In this document: one piece after another, positions 1 through 64,000 of the stretch | Numbering within the stretch: the first letter of the stretch is position 1 | How the letters are laid out: each line of letters opens with the position of its first letter | Source: Botryllus schlosseri | Lineage: Eukaryota | Assembly (NCBI GenBank): GCA_051294905.1 | Contig: CM119375.1 | Location: 7,130,001 to 7,194,000 of the forward strand | Direction: 5' to 3' | Length of the DNA: 64,000 bases | Notes under the pieces: generated by a model | Seen by the model: the letters and a program-made list of their open reading frames with translations, nothing else | What the model was told of the DNA's origin: nothing | Databases searched by the model: none | Position numbers and translations under genes: made by a program

Positions 1-156
1 CTGCTGTTGAACAACTTTCTCCTTTCTTGGCAAGCTTCTTAGTAAGGACATGCACTTTCTACCCAAGAATGAAGGAAAGTAGCCTATCTCTCGCTGTACT
101 ACAACCTTAGAAATTTAGAGGTTCACGTTCACAAGCCAACCTTGGTATGTTCTGCA

Positions 157-187
157 CAGGGATATCAACAAGTTCTAGATATCCCTG
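157..187. mobile_element. 31-bp hairpin micro-insertion (CAGGGATATC...GATATCCCTG)
   Basis: Flanked by gttctgca (149-156) and attctgca (188-195). Near-identical to 7139-7166. Confidence 0.65.
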
Positions 188-1132
188 ATTCTGCACTGTG
201 AACCGTTGTCATATATTACATTTTTTACTTCATTATAACATCTTCGTATGATATTTATTAGGCCTAGATTTCAACTGCGGGCCACTCTATGCATGTCGCT
301 GGCAGCATAAAAAATCAACACCAAACGAGCACGCACCGTGACAATCTCAAAAATATTACTTGCTTTGTTACAAAAGTTTGTTCGAAATATTCAGCTTTCC
401 GTTAGTAAATATTTAGTGAATCTCTGCTGTGAGCTTGACCCGCACACACAACTTCAAGAGCGAAATACACTACATTCAATCAGCGAATGATGCTTGTATT
501 CAACCAATCAATGAAATTGATATCTTTGTCTGATGTAACAAATCTAGCAGGCGTACGGGGTCAATCTTGACTTCATATGTTTATTGTACCATAAGAACCA
601 AGTCCATACGATTCGGGTGTTAGCTACTGCTGTATAACTTGTTAATGGGCTATATCGGTAGCAAGTATAGAAACCCGTTTTATACTCTGTTCAATATCAA
701 TGTAGCAATACTCAGACACCGAATACATTGTCCGGTCTGGCCTGGACCGTTAAGGCGTAAGCTTATATTCCCTTACAGGTCCCCGTCGATATTGTTGGCA
801 AAGCGACGGGGGATATTGATTTTATGGGATTATGATATATCATTTGATTTCCCCAGTTGAAACATTTGGCTACATATACGTCGATATGTGCTTCAGCATT
901 ACGGCATTATGTGGCCACAGCCACAGTCGTCGCTAGGTATCGTACTACATTAATATAGGCTATCACGTCACTGAAATGTAGGGTTGGAATTAGCAATATG
1001 ACGTCACGTGACGTCATGAGGTTGACGTTCGCGTTCACACAGTACCGAACCTTTCAGAGGTTCACACCATCCCCAGTAATGACCAGCACACGAGTCAGGA
1101 TCAGAGGCAAGTACAGTGCGTTGGACGTTTGT

Positions 1133-1138
1133 TTTATT
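1133..1138 (-). terminator. Polyadenylation signal AATAAA of tropomyosin
   Basis: TTTATT on plus strand, about 95 nt past the TAG stop. Confidence 0.7.
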
Positions 1139-1233
1139 AAAATTTAAATCCGTATCTTTATCTTGATATTATTAAAGGAACATGCATTTCAGTAACGAAT
1201 AGACTATTTGCCTCCAAAAACCGGGCATTCAAG

Positions 1234-4200
1234 CTACATTTCGCCCATTCCTTGGAGTGCAGCGTCCATCTCTTCCGACTGATTTTTGAGCTTGAGTTTT
1301 TCAGTGTAGAGATTATCTACAACGAGAGTAATCGGGAATTAATAAACCATTCTGATAGTGGAGGCAGGCATACGCAACACGCAGGGCCAACTGTACAAGA
1401 GCTTCCGGTTCAGGTAAATATACCGGAGAATCAACACAACGATGTTATTCTGCATTGCCATTAAGTTATTATTGAATTCAATTGTTAATATCAAGTACAT
1501 TTATTGGAATGATCATGTCGATTTCTATTGACTACCTGCCTATTTCAGAATATATAATACAGTACTATCTAGTAGTAATACAATTTCACACAGGCCTATA
1601 TGGGAACTGCGATGTAGAGCCAATCACGCATATGTAGCCGAATTCCATTGCCGTGACGCCGTATACTCTCAATAGACCAACAACAGCAGTGAATGTAAAT
1701 AACTCTAGGGACTTTTACGCAATACCAGACATGGATAAATTGCTTTAGTCACCTTCAAGTTCATCGACTTGCTGTTCAAATTTCATGACCGTCTTCTCAG
1801 CGAATTCGGCTCTCGTTTCTGACTGTAAATTGTAAATAATGAAAAAAAACAGGCCTATTGAAATACATTCATGATGTAATACTCACGTCCTTCAATCTAT
1901 CCGTAAGATTTTTAATTTCCTCTTCGAACTGGGCTTCTTTTTGGGAGTACTGAATCATCGAAAATAGGCGATAAGTCGAACGTAATAAGGTGATATAAGA
2001 TGAGTTACCTTTTCCGCTGCCGCTTCGAGAGATTTCAGGTTGTTAGTTACGTTTTTAAGTTCTTCTTCCAAATCGGTGGCTTTCCTGCGTGAAAGAAACT
2101 TGAATCATGGCTGCTTACTGCAAAGCCCAGTTCTACGATTCAAATGGATGAATAGAATCTGGAATTCATCAGTACTCGATGCCAACGAATATGCTTGATG
2201 TCTTACAGACAAACTGATGTTGCCATCGAAGTGGCAAGCAGTAGCTATTTAGTTGGGCCCAGTCTGTACATGCGATGTAGATATCACGCTGACAAGTTGT
2301 TAATGTGTCGAGGTCAAGGGATTCTGATCTAAATACTATAGCAAATCTTACGGGCAATTGAATGACATGATATCACACACCAGACGTGTGGGCACTGGTC
2401 AGTAACGATCGAAGTAGGCCTACTACTTTTTTCGGAGTTGGCTACTCAAGTGTTTGTCTACATGCCCTACTTACTCAAGCGGATATACTGTTAGACTACT
2501 TCTACACGAACATACTTTTGTACACTTTGGATTTGTAAAGTACAAAATAGTTTTTGGATAATTTTGCATGACTTTTACGAATGAAATTGTCACGACAGCT
2601 CAGCGAAATAGACCCTGTATCACGGGAACTGATATATCTTTCCTAAAGTGCACCTATAATCACATTGCCATTAGTCATTTTGTGTTAGCTGCGACGACAC
2701 ATCTTGCAATTAGAAAGTAGACCACCGGGTTGACTAATAAGGTATGAGACTTCTCGATCAAATCAACTTTTTGAAACGAATTTCTTGAGTATTTCGAGAT
2801 CTCTGTCTTTCTACTTTCACTTGAAAAGAAATAGTTTTGATATGTTTTGAAAATGGCTACTTCCATTTGTAGTATGGTATTACGGTATTAACTCTACTTC
2901 TACTTCTTCTTGGTTACCTCTCTCTCACATACACAAACACGCACATATAGTCCTACATATGGTTACAGTTAACATTGGTAACATCTGCTTAACGATTAAA
3001 AATTACCGTTTTCTGTTATTGCGAATTCCCCCGCTTCAAATATAAACACGCGTCAAAGTAAATATCATTTAAAGAGGAGGGCTAGAGGGGAATTTGTCAC
3101 AAATTCGAGACAACGCAGTTAACCATTCCAAATCAAAGGACGCAATTACTAAACGTGCAAAGCATTCAACATCTCTCACGTTTCAGCGATGTCTGCCCGT
3201 TCTTCGACGCGCTCCAAATCACCCTCGACCATCACGAGCTTTCTCGCTACTTCTTCGTATTTCCTGTCCGCCTCTTCCGCGATATTTTTGGCCTCTCTCA
3301 ATTGGATCTCTTGCAATTCCAACTTTTCCTCGTCTTTCAACGAGCGGTTTTCGATCACCTTGCGGCCTCTGCCAACGAAAAGAAATGTCTCGACTGTTGC
3401 GTCGGCTGCGTTTCGAATGCGCTGAAGACAAACCGTTCGCTCTCATCGGCTGCCTTCTCCGCCTCTTCCAGCCGCTGTACGGAAATGGTCAGTCTTTCCT
3501 GCGCTCTGTCAAGCTCTTCTTCTACGAGTTGGATTCGTCTGTTCAAGCTTGCGACATCTTGTTCCGCCTAGATGTAAGAACTTGGAGATAAACGAATCCA
3601 GGTTGTGAGATTATACCGTTCTACAGATCAGCTTTGTAATAGTACGACTCCCTTACAGAGATTTTGCGATTTGCTGTTCTTGCCTAATCGTGTCTTATGG
3701 TTAAGATGTAAGTTCTCGGATTAGATCAATTACAGGCTTGCATCTACGGTGACCAATGACCAATTGCCCATGCAGTATACTGTATAGTAGTCTTTCGGAG
3801 AAATTATGAAATCAAAAAGGAGTGCACTCGTGCATCTATCGTTGAGACGCAAGTTTTCGGATTCGATCAATTACAGCCTTGCATCTACAGTAGGGCTGTT
3901 CAAAAATAACCTTTTTTCCTGAATCTTGCTGGTTACTTAATTAAATCGTTAGGTTGCCTTAAAAAACGACGCACACCAAATTTGAATTCATTCCAACCAA
4001 TATTCGCGGATTTCGTAGAGTTTGAAAATTTTAAATTTGCCCAAAAATGCCAAAAAAAATTGTTTGCAAATTTTTCTGCCAACCCCATGAAATAGTTGCG
4101 CTGTCTTCAAAAACGATGCAAAAGAAATTTGACGCAATTCGAAGCCGTAGAAGCAGTTTTTCTTTGATAATTCTGGAATTATCCTTGATTGGTGGATCAT

Positions 4201-5263
4201 CCCAGAATTATCATCAAAAAACTTGAATAACTGCGCTTCTGCAGCTTGGAATTGAGTCAAATTTGTTTTGCATCGTTTTTGAAGACAGCGCAACAATTTC
4301 ATAAGGTTGGAAGAAAAATTTGAAAAAATTTTTTTTTTGCATTTTTAGGCAAATTCAAAATTTTCAAACTCTACGAAATCCGCGAATATTGGTTGGAATG
4401 AATTCAAATTTGGTGTGCGTCGTTTTTTAAGGCAACCTAACGATTTAATCAAGTAACCAGCAAGATTCAGGAAAAAAGGTTATTTTTGAACATCCCTAAT
4501 CTACAGTGAGCACTGAGCAGTGACCATGTAGTATAAGTTAGTCTTTTGAGGAAACTTATTAAATATAAAGACGTGCACTCCTGCAAAATTAGTTTGCGAA
4601 AATCGATTTCAAAGCGCACATACATCTCATGTTGTAACAAGTTCCTATAGATTTCGAATAAAATTGTATTGCATACGGCCGCTCACAAGAATAGATAACT
4701 CTATTGAATGAATTTCCGCGTAGCAAAGCGTTTTGTGCAACAATGTAATTTACAGTGGAATAGTGTGTATATTTCAGTTCTGTACCTCCTTCAATATAAT
4801 TTACTCGTATATCATTTATGAAAACCCTTTGATACAAAACTTCCGAAATCTCACACCCAACAGGCGAAATCCATCTCAAGCTACTACGATGTCAGCTAAC
4901 CTCAAGTCTCAAGCAAACTACGAAAGTAGAAAACATCTAATACTTGTTCCACATAGACTTACGTCCGAAGCTTTCTTGTCGGCCGCTTCGAGATTTTCGC
5001 TGGCCGCCCGCAATTTCTCCTGCGCCTGGTCGAGTTCGTCCTCTGTGGTTTTCAACCTCCTTCCCAGCAACTGCTGTTCTTCTTCAAGCTTCGAAACAAA
5101 TTATCAAGATAGGAATCACTGCAAACTTGCATATTAGCGATCTATTTACCTTGACAACTTTGTCTTCGGCGCACTTCTTGTCGACCTCAGCTTGCTCGGC
5201 TCTGTCGATGGCGCTTTCCTTATCGCGCTTGAGCATTTCCATCTTTTTCTTGATCGCCTCCAT
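1234..5263 (-). CDS. Tpm: Tropomyosin, 284 aa, striated-muscle type (9a-like C-terminus)
   Basis: Exons 5263-5150, 5088-4963, 3567-3434, 3368-3180 (vertebrate exons 4+5 fused), 2084-2009, 1949-1887, 1822-1753, 1316-1234. All introns GT-AG, phases consistent, total 855 nt = 284 aa + stop. [26 protein letters not shown]...[19 protein letters not shown]...[45 protein letters not shown]. Confidence 0.98.
2395..2921 (-). mobile_element. Family E hAT-like MITE (CAGAGGTGGTCA ends, AGTAGAAGTAG/TACTCAAGT subterminal motifs), degenerate
   Basis: Starts ctggtcagtaacga, has tacttctac motifs, ends ttggttacctct. Homologous to 29977-31711 and 63340-63677. Confidence 0.6.
3700..3890 (+). repeat. Degenerate tandem repeat (period about 141 bp) interrupted by the foldback MITE
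   Basis: ggatt(a/c)gatcaattacag(g/c)cttgcatctac occurs twice. The unit resumes after 4506 (gtgagcact...agtcttt...gtgcactc). Confidence 0.6.
3891..4498. mobile_element. Foldback hAT MITE, 608 bp, in tropomyosin intron 2
   Basis: TAGGGCTGTTCAAAAATAACC...GGTTATTTTTGAACATCCCTA with near-perfect inverted arms of about 270 bp. Perfect 8-bp TSD ATCTACAG (3883-3890 and 4499-4506). Confidence 0.95.
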
Positions 5264-5339
5264 TTTTGCGGGCTTTGGTGTATCCGGTACGCACAGAAGA
5301 TGATGATACGCGAAAGAGAGCTGCTTGCTACAAACCTAA

Positions 5340-5560
5340 CCACGTAGAAACTGTCCGACGTGAAGGCTTCGATCGCGCGCCTCGCTGAGTCCTCTGGGAG
5401 CCTCAAGTACAAGCTGAACAGCGGGCGCTTACGTCACCGACCCTGATAGCGATGAGTCCTGCTTACCATCTTGCAGCTGTCGCGCGCGAAGTCGCCTTTA
5501 TCGAGTGGCCGATTTCGAAGGAAACAAGCACGCGCGAGCCGGAATAAGTACAAAACTAAA
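5340..5560 (-). promoter_or_regulatory. GC-rich tropomyosin 5' region with candidate upstream exon ending ATG|GTAAGC
   Basis: CpG-rich patch. E-box CAGCTG at 5474-5479, CRE-like TGACGTAA (plus TTACGTCA 5429-5436), donor GTAAGC at 5466-5461 directly after ATG 5469-5467. Confidence 0.55.
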
Positions 5561-6618
5561 TTGATTCGTGTAATAATCTGAGGCCAGTTTTGTGACTTTC
5601 AGAATATACCCGTTTGAAAGTATTATAAACATAAACAATAAACATATTGTAATCTGTCCGACTCCATGCATCTTGCAATTTCATCTTGACTCTGCCAAGA
5701 TCTTTCTCGGGTAGACATTCAAGTCATTCTCCAAGGACTGGCGATTAGGAATAATTACGACTGCTACTATATAGCTTACTGCGCCTAATTTAACACTCTT
5801 GTTTATGCGACCGCTGTCACTCAAGTGAGTTTTGTCTGCTGTTTTGTCTTCAACTGTTTTGACTGCAAACTACATTATAATTGCGTGTTAGATTTTGTCA
5901 AGTGGTGAATATCGGATGTTGATTGATTCGCATCGGTTTTGTGTGGACATTGACATGGTAACTGGCGATAGAGAGCTGAGTTAACAAAATGAGGTTCACC
6001 GCCATCAGTCATATTGTTTTGATCGTAAAAATGCAGAGAGTATAGTTCTTTCTGTAGCGAACATCAATCTAAAATAACACTCTGACTACTTTTTGAATGG
6101 ACTTTTCTGCTATACGCTGACATTGGATATTTCCCTCAAAGTAGCAAGCATCAGAAGTACCATCAAAAATGCCCCAAACTCACCACAAAACTACTTTACA
6201 CTGTTTAAAATGAAAGTGTAAAGTAAGTAGATTTGTCTCAAAATTAGTCTGAAAACACTATCACTGGAGTAAGTATAGTGCAAGCAGGCTACTCGAGTAC
6301 TCCGATGAAGTCAAATTACTTCGCTACTGATCACCTCACATCAAGTCACGAAAATCCCGCATATGATGTTATGAAATGTCATCTACGCTACAGCATGTTC
6401 AAAAGCAATTAAAAGGAATTTGATGTAACTAAAATATAATAGTCATTTATTTGCGGCGATATCATATTGCAATATGTGTAGGCTACTATGATTTTGATAC
6501 TTGGTTATTGCGTAATTATGAAATGAAAATGCTCTGCGTATTGTACAATGTAAACCAGCGCACAGTGTATGTATAGTGTACGTACATTATTTATGGTGTG
6601 CATGACAACTGACTAGAC

Positions 6619-6660
6619 CAGGGGTCCGAAACTCAAATGTGCTCGCGGGCCAATTTCCTA
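6619..6660 (+). mobile_element. Left end of Charlie-like hAT MITE
   Basis: CAGGGGTCCGAAACTC...GCTCGCGGGCC, related to the 26770 element. No right end found. Confidence 0.5.
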
Positions 6661-7138
6661 GTTTTCGATGACGCCTTGATGACCTTGCAGATTTCCATTC
6701 CACAAACATGGGGCAAATGCAATTTACTATTGTACTATTCACGCTTGACCCACAATAAATCACACTTTCAAGTATTTGAAAATAACAGGTTTTGTGATGG
6801 GCATAATTTGTCTAAATATCGAGTTATAGACACCATGCGAGAGGACAAATGCATCATGACATCGTAAAAGCTGTCACGTTATAATATTGCAGCTAGCGGA
6901 GATTTGACGTGTCGCAGTTATAGGTGGAACATTTTAGAATTTAGCAAAGATTGATCTGATACCAGAGTATATCAGCAGTGTAGCCTAATCCGGGATTTTG
7001 GTATAGTCCTAATAAGCATAGCGATAGGCTATTGTTCATGTCATTGCCAAAGTCAAATTAAATCAGCGTTCGATTTGCCTTCGACAGATCAATAACAACT
7101 CAAATGTATTAATTATTGTTTCATAGTATGGCAGTGTT

Positions 7139-7166
7139 CAGGGATATCTAGTTCTAGATATCCCTG
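7139..7166. mobile_element. 28-bp perfect hairpin micro-insertion CAGGGATATCTAGTTCTAGATATCCCTG
   Basis: 13-bp stem with 2-nt loop, flanked by direct repeat cagtgtt (7132-7138 and 7167-7173). Confidence 0.7.
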
Positions 7167-7952
7167 CAGTGTTTCTTAACCTTTTTAGCGATCGTACCCC
7201 TTGTGCTTTCAAGAAGATTTCTCGAATACCCCATGTTCATTTCCAAAACAATTTCCGAAGGTAGGCCTACCTATATTCAAATCAAAAAGACTATCCACAT
7301 AAATCGCGCGTAGCGCGAAGAATATCTTTCAGTTGAATAAATTAGTCCAGAAAATATTCCACTTTTTGTTCGTTTGAAAAGTAACTCGAGTCATTTTAAT
7401 TATATCATCCAGTAAGTCCGAATTCGAGTAATTTTACGAACGGTCGCACCAATACCCATCCATATCACAATTTTCAGTCACGAAATCATTAACGGGTCAA
7501 GTTTTGTGATCATGAACTAAAGATGTGACATAATGGGATATGTTCGCACCACTATGAACGCACCACTTGGCTGGTTTATGGAGAGCACAAGGGTATTCAG
7601 CTACATTCGGATTTGTTACCCTTTAATTCATATTTACAAATATATGTACCCAAAATGGTATACGATTCAGTTTGCGACATGTTTCTTATCATATTACCAT
7701 ACTCTTCACACGCAGGCTACATAAGAAGTTACTATACATATCCACAATTGAAGATATGTTATAAGTGTGAATGGAAAATACATAACAGATATATTAGTAT
7801 GGAAATGCATTTGCTCTGAACTACATGTTGGCAGGCGCAACTATACCCGATTCACACTACACCATCGGTTTGAAAAGTCGAAGCGCATTGCATAGCTGCG
7901 CTGGGGTTGTCAGATTGTTGGCTAACAGTAGGCGAGTCAAATCGGTATCTGC

Positions 7953-8571
7953 CAGTGATGAGCATCGGAGCGGAGTCGGAGTGGATTCGGAGTGGAGTTT
8001 TGCCGATTTTGTGACAGTCGAAGCGGAGTCGGAGTTCACTACAGATATTTTTTCGGAGAATTTCGGAGTATTGTAATTTTTGTCTCCGATATCGTTGGAC
8101 AGGTCTTACCAGAATACACTATTGATTATGATTACAAACCAAAACACAGACAGTTGACACCTTGCTAAGTTGTAATATGACGGGTAACATGCAAAAATGA
8201 TTGCCAAATGCATAAAAATCAGCCATCTGCGTAGCAATTGCGGACTTGAGAGTAGACAATACTATAAGGTCAACCGTATTATCACATTCATTTAGTAAAA
8301 CACATTACCAAGTGTACCATGCTTGCAACTCTAATGATATACTATGGTTAAAATGATATGATTGGCCACGAGCTATCTCAACCTAATGATCTAGCAAGGC
8401 ATTTTCGTTGAGCATTGTCTGTAGTTAATTATGTTTCGGATACTTGACGAGATTCATCGGAGTATCTCGGAGTCTGGGATTGAGCTCTTCGGTGTCGGAG
8501 GGAGTTTTCCTCAGACACTAAAGTTGTCGGAGGGATTAGGAGTCTCGAAAAGCACTATCCGCTCATCACTG
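7953..8571. mobile_element. hAT-like MITE with GGAGTC/TCGGAG subterminal repeats
   Basis: 11-bp TIR CAGTGATGAGC / GCTCATCACTG. Degenerate TSD gtatctgc / gtgtgtgc (6/8). Confidence 0.75.
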
Positions 8572-9480
8572 GTGTGTGCCTCACCTGGTCATTGTTTCGC
8601 TGCGCTGCCATTGTACGCAACAGTGCCGGATTTCAAATTCATTGGCGATTTTGATGTTGTTCTGCTGGTGTTCTGCTTCTGACGCTATTAATATTTAGAT
8701 TTTCGCAATCAGTTTGACAATAGCATTCGACTAATACCAGTTATTGCAAATTTTGATCGGTTATGGTGATTGCGCTATCACAGGTGAGGCTTGGTGAGTC
8801 TGTGAATCACCAGTGCTTCACCTCTCCTTTCGTGCTCTATTTTGAATGGTTTGCATTCAAAATTAGTCAAGTCATTCATGAGTATCGATGGAAAACTACA
8901 CATAATTATATTGGTGTTATAGTCGTTGTAGGTGTCACAATTTTCTTTTACTAATCATGACTACGGGCGAGGCACTGTTTCACTTGCCTCCCCTGACTGC
9001 GCGTCACTGCTTCCGATTATAGACTTAGGCAAGAAGGCAACTCGTTCTCCCGCTCACAAGAGGGAAGTAGAGAACACAATTGAACTTGAACTCTGACAGA
9101 CTCGGTGTCTTGTTGATGTTTCGTATTAATCTTCAGGCGCAACGCCACATACGGGGTAAACAACTTCACGGCAATCCAATGAAATTAGACGCCAAATGCT
9201 ACTGTTCATGGGTGCACAGGTTTTTCGACGCTTTCCATGAGCTTATCTTCCGTTTTCACCATCGAGTGTGTAAATGACAACTAACCGACGGTGCCTAATC
9301 TTGCATTCCGCAAATAATAATGATTTGCCGACATGAACTGAATTCGGTCCACCGTACTTAGCAATTTATTCCAGCGTAAGACCTCACGTCATGGTGCATT
9401 GCTGTCCTGCAGAAGTCGGTTGGTTTGATTCGGGGAACGAGCATAGAGAAGTTCTGCTGCATCCTGTCTAATAGGCCTAC

Positions 9481-9574
9481 TATATAAGCGAGGCTGTGCG
9501 ACAGGAGACACTACAACCTTTCGTGGACTCTTATACTGACATCTACATCTACATTCATCAAATCGATGGTAAGA
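9481..9574 (+). promoter_or_regulatory. TATA box plus short first exon ending ATG|GTAAGA (downstream exons unidentified)
   Basis: TATATAAG 9481-9488, GTGCGA motif, upstream CACGTCA, pyrimidine-rich leader, ATG 9566-9568 followed by consensus donor. Confidence 0.45.
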
Positions 9575-10551
9575 TAACATTACAATTGCTACAGCGTACG
9601 ATGATATGGTGTTTATGCGTAGTTCTCCGTCCGCATGTACTATGTACTGTACAAGTGTACATATCACCAGAGTAATTAGACGCAAAAAGTAGCTTGTAAT
9701 TCCTTGCCACTTATCTTGCAAAGTTCAAGGGCATGGTACTAACCAGTTCGCGGACATTTCAAAGGCAATTAAAAGGAATTTGCTGTCACTAAAACAAAAT
9801 TCAGATATTACTGACAGCGGCATGATGTTGCAATATATATATAGGTATACGTGACTATCTAAGCGTTGTGGTTGTCGTTACATTTGTTTCACAATTCTCG
9901 GTGTCTTTGGTGGTGGTTTGACGTAATTCTATGAACGTACCACTTGGCCGGCCCTTGAGCAAATATAGAAACATACATGATGCGAAGATAGGAATTTTGC
10001 ATTCGACGCGACTACGCGACACACGTCTTCGCTTACGCAGGTTAGAAATTGGTTATAAAATTCGTGCTGCGACTGCCTCAGCAGTAATCCTTCGCTGCAG
10101 ATGTCCAGTCAATTTCCAATAGAGGGTACAATAAGGGTATGCAAAGGGGTATATCAGCTCGAATCGAGATATAGACGCGATCTGGTGAAGTAATAACCGT
10201 TATCGAAATGAACTCGTATCGTCCAGCGAATTGATTGTCTCATGGGCTGGGTGCGTGTCGTCTGCAGCGAATATCGGTAGAACATTCATTTATCCACAAA
10301 AAGGGCATAAGCAATCACCGTAGGCTTCCTCGGAGAAATAATTCAGTAGAACGTGTATAATTTAGGAGACGTCGAGACGACACATTGTGTAGTGACTTCC
10401 CGAATATGTTGTCGTCAAAATATACAAAATTCATGAATTTTGCAGCGTGAAGCAACGAAATATCCCTCAAATAGCATGGATTAATGTCAGTAAATCAACT
10501 GTCGAAACTCTTCATGTAACACGTTGTAGATGTAATTCAGATTGGAATTAT

Positions 10552-10850
10552 CCCAGTTCGTCCCTCGCGAACGGTGGTTGAGTACGATGAAAATGGTTCG
10601 CGGACCTATAGCATGCGGCCCAGCTCGTCCGTCGCCAACGATGGATGCGTTGTGCGTACGATGAAAATAGTTCACGGACATATCAGCATGCGGCCCAGTA
10701 CGTCCCTCGCGAAGGATGGTTGCGTACGGTGAAAATGGTCTGCGGACATATTAGCATATAGCCTACGGCACTAATGCATGTCGGATTGTCGATTAAAGTC
10801 ATGCTGAAGGTTGGGTTAGGGTTAGATTTCGGGTTAGGGATTGTAAGGGT
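10552..10850 (+). repeat. Three degenerate 67-75 bp tandem units followed by GGGTTA-like repeats
   Basis: cccag(t/c)(t/a)cgtcc...gaaaat(g/a)gt...gcatgcgg units start at 10552, 10619 and 10694. ggttgggttagggttagatttcgggttaggg lies near 10810-10840. Confidence 0.7.
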
Positions 10851-11145
10851 TGATGTTGAGTTGGGAGTTGTATCGGCATGGTAAAGTCAAAGTGTCTCTT
10901 GTGTCAGATTGTTTAAGTCTTAGGAGTTACATCGTTTGCACGCGTTTGATTATTCCTGACTATACAGTACTTTGGGAGATATTAGCCAAAAGTATGTTGA
11001 AATGTAGGTAGCTGCATATCCCATAGCTATATGTGTATCACTGTATCGGTATATATATAAGCAGTTTCAAATCACTTTATCGTAAAATTCACTTATTCGA
11101 TTGAAAACCTGCTAATGACTTGCACCGTGTAATCCCGCATCCGAT

Positions 11146-12526
11146 CAGTGTTGGGGTATAGGCTTACCATATTTTGGAAATCTAAAAAGAGGACACTTTT
11201 TCAGAAATTCCAGACTTGCAAAACCGGAGAATAATTCTCAGAAACCGGTGAATTTTTCCCACTTTGTGATCGGTTGAAAAAAAAGGTTATCTATTCCGCT
11301 CAGAGCTCAAAATACCGTTTTTTCTCCACATTGCCAGGTGGATGACTAAAAAAAAAAGTCATCATTTCGCTCAGAGCTAAATTCACCGTTTTCTCTCCGT
11401 AATACCCGCCGGAGCTTCACTTCTGTGCTAATTTTCCGCATATCACTCGCAATTTGCTCTAAATCTAACCTAAATTTTCAAAAAAGAAGACAGAAGTGCG
11501 TCCTCCGACGACACTTTCAAAAAAGTCAAAAAAGAGGACAAATCCTCTTAAAAGAGGACGTATGGTAAGCCTAGGTAAGTCACTAACTTCGAGTCACGAG
11601 TCATTTCGAGTCACTGCACATTTTGACCCGAGTCAAGTCAGGTCAATCGATTTTCGAAGGTGACTCGAGTCAAGTCACGTCACTCGATATTTGGAGGTGA
11701 CTCTATAGTCAAGTCGAGTCAAGTCAAGTCACGAGTCAAGTCACAATTCAAGTCGAATTGTTTTTTCGAAGTATGAGGCATGATAACGTTATTACGTTTT
11801 GCTAGCTGTCTGAAATACAGATTGAATGGACATTGATTTTGAACCGATTAACGAATATAGAGTTGAATATACACGCAAGAAGGCGCTGTATCGCTCACAT
11901 ATACGTAGAACTGCTAAACTACGTAAGTAATTTATAGTTACCAGCCGAAATAGAGAATAGAGAATAGAGAAACGAGTTGATGAGATGCAATACGTTACCC
12001 ATTTACAAATTGATATGATACGATTCGAGCCTGCTCCAATGGTTGGGAACTATATAAACTATATTCGAACTCGATTTGAATAAATCAAGAGGTTTGGTTA
12101 AGGTAAGAACAGAGAACAGAAGTATACATTTTGCTATTAAATTACTTCACTCTACTAGGTTACGACAACGCAAGCTGTAAACTTCGATGACTTCGTTTGC
12201 AGTCAATTTATTTGTGGGAGAACAATGGAGGTTCATGCAGTAAAACTCGCGATCGTTGAATGATTGGTCTCTCTCACGGTTTACACCAGCATTTCGAGAA
12301 TAAATGCATGTTACAGTGATGTTCATCGCCACCGATTACTTGATGACTTGAAATTGACTCGTGAATTTTGCTCGGAGTCACGAGTCATCCACATTCTGTC
12401 ACGCCAAGTCAAGTCAAGTAAAGTCATTTTAGCAAAGTGACTCGAGTCAAGTCAAGCCAAGTCATTCGAAAAAGGTGACTCGAGTCTGTCTCGAATCAAG
12501 TCACGACTCGAGTCATCCCAACACTG
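11146..12526. mobile_element. hAT MITE with GAGTCAAGTC subterminal repeats, carrying a nested insertion
   Basis: TIR CAGTGTTGGG / CCCAACACTG. Perfect 8-bp TSD CATCCGAT (11138-11145 and 12527-12534). Confidence 0.9.
11159..11573. mobile_element. Blackjack-like hAT MITE nested in the TIR of the 11146 element
   Basis: 13-bp TIR TAGGCTTACCATA / TATGGTAAGCCTA, GAGGAC subterminal motifs. Only GGTA is duplicated at the flanks. Confidence 0.85.
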
Positions 12527-13804
12527 CATCCGATACCTTCGAAAATGATTAAAATACTATATTGGGGTGTTTCGAGCGAGTAAAGGCCTATCATTAGTCT
12601 TTTAAGCTAGTAATAATTGTGACTGTATGACCATTCACACTCGACATCGACAATAATTCCAATTCACCGCTACCGTATTGCGACTCTTTCACCAACACTG
12701 AAGTCGCATGCGCCCCACTGAACCGCCATTTTCTTGCAACGTATACCCGTGCGTGGAATGAGCTATATCGTCATGCTAGATCTCGGCATACTTATTGCTG
12801 GCCGACTCGGCGTGATTCGGATTCAGTACGGTTAATTATGTATTGTGTATTATTAATTATATATCGACGTGTGTGTGCGTCAGTACGAAGTGATGAACCA
12901 TGTCGGAGCAGCGCTACTTATCCAGCCTGCGGGACCATATAGCCAGAAACTGATGTATGAAATGAAAGAATAAATCGTGGAATATATAAGTTTGCTCAAA
13001 AACAAGCTGATGGCTCTACTGACCTGTGAATGAAAATGTGTTCCGGGTTTGGTAAGATGTAGTTGATGAAAATGTGTTGAAGATTTGGTAGGATGTAATT
13101 AATTTGGATGAGAGAAAAAATGTTTGAAAAATACCGATTCGATTCGTTAGCAACTTTGGTTAGTAACTGGAGGGCCACATGAAAAGTCTTAGAGTTGATA
13201 CATTATGCTATGCAATAAGCGATGGTCCCGAATGCAATGTTATTAATTCTGTAGGTAAATTAGATAGGTTATGTCTCTACTCTATACCTAGTGACGTCAA
13301 CAAGCACTTATTTTAGTAAAATTACACACTAACACTTGTTACATGGTTGCAAATTCAGAGTATTATTTTTATAAATCGGCTGAACCTGCATAAGTTATGG
13401 GGATTAATAATGATTGCATGTTTCCTGGGTGTGACACTTGATCATACAGTTCAATTATTGGAATTGTTCGTCATATATCTAAACATCGTAGGTAGCATGT
13501 TTGATATCTAGCTGTAACCGGACATTATACCGGGCTTTAAACTTGGCTATAATTGTCGGTGCGTATATAGTACTAAAGACGAATTGAAAATTGAACGCGT
13601 CTGGTTCAGTATTAAAAATCCTTGAGGAAAAAATACCCCGGACATCTGCCATGTCGTTCAATTGATGCCTGTTGGCAAAGTATATCGAAAAGCATTTACG
13701 CGTGTAAATTTAGACGCAATCAGAGGCGCATGTGATTTGAAAATAGCGCATTTAAGCTATTAGGCAGGACGTATGTAGTTTCGCAATTTTCTGGTTACGA
13801 TACA

Positions 13805-14315
13805 TTGGATTGGTTGAAACAAAAATCAATTTGAAACAAAACATGTTCAAAACAATGGCCTTTGTTTAAAACATGTTTTTTTCTAGGCCACGTCACCCAT
13901 ATTAAATTGTGACGTCGTAATGGATTGATATTCTCAATTGAAAATATCGGATGAATACAGCTCCTTTTGAAAAGTAGGCTTCCAACCCCTGTCTACAGAC
14001 CAAAAAATATGTAACCAGGACTACATCGTCTTAAAGCATTTTTACGGTCGGCGGTAATCATCAGAACGTTCATTCCGTACCAATGGATCTATATCTATAG
14101 CTGTTGAACCGACTATTAAAAGGGTTCCAACCATCCCATCGTATAAGTCGATTATATTGGGTGGTGATCGTCGTCCGTATGCTCATACAACATGTTTTTT
14201 TGAAATTATGGCATAATTAAACAACTTGAAATTCACAATTTTTTTAAAAAAGCCTTTGTTTAAAACGCTGTTTAAAAAGTGTTTTAAACAACCATTTGTT
14301 TTGAATGCAACCCTA
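13805..14315 (+). mobile_element. Family B hAT MITE (TAGGGTTGCA ends), left TIR decayed
   Basis: Right end aatgcaacccta. Perfect TSD ACGATACA (13797-13804 and 14316-14323). Homologous to 14365 and 24982. Confidence 0.85.
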
Positions 14316-14364
14316 ACGATACATAACCCGATCTAGCACGTAGGTGTGAATATTGTGTGGTAAC

Positions 14365-14814
14365 TAGGGTTCCATTTAAAACAAACAATGTTTTAAAACA
14401 CTTCGTTTAAAACATGTTTATGTTTTGAACAGTGAATTAAAAAAACATTCTTAAAGAAATGTGTTTTTTCTCAAGTTGTAAAATTATGCCATAATTGTGT
14501 AAATACTTTACAAAAAACATGCTGTATGAGCCTACGGTCAAGTACCACCCGATTTAGCCGACGTATATCGACATGGGATGGTTGCAACCCTCAAAATAGT
14601 CGGTTCAACAGCAATAGTACATACAATTCGTCAAAGGAGCTATTTTTACCTTATATTTTCAATTGCCAATGTCAATCCCCTATGACGTCACAATTGAATA
14701 TTCATGACGTCATGACTTGAAAAAACCTGAAAAACAATAAAAATCATGTTTCAAATTAGGGCCTTGTTTTAAACATGTTTTTTTTAATTTGATTTTTTTT
14801 TAAATACAACCCTA
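14365..14814 (-). mobile_element. Family B hAT MITE, inverted relative to 13805
   Basis: TAGGGTTCC...CAACCCTA. Perfect TSD GTGGTAAC (14357-14364 and 14815-14822). Confidence 0.9.
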
Positions 14815-14837
14815 GTGGTAACCGTAAAAGAATAGAG

Positions 14838-15285
14838 AAATGGTTCTCAACCTTACCGGGTAACCACCGATGTTCTATGATTTTGTTTCGTACCAACGAA
14901 TTAACGAAAAACTCCAGTTCATTCCAAATGTATATAGGATTATTAACATGGAGGGATTAGCACATAAGCCAGCCCGAAAATCTCGAATCAAATGCGGTCC
15001 ACGAGCAAATCCGCCCCTGATTATGAATAGCACACACTAACAAAGGCAAGATTGTGATGGTTGCAATTGTTTTTTCTTCAAGTTGATCTAGACGGGTGCA
15101 ACTCGGTCGAATGACGCATAAATTATTTAGCTATATGCATTCGATAAAGACATTTCTTGCATTAGAAAATTCGTTAACGATTTGTGAAAACTGTAATTTT
15201 GCGTGAAGAAATTCATTTACTGCGTATTGTTTGAAATGACTCCTGTAACACCAGTGGTGCGCGGTCCACAGGTTGAGAACCATAC
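14838..15285. mobile_element. Degenerate Charlie-like hAT MITE
   Basis: 12-bp inverted core TGGTTCTCAACC (14841-14852) / GGTTGAGAACCA (15271-15282). TSD not readable. Confidence 0.55.
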
Positions 15286-15759
15286 TGAATATGAATGGGC
15301 GGGATTTCTCCCCAAATTCGATCCTGATTTATAGCCGATTCAAAAGTCTATCCAGTAGGATCGGAGAAAGTTTGAATCGTTTATATTAAATTAACTTTCT
15401 GTGGTGTTAAAAGCGACAATTCGCGTGATGTTGACAATGTGGTATCGGTGCCCCGGTGGTATTCATTATTAAGTTATAGGTCCAATTCCGTGATTCAATG
15501 CAAACTCTCACCAACGAAAAGACTTCACGTCTATTGCCTCCCTATCCAATCGCAGAATTCAAATTCCCGGTATTTATTCAAAAGCGTGATGTCACTGATG
15601 TTCGATTGCAAGCATCAAGCGAAATATTTAACTGCTGCACTGCGTCGCGATATGCTTGCGGTCAACGGGCGTACCTGACCTTCTACGGTTTAATGTCATG
15701 TTCGCAAGTCATGCGCGGCCTTGAAAGAAAACAACGCTAACGAGAAAAATAATTCGATG

Positions 15760-16060
15760 TCAGCAAAGCAATTAATTGCTACCGGACGTCAGCGGAACAA
15801 GGACGTCGAAAATGCGCTGCTCGTTATGTTACTAATATTACCTGTTCCTCGGCGGTGCACTTAAAATACGCGACCCTCGCGCGGCCGATACCGTGTAGGC
15901 ACCATTAGAAACAATTTGATGCCACTCGTCTAATGAAAAGAGTAATTGCGATTGCTTGGGTTAATTGGCGAGGTCGCACGAGTAGAGAATTCATGCAAGG
16001 CTGCCAGAGTGCCAGTGCTTTAGGCCTGGCTTGCGCGGCGAGGCTGTTTCGGTGACTATT
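15760..16060. promoter_or_regulatory. Candidate developmental enhancer upstream of the Sp gene
   Basis: Repeat-free stretch with clustered TAAT/TAATTG homeodomain cores (e.g. palindromic GCAATTAATTGC near 15769) mixed with GC-rich GCCG/GGCG boxes. Confidence 0.35.
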
Positions 16061-19000
16061 TCTTTGTACCGCATTTTCCTTCCTTAGTATTTTGCCTGCA
16101 GCCTACACGGCCGATGCAAAGCACTTGACGAGACCCTGCAATTATCATAAGGTAATCCGGATGCAAGGCATGGTCAAGAACAAAGTTAGACCTATCTCCA
16201 TCATCAAAGTATATATACATATTTTACTCCATTCTTTCGCTCATTAGACATAAGGTCGAGGCCGACCGGGGAACGGAATACAGCTGTGGACGCGGACGGG
16301 TTAACATCGGGAGTGTGGGAAAGTTACAACAGATTAAAGTTGCTTGCTAAATTACAGCTAAATTTCTTAATTGATGGCTTTAGGTGAAACGACATAACTC
16401 AATTGAAATTCCTTGAGTGGTGGATCGAACCGACGGTCCTTTTCGGTTTGCCACGAAATTGCTCCGCTTGCAACGTTGCGGTTGGCTTATTTCAAGTCGC
16501 GTTGTATATTGATTGTCGTTATTATACTGTTTTCGAATGGAATACATTGTTCAAAGCAACATCTGCCCTCGGTTTGAACTTGACTAAGCAACATTACTCA
16601 TTCGTCTTACACCCTGGAAGGTGGCCGTTATGATCCTTTTATTTCTGTTGTGACCTACTGCGGAGCATCGTTTTTTTTATTGCAATGGCATTATCTTCCG
16701 TTTATTTCCATCCTACGTTCCTATTCATAGCAGGGCTGTTCATGAAATCGATTATTTGAAAATTGCCGTCACTTTCAGTTGTGTCCGAAAGGCTTGATAT
16801 TGTGATGGAATCGAAACCGCGATGATTTGCGGTTGGAATTTATTAAATGATACAAATACCTTCCGTAATTTTCAATTCGTCTTGTTGTCGGGTAATGAAC
16901 CGTTAAAATGGATAATGATCGTCAAAATATAAAATTTTGAAACTAGGGATTTTAGAACTATAACTTTTGCCCGCCTTTTCGTAAAGCTGTACTGTACGTA
17001 GCCTACGTATTATATTCCACTCCACTAACGTTCCTATACTCGAAATGTCCATAATACCTTCGAGATGTATATTGAAACATATTCAAATCAAGATCGACTG
17101 CTGAGAGTTCGAAAAGAGTACACTGAGATAGGGCAGTACGAGGACACGGTGACAATATATCGATACCGAACATGTACTTTTAATAGAGATTTTATAATGA
17201 CTATGCCGACGGCGTTCTCAACCTGTTAACATCGCCACATAGTGCCCGGACAAATCACTGGGAAACTATAGAGTCCAATCTATATATCTGCTGTGAAAGT
17301 ACATCCCCGACTCGACGGGTCCAATATAATATGTATTACTACTCTCTCCGACAACGATAAAATGGATGTTGGAAAGTAACGGTGGTAAAGCATATCAGCG
17401 TGTAACATTTCGTTGTTTGTTTTGATTTTTTATTCATCATTCAGTCGCTGAGGTACAAGTCGATGATTGGACATAACTTACTAGCATCGCAACGATGTGC
17501 AAGGTTCCCGCTCTATACCAATTGATAAATTGTAATTCACCTGGCTTATGGAGGTTAATGTCTGGCACATTCGTACATGCACCTGTAAAATGTATTTCGG
17601 TAAAAATCCCGGCGCTGACTAGAAAAACTTACGCCGGTTCTTCGCATCGTCACCGGTATCGTTTTCATGCAGGTTCCGTGAACCATTTTGTTCAAGCGCC
17701 ATTTTAATGGATGGAGCGATTACGCATATTACGGCGAAGTATACAAACCGGCAATTAAAGCATAACTCGATCATAAAAGACTGGACAATTTTCTTTTATG
17801 CCAACACAGATGCTCAGGAATAACTTGGCTATTTCTCATAAATACTAGACATTGACTCTCATATAGCCTTTCATCAAGCTAATTACTTCTTTTCGCGACC
17901 ATTAAGGACCTTTGTGCATGAGATCGCAAATGATTAGCGTGATGCCCATCGGCTTTTGTTCCGTCCCGGAACGTTTACGTTCGAATTAACGCCGTACAAC
18001 TCTAGAAAAACTGAATCCCGCTTCTATTTACCACTAGACGTAATCTGTTTTGCATCCAGGTAATCTGTTTCAGAAGGAGTCCTGGTTGGTTCTGAATATT
18101 CGTCCGCGTATGCAATGTTCACCAAGATAATTTATCCATCTCGATTATATGACTTGCGTTTTTATGGACAGAATCCATGCATGATTTCTCGGCCAAGCCG
18201 TATCGGATCAGCGTTGTCGCGGGTTCTCTTTCTTTTGAACGCATTATATTCCCGCAGGATGTAAAATACGCGCATAAAATAAACCTTGTCCACAGTCACG
18301 AAGCTTTACCCGTTAGCGTTTCAGATATTGTCCGGAAGGTATGCGACTTCTATACACAATGTCTTTGGGTGACACGCTAAGCCTTTCGTACCCACCCAAA
18401 GACACGGGTCTTACTGTGCGGCGATATTATATCAATCGGACAAATTTCGTAGACGTTGAACTGACACGCAAATTGGAAAAATGTATTATTGCGTGCGCGA
18501 AGAGTTCTCGCGGTCTGTATAACTCTGTATCGTACCAAAGTAACCGTGAATTATGAAATTGAAATTACGTAAAGATGTTCATGGGGGAGAGCGAGGTCCG
18601 GAGTACTATAAACCGCGCGGTGAGAAAAGTCCTCACGTCAATAGCGCTGGATTACTGCCGGATTGCCGGGGCCCATATTAAAGGATCTGCACTTTAATAA
18701 AACACCTGCCAGCGATGTGCTCCACCAGTCTTAACAAGTTTACATATCCGTACGACTGTAGCAATACGCTCTTTCCAATATACCCAGCGGAATGGAGACT
18801 TCTTGTTAAAACCGTGGCGCCTGGCTCATGTAGCCAGAGTGGATGATTTAGTTTATCCCATCAAGATTGCAATTATAGCGGCTTGTTCGTACGGCAATTA
18901 TTAGTCAATACCGTTGTGATGCTAGCTGTCGACCGCAACAATCCTCGAACAAAACAAATTGACCCGTTGGCTAGTCTGACAGCGGGAATTTTACATGAAC

Positions 19001-19347
19001 TTGAAATTTTCATATTCTGTCTATTGGTCGACAATTGACTCATCTTACTTGGTAATATCTAGAACTCGCGATATCATCGAGTCATCGGAGTGACATGAAA
19101 TTGGATACGAGTCAAAATAATTAGTTCTCATTGCAGTTGTGGTTTCATCTTGTCAAAACGTCGCAACATTTATGCAGAATGCTCTGCAGCAACATGATAT
19201 GTGAAGAATCATAATGAGTATAGTGTCTCATACCTCAGACTACATAGTTCGATATGTGAACGGGAGCCTTGACCACGAAGAGTGTACACGCCTTCTAAAG
19301 AAGTGCAGAATTCCTCTACTTGACAAAGGACATGGGAACTGTTATTA

Positions 19348-19731
19348 TTGACATCTCGGTATGTCCGCACGGAAATTCCTAACTCCTTAATAACGGTAAA
19401 CTCAATGGAGGAGTGTGGGTTATCATCGTGTTTAGCGACATTATTGACCTTCCGAAATAAAATGGCTGGCATTAGTCTCGATATCGTGGAAGATGCATCC
19501 TCGCTTTATTTAGAGGCGATTACGCCTCTCAATCCAGTCGACGAAGTGCGTATTATGCCGAAAAGTGTACGTCAGGTATTGCAGATCATAACGGAGCAAT
19601 GGTATAATAAGCATGTGCTTAGAATGCCTTCATTGATTGGAAAACCACTACGGTATCATTTTCTATCGGCTGTCGATGAAGATAACTGGGTTGGACGCCC
19701 GAACGCAGTGCCGACAGCACAGAAACAGTAA
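19348..19731 (+). CDS. Orphan ORF, 127 aa, unknown product (could be a terminal exon or a decayed gene)
   Basis: Longest ORF in the coding-like 17.1-19.8 kb island. TTG start, AATAAA at 19831-19836. No recognisable domain. Confidence 0.25.
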   Translation: MTSRYVRTEIPNSLITVNSMEECGLSSCLATLLTFRNKMAGISLDIVEDASSLYLEAITPLNPVDEVRIMPKSVRQVLQIITEQWYNKHVLRMPSLIGKPLRYHFLSAVDEDNWVGRPNAVPTAQKQ

Positions 19732-20258
19732 TGATCGACGCAAGATTGCGATACAACAACGCGCGATTAGCCTTGAACGATCCGTGTGAGCATGTGAGAT
19801 AATAACATGTCGAGAAAAAATAGGGACGAGAATAAATGTAGCGAAGCGTTCATGTCAAGGGAGATTACTACTTATGCCGTTTAGGTAACTGGTGATTTAG
19901 ATTTCAAGCCGCGGCCAGCGCGAAGGCGGTGCAACGAGTTCGGGCTCGGAGTAACAACCAAATTGAAGTATAAGGCTATCGATGCGGTGCAGGTGTAAGA
20001 AATGGTGTGTAGTGTGTAAGACGTTTTCGGTAAGAGTCCAACAGGTTTCGGCGTTGCGAAGCGCGCAGTGCTCATCGTGTTTCCGCGAATATGATGATAT
20101 GCTATAATCGTCTTATAACGGATAAACCCTATATGAATGTGGTGTTGTCTTTGTCACCCGTTTCAGAATAATACAGTCGTGTAGTAAAACCGCCGAGGTA
20201 AATTCAACTAAGGTACTTCACATAGATACAGGCGTTAAGTGGTAAAGAAAAAGTAATC

Positions 20259-22663
20259 ATGAGTGCTCCAACCGCCTCTATTTTGCAGTCGTCCGCTCCG
20301 GGAAGCGCAAGTGTCTTGGGAGACTATTATATTGGTAGGTTAAAATTGTTGCAGCTTTGTGAAAGGGTGAGGTTTATGATATTTCTCATTTTACGCAAGG
20401 GGTCAGTGCTCCTCTGATTACGCACCGCCATGCAACAGCGTTCATGACCAGGATGCAGCACAAGCCACCAACATTCAACTCCGGTAAGTTTAAAGTTAAA
20501 ATTTAATGGGATTTGAGCGTAGAAAGAATGCGCGTGCACGAATACTATATAATAGTTGAATTTCACTTGGAATACTCTGACGTGATGTTTGTTTATTTAA
20601 ATGTTGGCTACGATTTAGTCCACGCAGAAAATGTGTAGGTATACTGTGCGCTTTTGATATTCCTAAATATCTTTACAAAACTATTGCAGCATACTTGATC
20701 ATAGTATTTGTGATCCCATCTATATCACGGCGTGTTTATGTGTAAATGTGCGTGATGCGTAAATGTGTCGTAATGTACAATATATGTGCTAATTGCGAAG
20801 CATGGATATCGTCTGACAATCCTACGTTAATTGCAGCACACCTTGTCACATTATTAGTGAGGATTCATCACATAATATTTCAAGATATGTGTTTATGTGT
20901 TACGGGAATGTGTGCGATAGTGGACACGACTGAAGATTCCTTGTACCTTATACCATGTTTTTTGACTTGTTTTCTCTGTGATTACAGAGTCCGCTTCTCC
21001 GGAAGATGAGTCGTGCTCTACCGGCTCTTCGCCGTATCAAGCGTCTTCGTCCACATCATCGCCCGCTATGGTGTTTCCAAACTCATCACACTCAACAACT
21101 CCTCCCGCAGCGACATACTCGTCAGCGCGTTTGCTTTCAGCAAGGTATAATTTAGTTACAGACTTGGCGAGCGACTTGGCGGCTTACTGAACGGTTTTCG
21201 AATAGTCAGTTGCTAATGTCGCTTGTCTACATTTCAGTGTATACAACGGTGCGGCGGGTGGCGACAAACCTTACGAGAACTGGCACAAGCAACAATGCAG
21301 CCGAGATTCGCCAGTCGGGACGCTCGCAAACGCTACCACTGGAACGTATTCGCTTCCTTCGACAACTCCGAACTTTGTCGCGTCGACGGCGGTTTATCCG
21401 GCCGCTAATCACTGGGAAGCCGCTCTTCATGGAAACACATGGCTCGAAATGCAGCATAGCTTTCAACATCATCACAACCAGGTTGGCAAATCTTTGTCGT
21501 TGAGAATCGTGTGCGAGATAGGATAATATCCAACACACCCGCAGGTTTTAGTGTATTCCAATTACGCTAACGCGTATTCCTATCAAGCTAACGCGTAACG
21601 TACGCATTTTCAGATAGCAAATTACTCAACCGATTATTCGTTTCCCGCAAGCCAGCTGACAACACTAGGAAATCATCTATCTGCAGGTTTGTCGGTGTTT
21701 TCATTTTGGTTAGAGAAATTGCATAGCATATGCGGCAACTTGGCTTTTAGCCCAACATCCGGCGGTGTATGAAACTTTCAAGCCTGTACTGTCAGGGGCC
21801 GCCGGGACCATGTACAACGATTCAACCGCACAGCTCCCGTCTATGATATCGCCGCCCTCGATACCTGCACCCACACGGAACACTAGAAGATACTCTGGGA
21901 GGTAAATTGTTATGTTATTTTCGCGTTTCACTGTCGTGACCATGGTGTCGCGTTTCAGATCGATTTGTGAATGTCCGAACTGCCAGGAAATCGAGCGTCT
22001 CGGCCCGGCGGCGGCAAATTTCAAACCCAAAGTTCACAGCTGCCACATACCGGGATGCGGCAAGGTCTACAACAAAACATCGCATTTGAAGGCCCACTTG
22101 CGATGGCACACAGGTATACGCGCTCTATCGCAAATATTGTACCGATTAAAAAGGTTATATCGCGCTTGATGACAAAATTGGATAATTAGCCGATTTGAGC
22201 GGCGAAAAAACAAAATGGGAGATGCTCGACGAGCGGCAATCAGCGTGTGAAATGAGTTAAAGTCTCATTCTCACGTTATTAATAAAAAATTGTGGCATTT
22301 TTCAATTCGATCGGACCGTATAACCGCGGAATCGCGGTAACAAAACCTCGTCCGATCGTTGCGACTCGGAATATATTTTCTCTTGTCGGACAGACACCTG
22401 AACTAAATTAATTAACGGCTTCGTCTCGGCCAAGATGAGCGTAAGACGGATGTATCATGCAGTGGGATTTTAAATCGCTTGTTTTCTTAGGAGAAAAGCG
22501 GTTTGCATGCCCGGTGTGCAACAAACGATTTCAAAGAAGTGACCACTTGAGCAAACACGTGAAGTCGCACACCACAACACCGGAGCCGACTCCGAAAGGG
22601 AACCGTGTTAAAGTGGAACCGACTCAGAACGGCAGCATCGGCGAAGGGCTGCAACCGAAATGA
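20259..22663 (+). CDS. Sp6/7/8/9: Sp6/7/8/9-class (Sp8/9-like) C2H2 transcription factor with Btd box and only two zinc fingers, about 370 aa; 5' end uncertain
   Basis: Exons 20259-20334, 20400-20483, 20988-21144, 21238-21481, 21614-21686, 21751-21901, 21959-22113, 22491-22663, phases consistent. Sp8/9 motifs: [34 protein letters not shown] (Btd box), [53 protein letters not shown]. Confidence 0.93.
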
Positions 22664-23095
22664 TAACTTTCATCCGAGAGCGGCTGGTCGCTGAGATCTG
22701 TATTTCTCAAAAGGTCGCGTTTCAGAATGTGGATGATTTCGGAGCGACTCAACGCCAGTCCGTGTGATTAGACGTGTCGGAGTTGGGCGCTGCGTTACGT
22801 CAATCGCGGATACTACGGTACTCGGTTCTGTGCTACGTGGGAATATTGATTATTTTGTGTATGGTGTCGCGAAAAATCTACGAGTATATTCGGTACGTGA
22901 TGTGATCCCACGCCGGTATCTCGGCGCGTTTTCGCGAGCTGAAGGCGAGTGATGTTTTAATGTTTTAACAGTCATGAAGCATTGATTTGATGTCGTTGCG
23001 ATGCGGGACTATCTGTTTTATCTTATTCCGTTATTTTCCGTTCGATTTGTTACTCCGAAATCTGTGCGTTCGTACAAGTCAACATACAGTGAAAG

Positions 23096-23614
23096 TCAAA
23101 TTTTGGAATAAACTTGAACGGTGGGATTGTAACGTCGAGTATATGGCGGGGACGTTAGCGCTTGTAAGTCTACCGGATTAGTCGCGCAATATCCTTGTTT
23201 AACCCTCTTTGCGTTAAGCACGGCTAAATAATTGCGAAGATTTGCGTACACCGCACCTGATGCAAAGTCGATCCATAAGTCCAAACTACGCTCTACAGCA
23301 TTAGAGCGCAAGGTTCGCGAATTAAGGATACGAATTGAGATTGATCGCTCCAGGTCATGTTTAAGTAATTGGTAAATGCTGCGCGCTGTTGACATTAGAT
23401 TGTAATAATGATTAAATATGGGATTATTGAGCGAATGGTCATCAGTGTATTTCATAAGCAAGGTGTACAAGCTTGAGTTAAGCGGGCGCACTTTGGTTTT
23501 ACACGGACGTGTCTTAGCGGGAACGACGATGGCATTCTGGGTAAGCGTCGGTTTTGCTGCGTTTTCCCCGTGATCTAAATCGTCTTCAGTGGAGTAATTT
23601 TCCCAATTTTCCAT
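23096..23614 (-). CDS. Orphan intronless ORF, 172 aa, unknown product
   Basis: ATG start with an in-frame stop just upstream, acidic N-terminus (MENWENYSTEDDLD), convergent with the Sp 3' end. No recognisable domain. Confidence 0.4.
   Translation of the reverse strand: MENWENYSTEDDLDHGENAAKPTLTQNAIVVPAKTRPCKTKVRPLNSSLYTLLMKYTDDHSLNNPIFNHYYNLMSTARSIYQLLKHDLERSISIRILNSRTLRSNAVERSLDLWIDFASGAVYANLRNYLAVLNAKRVKQGYCATNPVDLQALTSPPYTRRYNPTVQVYSKI
23107..23112 (+). terminator. Likely polyadenylation signal of the Sp gene
   Basis: First AATAAA I found downstream of the TGA at 22663. Confidence 0.45.
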
Positions 23615-24584
23615 TCGGATTTAAAGACGACAGTGGGATAAGGCAGTCGTGTCAAGACAAATATCGTATTCCGACTTCGATGTTGGTATATCCAGGTAGA
23701 TTGGAATACGGGCGTAGCGGCGATAACAAGGTACAAATACAACAAATTGCGCCTGAATTATTAAACAGCTTCTCTGCTTGTTATCCGGGGATCGTAGATC
23801 GCAACTCCGTACAATGGTGATAACGTCGCAACTGCCGGGCGATGAATTAGTAATTTCCGCGGACTCCAGTACACCAACACTAAAAATCTTGTCGGAAAAG
23901 CTCGCCCTTGAATTCTCTGCGGGGCAGGTACAATACGCAAAAGTGCGACTATTGATGTATGTCTTGGTTAGTTAAATGTATATGTCTTGGCTTTGAAGTA
24001 ACCGATATGTAATGGCGTGGAAATGCCCAATCAATTCGAATTTCTAGGGGATTATAAATTGATCCGTCAACGTAATCGACATTCTCTTTGTTGTTGGCGA
24101 GAATTTATCGGCATTGACGTTTACGAGACTTTCCGGGAAAGTTGGGGGGCTTATCGTGATGTGCATGTGAATAAATTATTAGATTCAAATTATATGGTAC
24201 GCGGTCGGGATTGTACAAAAGGCCGATTGGAACTTGACAGCATCAAATTTGGCTATTCCACCGAGAATGCGGAAATCGTGATGATCTGAACCGGTTCCAG
24301 ATTGGTGGAATCCAAGGCTGACCATCTCTTTATCAGCCTGCACGCATTGTAGTGCGTCTTAGTTGTAAGTTCGGCCACAGAACAGACGATTTCACCTTCC
24401 TTTGTCATATATACCCGATAGCTCGTTGGACTGGAATCGGCATAAGAGCAGGATGGACTGGAATCGGTATAAGAGCAGCAGTTGACCATGATACGCGGAA
24501 CACTACGCCAATCTGCATTGCAAGCGTTCGCGCCCGAGCCATAAAAACTAAAATCTACCACGATAACACGATACAGATCTAACT

Positions 24585-24710
24585 ACACATACTATACTAC
24601 TACTACTATACTACACATGCTATACTACACATTGTGTGCAAGTGTGCATGAGCAATGATAGTGTAAAAAGAATTAAAATCAAATTGTAAAAAGAATTAAA
24701 ATCAAATTGT
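24585..24710 (+). repeat. (TAC)n microsatellite and 23-bp tandem duplication
   Basis: actatactactactactatactac; gtaaaaagaattaaaatcaaatt occurs twice. Confidence 0.8.
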
Positions 24711-24981
24711 AATTTTCACAGAAAACGAAACCGTAGTATAATGAACATCTATTGTTAATTTGTTAACTTTCGCTGCTCTCTTTCAAAAATGCAAGGCTTC
24801 ACCTTGTCAAATGTCAACGTATTGTTCTAGTTGCAAGACAACAGCGTGATACCAATTACTAATTGATTAATTGCAAATGCGCTTATAAACATTGTAGATA
24901 GAATTGGTGTTCAAAAGAAGGGGTTGTTGGTTTGAATATCTACCTCCATTGCGTACGCCACTATGCAGACGGCGTGACACC

Positions 24982-25417
24982 TAGGGTTGCATTTAAAACA
25001 AAAATCAGTTTAGAACACATGTTTAAAACAAGTCACTTGTTTAAAACATGTTTTTTTAATGTGTTTTTTTGCTGTTTTTCTTTCTAGAGCCATGACGTCA
25101 CGAATATTCAATTATGACGTCATAGTGGATTGACATTGACAATTGAATATATAGGGTAAATATAGCCTCTTTGATGAAATATATGTACTACTGCTGTTAA
25201 ACCGACCATTTTTAGGGTTCCAACCATCCCGTATCGATAAACGTCGGCTCTAATATATCGGGTGGTAATTGTCCGTGTCTGTAGGCTCATACAACATGTT
25301 TTCTGGAAATTATTTACACAATTATGGCATAATTTTACAATTAAAAAAAGGCCTTTGTTTGAAACAAAGTTTTAAACAACGTGTTTTAAAACGCCGTTTG
25401 TTTTAAATGAAGCCCTA
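24982..25417 (+). mobile_element. Family B hAT MITE
   Basis: TAGGGTTGCATTTAAAACAAA...TTTGTTTTAAATGAAGCCCTA. TSD gtgacacc / gtaacacc (7/8). Confidence 0.9.
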
Positions 25418-25929
25418 GTAACACCACAACGGAACATAATTTTACTTGTGATTGGGCCTGATTACCTGCAACCAATAATGGCCAAGACGGGCGTATCGCC
25501 ACGAACCATATGCATAAGTATAGTGTGTGTCATGACCTCCAGGGAAACCACGAGACTGCCTCATGGAACCCATGGTGATCCATGGAACATCAGTTATGAA
25601 CCACCGGCATAGAGGTTACAATAACGACTTCGATTTTCAATATTCAATCACGCCCGTGCTACACCTACTAGGATATGCTGCAATGGGGGATCATACTGAA
25701 TCTGCACGCAACGCAGATCGAGCTCTTAATGGTACTCATCACCTTTGCTGCTCTCGCATGTTATCCAGCCCATGCAACTATATGTCGGGAACAATAGAAT
25801 ATTCGTAAATCTATGTGCCGACTACCATAAATGTGAAGTGTAGGTAAGGAGAATTAATTATACGGGTATTTTATTTGCTATTCCGTGATGGGGTGGACCG
25901 TGACCAACAATATCGTAGCCAGTAGCCGA

Positions 25930-26209
25930 CAGAGATAGCCACAGTCCGGTTCAGAAGCCGGAGCCGGAGCAGGATTTCATTGATTTTTTACCTGGCCGGA
26001 CTGGATCCGGATTTCGAATCTGTGGTGACTGTCGGGTTTTAGTCGGATTTTTTTGATGCAATATGATTAATTAGCATTGTTACGGCAGGATTTTTTCGGA
26101 TTCCGAACTGGACCTTCACCAGCCGGATTTTTTCGGACTCCGAATTTCCAAATGCCATCCGGATCCGGATAGATTCGGATCCAGAAATTTGGGAATCCAC
26201 CCATCTCTA
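25930..26209. mobile_element. MITE with CCGGAT/TCCGGA subterminal repeats
   Basis: Ends CAGAGATAG / CCATCTCTA. Flanking direct repeat agccga (25924-25929 and 26210-26215). Confidence 0.65.
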
Positions 26210-26769
26210 AGCCGAGTGGGGTATTATCGCCATCTAGTGGACAATGTTCGGAATCGTCAGTTTTTGAAATATCAATTCTCTGGAGTCTCGAATAAAACTA
26301 TAGTGTACAATTTCCACATCCTTATGTCTTCAGAGTAAACATTAGAGAGGGACAATTCATATCCACTGAAAAATCACACAAAGTTGTATCTGTTGCAAAT
26401 AAGAGGACGTGTCGCGATTTTGACGCTGCGGCACTGCTGGTTTGATTAGGAAGATTCAGCCTATATGTTACGTATTATCGTTGTTGTTGGCCACGCATCC
26501 TATGTCAAGCTCCCTATTAGTAAGCATAATATTGGTACAATATGTTCTGAGCAATATTACAAAATAGGAATCGTGGTCATGATGAGTCACTCGTCTTGTT
26601 TCTTATCCTGTTGCTGCGACCATTCCATGTGCCGACAAATGTAGTTCCACAAGCAGCCCGTATTGCGTTATGCGGTATATGCAGTAACTGATGGGGTGAT
26701 TAGAGTAATAGATAAAAAATATCGATTGAGCAGAGTTGGTCAGTAACAAAGTACTTCTACTTTTAAGAG

Positions 26770-28287
26770 CAGGGGTGGGCAAACTTTTGAGCTCGCGGGC
26801 CGCATTCAACATCTGAAGCCATTCGCGAGCCGCACTATAAACCAAAACGCAATATTGGGATTTGATAGTGAGGACATGGAGATAATATATATGTTATATT
26901 TAAAACAAAACAAACATTGCTTTGATGATATCGTACACGCGTCCGAAACAGTGGCAAGATTTCATAGGCTGGTCGACCTCAATAACCAATTTCTCAAAAC
27001 TATATATAGTGAAAGTCGGTTGTCAAGGTTTCTGGTTTAAATCAGGCTGATTTAAATTAGTGTGATTTAAATCAAGTTTTTTTTCGTTGTTTTTTTATTT
27101 TAATTTTATCATTTTGATTTTATTGATTATTTTGGTTTTTTCAAATTTTCGGACGAGATGCGTGAGTGTGGTTTATTATCGGGCAATCATGTGCATGTTA
27201 TATAAACCGGAGATAGCATCTCGTCACCAGCACCGGTATAGTTCAGCTATTTGACAGACAGACGGGAAAAGAGCAAAGAGCGATAGTCAATCAATATGTT
27301 AGCGTTTTGCTGTGGATGCTAGTTAGTTGTCTGGGACATGTTGCTGCTATTTCCGAGGCACTGGTGGGATCTCACAAACGCAGCTCAATCCGGAGTCTCT
27401 ATTGCATTCGAAAGATTCCCTCATCTCCGATCCAGTTTCCTGGCAGAAACCACTCCATCGATCAAGATGAAGATGCAACTATTATGGATGGTCTCAATTT
27501 GACTGAACATGTTTCCACGCTACCAGAACAGATCAGTAATGATTCGGGCGACCCATCATTAACGCATATGTTGAACGTTTTCAGCTATCTGGATGATGAT
27601 TCACAGCAACACATTATTGAAGGTTAAGCGTAATCCTTCATCACCTTGATTGACATGGTAGTCATTCATCCCATTTTCTTTTGTTCGTGTTGTTATTATT
27701 ATGAATAAAAAAACAAAACAAAAAACCAACAAATCATGATTTTAATTATTTAATTAGAACAGGATTGAAATTTAAATCTGTGAGCAGCGATCTGTTCATA
27801 GATTTACTAATTCCACTTTTGGTTCAGTTCCAGGATACACAATGTTGACAGCATGATAACCATGTCACTATATGTGTAGATAAAATATAAATACCGTAAT
27901 TCTACCCATACAGAGAACGAATCTACCTACAACACCTAACGGTTAGTTTGATGGAATGGAAGGTTACTACTATGTGGATGAGAGATTATTAAATATGAAA
28001 TTCAGACTAAATACAGAGCAATAACTATGAATTGGATGCAAATCGCACGAAGAGCGAAAAAAATCAGTTGAGATCAGCTTCGCGCCCCCCTTCAGATGCT
28101 TTCACGCCCTCCTAATATAGTTGAAGAATCACTGCCTTAGAATTAACATGGTGAGATATACTAAGAAACAGATTAATCAAGTCCTTGCATTAATTCGAAT
28201 TTTAGTACGCATTTTATCAATCTTTAGACTCTCACGGGCCGCACAGATCGGTGTTGCGGGCAGCGAGCCGTAGTTTGCCCACCCCTA
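26770..28287. mobile_element. Charlie-like hAT non-autonomous element containing further insertions
   Basis: TIR CAGGGGTGGGCAAAC / GTTTGCCCACCCCTA, TSD tttaagag / ttttagag (7/8). Interior contains a GATTTAAATC-rich segment (about 27020-27780) and another MITE end near 28080-28137. Confidence 0.85.
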
Positions 28288-28582
28288 TTTTAGAGGTAAT
28301 CGAGTAGATTCTGCCTAATCGCATTAGTTACTCAAGTGGTTATGTTTCTAAATAATTTCTATTTCCACATAGCAGTTTCCAGTCAATAGGCAAACTTAGA
28401 CCTAGAATACCTACTTCGTTAAGAATTGTTACTTTTCCTTGTACGCCTGCTTGAGTAGAAATGTACGACATTACTTATAGGCCTTACTTCTACTTGACTA
28501 CCAACGATGACCATTCTAGCCCCCTGCGCGATTGGGTAGACGATATTTAGAAACGAATTCCGAGCTGACTCAGAGGTATAGG

Positions 28583-29940
28583 CAGGGTTGCCATACCGTC
28601 CTTATTTCTAAGATTTGTCCTTATTTTGAAGGGCCACGTCTTAGAAAACTCAACTGTCCTTATTTCTAAGAAATGTCCTTATTTTCGACTTGCGCCCTTC
28701 TTTTGTCTTATTTTCAACCGCTACAGAACTTCCATCGTTTTCCTCTGGTATCTGTGCTGCATAATATCCTAAAATGATGCTTTTTCGTCGAGATTGTATG
28801 ACATCATAAATAAAAGGAACTCTCGTGACGTACACACCACAAGATTTGACTTCTAAGTGGTGAGATAGCTAGGCCAGTGAGTGGTGGTACATCAGTTTGG
28901 GCTGTTACCAAACTACCGCAGCGGACGTCATTTTAGCAGTAAACAGCAATGTCAGGTTACTGCTGTTTGTCTACAGTAGAATAAGCTCAAGCAGCATTTA
29001 TTGCGTGTAGTGAAAAAAGGCGCAGTGCAGTTGACACATTGGTCAAAAAGTAGTAAAGCTATAAATCATTGATAAATTTCTCTAAATTATGTTGCACTTG
29101 CGCATATAGTTTTAGCTACAAATAAGGCTAAATCTGACTAGTTTAAATAAACAGGCGTAAAAACGTTTTTCGTGGCGATTATGAGTGAGAATTCAAAGGT
29201 ATCTAGCGAAGATTGAAGGGCGAGTGTTTCGCACATAGCAATATCTGCAACTAACCTGGAGGCCATAGGAAAGACCGCTACTTCGACTTACATTGATACC
29301 CCAAAACACAAGAAGTGTGTCATGATGATTAATTTGAGCCAATCGATGAATAATTTCTCCACAAGTCGATCAGCACCAACGACCTCAGACTACAAGGCAG
29401 CTGCTGCAGAGGGTACCGGGGAATTCCATACTGTCAAACACCAGCATTCATTCCTCACCAACGATTGCACATCGCAATTGTTCAAAGCAATATTCCCCGA
29501 TTCCAACATCGCAAATAACTTTTCTTCGGCCAGTCCCAAGACTACAAGCATTGTTACTGGAGTTTTTGCTCCATACGCTCAAAAATGATTTTTTCTAAAC
29601 TTGGTGTACGGCCTTTTCCATCTTGGTTGACGGCTCTAACGAGGTGAAGAAGTTTGGTTTATCCCCCAGGTGTCGAGACCAACGGTGTTTTTTTTGGTGG
29701 GGGGACTGACGAACTGCTGTTTCGGCCCCGAGTAAAGGTAAACCTAGAACTGAGCTGTCGCGAGATCTCTGAAGCACTCTCTAATAACAGAGAGTTGCTG
29801 GAGCAGATTTTTTCTGGTGAAAAGTATGGAATGTGATATGCCACGCTCGTATAAAGACAAAGTATGTACAAAAACGCTTTTTGATGCTAATTTAATTTTT
29901 CGACTGTCCTTATTTTTGGTCCATGTCGATGGCAACCCTG
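28583..29940 (+). mobile_element. Internally deleted Blackjack-like hAT transposon with transposase remnants
   Basis: TIR CAGGGTTGCCA / TGGCAACCCTG, TGTCCTTATTT subterminal repeats, perfect TSD GGTATAGG. Remnant peptides AAAAEGTGEFHTVKHQHSF..DCTSQLFKAIFPDSNIA (N-terminal part) and KVNLELSCREI...NRELLEQIFSGEKY (C-terminal part). Confidence 0.92.
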
Positions 29941-29976
29941 GGTATAGGTATAGTGAGGATATACGATTTCAATGGG

Positions 29977-31711
29977 CAGAGGTGGTCAAAGTAGTCAAGA
30001 AAGCTACTCAAGTAGAAGTTGAAGTAGCGACGAAAAAAATATACTCAAGTACGAGTAGAAGTACTTCTTACTGAAGCAGCCTAAAACTACTTGAAGTAGA
30101 AGTAGAATTAACTGACTTTAAATCTACTCAAGTAACTAAGTAGTTATGAAAACGATCGTAATTTATTCACATGGACTGTTATAAGCTGCAAATTGCAGAG
30201 AGGTGCAGTCAATGTGCAGAGAGGTGACGTGACGTGACGTGATGACGTGAGGTGCTAGAGTAGAGTTGCTTTGGGCTGCGTCATGTTCTTTTTATATTAT
30301 TACTACCCTTCGCTTTCTCTTATTAAAATTACTAGCCTTTGCGTCCTCTTTATATTATTATATATATTTCTCATACACTCAACTTGACTTATTTAATATC
30401 ACTACTAACATAATATATTATCTGTAAAATTTTCGCTACATAATTGCAAACTAAATCTCACAATCTAGTCACTTCCGTGGGTAGAGGCAATCCCACCAAT
30501 GACAGCCTACGGGGAAGAGATCTAGTTGTAAAGCATTGGGATGCTTACCAAACCAAATCCAGTTTTGTTATATTCGATCGTAAGAATTCCAAATGGATCC
30601 ACTACAGAAATCATATACTGCGCCTTAAAATGTGCAATTTATTTTTCTGTTTCGCAGCTCAACACTGTCAAAAGCTGCAAATTGACCTATATGCGGAAGG
30701 TGTAGAGAGCTTGATTCATATTGATGCATCCCAGCAGGTGTCAATTTTGGACAGAATAAGCATTCATCCGCATCATGGGATGTAAATAATAGTATTGATG
30801 TTGAAATGCTATACTAATTACTAATCCTTCGTTTACTCGAACACCCCGTTTTAGAGAATATCATGGCTTTACGCCCTCCCCCATATAATAAGGTCCCTAG
30901 TTCAGTCGAACAGCAATACGGAGAAGCTGTATCGGATACGGCTTAAACACTTCGCGCGATTAGTATACATTAATTCAAAATATGGCAGATCAAAAATGCC
31001 ATATAGTGTACAGCTTTGTTTTCGGAAAATATAAGGCATTGCTACACTTGCTTTTGTACTTCAACATGTACGTTCTCCAGACAAAAGAACTGAAACTATA
31101 ATTGGAGCTCAACGTATAATACTCGTAATTGAAAGAAAAATACAGATACTGCTTCTACAACGCGGAAAATATATTTCATGTCTTTTGTCCAGAAACTTTC
31201 AACGGTGGTCTGATAAAACAGGTCTAGTAGCGTTTAAAAAAGTCAAATTCCACTTTTCAGATTAGGACACGCCATGGGCTGCCAGGTATAATAGGTAATA
31301 AATGCTAGATCGCGAAACGATAGTTTCAAACGTTATGGAGGGCCGTACTTACTGTGATGAAATATTTGATACAGGCGACAATGCGGTGTGAATTTCGTTA
31401 AAACATATTTGTCAAGTAGGTGCGCCAAGCGTAGCGAAAATTCTGTGTATTACATGACTTTTATGAAAATTAAACGTTGGTACTACGTGAAAACAGCCCC
31501 GAAATTCCTTAGGCTATCTTTCTTAACGGGGATTAAACTACTTCTACTTGACAAACTGAAAATAGCGAAAAGTAAGTAAGTAGTTCACAAAATATTACGG
31601 AGTAGAAGTAGAAGTAGCGAAAAAAGATCTACTTAAGTGTGTACCAGAAGTAGAGGTAAACTACTTGAGTACTTCGAAAAAGTAGAAGAACTTCGTTACT
31701 GACCACCTCTG
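29977..31711 (+). mobile_element. Longest family E element, with possible hAT dimerisation-domain remnant
   Basis: CAGAGGTGGTCAAAGTAG...TTCGTTACTGACCACCTCTG. Flanks do not form a TSD. Decayed MDPL...TLSKAA...VESL-like peptide at about 30590-30780. Confidence 0.75.
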
Positions 31712-31859
31712 GCTGTGAGCCCATAGTTCTATAAAGTACGTATAAGATTTAACATGAGACCTCTACCATGAGCATGAGTACAGATGGTGAAGAGACAGAG
31801 AGTATCCGCTTGCTAACCAATCGATCGTTGTTATGCGCAAACAACCTCGTGGCCGAAGT

Positions 31860-32020
31860 CCCATTCATTCAATCAATCAATCAATCTATCGTTTGGTTAT
31901 ATTTTCATCATCATTATTTTCATCACATACGCAATGCACAATGAGATATACAACACACACAATGCGATGTAATGAACAGATAAGAGTCTCATCGACCTAG
32001 TGCCCGATGTCACAGTCTTC
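31860..32020 (-). repeat. Retroelement 3'-type fragment with (GATT/GAAT)n tract
   Basis: 18/18 match of 31999-32016 to the reverse complement of 56530-56547; (TCAA)n tract at about 31862-31886. Confidence 0.5.
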
Positions 32021-32839
32021 TTCTTCTCTTCGTCGGTCCTTTTTCAGAAGCTTTTCAGAATCTCATTCTTTTTACCAGATATTTGGAAAAATAAACTTTC
32101 AAATTGCGAGAGAATAAAAGTGAACCGCGGGTGAAGTTAGGTTGTAGGGAAAATTTACGGGTCTGTAGGTGAGACTATTAAGAACACTAAACAACATCTG
32201 TGCGACCCTTGGAAGTAAAGTTCATCACGCATCGTTTCAAAAGTGCAATAATTTCTCGTCCTCTATATGGCGCCATTGCGTTTTTTCATTCATGTTGCGA
32301 TTGCACGAAGTCGGGAATATCAAAGTATGATGCGGTTTCGTTTCTTATCCATTCCCCATTATATTATTACGTCTCGTTAAATAATAAGATATTTACAGTG
32401 GCGCTGTGCAATTGGATGGTGCATTTACATTCATATTCTTTTACACGGTGAATCGTGCAAAATGATGCTAGGTTTTAGGTAAGTCTGAGGATTTCCCAGG
32501 CAGTGTGCAATATGAAATTGGTGTCCTGAACTCGGAAAAATATATACAGTGAGGTTTTGCATCACCTCAAACCAGGAAAGCTGTGCTTAAACGCTGACAT
32601 ATATAATATGTTAGTATAGGGTAACTAAAATCACGGCACTCAAATATTAGAGGAATCCCCCATTTTCAGCCGATATTCTTCCAACTCAACATGCACACAG
32701 ACGCAAGGGATATGAGTTACAGAAAAAAAGTAGCTAGAATATGTTTTTAAGGCAGAAGGCATGGGAAACGGATTAAAAGCCACGACGTTTTGAAAGTCGA
32801 CCAATTCTGAACAGCTCCTTAGATATCGGGTAGATGTCA

Positions 32840-32886
32840 ATTAATCCCCCGACTATAGTAAATATATTTATAGTCGCGGGATTAAT
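32840..32886. repeat. 47-bp hairpin (18-bp arms, 1 mismatch)
   Basis: attaatcccccgactata - 11 nt loop - tatagtcgcgggattaat. Confidence 0.75.
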
Positions 32887-34184
32887 ATATAGGTGCCCCT
32901 GCCCATCTAATATCCTGATATTGACAAATCATGTTGTTCGCTAGCTAGTTATTTTCGTAGATCGTTGCTAAATTAATCATAAAAGCACCGCCCACAAATG
33001 CGTACTGCTTTGAATATCTATGTTTCGAATTGATTTTCATTTCAAGCAAAACTCTGCTTTTATGCTGGGCCTCGTGTGACAAACGCATAGAAATTGATAT
33101 CATCACCAATATGTTTATTCGTTTCAAATCTATTCAAATTGGAATGTTTTGCAGCGACTAAACTAGTTAAATATACCTCTTAAAATTAAGAATAAAATAT
33201 GATTGGGATGTTTAAAAATCTTCATTATAGGAACAAATTAAGATTTTCAAGTTAAGCTGGTTTCGCTTTGACGTAAAATTCGCAGACTTCAGAACTATAA
33301 GGTACGCATGTGACAAAACAATTTGAATATTATTCGAAATCGTTCTGAAGTCATTACTATAGAAATTATAGCATATACCTGAATTATGATCTTGGCAACT
33401 TTCACACCTTATTTATCGTCCACTTACAGAGTTGTAATTTTATTTGTTACAGGAGCTTTCGAAGCGCCGCTGCTTTGTCAGGTGTTAAAGCGAAAGTACT
33501 TACATACATATACTTACGTACTTACTACTTACTATTGTAACTGCATACTTGACGAGTTACGATGTGATACATTGCAAAGGTATACTTTCACGCTAAAGCA
33601 CCGCGATCGAAACCACGACAAGGGCTTTAGACTCAATATATACATCGCAATCTTGCATTATATTACTTTACAAATCAATATGCGCCGATTCTCAAGAAAT
33701 ATTTTAACCATACAATTTATATCCATCCGCGCCGTGGCACGCGATAGAAATTGAATAAAATTCCTCGCAAAGCCCCGAGATAGCGCCGTTGTACGCTTCC
33801 GATGTCTCCCCCTGCTACTAAATGAAAGTTTCAACAACACGAAAATAAACAATGTCAAACGACAGAGAGTTTCGAATGTGAGAGAAAATGTTCCCGTATA
33901 GAGGAAGCTTCACGCAACTCGAATTCACGTCCAATCATGAACGATTCGCATGGTATCTTTTTCAACTGTTATTTGTGACTCGAATCGCGGGAAACACTCC
34001 ATATTTGGAAGCTGAAATGACACTAGGAGGGAAACTATAGTATATCACTAGAAGCTAAACGCGATTTTTACAATGCAATGATTTGTATTAAGTTAATATT
34101 TCAGCACTCAGTTGAGTGCAAGCTGCAACATTTTCAAACATACAATTGTTGATTGTTGATATACAATGTTCTTTCCAATTCTCT

Positions 34185-34280
34185 ACTAGTTGCTGACGAT
34201 TACCCCTGACGAGTGTCAGCCGAAAATATTCGGGTTCATTTCAATATGAATATACTATTCAATTGTAAACATACAATTGT
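34185..34280 (+). repeat. Dispersed repeat family J
   Basis: ccctgacgagtgtcagccgaaaatattcggg...caatatgaatatactattcaattgt. Related copies near 53990, 57160 and 59140. Confidence 0.7.
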
Positions 34281-36058
34281 TGAGAAAACAGGGTGATTTT
34301 CCCCCAGAAAATGGCAAATGTCAAGGTTACGAGCCGCGCATTTATTTAGGCCACAAGATTTCGGCGTTCTGGCGATGCATATGTCATTACTTTCGCACAA
34401 GATAGCGGCAGATACGGAACTACAATAATGAACCTTGGCCTTTGTGTAAAATGACAAATGCGTAGTCGAAACGCCATGAGTACTGGAACAACAACTTGTG
34501 TATCTTTGCTTACGAAACCGGTCGAGAAATCTGTTTACCAGCTAATTATTATTTCGCTCTGTCGTAATGTACAAAGAGGTATGATATGCAACCTGCATAG
34601 CTCTATGCTTTCTGACCGTAATTGCGGTGACGATTATACTGTTAGATCGGAAGAATGTTTGTTGGCGATCGATCTGAACCAGCATTTAATCATGTAGTAG
34701 CGGTATGGCGGTACCTAACACATAAAACCATGAGCCCGAGATTCTAGTATTATTATATGCACTAGAGACAGTAGACACACAATATACAGTGCGATGCAAT
34801 GAACACATGTACGAACTATGCCGGTTCGTAGTTTCGTATTCCCAGAATAATCTTCCTAACTGACAGCAGGAAAACATGCGTTTCTTTCGCCGTATAATCG
34901 AGATCGCCACAAGCTGGTACCCTTAAATTTACCTTGATTATCTCTGAGAACATCTATTTTCGGATGTTCACGGAACGGAAAGTGTGATAATGACGAAATT
35001 GTCCGCAAATCGCCTGAAATAACAATCCCTTATCGCTGTTTTGTTTCGTCACAGGCAGCGTTAAATTCCGACTTCGCTAGCAATTAGATGCCAATTGTGT
35101 CGACAACAGAAGCGCCTAGTTGTATTCCACACACTCCGCGATAGAATATAATTACAACCCGCGTTTCAGGTAATTCGTTACATGTCAGCCACTTAGCAGC
35201 ACTTCCGAACATTTTGATATGTTCTAAACTCCGTATCCTATGGCGCGTTATTAAATCGTTGCATTTCGGCCTAGAGATATTATTATGTATGAATTTTGGG
35301 GTCACGTAACGGATATCGTTCAATTACGGTGAATATGATCCAATGACAACTTTCTCCTTCTCTGGGCGCTACCGGTTAAGAGTCGTACAAGTTTTCGCCA
35401 GACGCAGCGAAATCTGCGCCTTGATTAGGTTATCAGGTTTCCATGCCGCAGGCCAGTGCGATAAAATAAAGATGCCTTTCATATATATATATCCAAATAA
35501 AATATGGAAGCGATTCATTTTATCAATTAAGTGTACATCGCAACATCAGCTTTGCATAAGATACAGTGTATCAGCTCAGGATGTATGGTGTAAATAACTA
35601 AATACTCTCTCTATTAATCAATGTTATAGAAATGGGGCTGGATATAGCTAAAGGTGCAGGCATGCAGAAAAGTTGGTATGATTGTGATACAATCCATATT
35701 TTCTGTAATGCTATGTTGCATATAGTCTGTAACGTTGACCTTTAACCAGCTGATTATAAGGTTTGACCGCTGTAGAATAAGACTTGGACTCTCGCATAAT
35801 TGATACTGGTGTTCCATCGACTGCAAAGCGCGACTTATTACTCCTCCAATCTATCATGTGATCTGGCGAGTATCCAGAGAAGTTAGGAAGCACCGATATC
35901 ATATTCTCATGTGGCGTGTATGTGATATCATCTTGGCTTTGGAATGTGAATCGTAATAACAGGCGAACGCATTTGTCACAAGTGTTCCGCAACACACGTT
36001 AACACACATTAATCTAACTACTGTATGTATGTTTTTTGTAACATCATTCAGTTATTTT

Positions 36059-39000
36059 ATGGCGAAAATGCATAGTACGATTACGATCGTATTTTCCGCC
36101 CTGCTCTGCTTCTACCTGCATCGCGTAAGTTCCACGGAGAGTCACAGCGAGCCGGAGAAGAATGTGACCTCAGTTCTGGAAGACCTGGACGAATTTGATC
36201 CCGAGAACGAGTTGAAAATCCAAATATATTCGACCTTAGAAAGTCAGTATCGGTGTGACTATGCTTGTGGAACGAGCCTAACAATCTCATCCGTGTTGTC
36301 AGGTCTAGCGTGTCGGGACATCAGAAAGAAAAGAGTTTTGTGCGTGAAAGGTAACATCTCGGAGGCGGACTGCGTCGCGAGAGGATGCTGCTTTGACGAG
36401 AGCGCTTCGGTGAGGAGGCATTTTGTTCGCGTCTGCAGGGATGCGCAAATGTCGCAGTTGTCTGATTTGTGCAAATCGAATAAATTGACCAGTTCCAGGG
36501 TGACCAAGGGAGGTGATAAAATTTAATGGGCCGTTGTGCAGGAGACACGTTCAGTCGGACATTGTGTAATGTGTATACATTGCGTGAGATAGGCCGTAGT
36601 TATAGTAGGAATATCCCGTGAAGTTTTGCCACACTGTACCAATAAACAAACTAATGTTTGACGTTATATGAAATATGCATATATAGTGTACTATATTTCT
36701 TAATATTGAGATAGGTAGCAGTGAAATAGTGGGAGATCCATGCTTATTCAATGGAAGTCGTGTAAAATTTGTTTTCATTTTGATTGCTGAGCATGAGCAT
36801 CGAAGGTCATTAATCGTGACTGTGTAACCTACGGTCAGCAGAGTATACTGTCTGCTACGTTTGAGCTAAAGTTGAGTCACGGGCTAAGAAAAGGGAAAGA
36901 AACAAAATAATCACTACAATATGCATATACTGACATGACTCGTCAATATTTTGGACTAATTTATTTTATTTATTTTCGCGCTTCATGCGATTTACCTCCA
37001 GTCATAAAAAAAATTGTTTGCGTGTGGTCCAATGTAGAATTTTATAAATTAGACTAATCACTTTTATCAATTCTTTAAGAGATAGAAAGCCTGTGTGCGA
37101 CCACAATTTTCGCTGCCTTATTTATGAATGTTTCTCTTATCAAGAGGTTGCAAACCCCAGATATAAATCGTCCATGGGATTAGATAGCTAATTTTCGCAT
37201 ATACACTGCTATTCGGTTGACATATGCGATTTATAATTCCCTAATGCAGTGTACACATTCTCTCAAAGGCATTGCTATCAATACACAACACACATGCTAT
37301 AACAATATTCTGGCTATACTGACTAATTGACTATACGTTGCTGGTAATAACTATTATCAGCCGGGAATCTGGAGCATTGCTAATCACCAACACGACTCTC
37401 GCGACGAGCAATGTGTTTTTATGTTCATGAACAATATAGTAATTATTAGGGCAAGTTTTCGCAAGTTTTGCAACTTTTATTTACATCTTCCGTCAGCTTC
37501 ATAAATACGCAGAAGTTATGTAGCATGGTGTTTTAAGCTGTTTGGAGGATTCTTATATTGCAACATTTTGCAACTTTTCTCAATATTTTTCATGCAACTT
37601 TTTGTAACTTTTTCGATTTTTCATGAAACTTTTTGCAACTTTTTTCAATTTTTCGTGCAAATTTTTGCAAGTTTTTTTCGATTGCTCATGTAACTAACTT
37701 TTTACTGGAAATATTTGGCACTGTATGTAAATAGATCGCTTAATTATTTCCCTGTCGTTAAAATTTGAGGTCCTTTCTGATTTGATGTACATTCAGGCTA
37801 GACCGCCGAAAATTATATTTTCACTGGGACAATTTTTCAGGCTAACGACTTTTTTGAAGTCGCTAACACTGAGTTTTGCTACAGTGCCTTGGATACAGAT
37901 CGATTCGAGTATCCCATGCCCTAATAATTTCAAGGAACTTGTCCACAAATGCAACTTTTTAGTGCAACTTTGGTGAAAAATAGATTCAACTATCCATGGA
38001 TTTGACTGCAACAAAAACTTGTCGTAGTAATTATCAATATATTCCCAAACTTGTATCAATGCATTACCAACCACGGAATGTATAAATTGCACCTGTGAGA
38101 TTGTTAATAGAAATGCTATACATAGGCCCTTTCTATGAAAGCACACACGTTACCCTTGAAATATTTGTAAGATATATATAATTGAAGCCATTTTCTCACA
38201 TTGTTTTGCGGTGAGAAATGAACATTCAAAAAGACCGACCAATCTAATTTTGTCGGTTATATCAAGTATACCGCTGCTATATTTAAAACCTGAGGTTGGC
38301 GTAATTGTTACTATCTTAAATTGAAACGTAATTCTTAATGTGTAATAACTTTCTTACAAAGTCTTCAGCAGGATAACAGGTCTTTCTAATAAACCCCCAG
38401 AGGCGAGCGAATAAGCGTTGTATGTTTTTCTGCGTTTTTGTGATCGGGTATTGTGACATGACATACGCGATATCCTGGCCTCGCGCTTATGGAAATTAAA
38501 TCTGGCCTGACACTATTTTATACGGATCATTTGCCTACGAATGAGGGAGATATAAATTTGAATCAAGATAAGATTACTCGTGATAAATCGATGGAAGTTT
38601 TGACACCCACGAATAACTATGTTTCAATAATTTCAGAAGCCGAATTGCTACAAGAAAAATGACAGGAAACTCATCGTTCAAAAAGCGCAAGAAATGGAGC
38701 TCACCGCAGTTTTGTCAGATAATTCAAATAAACGAAGTTCGGATTTTCACCTCATCGACAGTATGCTGGAGTGCATTACTAGAGGAGTGCCATACAATCT
38801 CTGCTGTAAGATATTTGAGTGGAAATTGCATTTCAAGCACAGTCGAGAGTTCAATAGAGTTAGATATCACCCTTTTAACATGATTCTACCACTTTTATCA
38901 GCTCAGGTTTTTGATAACCAAACACCGGTGGCACCGTCAGCTTCAACACCAGAGACATACGCCATCCCGCGTGAAACACCAAAGCCGTCTGAACAACCAA

Positions 39001-42000
39001 TCGCCATCTATTCAGAAACAGAGCAACCATCAGTCGCCATCTATCGACCACCCACAAGTATATTGATGACCAAGATCATTGATTTGGCAAATGGCTAAAT
39101 TTCCGCTTTGTCTTTACAGCATGTGGCTGGTTTCCCTGGAGTGGATGGAGTGAATGTAAGGGTTATTGTGGATCTGGTGTTAAGCGTCGAATGCGACGAT
39201 GTAACGGGTGCATTCCTGGAGAAGGCTCCTGTGTGGGAAACTGCTTCGATTACAGGTATTTTAAAATACTGGGACTCAGAGGTTAGCTTGTAGGTGATAA
39301 TATTGAGATTGGCGTGGAACAATTCAAAATCGCGGCTTTCAACGAGACGTCTATAGATGTCAAATGTTAGCGACAGTGGTTATAACACCACGCCTTCTAT
39401 TCGAATGCAATAGACCTACAATACATGATGCCCCGTGGTGAAGTAGAGGCATAAGCGCAGAACCTTGTTATGTACGGTAGCATGTGAAGAAAAAGTACAA
39501 ATGTATTAGAGAGAGCTGCATTGAAATTCCATAAAAAGTTTCAGTATAGTTGCTTTTTCGTACTCGTCCTTCACCGGGCATTGTTCGGCTGTTAGGCAAA
39601 CATCATGATTGATAAAAAAATGCAGGAGTACGAAGCTGCAACTAATAATAATATATTCATCCTTATATCACGAATAAAAGTCATTGATGAGTTCATCTCC
39701 TGAGATTACATATATATTCGTTCGGCAATTCAGGAGATGCAGTAACCCTGTTGGAAATGAGTGCGGGTACTGGAGCGGTTGGTCCGAGTACAGTTCCTGC
39801 AGCACATCATGTGGCAAAGGCACAATGGTCCGCACGAGGAAATGCTATGGAGCTGCTGTTGGGGATCCAGGTCCGTCTTCCTTTCCATTCAGTTTGTGAA
39901 AAATGCACGACCCCGTGACGCATAGATATATGCATGTATGTATGTATATTGTATATAGGAATTATACAAATGTCATCTCAGTCAGTTTGTGACTTCGTCG
40001 TGTTTATGAGTTTTCAACATAACAAGGTGAAATTCACCTTTTGTCTGTACGTACGTGTACGACTGCGGGTTCCGTATCATAAGTGATTGAATATAATGAA
40101 TTTAAGTAAACTTTCTTTCCTGGACTAGAGTGCCTGATCCAAAATCCTGATTTCTCAAATTTGTTCAAAGTCGCATGAAAATTCAGGATAGCTTTGACTT
40201 CTTATCCCATTTAAAATCTGTTTAATTTATGGCGATTCCAAGTCTAACTCGTGAAGTCAAGTTGAGATGCCGATAGGTTATGTAACGTTACCACAAACTC
40301 ATGCCAGACATTATATTGCGAATTACGCGCACGCCACATCTGCACATTTACCAAATGAATCCCACATTGATACGCAGCATCATACTATAGATCGCATATC
40401 TTGACTTATAATTCGAAATGGATTACCTCGACATCTGCTGTCAGAGCCGCAAAGCTATTTGTGTAATTAGCGTTGGCTATTTCGGTATATTCCTTGGTTA
40501 TGGCAAATAACAAGAACATATTGGCTATTTCACAGCATACATGCAGTTTGATTTGTCAGTATTTGAGTGAGAAGCTTGTGCGAAAAACCGTAATGATGAC
40601 ATGGTCACTGTCATTGCAAGGGGTACGGTAGATCTTATTTCATTTGAAAATGTTAGAATCAACAATTATTTAGTTGACCGATGCCAGTTTATGTAAACAA
40701 AAATATTTTTCTTGCTTAATAATCTCCCATTAGTTTGCTTTGTTTGTGTAAGTCGTCCGTCGATTTCAACTTAATGGCCGCTATTATTACACCACATACT
40801 TCAAGTATGTCGTTGGTACTGTTACAATGCGAATTACAATTGTCCGTAATTTTGATTTTTACGTCATAGTTAGCAATATAGGTTTCACTTTTGAATCTGA
40901 TTGAAATTTGAATTCCTTTCGTATGCCGATAACTCTAGATAAGAGGCTCCCGAAAATTAGTCTTGCATTCTTGTATTCTTGCAATGGCTGTTAAGCAATC
41001 TATTAATTATAGTTGCTTGTTTGTGTGGTTATATTTATGCTTCCAATTCCTTGGTAATTTACATCAGGCCCATTCGCGTTGTTAGTCAATCTTGAATTGC
41101 CTACTTTCGGCAATGTTCACTGTCGCTCTTAGCTTTTGTAAGGCACTGCCTACGCTGCTGTTCCGACGACCAGGAACTTATGTAATCACAAGCACTTGAT
41201 TCATTCCAAAGATCCGGGCTCGGGAATATATCACCCGTACAACCCATCGTCTCTAAAATTGTTAATGAAAAATACCTATAACAGGCTGCATCGGGACAAC
41301 CTCGCAATCTATGGAATGCCACATTGGCGATGGCTCATACGGCGGATGGTCTAACTTTGACGGGTGTTCGGCTACATGCGACGGCGGCTTCCAGAGCAGG
41401 CAGCAGGTGTGTGTAAAATCATACTCGAATTGCCTCAAAGAACTACATTCGCAATGAGATAGCAATATAAACTTCCGACGGTATGTACAAATAGTAATCC
41501 TCAATCCGTAACCCTTTATCAATGTATTGTATCATAACTGAAGCATTCGAAAGTATTAAATTTACTTTTCGAGTCATCATTCAATTACGAATGTGTCACG
41601 ATGGCCAGGCCTGAATATATGATACGTATCGATGCTCTAACTGCGAATCAGACGCTATCGACCGAACGCATGGAAGATACCACAAATTGTATTGGGTTTC
41701 GAAAATTTAGGTTCACTTCCAATATGATGTCACCATGCTATCGGGTTGTGTTACGTGAGCGTCTACCGATAACCAGTTGTATCTCATAAGGGCGTATTGA
41801 CTGAATAGATGTCGTGATACACTTCCGTACCAACCGCACCCGTACGTGTGTAGCTAAGGATGGAAATAATTTTGGGATTTGCCGAAATTTCTAAAATAGG
41901 AACGTGAAGTCACGAATATCCATCGTGGCCTATTACCATGTATTGTATGGGATCATAATGCCGAAGTCGAAAATTTGTAGGGTGTATTCCGATTTTTGCC

Positions 42001-45000
42001 TCCTGGTAGCGACAATGGTATCAAGTAGTGTGGTCTCATTGTAAACAAAGCATTGCTTTTTTTAGTAACGGCGGGTTCATGTTCTTCACTTCACATTACC
42101 TCAGCTCGAGCACGGGCCCTGGTTTTGTCTCTGTGTGTTGCGATTATTATCAAACTTATTCCTGTAGGTTCATTCATGCGGTCTGGAGCATAAATGGGAT
42201 GTCAGACCCTGCAACACCCAACCTTGTTGTGGGCCGTTTCCCTGGTCACAATGGACTGCTTGCTCCGCTACCTGTGGCATGGTAAGTGGAATTCGCTCTG
42301 ACATCCATCGTCGCGTATCGCATGCAATGACGCCATAATAAAGCATTGGAAAATATCTCTTTACTGCAGATCGTAATACGAAATAATTATACTTGACCGT
42401 GACATGCCGACCTGCAGGCTACAAAATTAATTGCAGCGAATGTATATGAATCATAACGTTTTCATGCGAGGTAATTCTGTGGTACATTTATGCTGCAAGC
42501 ATTCAATGTACGACGATGTATAGCCGCATGAGATACACGGGTTATAGCCTTGTACCAACGTCGGAATCAGGCCTCTCATGTATACAGCGCTGCATGTTCT
42601 ACAACTACATCATCGCCTCTGACCATAATTTAATTCGGATAGAGATGGTCAAAGTAGCCAGCGTTGCTATTCAAGTAGAAGTAGAAGTAACTTCCTATCT
42701 ATCTACTCAATTACATGTAGAAGTAGCGGTTTTCAATGCCTTCTAAAACTACTTCAAGTGAAATTGTATATTGAACGGTCTGACACGTGCTCTTGTAAGT
42801 AGTTTTAAAAAGTAGATATGGTGGAGGAATAGCACGCTTTAGCAGTTACTCAGAGGTGGCTACTTTCAAAATTGTGCCTAACGCAAAAGGACTAATGCAA
42901 CTACAAATATGTGGAATCTTCAGATATATATTCAGTTGCGGTGATACAGAGGCTATTTCATGCTGTTTTTATGAATGTGCAACTCGTAAAAGTGACGAAA
43001 ACATATCTCAAAATTTCATTGAACTTTTCTAATTCCAAATTAAAAACAGTAAGTAGTTTGACTAAAAATTGTTCAAGTAGAAGTAGTTTAAAGACATCTA
43101 TAGACATAACCACTTGTAGTAAGTACCGCAAGAATAGGCAAAACCTTCTCGATTATACCGAAAAAGTAGAAGATTTCCCTACCTAATTACTTAGTTGCTT
43201 CATTTGCTGGATTTCCGTCACGTTTAGATTTATGATTAACTTCGAATGATAGCCCGCCATTACGACTTGGTTGACAAAATTTGGACATAAATATCTTTAG
43301 CAGCTCGATTCTAACATCTGTCGTGACGAAATTCCGATACAGATGTCCCTGTTCGGATATAGTTTTCAAAGCAACTTATGCCATCACTGTGTTTCGCAGG
43401 GAATCCAAGTTCGCCGAAGATCAGACGTCTGTCCCGAGTTGCCGGAAGAGGTTGTATCAATATCTTGCGACGCTGGTGAGAAACTTCTGACATTTCTCAA
43501 CGCACAGCGCCTCGCAAACGACTGTCAATTGCTGTCTAGGGCCCGGAAACTACGGCGAGTGGTCGGCGTACGAGGCGTGCTCGAAAACCTGTCCTGGCGG
43601 TAGCCACATGAGAAAGAGGTCTCATTCGTGCGGTTTGAAAGACGACGTCCAGATAGAGGCGTGCGGCTTACCGGGATTTTATTCGCAGTGGTGCGTTGAT
43701 TGCTAGTGATATTATCCAGCTGTCTGTGCTATATCGCCGGTTGCATCCACCTGCGGTATGCTACCACCAGGGCTGTGGAACCGGTTCACTTTACCACTGA
43801 CCGCAGATCCAACTCCAGATATTTTAAACACACACACCGATTCAAACTCAGACTTTGGAACACACAGCTCGGAATCTTAATATTTTCTTCACAGATCTCC
43901 GACTCCGACTTGGTGTAAATCTACTCAGAAAATTACACGTTTATTACATTTTGGTTATTATTTGTTACCAAGCTAATCAGCATTGTTTATGAATTTTGAA
44001 AATTCTGTTCGCATACCTAAATTAAGTTCTAAAAGGTGAACTATGCACCGAAAAACCTAATAACTTCAGTAACTGGGTAATACTTTAATCACATTGGAGA
44101 ACATTTCCTTCAATTATAATGTATAGCTGGAGTCGGAGTCGGAGTTTGTAAAATTACTCTGACAGCCAGTATATGTTTCGCTAAATCCGAATCCAACTCT
44201 GAAGGGTGGTACAAACATTCTGTGACTCCGCCACCACTCCTATTTCACTCCATATCTCTATTAACGAACTTTTCTAAAATGAGATTCGTCGATCGAAGTT
44301 TTAAGGTCGGATCCGTTCCATGTGAATCTGGCTTAGCGACTTGTGACGATTTCGAGTCCATCATATACAATCTCGTTTCTAGAAATTCACTCAATTCATT
44401 GCCACCTGGCTCGCTCAAATTTCAGGACGGATTGGACCACATGTTCAAAAACATGCCCCGGCGGTACCACGTTCCGATCTCGCACGCACAGCTGCCAGGA
44501 ACCCGAATACGAAACACAAGAATGCGGTTTGGAAGGCGCCTGGTCCAACTGGCAGGCTTGGTCTACCTGCTCAAAAACCTGTCCCGGGGGACAGAAATTT
44601 CGTGTGCGCTTTCACAGTTGCACGAATGAGCAAGACCTCGAAACTGTCGAATGCGGGGAAGTTGGTAAGATTCAATCATTCGTCAGGCTAGAAATATCTT
44701 GTTTTGATCACGAACTCTTTCCATTTGCAGGCGGATTCAGCGGATGGGGTCTATGGTCAGCATGCAGCCAATCATGCTTAGGCGGATTTCGAAATCGCGT
44801 TCGTTATCAAGTCTGTACTGCGGCTAGTGACGTGAGTAGGCATCTGATTAAATATAGGATCAAAGGCTGACTCTATGACGAATGCAGGACGAAACTGAAT
44901 CGTGTGGCAGCCCGGGAGCGTGGGGAGTATACCCCGATTGGAGCGTGTGTACGAAGCAATGCGGCGGCGGCGAGCAGTTCCGCACGCGGGTCCATTCATG

Positions 45001-48000
45001 TCGTGAGTATCTGCGATTTTGAGAGGAATTCACCCGTTGTGTTTATATTTGGTTAAAAGTTGTTCTATTTGGATTGGATTGTATCGTTGCCTAATCACTG
45101 CTTCCGTAATATAGTTAGAAGAGGTGGTCAGTGGTGAAGTACTTCTACTTTTGCGGAGTATGGGAGTACTAAACTAGATTCTGTCAACATACCCAAGTGG
45201 TTGTGTGTTTAGACTATACTTCCACTTGTACTGAACAGTATTGTATCCAAAACCATATATGCCTTCTTCACTTGTGATTTTGTAAAATAGAAAATAGATA
45301 TGGTACATGTCCGCATAACTTTTATGAGTGACATAGTGATACTGACTGGGCGAAATAGCCCCTGTATCACGGCAACTGGATTCATAGATAACATACTGAC
45401 CCATCCCGCCACGATTTCCTCGGCAATATAATTTGTTTTGTTATCCGGAAGAGAGATTTATTGGAATAATGCATATATAACTAATCGATCTGGTGCACAA
45501 GGCCATTGCTGCCGAGCTCCAAAAACTCAATACCAACAACAACAACGGCAACTGGATATGCTGTATTTTGGAAAAGTGCGCCTATTTATAGTGTCATTAG
45601 CCATTTGCGTTGTCGAGAGTATACACCCAGCAATTTTGACATTATCGACCTCCGATATACTGCTAAAAGTTTGTGATACTTTTACCAAATCTACCTTTTG
45701 AAACTATAGTTGCTGAAGTAATTTTCTGACCTTAAATTTAGTTCTACCGCTTAAAGTAGTTTTGACATGCCTTCAAACTCAGTACTTCTACTTCCAATGG
45801 AGAAAAAATTTACGGCATTACTTCTATTTCCACTTGAGTACCAACGTTGAATAATTTTACCGCCCCTGGTGGTTAGTTAGTCAACTCCGTCGGGTATAAA
45901 CTAAGCATGTATCAAGGTTCAAATATCCGTCAATCTTGCAGCGAATACTCTGCCACCTGGCCAACAGTCGCCACAGAGTGAAGTAAGGTTGTGCAACACG
46001 CAGCCTTGCTGCATTTTTGGCGAATGGTCGAAATGGGGTCCTTGTGACGTGACCTGTCGTTTCGGACAACAGAGTAGGAGAAGAAAAAACAACTGCCCTA
46101 ACATCGAAGACCAAGTTGAGATCTTGGTAAGTGACAGACAAGACAGAACAGAATCTTGGCCGTGCCATGAGGCTTCATATTTTCATGACTAACTCCTCAA
46201 TAACATAGCGTCTGTCCAGCTCTGATGAATTGAAGCCTTAAAAACATCATCATTTAGATTACAGATACAGTTAAAATGCAACGCCAGTGACTGTGCTTGT
46301 ACGTACCATGTACATCAAATTACAGGATACAACGACACCATCTGAAACGTTTCTATAAAAAGCTAGCGAAAAAACATATAGAATGTAGATAATAAGGTGT
46401 GCGTTACTACATGATACGTAATTGTTAGAGTTATTGATACTGAAACATGCCGAATATCTCGATCAAGCTCACTGCGTAACAAACACGGTCCACAAAGACT
46501 CCCGGCACGCCGTCTAAATATTGGAAATAACCGTATTTTGATAAGAAGAACACGATATCTTTTTTGCCCCGAGTGATACGCGTAATGATCGATATCGCAT
46601 GTTTATTGTAACCTCGTCAATCATTCAATCATGTAACTAGATTCCGAAAAGGTTGCAGGGATTAGGGAAGTTTCAATGCAGTTGTTGGTGATATCCATAC
46701 CGCTATTGCGAAGACATTATTAAGTATCAGACCATAAACTAATAAATCGTGTGAATCCTTGATGACTTGATGTTGTGTCAATTTTCATTGCGAATATGTT
46801 TCATATTGCATTGTCTCGGTTCAACCGAATTTTTCATCTAAATATAATCCACATAATGTAGCCCATAAAGTATCGTCATTTGTCATTGCATATGACTATG
46901 TTGATTTATCATGCTAGAGTCATAAATAGAAATATATCAGATTCAGATTGTCATATTTTTTAGTTTCGAGAGTTTCCAGTCATAATGTATTCTTGTTGAA
47001 CCAATCGAGGGAACGGTGTCTTCAGTGTTCCAATATTTCTTTTTATATATATCTGTACGGTAGATCATAAGCAGTTTTTCGATTGTATTTACCTGTATTC
47101 AGTTTTGTTTTTAATGCAACACATTAAGCAATATATGATGGAACTATGTGAAACATATACTTTTGATTTATTTTAAAAAATTGATATGATTTATTTCAAT
47201 AAAGTTATAATAAATCTTTATAGATAGACTGCGTGTACGAAAAGTGAGTGGCATAGCTTAAATTTTCTTGAAAAATACTTACACAAACACAGAAACAAAT
47301 AAATAAACAAAAGGCGATATAGCACGCAGGGATATACTGCCTTCCTGTTATTGAAGTCATTCTCCAAATATCATATTTATGTCATAATTTCATTGTATCA
47401 TCATTTCATACTTCGTTAATAACACTTTCTCGTTCTAGTTCTGCAACGCAGGGCCGGGCTTCTACGGAGAATGGTCAGAATGGTCAATCTGCAGCAAGAC
47501 GTGCCCGGGAGGGAGTCAATTCCGCATGCAAAAGCACAGTTGCAATGAAGATGACAACGTAGAAACACGATTTTGCGGCGAAGACCCCGGATACAGCCAA
47601 TGGGAAAATTGGGCTCAGTGTTCCGCCTCGTGCGGGGGAGGTGTCCAATACAGGCAGCGATTTCACATATGTGAGATGAAAGACGCGGAAATTCAATCCA
47701 GGTTTGATTCTATCGGACTGCAAAGGGATATTTTCAAAAAGGATGAAAATGAAGTACACCGTTAACAAAAAAGTCCGTACTACGACTCAAAAGGTCTTGA
47801 TCGTAAAGAAGGCCTACTTCCTATATGGGATAGCCTACATGTCCATCTGAAATGGCGTGTTGTTATGGTGGTGTTCATGATGTTTATCGACTACTACGGT
47901 CATTTAAGGCCGATATTTCTTATTTTTGATTTCGTATCTGCCGACTTGTAGCACGGCCCACTTCTGCGCTTTTTGTAAGACACCGCTGACGCAGATGAGA

Positions 48001-51000
48001 TGGCAAGGAGGAACCTAGATAGACCTCCAACATTTAGGTAGGAATTCTGGAGTCAACCTCGGTCGTAAATGGAGTGTTTGACTCATTTTCACTAACTGGT
48101 ATGGGTGTGAAAGCATCTGAAGGGGGAGCGAATCTGCCTGAGATTAAAATGATGTTTTTTGAACTGTGCTCCGATCAGAAGATGTATCTGAACTATAAGT
48201 GAATTCGTGTAGCTGTTAGCTGACGTTTTTACGTCCTGTCTGTCAAGCATCCGTGCAGAGTGCGTAGAAAGACACACATTTATGTAGAAATAAGATCCTT
48301 ATCAGGTCGTGTCATATGTCATGTAAAATGTGCATTGTTAATCAAGAAACAAGGATCAGATGATTATTCTCTCATTAGTCATAACGATAACCTTCCATGC
48401 CATCAAACTATGCGTTAGGATTGCAAACATTCTGGTCGCTCTTTTTAATACTTATTCTATATGTCGATAAGGGGCACGCGAAATTTGTCTCTAGACTCAA
48501 GGGTGGCGTGTCTGGAAGAGTTTGAGAACCACTGCCTTAAACATTCAGTAATCGCTTCTGCTTTTCCTTTCAGGGAATGCAACACAGACCCAGGTACTTA
48601 CTTGCCTTTTGGGCAGTGGAGCACATGCAGTCGTACCTGTCCAGGCGGTCAGCGATCCCGAGTAGCCAAACACACATGCCGACTCGAGGATAAAGTAGAA
48701 ATAGGAGAATGCGGCGGGCCAGGCGCATACGGGATGTGGAGCGATTGGACCGCGTGTAGCAGTACGTGCATAGGCCAACAGGTTGGTTATTGATTTCGTA
48801 CGCTTCCAGAAGGGACGATTATTTGGGATTGATAAGCTTGAAAGTCACGTAGGCTTGAGCTTGACGGTCAAAACAAGATAAAGATGGCTTTAGACGTAAA
48901 ATAACTGGCCTGTTCACCTATACCGTGACTTGTTATGCTGTTCTGTTACTGTTTTCGTTCAGATTCAGAGTGTTTTCGTCGAGGCATTAGTCGATTAACC
49001 TATTTATGATACACCACGCGAAATTTTCGCTCTAATCTTTAACGCACGACACTGCTTTACAATATCGGGTGGTGACGAGGAACTTCGATAGCCTAACAAT
49101 ACAAGAGATGGCGGTGATAATAATCTATACTTCAGAGATGTAGTGGAGTATATCTCCATAAGAATTGGTGTATTTGATTCAATCGTACTAAGTTGAATGG
49201 GCATGAAAGCAAAATTTTGTTCCAGAAAGCACCGTTTACCTGATTTGCACCTTACGCTATGGTAAAAATCGGCAAAATATACGATTTTCGTTCACAGTGA
49301 ACACTCCCGCATTTAGGCTACATACATTACACATGACATCTCGCTAATCAACGGCAAATAAATATCCGTGCAGGTCAGACAGCAACTTCACGATTGCGGT
49401 ATGCAGCCTAACTTTGAAAGGAGAACCTGCGGGAGCGGAGGCGTCTACTCGGACTGGACGGAGTGGGGTCCGTGTTCGCAAACTTGCATTGGCGGCGATC
49501 AGCTCCGGTATCGATTCCACAACTGCGACAAGCCGGTCGACGTGGAATCGAAGGTTTGTGGGCAGCCGCCCACTCACAGCAACTGGGGATTGTGGAGCCC
49601 GTGTTCGGTAACATGCGGTCAGGGAATGAGAAGTCGGCAAAGAAGTGGCATATGCGGGGCCGATGACGAGACTGAGGTTATTTGTTTTTGTTGACTTTGT
49701 ACGGTTTCTGACACGGCTCACTAAGTAATAACAGGAATGTCATTGTATTTCACGGTTCAAGATCTAGTACCTTCGCGATTGCCACCAGCAACCGATTTCC
49801 AGGCAGTTTGGGATACACATCTGCTAATCTACCCATACCGTAAGAAAACCGAAAACGGATAAAAACATGCAGACACAACACACCCAAGTTCCACACATAC
49901 TGGTAGTCTTGACAAACCTACATCAAAAAAGCCATAGGATACATACACAGCACATCCACACATTCCACAGTTCCACACACACTAGCTGTCGTGCCATTCA
50001 CTTACGAGTAAGGACCCCTGACCAGTGACCAGTGACCAATGACCAATTCACTGTTACAATGGTAACCCAAGCATTCAACCCGGTTCATCCATACTCGTGA
50101 CTTAAAATACAAGGCAAACTCTCTACTATACTTGATCTCCGACGCCCAGACCACCTCACAAACACCGATCTCCAGCGCCTCAGTCTATGTACCCACGCTC
50201 AAACAAGCCGCCACCACCAACCAATCATGAGACATGGACTATAACACAGCAATGTGATTGCCAGAGCGTTACAACTTCAACGGCAACTCAATTCCCGGCA
50301 AGGTTGTAGCACAAATCTCGAGTGTAAGCCGAGAAGTTGTTAGTGGGCTTTTAGTAGAAGTGATCAAAGTAGTTATCCTTGGTGCTCAAGTAGGAGTAAA
50401 TTCGTTAAGAAGAAGTAGAAGTAGCGATTTCTAAAAAAGTAAAAGTAAGTATTCTATAGGTTTAGTCTTATATACAATCATTGAAAACGTTTGTAGAAGT
50501 GGGAGTTATATTCAAAAAATAACCACATGATTACCTACTGAAAGTAAGTAAAATCTACTTGATTACTATACGAAAAAATCAGAGACTTCGTTACTTACCA
50601 CCTCTGGATTATAGTCCATCAGATGAAACGACATACCCGTACTTTCTGTTAAAACATGCAATACACCTGGTGATCTAAATTACAGATTTTGCCAGTCTTA
50701 CTTTCAACTCTTACGGTTATTATTACGTCTACGACGCATAGCATAAACTCTTTTGTATCCGCCATGTGTACCCTATATTGAGCAATGACTATTGACCATA
50801 TTCCGCGATAGACCCTAACAATTGTCAATTCCAACACTTTCGTGTCCATTCAGGAGCCCCAAATTCAATATCAGTTTTCCACAAATAGTATAGAGCAGTG
50901 GTTCAGGCGATATCGCCTCCCAGTGAGCGGTTTTGAGAATCAAGAGGGATGACAATAGGGGGCGACTGTGGGATGATAGAGGGCGAACCTCCAGTTATAA

Positions 51001-51891
51001 CCTCCAGTGAGCTATATTTAATTAACGCGGTAAAAATGCACGTGAATAGCGCTTATTCTGCATAGGACGCGAGAAAAAAGGTCAACTCGACGGAAAATAG
51101 ACGTGGAAACCGGTTTTCCGAAGACCTACCATCTCGGAAAATGGCCTTTTTTTAGTAAATTCAGCAGCGATCAGAGTTAAGTGAATAAATTTCCCGATTA
51201 TATGTCCTCATTTTCGGATCCGTAAATATGGGGTGCGAAAATTTATTTCAAGATTGATAAGGGGGCGATTAGTCGAAAAAGGTTGGGAACCACTGGTATA
51301 GAGCTAAATCGCCATACACATGCACGGACCATAGGCTTCCTATATCAATTTAAAATATTGCAATATACAGGAAGAAATCTGCGGAACGAAGCAATGCTGC
51401 TATCTGCTCGAGTGGTCCGATTGGTCTGCGTGCAGTGTCACATGCTACCAGGGTCAAAGACAACGAGAACGCGCCAGCTCGTGCTCTGACGGTATTCCCG
51501 TCGATGCCCAAGTGGAAGACTGCGATGGTGGAGGTAACAATATATTGCTTTGATCTAAAGATTTATGACTGTCGTTTCAACGCACCTCTTTCAATTCAGT
51601 TGGCTTTTACCTGAATTGGTCGCCTTGGAGTCCGTGCGCAGTCACTTGCGGGACGGGTGTTACCAGAAGACAGCGCGTCCACACATGCAAACCAACGCCG
51701 CAGGATGGTGCCCGTGCATGCGCGACAAGGGTATGCGAGAGCTGGACACCGTGGAGTGAATGGAGTCGATGTAGCGCAACCTGCTTCAATGGTATATGAG
51801 TGAATATAATAATTAAGGAGTACCGTTACGAAGCCGTATATATCAGATGTGATCAAAGTATAACCAACATTGCTACACAAGTATAGACGTA

Positions 51892-51923
<32 letters not shown>

Positions 51924-54900
51924 TAGTAAGACCTTGTATTTCTACTTAATTACAAGTAGAAGCAGCGATTTCGGAGTTGAGTTCAAGTATTTAATCGGGG
52001 GTAGCCACTTTCGAAAGTAGTTTTGCCAAACAACTTTGCAAGTAGCAGTGGAAGTACTTTAAAAACATAACCACTCGCGTAAGTAGTGCATGCAGGGACA
52101 ACCTACTTGAGTAATCACTTATAGTAGAAGGGCTTCATTACGGATCACCGCTAGTGTATGTGATATGATATCATACGACTGCGTATGCCTGACTGACAGA
52201 ACAATTTATATAATGCATGTCTAATTTTCCATGGTTCAATCGACCATCGCATAAATGCCGCTCAATTTTATAGGTACGACTTCCCGGACGCGGGAATGTC
52301 AAAATGGTAAAGTTAACATGCCGGGTTGCCAGGGTCCACCAATTGAGAGTAAAGCTTGTATGATATCGCCCGGCTTTTGGACACTGTGGTCGGAATGGTC
52401 AATATGCTCGGTAAGACTTTTTGAAACTGATGAAACTTTTCACCATGCAAGTTTTCTTGCGTTTGGCTCCGATACCGTATGAAGGTCATCAGCGTCGTGA
52501 TGATAAAGTTGAGAAGTTGATACATTACAATTTTGGGGAATACGATAGACTGAATAGATGTATGCCGTAAACCTATGCTGTATATGCTGTATGCTGCTAT
52601 CACAGATTATGCTGCTTTCACAGAAAATCTTTGATTGATTGATATCATTGCCTTTACCATTATATTTCAATCTCCTTTATATACGGAACACTCTATGACA
52701 ATTGTTGCTCAATGTATTGTCTGGTAACAGTGAAACAATTATATTGATTCGATGAACTTTTCATCGTACAGGCTACGTGCGGAGGAGGCATTCAAAGCCG
52801 CAGGCGAAGTCATACCTGTGGACTTGATGACGAAACCGAAACGAATCTCTGCAACACGTATCAAGGTAAACGCTTAGCTTAAATTTGACCTCAGATGATA
52901 TGTACTTTCAGCAGCGGTTGTCGTCAAATCGAACCATTGTGACTCTGTATTGATAAATGCAAACATGCACTGAGGTTAATGCATTCTGAACCTACTGAGA
53001 TATTGAATAAACCATATCGTACTCATTGTTATTAATATTAGATGTAACATATATCGGTGTCCAATGTCCATAAAAATCTATAAATATCGACCACTAAATT
53101 TGACTTGTTTTCAACAGCTAATCAGGATGATTAGTGCTTACAGTGATCAATGTCGTGTTTCAAGCTGGCGTGGCGCTATAATGGATTTGATGAAAGCCTA
53201 TATGGCTATATATGCCAATCACCGAGGCATTTTGTTTATCAATAAATTATCACTGAACTTCACAGTCGTACTTTATAAATTATTATTGTTGTTAGCATTC
53301 GCCAATTTCGTTGTTTTGACATCCTAATCCTAATAAGAGCCTACCTATGACTTATGACCTATTAATATATCGCTGGAATTCTCATCAGTAACCCGATGCT
53401 TCCATAGGCGATTGGACAAACTGGGAAAGCTGGACGGAGTGTAGCGCCAGTTGCGGTGGTGGTTTCAAAAGGCGGTCCCGCGGCCACTCGTGCCAAGACT
53501 CTCGCGACTCTGAAGTCGTGCAATGCAACACGGACCCGGGATTTTACTTCTTCTGGTCTGAATGGAGCGTGTGCTCTCAAACGTGCGGGGGTGGACTCCA
53601 TTCAAGGGTACGTGTACACGTAGGCGTAGTCAGCGCGGACGGGGAACTAAATTTTATCCTGCGAGCTACAATTGTGCATGTGCATTTTGTCATCGGATCA
53701 GATCTATAATATATGAGTGAAGTACGCCTATTTCAGCCTTTGACGGAGATGGTCAGTAAGTACGACCTTACCTCAACTTTTCCGAAGTACTCATCTAGGT
53801 TTTGCTTATAATCGCACTATTTACTCTACGTGTTTAGACTACTTCCACTTCTAGTTGAACAGTTTATTAAGCTTTATATCCTGAAAAGTAGAAAGCAGTT
53901 TTCTGAAGAGTTTTTTTATGAGTGGAATTGTCATGAGGACCACGTTAATAAGCCCTCATTTTACGGCGACTGAATATATTTTCGAAGATAGTACCATATT
54001 TCAATATAAATATACTATTCAATTGTATATTGAAGTTCTGTACCTCCAAGAAGCACTTTTATTTGAGTAGCAACGCTGGCTACCCCTGGCGTGCGAAGCC
54101 GATCGTTTTATGCGATGATTGTTGTAGACGCGAAAACATTCTTGCGGCTTGGACGACCAATCGGAAACGGAAGAATGCAACACGTCTCCCGGGTTTTGGG
54201 TGTCTTGGGACTCGTGGTCGGTCTGCACCGTAACGTGTGGCGGCGGACTCGCGTCGAGAAGACGAACCCATACTTGCGGACAGGAAGATCAGTGGGAACC
54301 GATGGTGGGTAGCCCAGTGATGTTGATGCGTGGTGATTTTGTATCTGTTGACTTGGTGGTGTGTGATAGCCTACTTTGTACCAAAGGGGGTTAGTAACGA
54401 AATACTTCTACTTATGCGGAGTACTCAAGTATAGAATCCGCGTACGTGTGATATTTTATCAAGTGGTTATGTTTTACGGTACTTCCACTTCTACTTGAAC
54501 AGTTTATTTACCTTCTAAACCCTGGACTTCGAAAACAAGAAAGTACACTCTTAGCGAAAAAAGTGTGTATGCACACCCATGTAACACTCGTGAGATAGGG
54601 GTGCGAATATACACCCGTGGTACTCGAAACCAAAACCTTCCTCAGACTTACACACCAAGGTATAAATCAAGCACAACAAATTATGCTTGCACATAGTGAC
54701 ATAGGACATGTACACTGTACAGTACACGTAGGCAGATAGGATTTAAAACCGCTATCTATTTCTCCGAGTTAAGTGCTGTTATCGTGTACCTCTTTTTGGG
54801 TGTGAGAACACATACTCTTTTCGCGAAAATGGGATGTAGTTTGGCGACAATTTTGCACCACTTTTGCAAGTGATATAATCACGAGAATAGCATAAAATAG

Positions 54901-57900
54901 CTGCTGTATATACTATCCGAATATGACCTCGAAGATTATACCAATATGTGTAATGCCATCACTCACTAGTCATGTTGTGATAGTCTCCGACGTAAATTTT
55001 GCAAATACGAAAGCAGCGACCGTCGTTTAACTGCTAAGGTATGTGAATGTCGACTGGATCTACTTTCTGAAACTACCTATACTTGAGTACTTTTTCATAT
55101 TCCGATTTCACTTCAAGAATCTGCGTCATGTCTCGGAAATATCGATATATGAATACTAGCCAGCCTTCAGGATTACCGGATCACGACCTAACATATCGAT
55201 CTGGCCTTCCGCCACATGTCACCTCATTTTGTCGCTTGCCTTTTATATTATCCGCTTTACTTTTCATTCAGTGTACACTGTACATGCTTCTTCTCTACTT
55301 CGCCTAGGCCAAGGTGGGCATCTGATTTCAAAGACTACTCCAAGTCGCTTCGACACCTTCCTATCTTTTCATTGTATCGCAGTTTTGGGGTGTTTTGAAA
55401 TGATGAAAATATTAATAAACCGATAATGATATCTACTCATATACTTGTAATTGAGTAGAAATTCAGGTCTTAACTTCGTGTTCTACTTGTGTACCAACTC
55501 TTACTACTTCGACCACTTCTGCTGATGACCCAATATTACAGTGGTCGGGAACCTATGGCTCGCTCTTTTGGGCATGAGATATGGCTGTTTGCGAAATTTT
55601 TACTTTTGTGCTCATTTTATCAATAGTGCAGTATCTTGTTATTAAATCTCCAGCACGAGCAATATAATTATTTTTGTGGCAGTATAAACATTTCTTTGAG
55701 AGGTTAATGTAGTGACGTGTTGAGGGTTAAGGGCTCGGACCCCCTTTTCAAAATCCTCAAAATTTAAGTTTCTGTCGCGCCGGCGACCATAATATCACTC
55801 GCAAACTCGATGTAGTCGGTACGAAATCTTGAATTGCACGATGCATTCATTGATCAAAGAGACTAGGAGACAGGACGTCGCCTGTAACAGAATGCAGTTT
55901 TCAAATATACATTGTCTTTCTCATCTCCGGTGGGAAATATACTGCCGTGGAATCACAATTACAAATTCAAATTACAAACAACTCCATAGCTGTCCACGTT
56001 CTTGGTTGATAACGTAGCTTTGTAGTCGCTTTTAAAATGTATGTGTGTTGTGAAAATGTTACCGCCGAATACTTTGAGACTTGAGAAGCCGAATCGGAAT
56101 CAGTGAGATAATTACGTTCCTATAATATCAGTTACTATACATTCTATGATATTTACGATGAATTACGCTATCACAATGCCTCAACCTCTGTTTCAAACTT
56201 CGAACTCCCCTGACCCCACGCCACCGACGCATCACAAATGGGTATGTTATCAACCATACTAAAAAGACATCAGGAATACCATGCAACACCAAAAGACTCA
56301 TTGATGCGGGGGGGCATAGCGTAGTGGTGACCATAATCGCCTACAAATATAGCGGAGCAGGTTCGATTCCCGTCGGAGGTTCATCTGGGCTCCTCTTACC
56401 CCGCCGTTGCCGTTCTCACGGCGACAAAAAAGCCCAGAAAAAGACCTGACGAAAGAAAAGCACTAACAAGGAATGGAAAGAACTAGTAGAAAGGGCCGCG
56501 GCTTCAAAAAAAGATCAACATCGAAAAGAACTGTGACATCGGGCACTCTAGGCCGAGGTGGATGTTAGATTAAAAGGATCGCTACTGATGCGTGTCGTTC
56601 GACATCCTTCTATCTGTTCATGACATGGCATTGTACATTGTGTGTGACTTGATCAGATGAAAAATATAACTCAACGATTATTATAACTGTAAAAGGCGTG
56701 TTAAAAGTAGATTCATAGTTTTATTGTTGTCTACGTCTGTTAGAAATCTAAATGTTATTCGTCTTAAGCTTCGAAAAATACCATATGCCTCTCAGTAGTG
56801 CAATATAATTAAAATATATTACTTGCAAAAAATCTATGTAGCTCAAGTTTTGCATACTCGTTATTCAAATAAGGCAACCAGCACGATTAGTACGAGTTGT
56901 TACTGAGAAAATACGGTGCAAACGACGAATCCCATGTAGTGATGTCGAATTTGCGCTACCATCACGTCACGATTTTTTAATTGTGACGTAGTAGTTAATT
57001 GTTATGTATGGCTCTTTGGGAGGTAAAATGGAAAATATACGGTCAATATGGCTCTTCGGGCGAAAAAGGTTCCCGACCACTGCAATATTAGCCTTAGGAA
57101 TTCGATTGCACGACTGTTAAATGTTGATGTACAACGTTTTCTGAAATCTATTCTAACCGCTAACGATTGGCCTACCCCTGGCAGTGTCAGCCGAAATATT
57201 CGGGTATTTCAATATGAATCTACGATTTAAAAGTGTATTGAAGTTCTGTAGCCTACATCCGAGAGTCGCTGCTATTCAACAACTATATGAAGCTTGACTG
57301 GGATGTTTCAATGGTATTGTCACTTTTCTGCAGAGTTGCAGTGAAAATGAATGTGAGTACTGGTCGGGTTGGACCGCGTGGAGTCGCTGCTCCGCGACGT
57401 GCTTCGACGGCGTTCAGGTTAGGACACGGGAATGTATCGGCGGGGTCCCGGGAATGCCGGGCTGCATAGGCGACAGATTTGAAAATATCGTGTGCTTTGC
57501 CGGAAACGGCACGTACTCGGAGTGGAGCGAATTTTCGTCGTGCTCGAAAACATGTAAAGGAGGAGAGATGTCGAGGTGGGATATGTTGAATCGGCTTAGA
57601 ATACTTGCTCCCTAAATACTCGGAAATCGCTACTTGTACTTGTACTTGAGTACGTTACTTCTACTCCTACCGGAGTACCAACGATAACCTATTTGACCAG
57701 CTCTGCATATATGTTATATAAACGGGTGTGCAAACAATTGATAACATACAGACATATAGTTATAGTTCACACACCACTTTAAAGGTTCCGAACACACTCA
57801 TGTGGATTGGACGCGCAAATTCAATCCGTGCCATGCAACACGGACGCCGGTACCTACGGGCTTTGGCGAGAATGGTCCGAATGCAGCGTAACGTGCGGCG

Positions 57901-60900
57901 GAGGCTTTCACACGCGATATCGATCTCACAGCTGCGGAGAGCAGGACCAGGTTGTCACGGAGCCTTGTAATACAGACGAAGGTAGGAAGTATATAAATAA
58001 GCTCCTCCTCGCCTTGTGATCCAAGCGCCAAATAATCCTGTCCTTGCCAAACCAGCCCAGCGGTATACACATACCACCCCGAATATACGCAAGGAACAAT
58101 ATCATTGAACGAATTCATTTAATATATTTGCTAAGTTTTCCCGCTGCGTATGGCTAGACCATTAATGCACGCTGAGTTTTCATGACATAATTGTTATTGA
58201 TTTTGATGCGTATAGTAAGATAAGTCTTGTTTTCACCGTTACCTAATCCGGCTCGCTCCTATCGGACGACTAACAAAATGCGATAAACATTCAAGTGGCC
58301 CGCGCATTGCTTCGTAAATTTTATGTGGCCCTTTGGCCGAAAAGGTTGACCACCCCTGATTCCTCATCTGGTGACTTGTAGTAGGTTACGACCCATTTTC
58401 CTTCTATGCTTTTCCAAGACACCACTTACGGTAAGTGGTGTCTTGCAAAAGCATAGAAGGAAAATGGGTCGTAGGCTACTACAAGTCACCAGATGAGGAA
58501 TCATGATAACAAATATGGCCTGGTGCAAAATATGATCACTGTGGTCAAACTCTATCAATACCCAAACAAAAACAATAAGGTAGAACAGATACGTAATTGC
58601 CTATCCGGAATTGCATCTCACTTTGTATTAGTAAGGGAAACATATGAAGATCTGTTTTGGAATTGTTATCAATAAATTTCTTCATCAATACGTTTGTAAA
58701 GATGTGCCATTACTATATGGGGTTCGTCTACATAAATGAGTACTCCGCAGCTACGGTGCCTACTCGTGTGGCGTCCTTTTCGACTATTTCTACTCCTAGG
58801 ACCTTTGAAATAAGATCACAAACTCTATAAAGCATAGTTTATGAACCGTTACTGTGTGGCATTGTGGGATCATATCAATATCGTGCGTCTTCTTGATGTG
58901 GTTTACGAAAACATACCCCACACAACCCTGAAATACAATTAGAATTGTTGTATTTGACTCGTATTCATCCGTTGGATTGACGGATGAATACAGCAGCAGT
59001 TTATTACCAGAAAGTACAATTAACTTGATTTCCACCCTAAGCCATGGCGGAAATAGGCGGAATACCCGGTTTGCGTTTTCAGTTTACAGTGACCACCTGT
59101 GTCACCGACTGTCATAATATTGCGTACTTACTTATAGAATAGAGTAATAAACAATTGAATAGTATATTCATATTGAAATAAACCCGAAAATTTTCAGCTG
59201 ACACTCGTCAGGAGTAGGCCTAATCGTCAGCAAGTAGTGAGTGACAGCCGAAAATATTTGATTCCAATATGAATATATGTACAGTACATTAAAGTTCTGT
59301 ACTCCAGGAGTCTCTTCGAAAAAACTGGTTATCAATTTTATCTCATATCGATAACTCCTATAATGTTTGAAAGGATTTTACATGGAATGGGACCAATGGT
59401 CTCCGTGCACAAGGAGTTGTGGCGGCGGAACGCGGTCAAGATCTCGGATGCACTCGTGCAACAAACCGGTGGACGTGACGAGAGAGAAATGCAACACGAT
59501 GCCGTGCGCCTACTGGGGCGGCTGGACGAATTACGGGCCCTGCAGCGCGTCCTGCGGTATCGGAACTAGAGTATGTCATCATGCGCCGTGCCCGAAATTT
59601 CAAAGCAAACATGGTATCTTGCCGTATTGTAGATTCGAGATCGCGAATGTATTGGCGGCATACCCGGGGAACCACTGTGCTTTGGACCGCCCGAACAGAC
59701 CGAAGAATGTGACGCAGGTATGCAATGAGCATGGAATATCCGCGTGTAAGAACGCGCGTTTATCTGTATGGTATGGAATCGTCTGGCATAAGTAATTGGC
59801 GTACATATCATTATTGGTTCTAAATTTCTTAAAAGAAAAGTATGATAACGAAAATCATTATATACTTGGATTGGGATGGTGCTCACGTTCGGCTCACGTT
59901 CGTGTTCGTCGTGGAAACCTCGATATTTCGTGTTAGCAAACAAACCTTGGGAGTTTACACAAAAATGTAATCATTGTGCATCTTTGATCGAAATTCCCTG
60001 AATCGTAACTTGCTCTCACTCTCTGAATGTCGGTGACTGCACAAAAACAATATGATCACGAATCTAAAATACATCTAGCATAGTCGAAAATATTGTTGAT
60101 TTTCGTAAATTTGGATATAGCTTTAAGTTGTTGATTGGCGAAGTCGCACCAGTAAAACATTTCCTTTGACAAACCGCACAGGTCCGTGCTGTGATTGGGA
60201 TTGGAGCACCTGGAGTGCATGCTGTACCAGGCCGAAAGAAGACGGGTCCGGAGATGAAAACATTCAAATCCGATTGAGAGGAAACGATTGCGGGCTGGAA
60301 TTCGAAACCGTTCAGCGACGCTGCCCGCCAAACGAACCTCCGGTAGCTGCCTGGTAAGTCTACGAATTGAACAAAATATTTTATTTATGGCATAGGCAGA
60401 CCAATACGTAAGTGGGCAAAGTAGTCAGCATTGTTACTCAAGGAGACGTAGAGGTATTACCATAAATTTATAAAGTATCGGCATGCTAAAATTATTCCTA
60501 GGAGAAGAAAAAGTGAAATGAGATGCATGAAAAGTAATTAGATAAGTAGTTTCGTAGATTTGGTCAAGTATAAGTCAATAGGAGATTGGCTTCTTTCCAA
60601 ATTGCAAGATGAATCGTAGTAAAATCCCAAATTTGCTGATATGACACTTCAAATAGAGTAGTTTTCGAAACTAGATGCTGTTACCAATACACATGGGCTA
60701 TTCTCACGGCTGTTATGATAATTTCACTCAAAAAAGTCATGCAATCATTCCAAAAACTACTTTCTACTTCAAAAAAGCCGAAGTGTATAAAGTGAGTAGC
60801 TTTAAGTAAACAAATGTCGAGTAGACGTGGAGGTAGTCTTAAAACATGTCCCTTTGAGTAAGTGCTGAGAGTATAGACTAAACCAATTAGAGTACTCATG

Positions 60901-61153
60901 AAAAGTAGAAGTACTTCGTTACTGAGCTTAATCTGGACCTATAGTAATACAACACATACCACATATACTGTTTGGTATGCGAAATGCGTCTTGATAAGAC
61001 TAATCAATACTCAGGATATCTAGATCAATACTATCAGCTTTAAGCAACAGTCGTAGCGTACGGAGCTACGTGATCTTGCGTAATCCCCCATTAACTCATG
61101 CCATCCATATTTTCAGCACTGACGAAAGGAAGATCTGGAATCCGATTTACTAA
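36059..61153 (+). CDS. Secreted trefoil + 29 thrombospondin type-1 repeat protein, 1572 aa (coadhesin/hemicentin-like annotation expected, not a true orthologue)
   Basis: 28 exons, all GT-AG, phases consistent, 4719 nt: 36059-36409, 38637-38805, 38902-39057, 39120-39255, 39734-39870, 41285-41406, 42168-42281, 43400-43475, 43540-43690, 44426-44664, 44731-44831, 44888-45002, 45942-46126, 47439-47701, 48574-48781, 49374-49676, 51371-51533, 51600-51791, 52274-52410, 52772-52865, 53408-53607, 54128-54304, 57334-57575, 57785-57981, 59374-59570, 59633-59717, 60182-60353, 61117-61153. Signal peptide TITIVFSALLCFYL; trefoil CRDIRKKRVLC..GNISEADCVARGCCFDESAS|KPNCY; repeated WxxWxxCSxTCxGG..R.R. Terminal exon (CTDERKIWNPIY*) is less certain. 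An AG 7 nt before the ATG may be a cis or SL trans-splice acceptor. Confidence 0.93.
37430..38150. repeat. GCAACTTTT-rich degenerate foldback/MITE in intron 1
   Basis: Many gcaacttttt / gcaagttttt units in imperfect arrangement. Confidence 0.5.
42640..43190 (+). mobile_element. Family E MITE in TSR-gene intron 7
   Basis: tagagatggtcaaagtagcc start; agtagaagtag motifs. Confidence 0.7.
43768..44240. mobile_element. GGAGTCGGAGTC-type hAT MITE in intron 9
   Basis: CAGGGCTGTGGA left end, inverted gactcc/ggagtc clusters, decayed right end. Confidence 0.6.
45119..45868 (-). mobile_element. Family E MITE in intron 12 (with internal insertion)
   Basis: gaggtggtcagtggtgaagtacttctac start; ttttaccgcccctg end. 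Confidence 0.7.
50330..50606 (+). mobile_element. Family E MITE fragment in intron 16
   Basis: Ends ttcgttacttaccacctctg. Confidence 0.65.
50896..51295. mobile_element. Charlie-like hAT MITE, 400 bp
   Basis: TIR CAGTGGTTC / GAACCACTG, GGGGGCGA subterminal motifs. Perfect TSD GTATAGAG, resembling the NTCTAGAN Charlie target. Confidence 0.9.
51891..51927 (+). repeat. (TAG)n microsatellite
   Basis: atagtagtagtagtagtagtagtagtagtagtatag. Confidence 0.9.
53746..53900 (-). mobile_element. Family E MITE fragment in intron 21
   Basis: gagatggtcagtaagtacg...tacttccacttctagttgaacagttta. Confidence 0.6.
54389..55521 (-). mobile_element. Family E MITE in intron 22, split by later insertions
   Basis: ggttagtaacgaaatacttctac start, tacttcgaccacttctg end. 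Contains the 54545-54832 element. Confidence 0.55.
54545..54832. mobile_element. MITE with about 34-bp imperfect TIRs
   Basis: cactcttagcgaaaaaagtgtgtatgcacaccca versus tgggtgtgagaacacatactcttttcgcgaaaatg. Confidence 0.6.
56309..56600 (+). mobile_element. tRNA-derived SINE
   Basis: A box TAGCGTAGTGG (56317-56327), B box GGTTCGATTCC (56360-56370), no pairing acceptor stem. Body shares 18 nt with 31999-32016. Confidence 0.65.
57590..57705 (-). mobile_element. Family E MITE end in intron 23
   Basis: tacttgtacttgagta...ctatttgaccagctctg. Confidence 0.55.
60410..60935 (+). mobile_element. Family E MITE in intron 27
   Basis: gggcaaagtagtc start; agtagaagtacttcgttactga end. Confidence 0.6.
61012..61023. 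mobile_element. 12-bp half-hairpin micro-insertion CAGGATATCTAG
   Basis: Flanked by 9-bp direct repeat atcaatact (61003-61011 and 61024-61032). Matches one arm of the 7139 hairpin minus one G. Confidence 0.5.
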
Positions 61154-61552
61154 CTCTCATAGTTCATTCCATCACTGAGTCTCTGCAGAAGTTATTCAAG
61201 AAATGTCGCGCATTTCGCCGCATCATGCAGTATAGGCTTGGCGCGCGTTCATTTTTCGATAATACTGATTTTGTGGACACGCAGCGATAGTACTTTTTTT
61301 CATTTACGGGTTGACCGTTTTATATTCGCCAAGATTACTGTACAGTGCTGTTCATCATTTCATCTTTATTAGTGAAATATCAACGCGTCCAACTTGCAGG
61401 TTGCGCAATTCCAGTTAGTTAGGATATTAGCACCTACCTACGCGACTACATGTTACGTTCGGGGTCGGAAATTGCTCAAGACTTTACTATCCCTCGTGGT
61501 AAAACGAAGTTACTATTCGTGCGCATTTAGTTGCGGTGACAGTGGGTAATAG

Positions 61553-62108
61553 CAAGGTTGTAACGAAGTCACAAGTCAATTTTACGTCTACAGTTATGAC
61601 TCGAGCCAAGTCGAGTCATTTTCACTTCACCGCCGAGTCAAGTTCGAGTCCAAGTCAGGGATCAAGTCCGAGTCATAGTGTTGAGACTCTATTCCAAGTC
61701 CAAGTCATAGAATTCACTGTTCTTTATTGAGATCAAGACGGGGTTTAATGCACGTTTGTGAAAGTCTACTATTTATGCACCTGTCCTACAAGTATCATTC
61801 CTGAAACACGAGAATTGACTCAAAGTAATATGTACATTTTAATAATAATATATTCGTATCATAAATATATTAAAACCCGAAGCTTTTCGGGCTGGCAATC
61901 TTCAGGGACAATCGTCAGCAAATAGAGAATGTAATATCACTAGTCACACGACTTGGTCGGGTCATGCGAGATGACTCGAGTACAAGTCGAGTCAATACGC
62001 AAATCGGCTTAAGTCGGATCCTGCAATTTTCCATTTTTTAAGAAAACGACTCGAGTCAACGGAAAAGTGTGACTCGATTCTGACTGGAGTCATTACAACG
62101 CAACCCTG
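61553..62108. mobile_element. GAGTCAAGTC-type hAT MITE (relative of 11146)
   Basis: caaggttgtaac...caaccctg ends, gactcgagtc clusters. No TSD. Confidence 0.65.
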
Positions 62109-62149
62109 GTGTGTATTGTTTTTCAACCAGTGTCAGTGGTCTGACCATA

Positions 62150-62301
62150 CACAGACAGCCTGTTATGCAACAATTTCCTGTCTGTACTGCTGCAGTGTGT
62201 TCTTCAACGGCGCGTTCTCGAATGTACGCGGACTCGTTAAAATCATCGAATAACTTTTTACGTTTAAAACAACTAAAAACGCGGAAAAGACAGCTTTTCA
62301 T
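62150..62301 (-). CDS. Possible first coding exon of a small unknown gene (MKSCLFRVFSCFKRKKLFDDFNESAYIRERAVEEH...)
   Basis: ATG-initiated protein-like frame with Cys plus a basic cluster and possible GT donors near 62150-62146. No downstream exon confirmed. Confidence 0.25.
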
Positions 62302-63095
62302 ACAACTCGGATCGTCAAAGTCGACAAGGGATAAAACGGATCACTGATAACACGAAGTGAACAGTGAGCAGTGAGCACGTTCAGTGAGGACAATCAATTA
62401 AGTGATTAGCAGATTCACGTAACTAGTTCGCTGTACAGCTAATCGAAAACAAAATGAACGGAAGCCTATATATTTGTTGACATGCGCGAGCTTAAATGGA
62501 TGGTTCGCAAATACCTATCTCTCCCTCGCAGTTTAGAGAGAACACATATTCAAAACAAGGGCTAAGATTACAAAGGAGTATACTTATATTCACACAGGCA
62601 CAGTATGTGTAGCGTATTCACGTAACCATGGCGCATCGAGCGTAAAATACGGTTTCCACTACTACACTTGCCTGTGATTTAGTGTTGTGAATACCCTTGC
62701 GATCTGCGCATGCAGTCTCATACAGAAAGCGAAAGTAGGCCTGCTACAAGCTGGCAAATCACGAATCATAATAAGAAATATCGGCCTGGTGTAAATGATC
62801 ATTCGAAAGACCATGAATACCAAACGACAACAACAACCATTGCGGAACTTTAGGCAATGTTTGAAACATAACCGCATTGATGTTAAATAAAAGTGTTTAT
62901 AGGCAATGGAACATAATTTAATTCATCAGTCATACATTGAAACATATAACCAACGTAACCGTATTGAAATATAACAAAAGTATAAAATCCTCCAATATAA
63001 CGGCACTCGAGCGGCGAATCGATTGCGGCGTATCGTCATAGCGCTGCATTGCGACTTCGAAAAAACCACGCCACGTCTGACATGCGTAACGAGCG

Positions 63096-63891
63096 CTAAA
63101 GTTTTCGCGTCGAACCGTAGCCGGTGTTGAAGGACTCGTCGAAAAACGAAGGCGATTCGCTGTCCGGCAGGAATTTCTGAACTTCCGTAATAACCGATTT
63201 TGCCTGAAACATATAGTCGATCCATAATGCGTCGAAGTTGACCTTAATCGGATTTTAGAATTTTTGAAATTAATTTTTGGTAAAATTTGAAGCGATTTCT
63301 CCCCGATGCTATTTGTGGAATCAACTCATTTTAAAGAACGAGATTGAATCGTAGAAGTAATGCAATATATTTAAACTCAATTACAAGTAGAGCATAGTAG
63401 TTACAATTTACAATCAATGTAGTAGAAGTAGCAATTTCCAATAGCTGGCAAAACTACTTCAAGCAGACGTAGAAGTAGAAAATGAAGGCCTGAAATCTAT
63501 TCGAGTATGTATTTGAAAAAACTAAATTTGGTCGAGTGGCCGCAATAAATTTTTTGCAATAAATTGAATTGAATTGAGAAGTGGAAGAAGTCTAAAACAC
63601 TTGAGTAAGTAGTACAATGGGTAAATCTACTTGAGTACTACAAAAAAGTAGAAGTACTTCGGTACTGACCACCTCTGGACATTCTAACTATTTTCATATA
63701 CTTACGAAAAGGTAAAATAACGCGAGCGCCTCGCTCAATTCCTGCACCGTCTCCAAATCAAAATTTTCAATCAAAGACTTGGCCATTCGCGCGTGCATCA
63801 CGTCCACGTTTCGTATCTCCAGCTCGCCGATCATGCGCCGCAAGCCTTCGCGGCCTGTCTTTCCCATCAGAGATTGTATGGCCGTCCAGCT
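63096..63891 (-). CDS. 3' end of an uncharacterised protein with possible dynein microtubule-binding-domain-like C-terminus (partial; 5' exons beyond the window)
   Basis: Exons 63891-63706 (tcaag|...|gtaagt, phase 0) and 63203-63096 (tttcag|...TAG): SWTAIQSLMGKTGREGLRRMIGELEIRNVDVMHARMAKSLIENFDLETVQELSEALALFYLF|AKSVITEVQKFLPDSESPSFFDESFNTGYGSTRKL*. Not in the ORF track. Confidence 0.75.
63340..63677 (+). mobile_element. Family E MITE in the last intron of the minus-strand gene
   Basis: Ends agtagaagtacttcggtactgaccacctctg. Confidence 0.75.
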
Positions 63892-64000
63892 CTTGACATA
63901 ACAATCGAAGTATATTAGGATAAGTCTTGGCGCTAAATCTTGGCATACGGTAGGGGGAATAACAACTGGATCGGTTGACTATGCCATTGACGGTACATGC

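What the first reader, a model, noticed from the sequence alone, without database searches (positions are those of the whole stretch)
21959..22663. Sp8/9-like transcription factor that has precisely lost zinc finger 2
Seen: ZF1 ends HLRWHTG with a phase-1 intron at 22114, and the next exon (22491) starts with [23 protein letters not shown]. The 377-nt intron between them contains no C-x4-C...RSDELQRH sequence in any frame I could read. Established: Sp/KLF proteins have three fingers, and in Sp8/9 the linkers are TGERPF (ZF1-2) and TGEKRF (ZF2-3), so this exon is ZF3. ZF2 and ZF3 dominate GC-box binding. Inference: a symmetric phase-1 ZF2 exon was deleted cleanly, leaving an in-frame two-finger protein. 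The near-invariant KVYGKTSH and FMRSDH are also changed ([14 protein letters not shown]). The protein could bind a new shorter site, or act mainly through partners as Sp7 does with Dlx.
Basis: partly seen in the sequence, partly recalled or inferred. Interest (0 to 1): 0.85.

Follow-up and report, generated by a model that had tools for sequence, protein, structure and literature searches.

The report
Two-finger Sp8/9 gene of sea squirts
This sea-squirt gene is the counterpart of vertebrate Sp8/Sp9 and really makes a protein with two instead of three DNA-reading zinc fingers, but the missing finger is an old trait shared by all sea squirts examined, including the well-studied Ciona gene Sp6/7/8/9, not a change peculiar to this genome.

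Summary
Exon 7 (21959-22113) encodes the Btd box and finger 1. Exon 8 (22491-22663) encodes finger 3. The 377-nt GT..AG phase-1 intron between them holds no finger 2, and neither does the rest of the window. Three RNA data sets show the 22113>22491 splice, and DNA contigs from a second source cover the intron, so it is not an assembly error.

The gene has 8 exons, encodes 370 aa and is single-copy. In a tree it groups with Sp8/Sp9.

Styela, both Ciona species, Phallusia, Clavelina, four transcript-derived relatives and a second, unnamed marine clade all share the same 30-residue gap. The genomic loci I could check also share the intron position.

The Ciona orthologue is the published Zf220 = Sp6/7/8(/9) gene, which has knock-down, knock-out and rescue phenotypes. 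Both remaining fingers are almost invariant while synonymous sites are saturated.

Amphioxus encodes all three fingers in one exon, so "clean loss of a finger-2 exon" is one of three possible routes.

None of the papers I could search mentions the missing finger. How the protein binds DNA is untested.

The parts
20259..20334 (+). Coding exon 1 (ATG at 20259; the 5'UTR extends upstream to about 20080 or further). The N-terminus [10 protein letters not shown]... is conserved in all ascidian orthologues.
   Evidence: RNA joint 20334>20400 in X7, X12 and X24; translation; orthologue N-termini
20400..20483 (+).
   Evidence: RNA joints 20334>20400 and 20483>20988
20988..21144 (+). Coding exon 3 (Ser/Thr/Pro-rich)
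   Evidence: RNA joints; open frame
21238..21481 (+). Coding exon 4 (contains the PYENWH and WEAALHG...WLEMQ motifs shared with Sp8/9-type proteins); single copy in the genome
   Evidence: RNA joints; own-genome search finds only this locus
21614..21686 (+). Coding exon 5
   Evidence: RNA joints
21751..21901 (+). Coding exon 6 (YETFKPVL ... RRYSG, as in Sp8/9)
   Evidence: RNA joints; alignment A1
21959..22113 (+). Coding exon 7: Btd box CECPNC (21966-21983) and zinc finger 1 (22041-22109); ends in phase 1 inside the Gly codon of the HTG linker
   Evidence: Pfam zf-C2H2 at 23.7 bits, just under the 25.2-bit curated cutoff; RNA joint
22114..22490 (+). Intron 7, 377 nt, GT..AG, at the exact place where finger 2 would be; no trace of finger 2 remains
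   Evidence: Six-frame translation; tblastn with amphioxus finger 2; RNA depth about 0 and DNA contigs of X5 across it; intron at the same site and phase in Ciona (424 nt), Clavelina (74), Styela (1037) and L014 (881)
22491..22663 (+). Coding part of exon 8: linker (G)EKRF, zinc finger 3 (22508-22570, [10 protein letters not shown]), a 29-residue tail with VKVEP (22607-22621), stop at 22661-22663
   Evidence: Pfam zf-C2H2 27.1 bits
22664..23129 (+). 3'UTR (RNA contig of X7 runs to 23129; X24 read depth continues into the 23029-23155 depth bin)
   Evidence: tables 2 and 8

Best explanation
This is the single Sp6-9 (Sp8/Sp9-type) transcription-factor gene of an ascidian. It is intact, spliced and expressed. 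Its DNA-binding domain has only fingers 1 and 3, joined directly by the normal TGEKRF linker. Finger 2 was lost once, before the ascidian orders diverged and probably earlier in tunicates. The two-finger domain has since been kept almost unchanged by selection. Its Ciona orthologue is the known developmental regulator Zf220 = Sp6/7/8(/9). SHOWN: the gene model, the splice, expression, single copy, orthology, the exact 30-residue gap, the shared intron site, purifying selection, and identity with the published Ciona gene. INFERRED, about 50% likely: fingers 1 and 3 form an ordinary tandem pair that can read only about six G-rich base pairs (finger 3 RSDHLSK would read GGG; finger 1 KTSHLKA would read a weakly specified GG-type triplet). 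That falls short of the 9-bp GC box, whose central GCG is read by finger 2. Target choice would then depend largely on partner factors bound nearby, such as Islet or other homeodomain proteins in the Ciona papillae. ORIGIN, inferred: the intron sits exactly on the scar. In the unnamed sister clade it is the only intron seen in the part of the coding sequence held (residues 1-335 and the finger-1 junction). This ties the intron to the loss.
For: The gene model of 8 exons and 370 aa comes from RNA joints at all 7 introns in X7, X12 and X24. There is no finger 2 in the intron, the window or any orphan locus in the genome. The only other Sp-type finger 2 belongs to a complete three-finger Sp5-like gene 6.2 Mb away. 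Exon 4 and the amphioxus Sp9 N-terminal region match only this locus in the 495-Mb genome. After the ascidian orthologues (and one poly-finger flatworm protein labelled Sp9), the named hits are almost all Sp8/Sp9. In the tree, the two-finger proteins form one clade (support 98/99) next to vertebrate Sp8+Sp9 (82/81). The alignment shows one clean 30-column gap, with fingers 1 and 3 otherwise invariant. Among 258 Sp6-9-type proteins with a Btd box and finger 1, 207 have three fingers, 41 are truncated or mispredicted, and the 10 with two fingers all fall in this clade. Over the 52 finger codons, synonymous differences are saturated (pS 0.65-1.1) while pN is 0-0.055 among ascidians; window versus P0002 shows 30 synonymous and 0 non-synonymous differences. 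Within the species there are 10 synonymous and 3 non-synonymous SNPs, and the only one in a finger is synonymous. The intron lies at the same site and phase in 5 genomes plus L029. Amphioxus has the Btd box and three fingers in one exon, and its two linkers share the 13-nt repeat CACACCGGGGAGA 90 nt apart. The published Zf220 morpholino reverse-complements to a sequence encoding MSAQTSSL, the start of the Ciona protein P0163. Ciona function: the knock-down expands Foxg (PMC6820760); a CRISPR knock-out loses collocyte fates, is rescued by cDNA, and the gene acts combinatorially with Islet (PMC10962819).
Against: No DNA-binding data for any two-finger Sp protein were found, so the binding mode is inference from the general zinc-finger recognition code and from my knowledge of Sp1. 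X7 and X12 are only guessed to be RNA runs, although their spliced contigs and the recorded RNA run X24 agree. The unnamed clade could not be assigned to a taxon, so 'tunicate-wide' is not proven. Its long branch could be drawn artificially towards the ascidians. Recent Ciona work reports that overexpression does not repress a Foxg reporter and that the knock-out phenotype is complex (PMC13671656), so even the regulatory sign of the factor is unsettled. The three origin scenarios cannot be separated with present data.
Confidence: 0.85

Rival explanations
1. One reading: a recent, lineage-specific clean deletion of a symmetric phase-1 finger-2 exon in this genome, producing a novel two-finger protein.
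For: The junction is in phase 1 and in frame, and an intron lies exactly at the scar.
Against: The same gap and the same intron site occur in Styela, Ciona, Clavelina and L014. The same gap is seen in the Phallusia and C. savignyi proteins and in a divergent unnamed clade. Ciona and Phallusia alone are cited as 275 My apart. Amphioxus has no introns around finger 2. An ancient exon loss in the tunicate stem remains possible; I give that route about 25%.
Confidence: 0.03
2. Artefact: a collapsed assembly, a pseudogene, or one alternative isoform of a three-finger gene whose finger-2 exon lies elsewhere.
For: None beyond the prior expectation that Sp proteins have three fingers.
Against: DNA contigs from another sample cover the intron. 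Spliced RNA from three studies joins 22113 directly to 22491 with no competing joint. The ORF is intact. Selection is strong. Four other genome assemblies show the same structure. There is no orphan Sp-type finger 2 in the genome.
Confidence: 0.02
3. Functional rival: the two-finger protein no longer binds DNA on its own in any useful way. It works purely as a cofactor tethered by other factors (the Sp7/Osterix-Dlx mode), and the fingers are kept as a protein-protein interface.
For: Finger 2 reads the core of the GC box (my knowledge of Sp1). Sp7, Sp8 and Sp6 are reported to occupy AT-rich homeodomain sites through Dlx proteins (PMC9143072). Ciona Sp6/7/8 acts combinatorially with the homeodomain factor Islet (PMC10962819).
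Against: All base-contacting residues of both fingers (KTSHLKA, RSDHLSK) and the canonical linker are invariant across hundreds of millions of years. That is what selection for direct DNA contact would produce. Two-finger C2H2 proteins such as Tramtrack and ADR1 bind DNA specifically (my knowledge).
Confidence: 0.3
4. Functional rival: the two-finger domain, perhaps helped by the Btd box or basic flanks, binds a new well-defined site with high affinity by itself, so no partner is needed.
For: The Q at position -2 of finger 3 occurs only in the nine ascidian two-finger proteins sampled. The Btd-to-finger-1 spacer has a clade-specific FKPKVH / VKPRLH motif. These could be compensatory contacts.
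Against: The unnamed two-finger clade keeps M, not Q. Six base pairs give little specificity in a genome of hundreds of megabases. There are no binding data.
Confidence: 0.2

Closest known systems
Ciona Zf220 = Sp6/7/8(/9) (KH.C13.22), and its annotated orthologues in Styela clava (LOC120339978, 'Sp8-like'), Phallusia mammillata ('ZF(C2H2)-2'), Clavelina lepadiformis and Ciona savignyi
   Same: It is the same gene by descent. It shares the 8-exon structure (mapped in full in Ciona), identical finger 1 and finger 3 sequences, the same 30-residue gap and the same intron site. The Ciona gene has published expression and loss- and gain-of-function data.
   Different: Only species-level divergence: 75% identity to the nearest transcript-derived relative and lower identity to Ciona, with a different C-terminal tail (VKVEP versus D[IV]KPK). 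The papers I could read do not mention that the protein has two fingers.
Vertebrate Sp8/Sp9 and amphioxus or protostome Sp6-9 (Sp9-like)
   Same: They share the Btd box CxCPNCQE.ERLGPA, the RRYSGR lead-in, N-terminal motifs (PYE.W, FKPVL), and fingers 1 and 3 nearly residue for residue. In the tree this clade sits next to vertebrate Sp8+Sp9.
   Different: They have three fingers (an 81-residue domain) encoded without introns in one exon (amphioxus). Here finger 2 is missing, an intron lies at the scar, and M is replaced by Q before RSDHL in finger 3.
Sp7/Osterix (vertebrates)
   Same: It is an Sp6-9-class protein that has departed from GC-box binding and works with homeodomain (Dlx) partners (PMC9143072). 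It is a possible functional analogue.
   Different: Sp7 keeps three fingers and differs by point substitutions in the recognition helices. Here the helices are unchanged and a whole finger is gone. That review says ascidians lack Sp7-like variants.
Natural two-finger C2H2 DNA-binding proteins (Drosophila Tramtrack, yeast ADR1) - from my own knowledge
   Same: They have two tandem classical fingers joined by a short linker as the whole DNA-binding domain.
   Different: They are unrelated in descent. Their recognition helices differ, and they use extra flanking contacts that have not been shown here.

Membership tests
Sp family, Sp6-9 class (by descent) | Groups with Sp6-9 proteins in a tree and by best hits | tested here: met
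   After the ascidian orthologues (and one poly-finger flatworm protein labelled Sp9), the named hits are almost all Sp8/Sp9. The clade sits next to vertebrate Sp8+Sp9 with support 82/81. No Sp5 or Sp1-4 reference proteins were in the tree, so that support is moderate.
Sp family | Btd box (CxCPxC) just upstream of finger 1 | tested here: met
   CECPNC at 21966-21983; conserved in alignment A1
Sp family | Three consecutive C2H2 fingers (81-residue Sp/KLF DNA-binding domain) | tested here: not met
   There are only two fingers, and the 30 residues of finger 2 are absent. By the structural definition it is therefore not a canonical Sp protein, although it is the Sp6-9 orthologue by descent.
Sp family | Sp box (SPLALLAA-type motif) near the N-terminus | tested here: inconclusive
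   There is no match to PL[AS][LM]LA in the window. The conserved ascidian N-terminus MSAPTAS(I/L)LQ could be a degenerate Sp box, but this was not tested.
Sp6-9 class | Class-specific residues in finger 3 ([17 protein letters not shown]) and N-terminal motifs shared with Sp8/9 | tested here: met
   Alignment A1. The Sp5-like paralogue L006 instead has GKSF in finger 2 and ICDKKF in finger 3. Assigning those residues to classes rests on my own knowledge.
Functional, selected gene (not a pseudogene) | Intact ORF, spliced mRNA, and an excess of synonymous over non-synonymous change | tested here: met
GC-box-binding factor (works like Sp1/Sp8) | Binds the 9-bp GC/GT box through three fingers | not testable with these tools
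   It lacks the finger that reads the central triplet. No SELEX, PBM or ChIP data were found.
Sp7-like partner-dependent factor | Recruitment to AT-rich sites through Dlx or other homeodomain partners | not tested
   Only circumstantial: combinatorial action with Islet in Ciona

The most novel reading that the evidence does not exclude
In the tunicate stem, the Sp6-9 orthologue was converted in one step into a two-finger protein, because the coding stretch for finger 2 became an intron. This permanently changed how the factor finds its targets: a 6-bp half-site plus obligatory homeodomain partners. It would parallel, by a different route, the vertebrate Sp7 departure from GC-box binding. Motif-based models of tunicate gene networks that use vertebrate SP8/9 matrices would then be wrong for this factor.
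Probability: 0.3. Interest if true: 0.7.

Novelty: new variant of a known kind. Interest (0 to 1): 0.5.

Why it matters
The three-finger, 81-residue domain is treated as the defining and invariant feature of Sp/KLF proteins. Here a whole animal group, the sister group of vertebrates, has kept its only Sp8/9-type factor with the central finger removed, for hundreds of millions of years and under tight constraint. In Ciona this protein has clear developmental roles. That makes it a natural experiment on how much of Sp8/9 function needs GC-box reading and how much needs partner proteins. It is directly testable in a tractable model. It also has a practical side: predicting targets of Ciona Sp6/7/8/9 with vertebrate SP8/9 motifs is probably unsound. 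For this genome scan the finding is ordinary in one sense. It is the normal ascidian state of a known gene, not a peculiarity of this assembly.

Tried and rejected
1. I looked for finger 2 in the intron (six frames), in the whole window, in the introns of four other species (tblastn at E up to 1000) and as an orphan exon in the genome. I found none, and there was no cross-species intron similarity.

2. I looked for a second Sp6-9 paralogue with exon 4 and with the amphioxus Sp9 N-terminal region. Only this locus matched.

3. Other Btd-box loci: L006 is a complete three-finger Sp5-like gene. L009 is a three-finger gene in one ORF. I could not classify them rigorously because no named Sp5 or Sp1-4 reference sequences were retrieved, so their position in the tree is not meaningful.

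4. I tried to name the unnamed two-finger clade (P0077, P0052, P0276-P0281) through cluster members and a second homologue search. All come from metagenomes or unnamed runs and carry no names.

5. Literature: searches for Sp6/7/8, Zf220, KH.C13.22, SELEX, buttonhead and 'two zinc fingers' found functional papers but no statement on finger number and no binding data. Hojo et al. 2016 (PMC4964983) is not held. Slashed gene names cannot be searched, so absence from the literature is not proven.

6. A full-length homologue search with the window protein itself was not possible without typing the spliced sequence. I used exon 7 by reference and then protein ids from the hits.

7. I ran no structure prediction and no complex prediction with Dlx or Islet, because the report does not claim a specific binding pair.
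Full report
**What is in the sequence.**
Positions 21959-22113 encode ...[51 protein letters not shown] plus the first base of a Gly codon, followed by the donor GTATAC. After the acceptor TTTTCTTAG, position 22491 continues GA GAA AAG..., giving (G)[26 protein letters not shown] and a 29-residue tail, with the stop at 22661-22663.

The 377-nt intron has no finger-like reading in any of six frames. A motif scan of the whole 64-kb window finds only these two C2H2 fingers and one Btd box in a coding context. Pfam recognises both pieces as classical C2H2 fingers. Together they align as an ordinary tandem pair to solved multi-finger proteins.

**Is it real?**
I laid four public runs on 19600-23400.
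- The joint 22113>22491 (skips 377, GT..AG) is present in assembled contigs of two runs from different studies: X7 at depth 31 and X12 at depth 68.
- It is also present in raw reads of a run recorded as RNA-seq (X24: 5 reads, 3 start points).
- RNA depth in the intron is essentially nil, and no competing joint leaves 22113 or enters 22491.
- DNA contigs of X5, which carries a different organism and sample label, cover 21805-22116 and 22118-22475 with at most one difference each. This excludes a collapsed assembly.

The resulting model has 8 coding exons, 1113 nt and 370 aa, with GT..AG at every intron and an intact frame. Runs from at least five studies hold the exonic part of the locus.

**What gene is it?**
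- A library-wide phmmer search with exon 7 and a homologue search with the best full-length hit retrieved orthologues from Styela clava ('Sp8-like'), Ciona intestinalis ('zinc finger protein'), C. savignyi, Phallusia mammillata ('ZF(C2H2)-2') and Clavelina lepadiformis. They also retrieved four transcript-derived relatives from unnamed runs.
- After these (and one poly-finger flatworm protein labelled Sp9), the named hits are almost all Sp8 or Sp9 proteins of vertebrates, amphioxus and protostomes.
- The N-terminal motifs (PYE.W, FKPVL, RRYSGR before the Btd box) match those proteins.
- In a maximum-likelihood tree the two-finger proteins form one clade (98/99) that sits next to vertebrate Sp8+Sp9 (82/81). 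That is the position expected for tunicates.
- In the 495-Mb genome, exon 4 and the amphioxus Sp9 N-terminal region match only this locus, so there is no second Sp6-9 gene.

Two other Btd-box genes exist.
- One is a complete three-finger Sp5-like gene 6.2 Mb away on the same chromosome. It has introns inside fingers 1 and 3.
- The other is a three-finger gene in a single ORF on another chromosome.

This fits the three-gene Sp set proposed as ancestral for Metazoa (PMC3087555), although I could not classify the two paralogues rigorously.

**The loss is old and shared.**
Every ascidian orthologue reads ...[14 protein letters not shown](V/I)C(N/S)[15 protein letters not shown]. Alignment against amphioxus, vertebrate and protostome proteins shows one clean gap of exactly 30 columns, [30 protein letters not shown], with fingers 1 and 3 otherwise invariant. 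Because HTGE is repeated, the exact breakpoints inside the linker cannot be fixed.

The genomic loci of Ciona, Clavelina, Styela and an unnamed 1.2-Mb contig (L014) all carry an intron at the same base of the same Gly codon: TGG CAY ACA G|GT ... YAG|Gn GAR AAR. Intron lengths are 424, 74, 1037 and 881 nt, against 377 nt here. The introns share no sequence and hold no relic of finger 2.

A second, more divergent group of proteins comes from marine metagenomes and one transcriptome run (P0077, P0052, P0276-P0281).
- It has the same architecture in its two spliced representatives (...[35 protein letters not shown]) and the same intron site in genomic contigs.
- In the tree it is sister to all ascidians.
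- Its organisms are unnamed. Pelagic tunicates are my guess, not a result.

Among 258 sampled proteins with a Btd box and an Sp6-9-type finger 1, 207 have three fingers and 41 are truncated or mispredicted. The 10 with two fingers all belong to these two groups.

**Selection.**
Over the 52 finger codons, synonymous differences between species are saturated (pS 0.65-1.1). Non-synonymous differences are 0-0.055 among ascidians. Window versus P0002 shows 30 synonymous and 0 non-synonymous differences.

Within the window's species, the coding variants listed by the read-laying tool are 10 synonymous and 3 non-synonymous. The only variant in a finger is synonymous.

**It is a known gene.**
The translation-blocking morpholino published for Ciona Zf220 (CG.KH2012.C13.22) reverse-complements to ATGAGTGCTCAAACGTCGTCTTTAT. 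This encodes MSAQTSSL, the N-terminus of the Ciona protein retrieved here. Zf220 is the gene now called Sp6/7/8 or Sp6/7/8/9, also known as Btd or SP8.

Published work on it shows:
- expression in the palp territory;
- expansion of Foxg after knock-down, and repression after overexpression (PMC6820760);
- loss of collocyte fates after tissue-specific CRISPR, with cDNA rescue and combinatorial action with Islet (PMC10962819);
- a more complicated picture in a 2026 study (PMC13671656).

Two of these papers contain no occurrence of 'zinc finger' at all. None of my ten library searches found a statement that the protein has two fingers, and none found DNA-binding data. The library is incomplete and Hojo et al. 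2016 was not available. The feature is therefore apparently unremarked, but this is not proven.

**How the loss happened.**
In amphioxus the Sp9-like gene has one small 5' exon and one large exon that holds the Btd box and all three fingers. The ascidian introns are therefore gains.

Two other observations bear on this.
- The amphioxus linkers share a 13-nt direct repeat exactly 90 nt apart, CACACCGGGGAGA. This is the kind of repeat that favours a precise 90-bp deletion.
- The linker codons ACA GGN GAR resemble both an exon end (ACAG|G) and, with GGT, a donor site. The finger-2 stretch could therefore have become an intron in one step, leaving exactly the phase-1 junction seen.

In the unnamed sister clade the first 335 residues are one uninterrupted ORF, and the only intron seen in the contig is the one at the scar. 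This ties the intron to the loss rather than to the later wave of ascidian intron gains. I therefore rank the routes as follows, all by inference: conversion into an intron about 45%, deletion plus later intron gain about 30%, exon loss about 25%.

**How it probably works.**
What remains is a standard two-finger unit with a canonical linker and unchanged recognition helices. By the usual recognition rules, and by what is known for Sp1 (my knowledge), finger 3 (RSDHLSK) reads GGG, finger 1 (KTSHLKA) reads a loosely specified GG-type triplet, and the missing finger 2 reads the central GCG of the GC box.

I infer a short G-rich site of about 6 bp, with low affinity and low specificity on its own. 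Target choice would then lean on neighbouring factors. This is consistent with the Islet + Sp6/7/8 combinatorial logic in Ciona and with the Dlx-tethered mode reported for Sp7, Sp8 and Sp6.

The strict conservation of base-contact residues argues that direct DNA contact still matters. I put this reading at about 50%, a purely tethered cofactor at about 30%, and a self-sufficient new site at about 20%.

- N before KTSH is common in three-finger arthropod proteins, so it is not linked to the loss.
- Q before RSDHL occurs only in the nine ascidian two-finger proteins sampled. The unnamed clade keeps M.

**Verdict.**
It is the normal state of the ascidian Sp6-9 gene, whose Ciona orthologue is already a studied regulator. 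It is not a novelty of this genome. What may be new is the recognition that this regulator lacks the central finger that defines GC-box reading. That is moderately surprising for the Sp/KLF field and easy to test.

Noticed in passing
window 22607-22621: The C-terminal tail contains VKVEP, which fits the psi-K-x-E SUMOylation consensus (my knowledge). It is conserved in the stolidobranch-type orthologues (P0002, P0003, P0161, P0162). Ciona, Phallusia and Clavelina instead share D(I/V)KPK(I/L) near the C-terminus.
   Followed up: no
window 21260; also 22700-23050: One RNA contig (X7) carries an in-frame 6-nt insertion (GCGCCA) after 21260. The 3'UTR shows many SNPs and small indels between runs. 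This points to very high heterozygosity, as is usual for ascidians.
   Followed up: no
window 44343-44870 (+): A 175-aa open frame with three thrombospondin type-1 repeats (Pfam TSP_1, E 1.7e-13). It is probably one exon of a neighbouring gene. Otherwise the 64-kb window has almost no long ORFs, so the Sp gene lies in a gene-poor stretch.
   Followed up: partly
L034/L035 = G000:C5:13345019-13347400: The Sp5-like paralogue on the same chromosome has its three fingers split by introns inside finger 1 (SHLK|AHIRW) and inside finger 3 (FQCP|ICDKKF). Its finger-1/2 linker reads HLGERPF instead of HTGERPF.
   Followed up: partly
P0279, P0281 (unnamed marine clade): Two predicted products end just after finger 1 (…HLRWHSGERYSKKK…stop). 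This is either read-through into the intron at the scar or a one-finger isoform.
   Followed up: no
L032 4054-4170 (amphioxus Sp9-like): The two inter-finger linkers are encoded by an identical 13-nt stretch (CACACCGGGGAGA) exactly 90 nt apart. This direct repeat could mediate a precise deletion of finger 2.
   Followed up: partly
window 23096-23614 (-): A 172-aa ORF on the opposite strand, just beyond the 3'UTR and overlapping its end. It has no Pfam match and no RNA coverage beyond about 23155 in the runs laid.
   Followed up: partly
P0001 (Macrostomum lignano 'Sp9', 305 aa): The top-scoring hit of the exon-7 search matched the query in 7 separate stretches. It appears to be a poly-finger protein labelled Sp9.
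   Followed up: no
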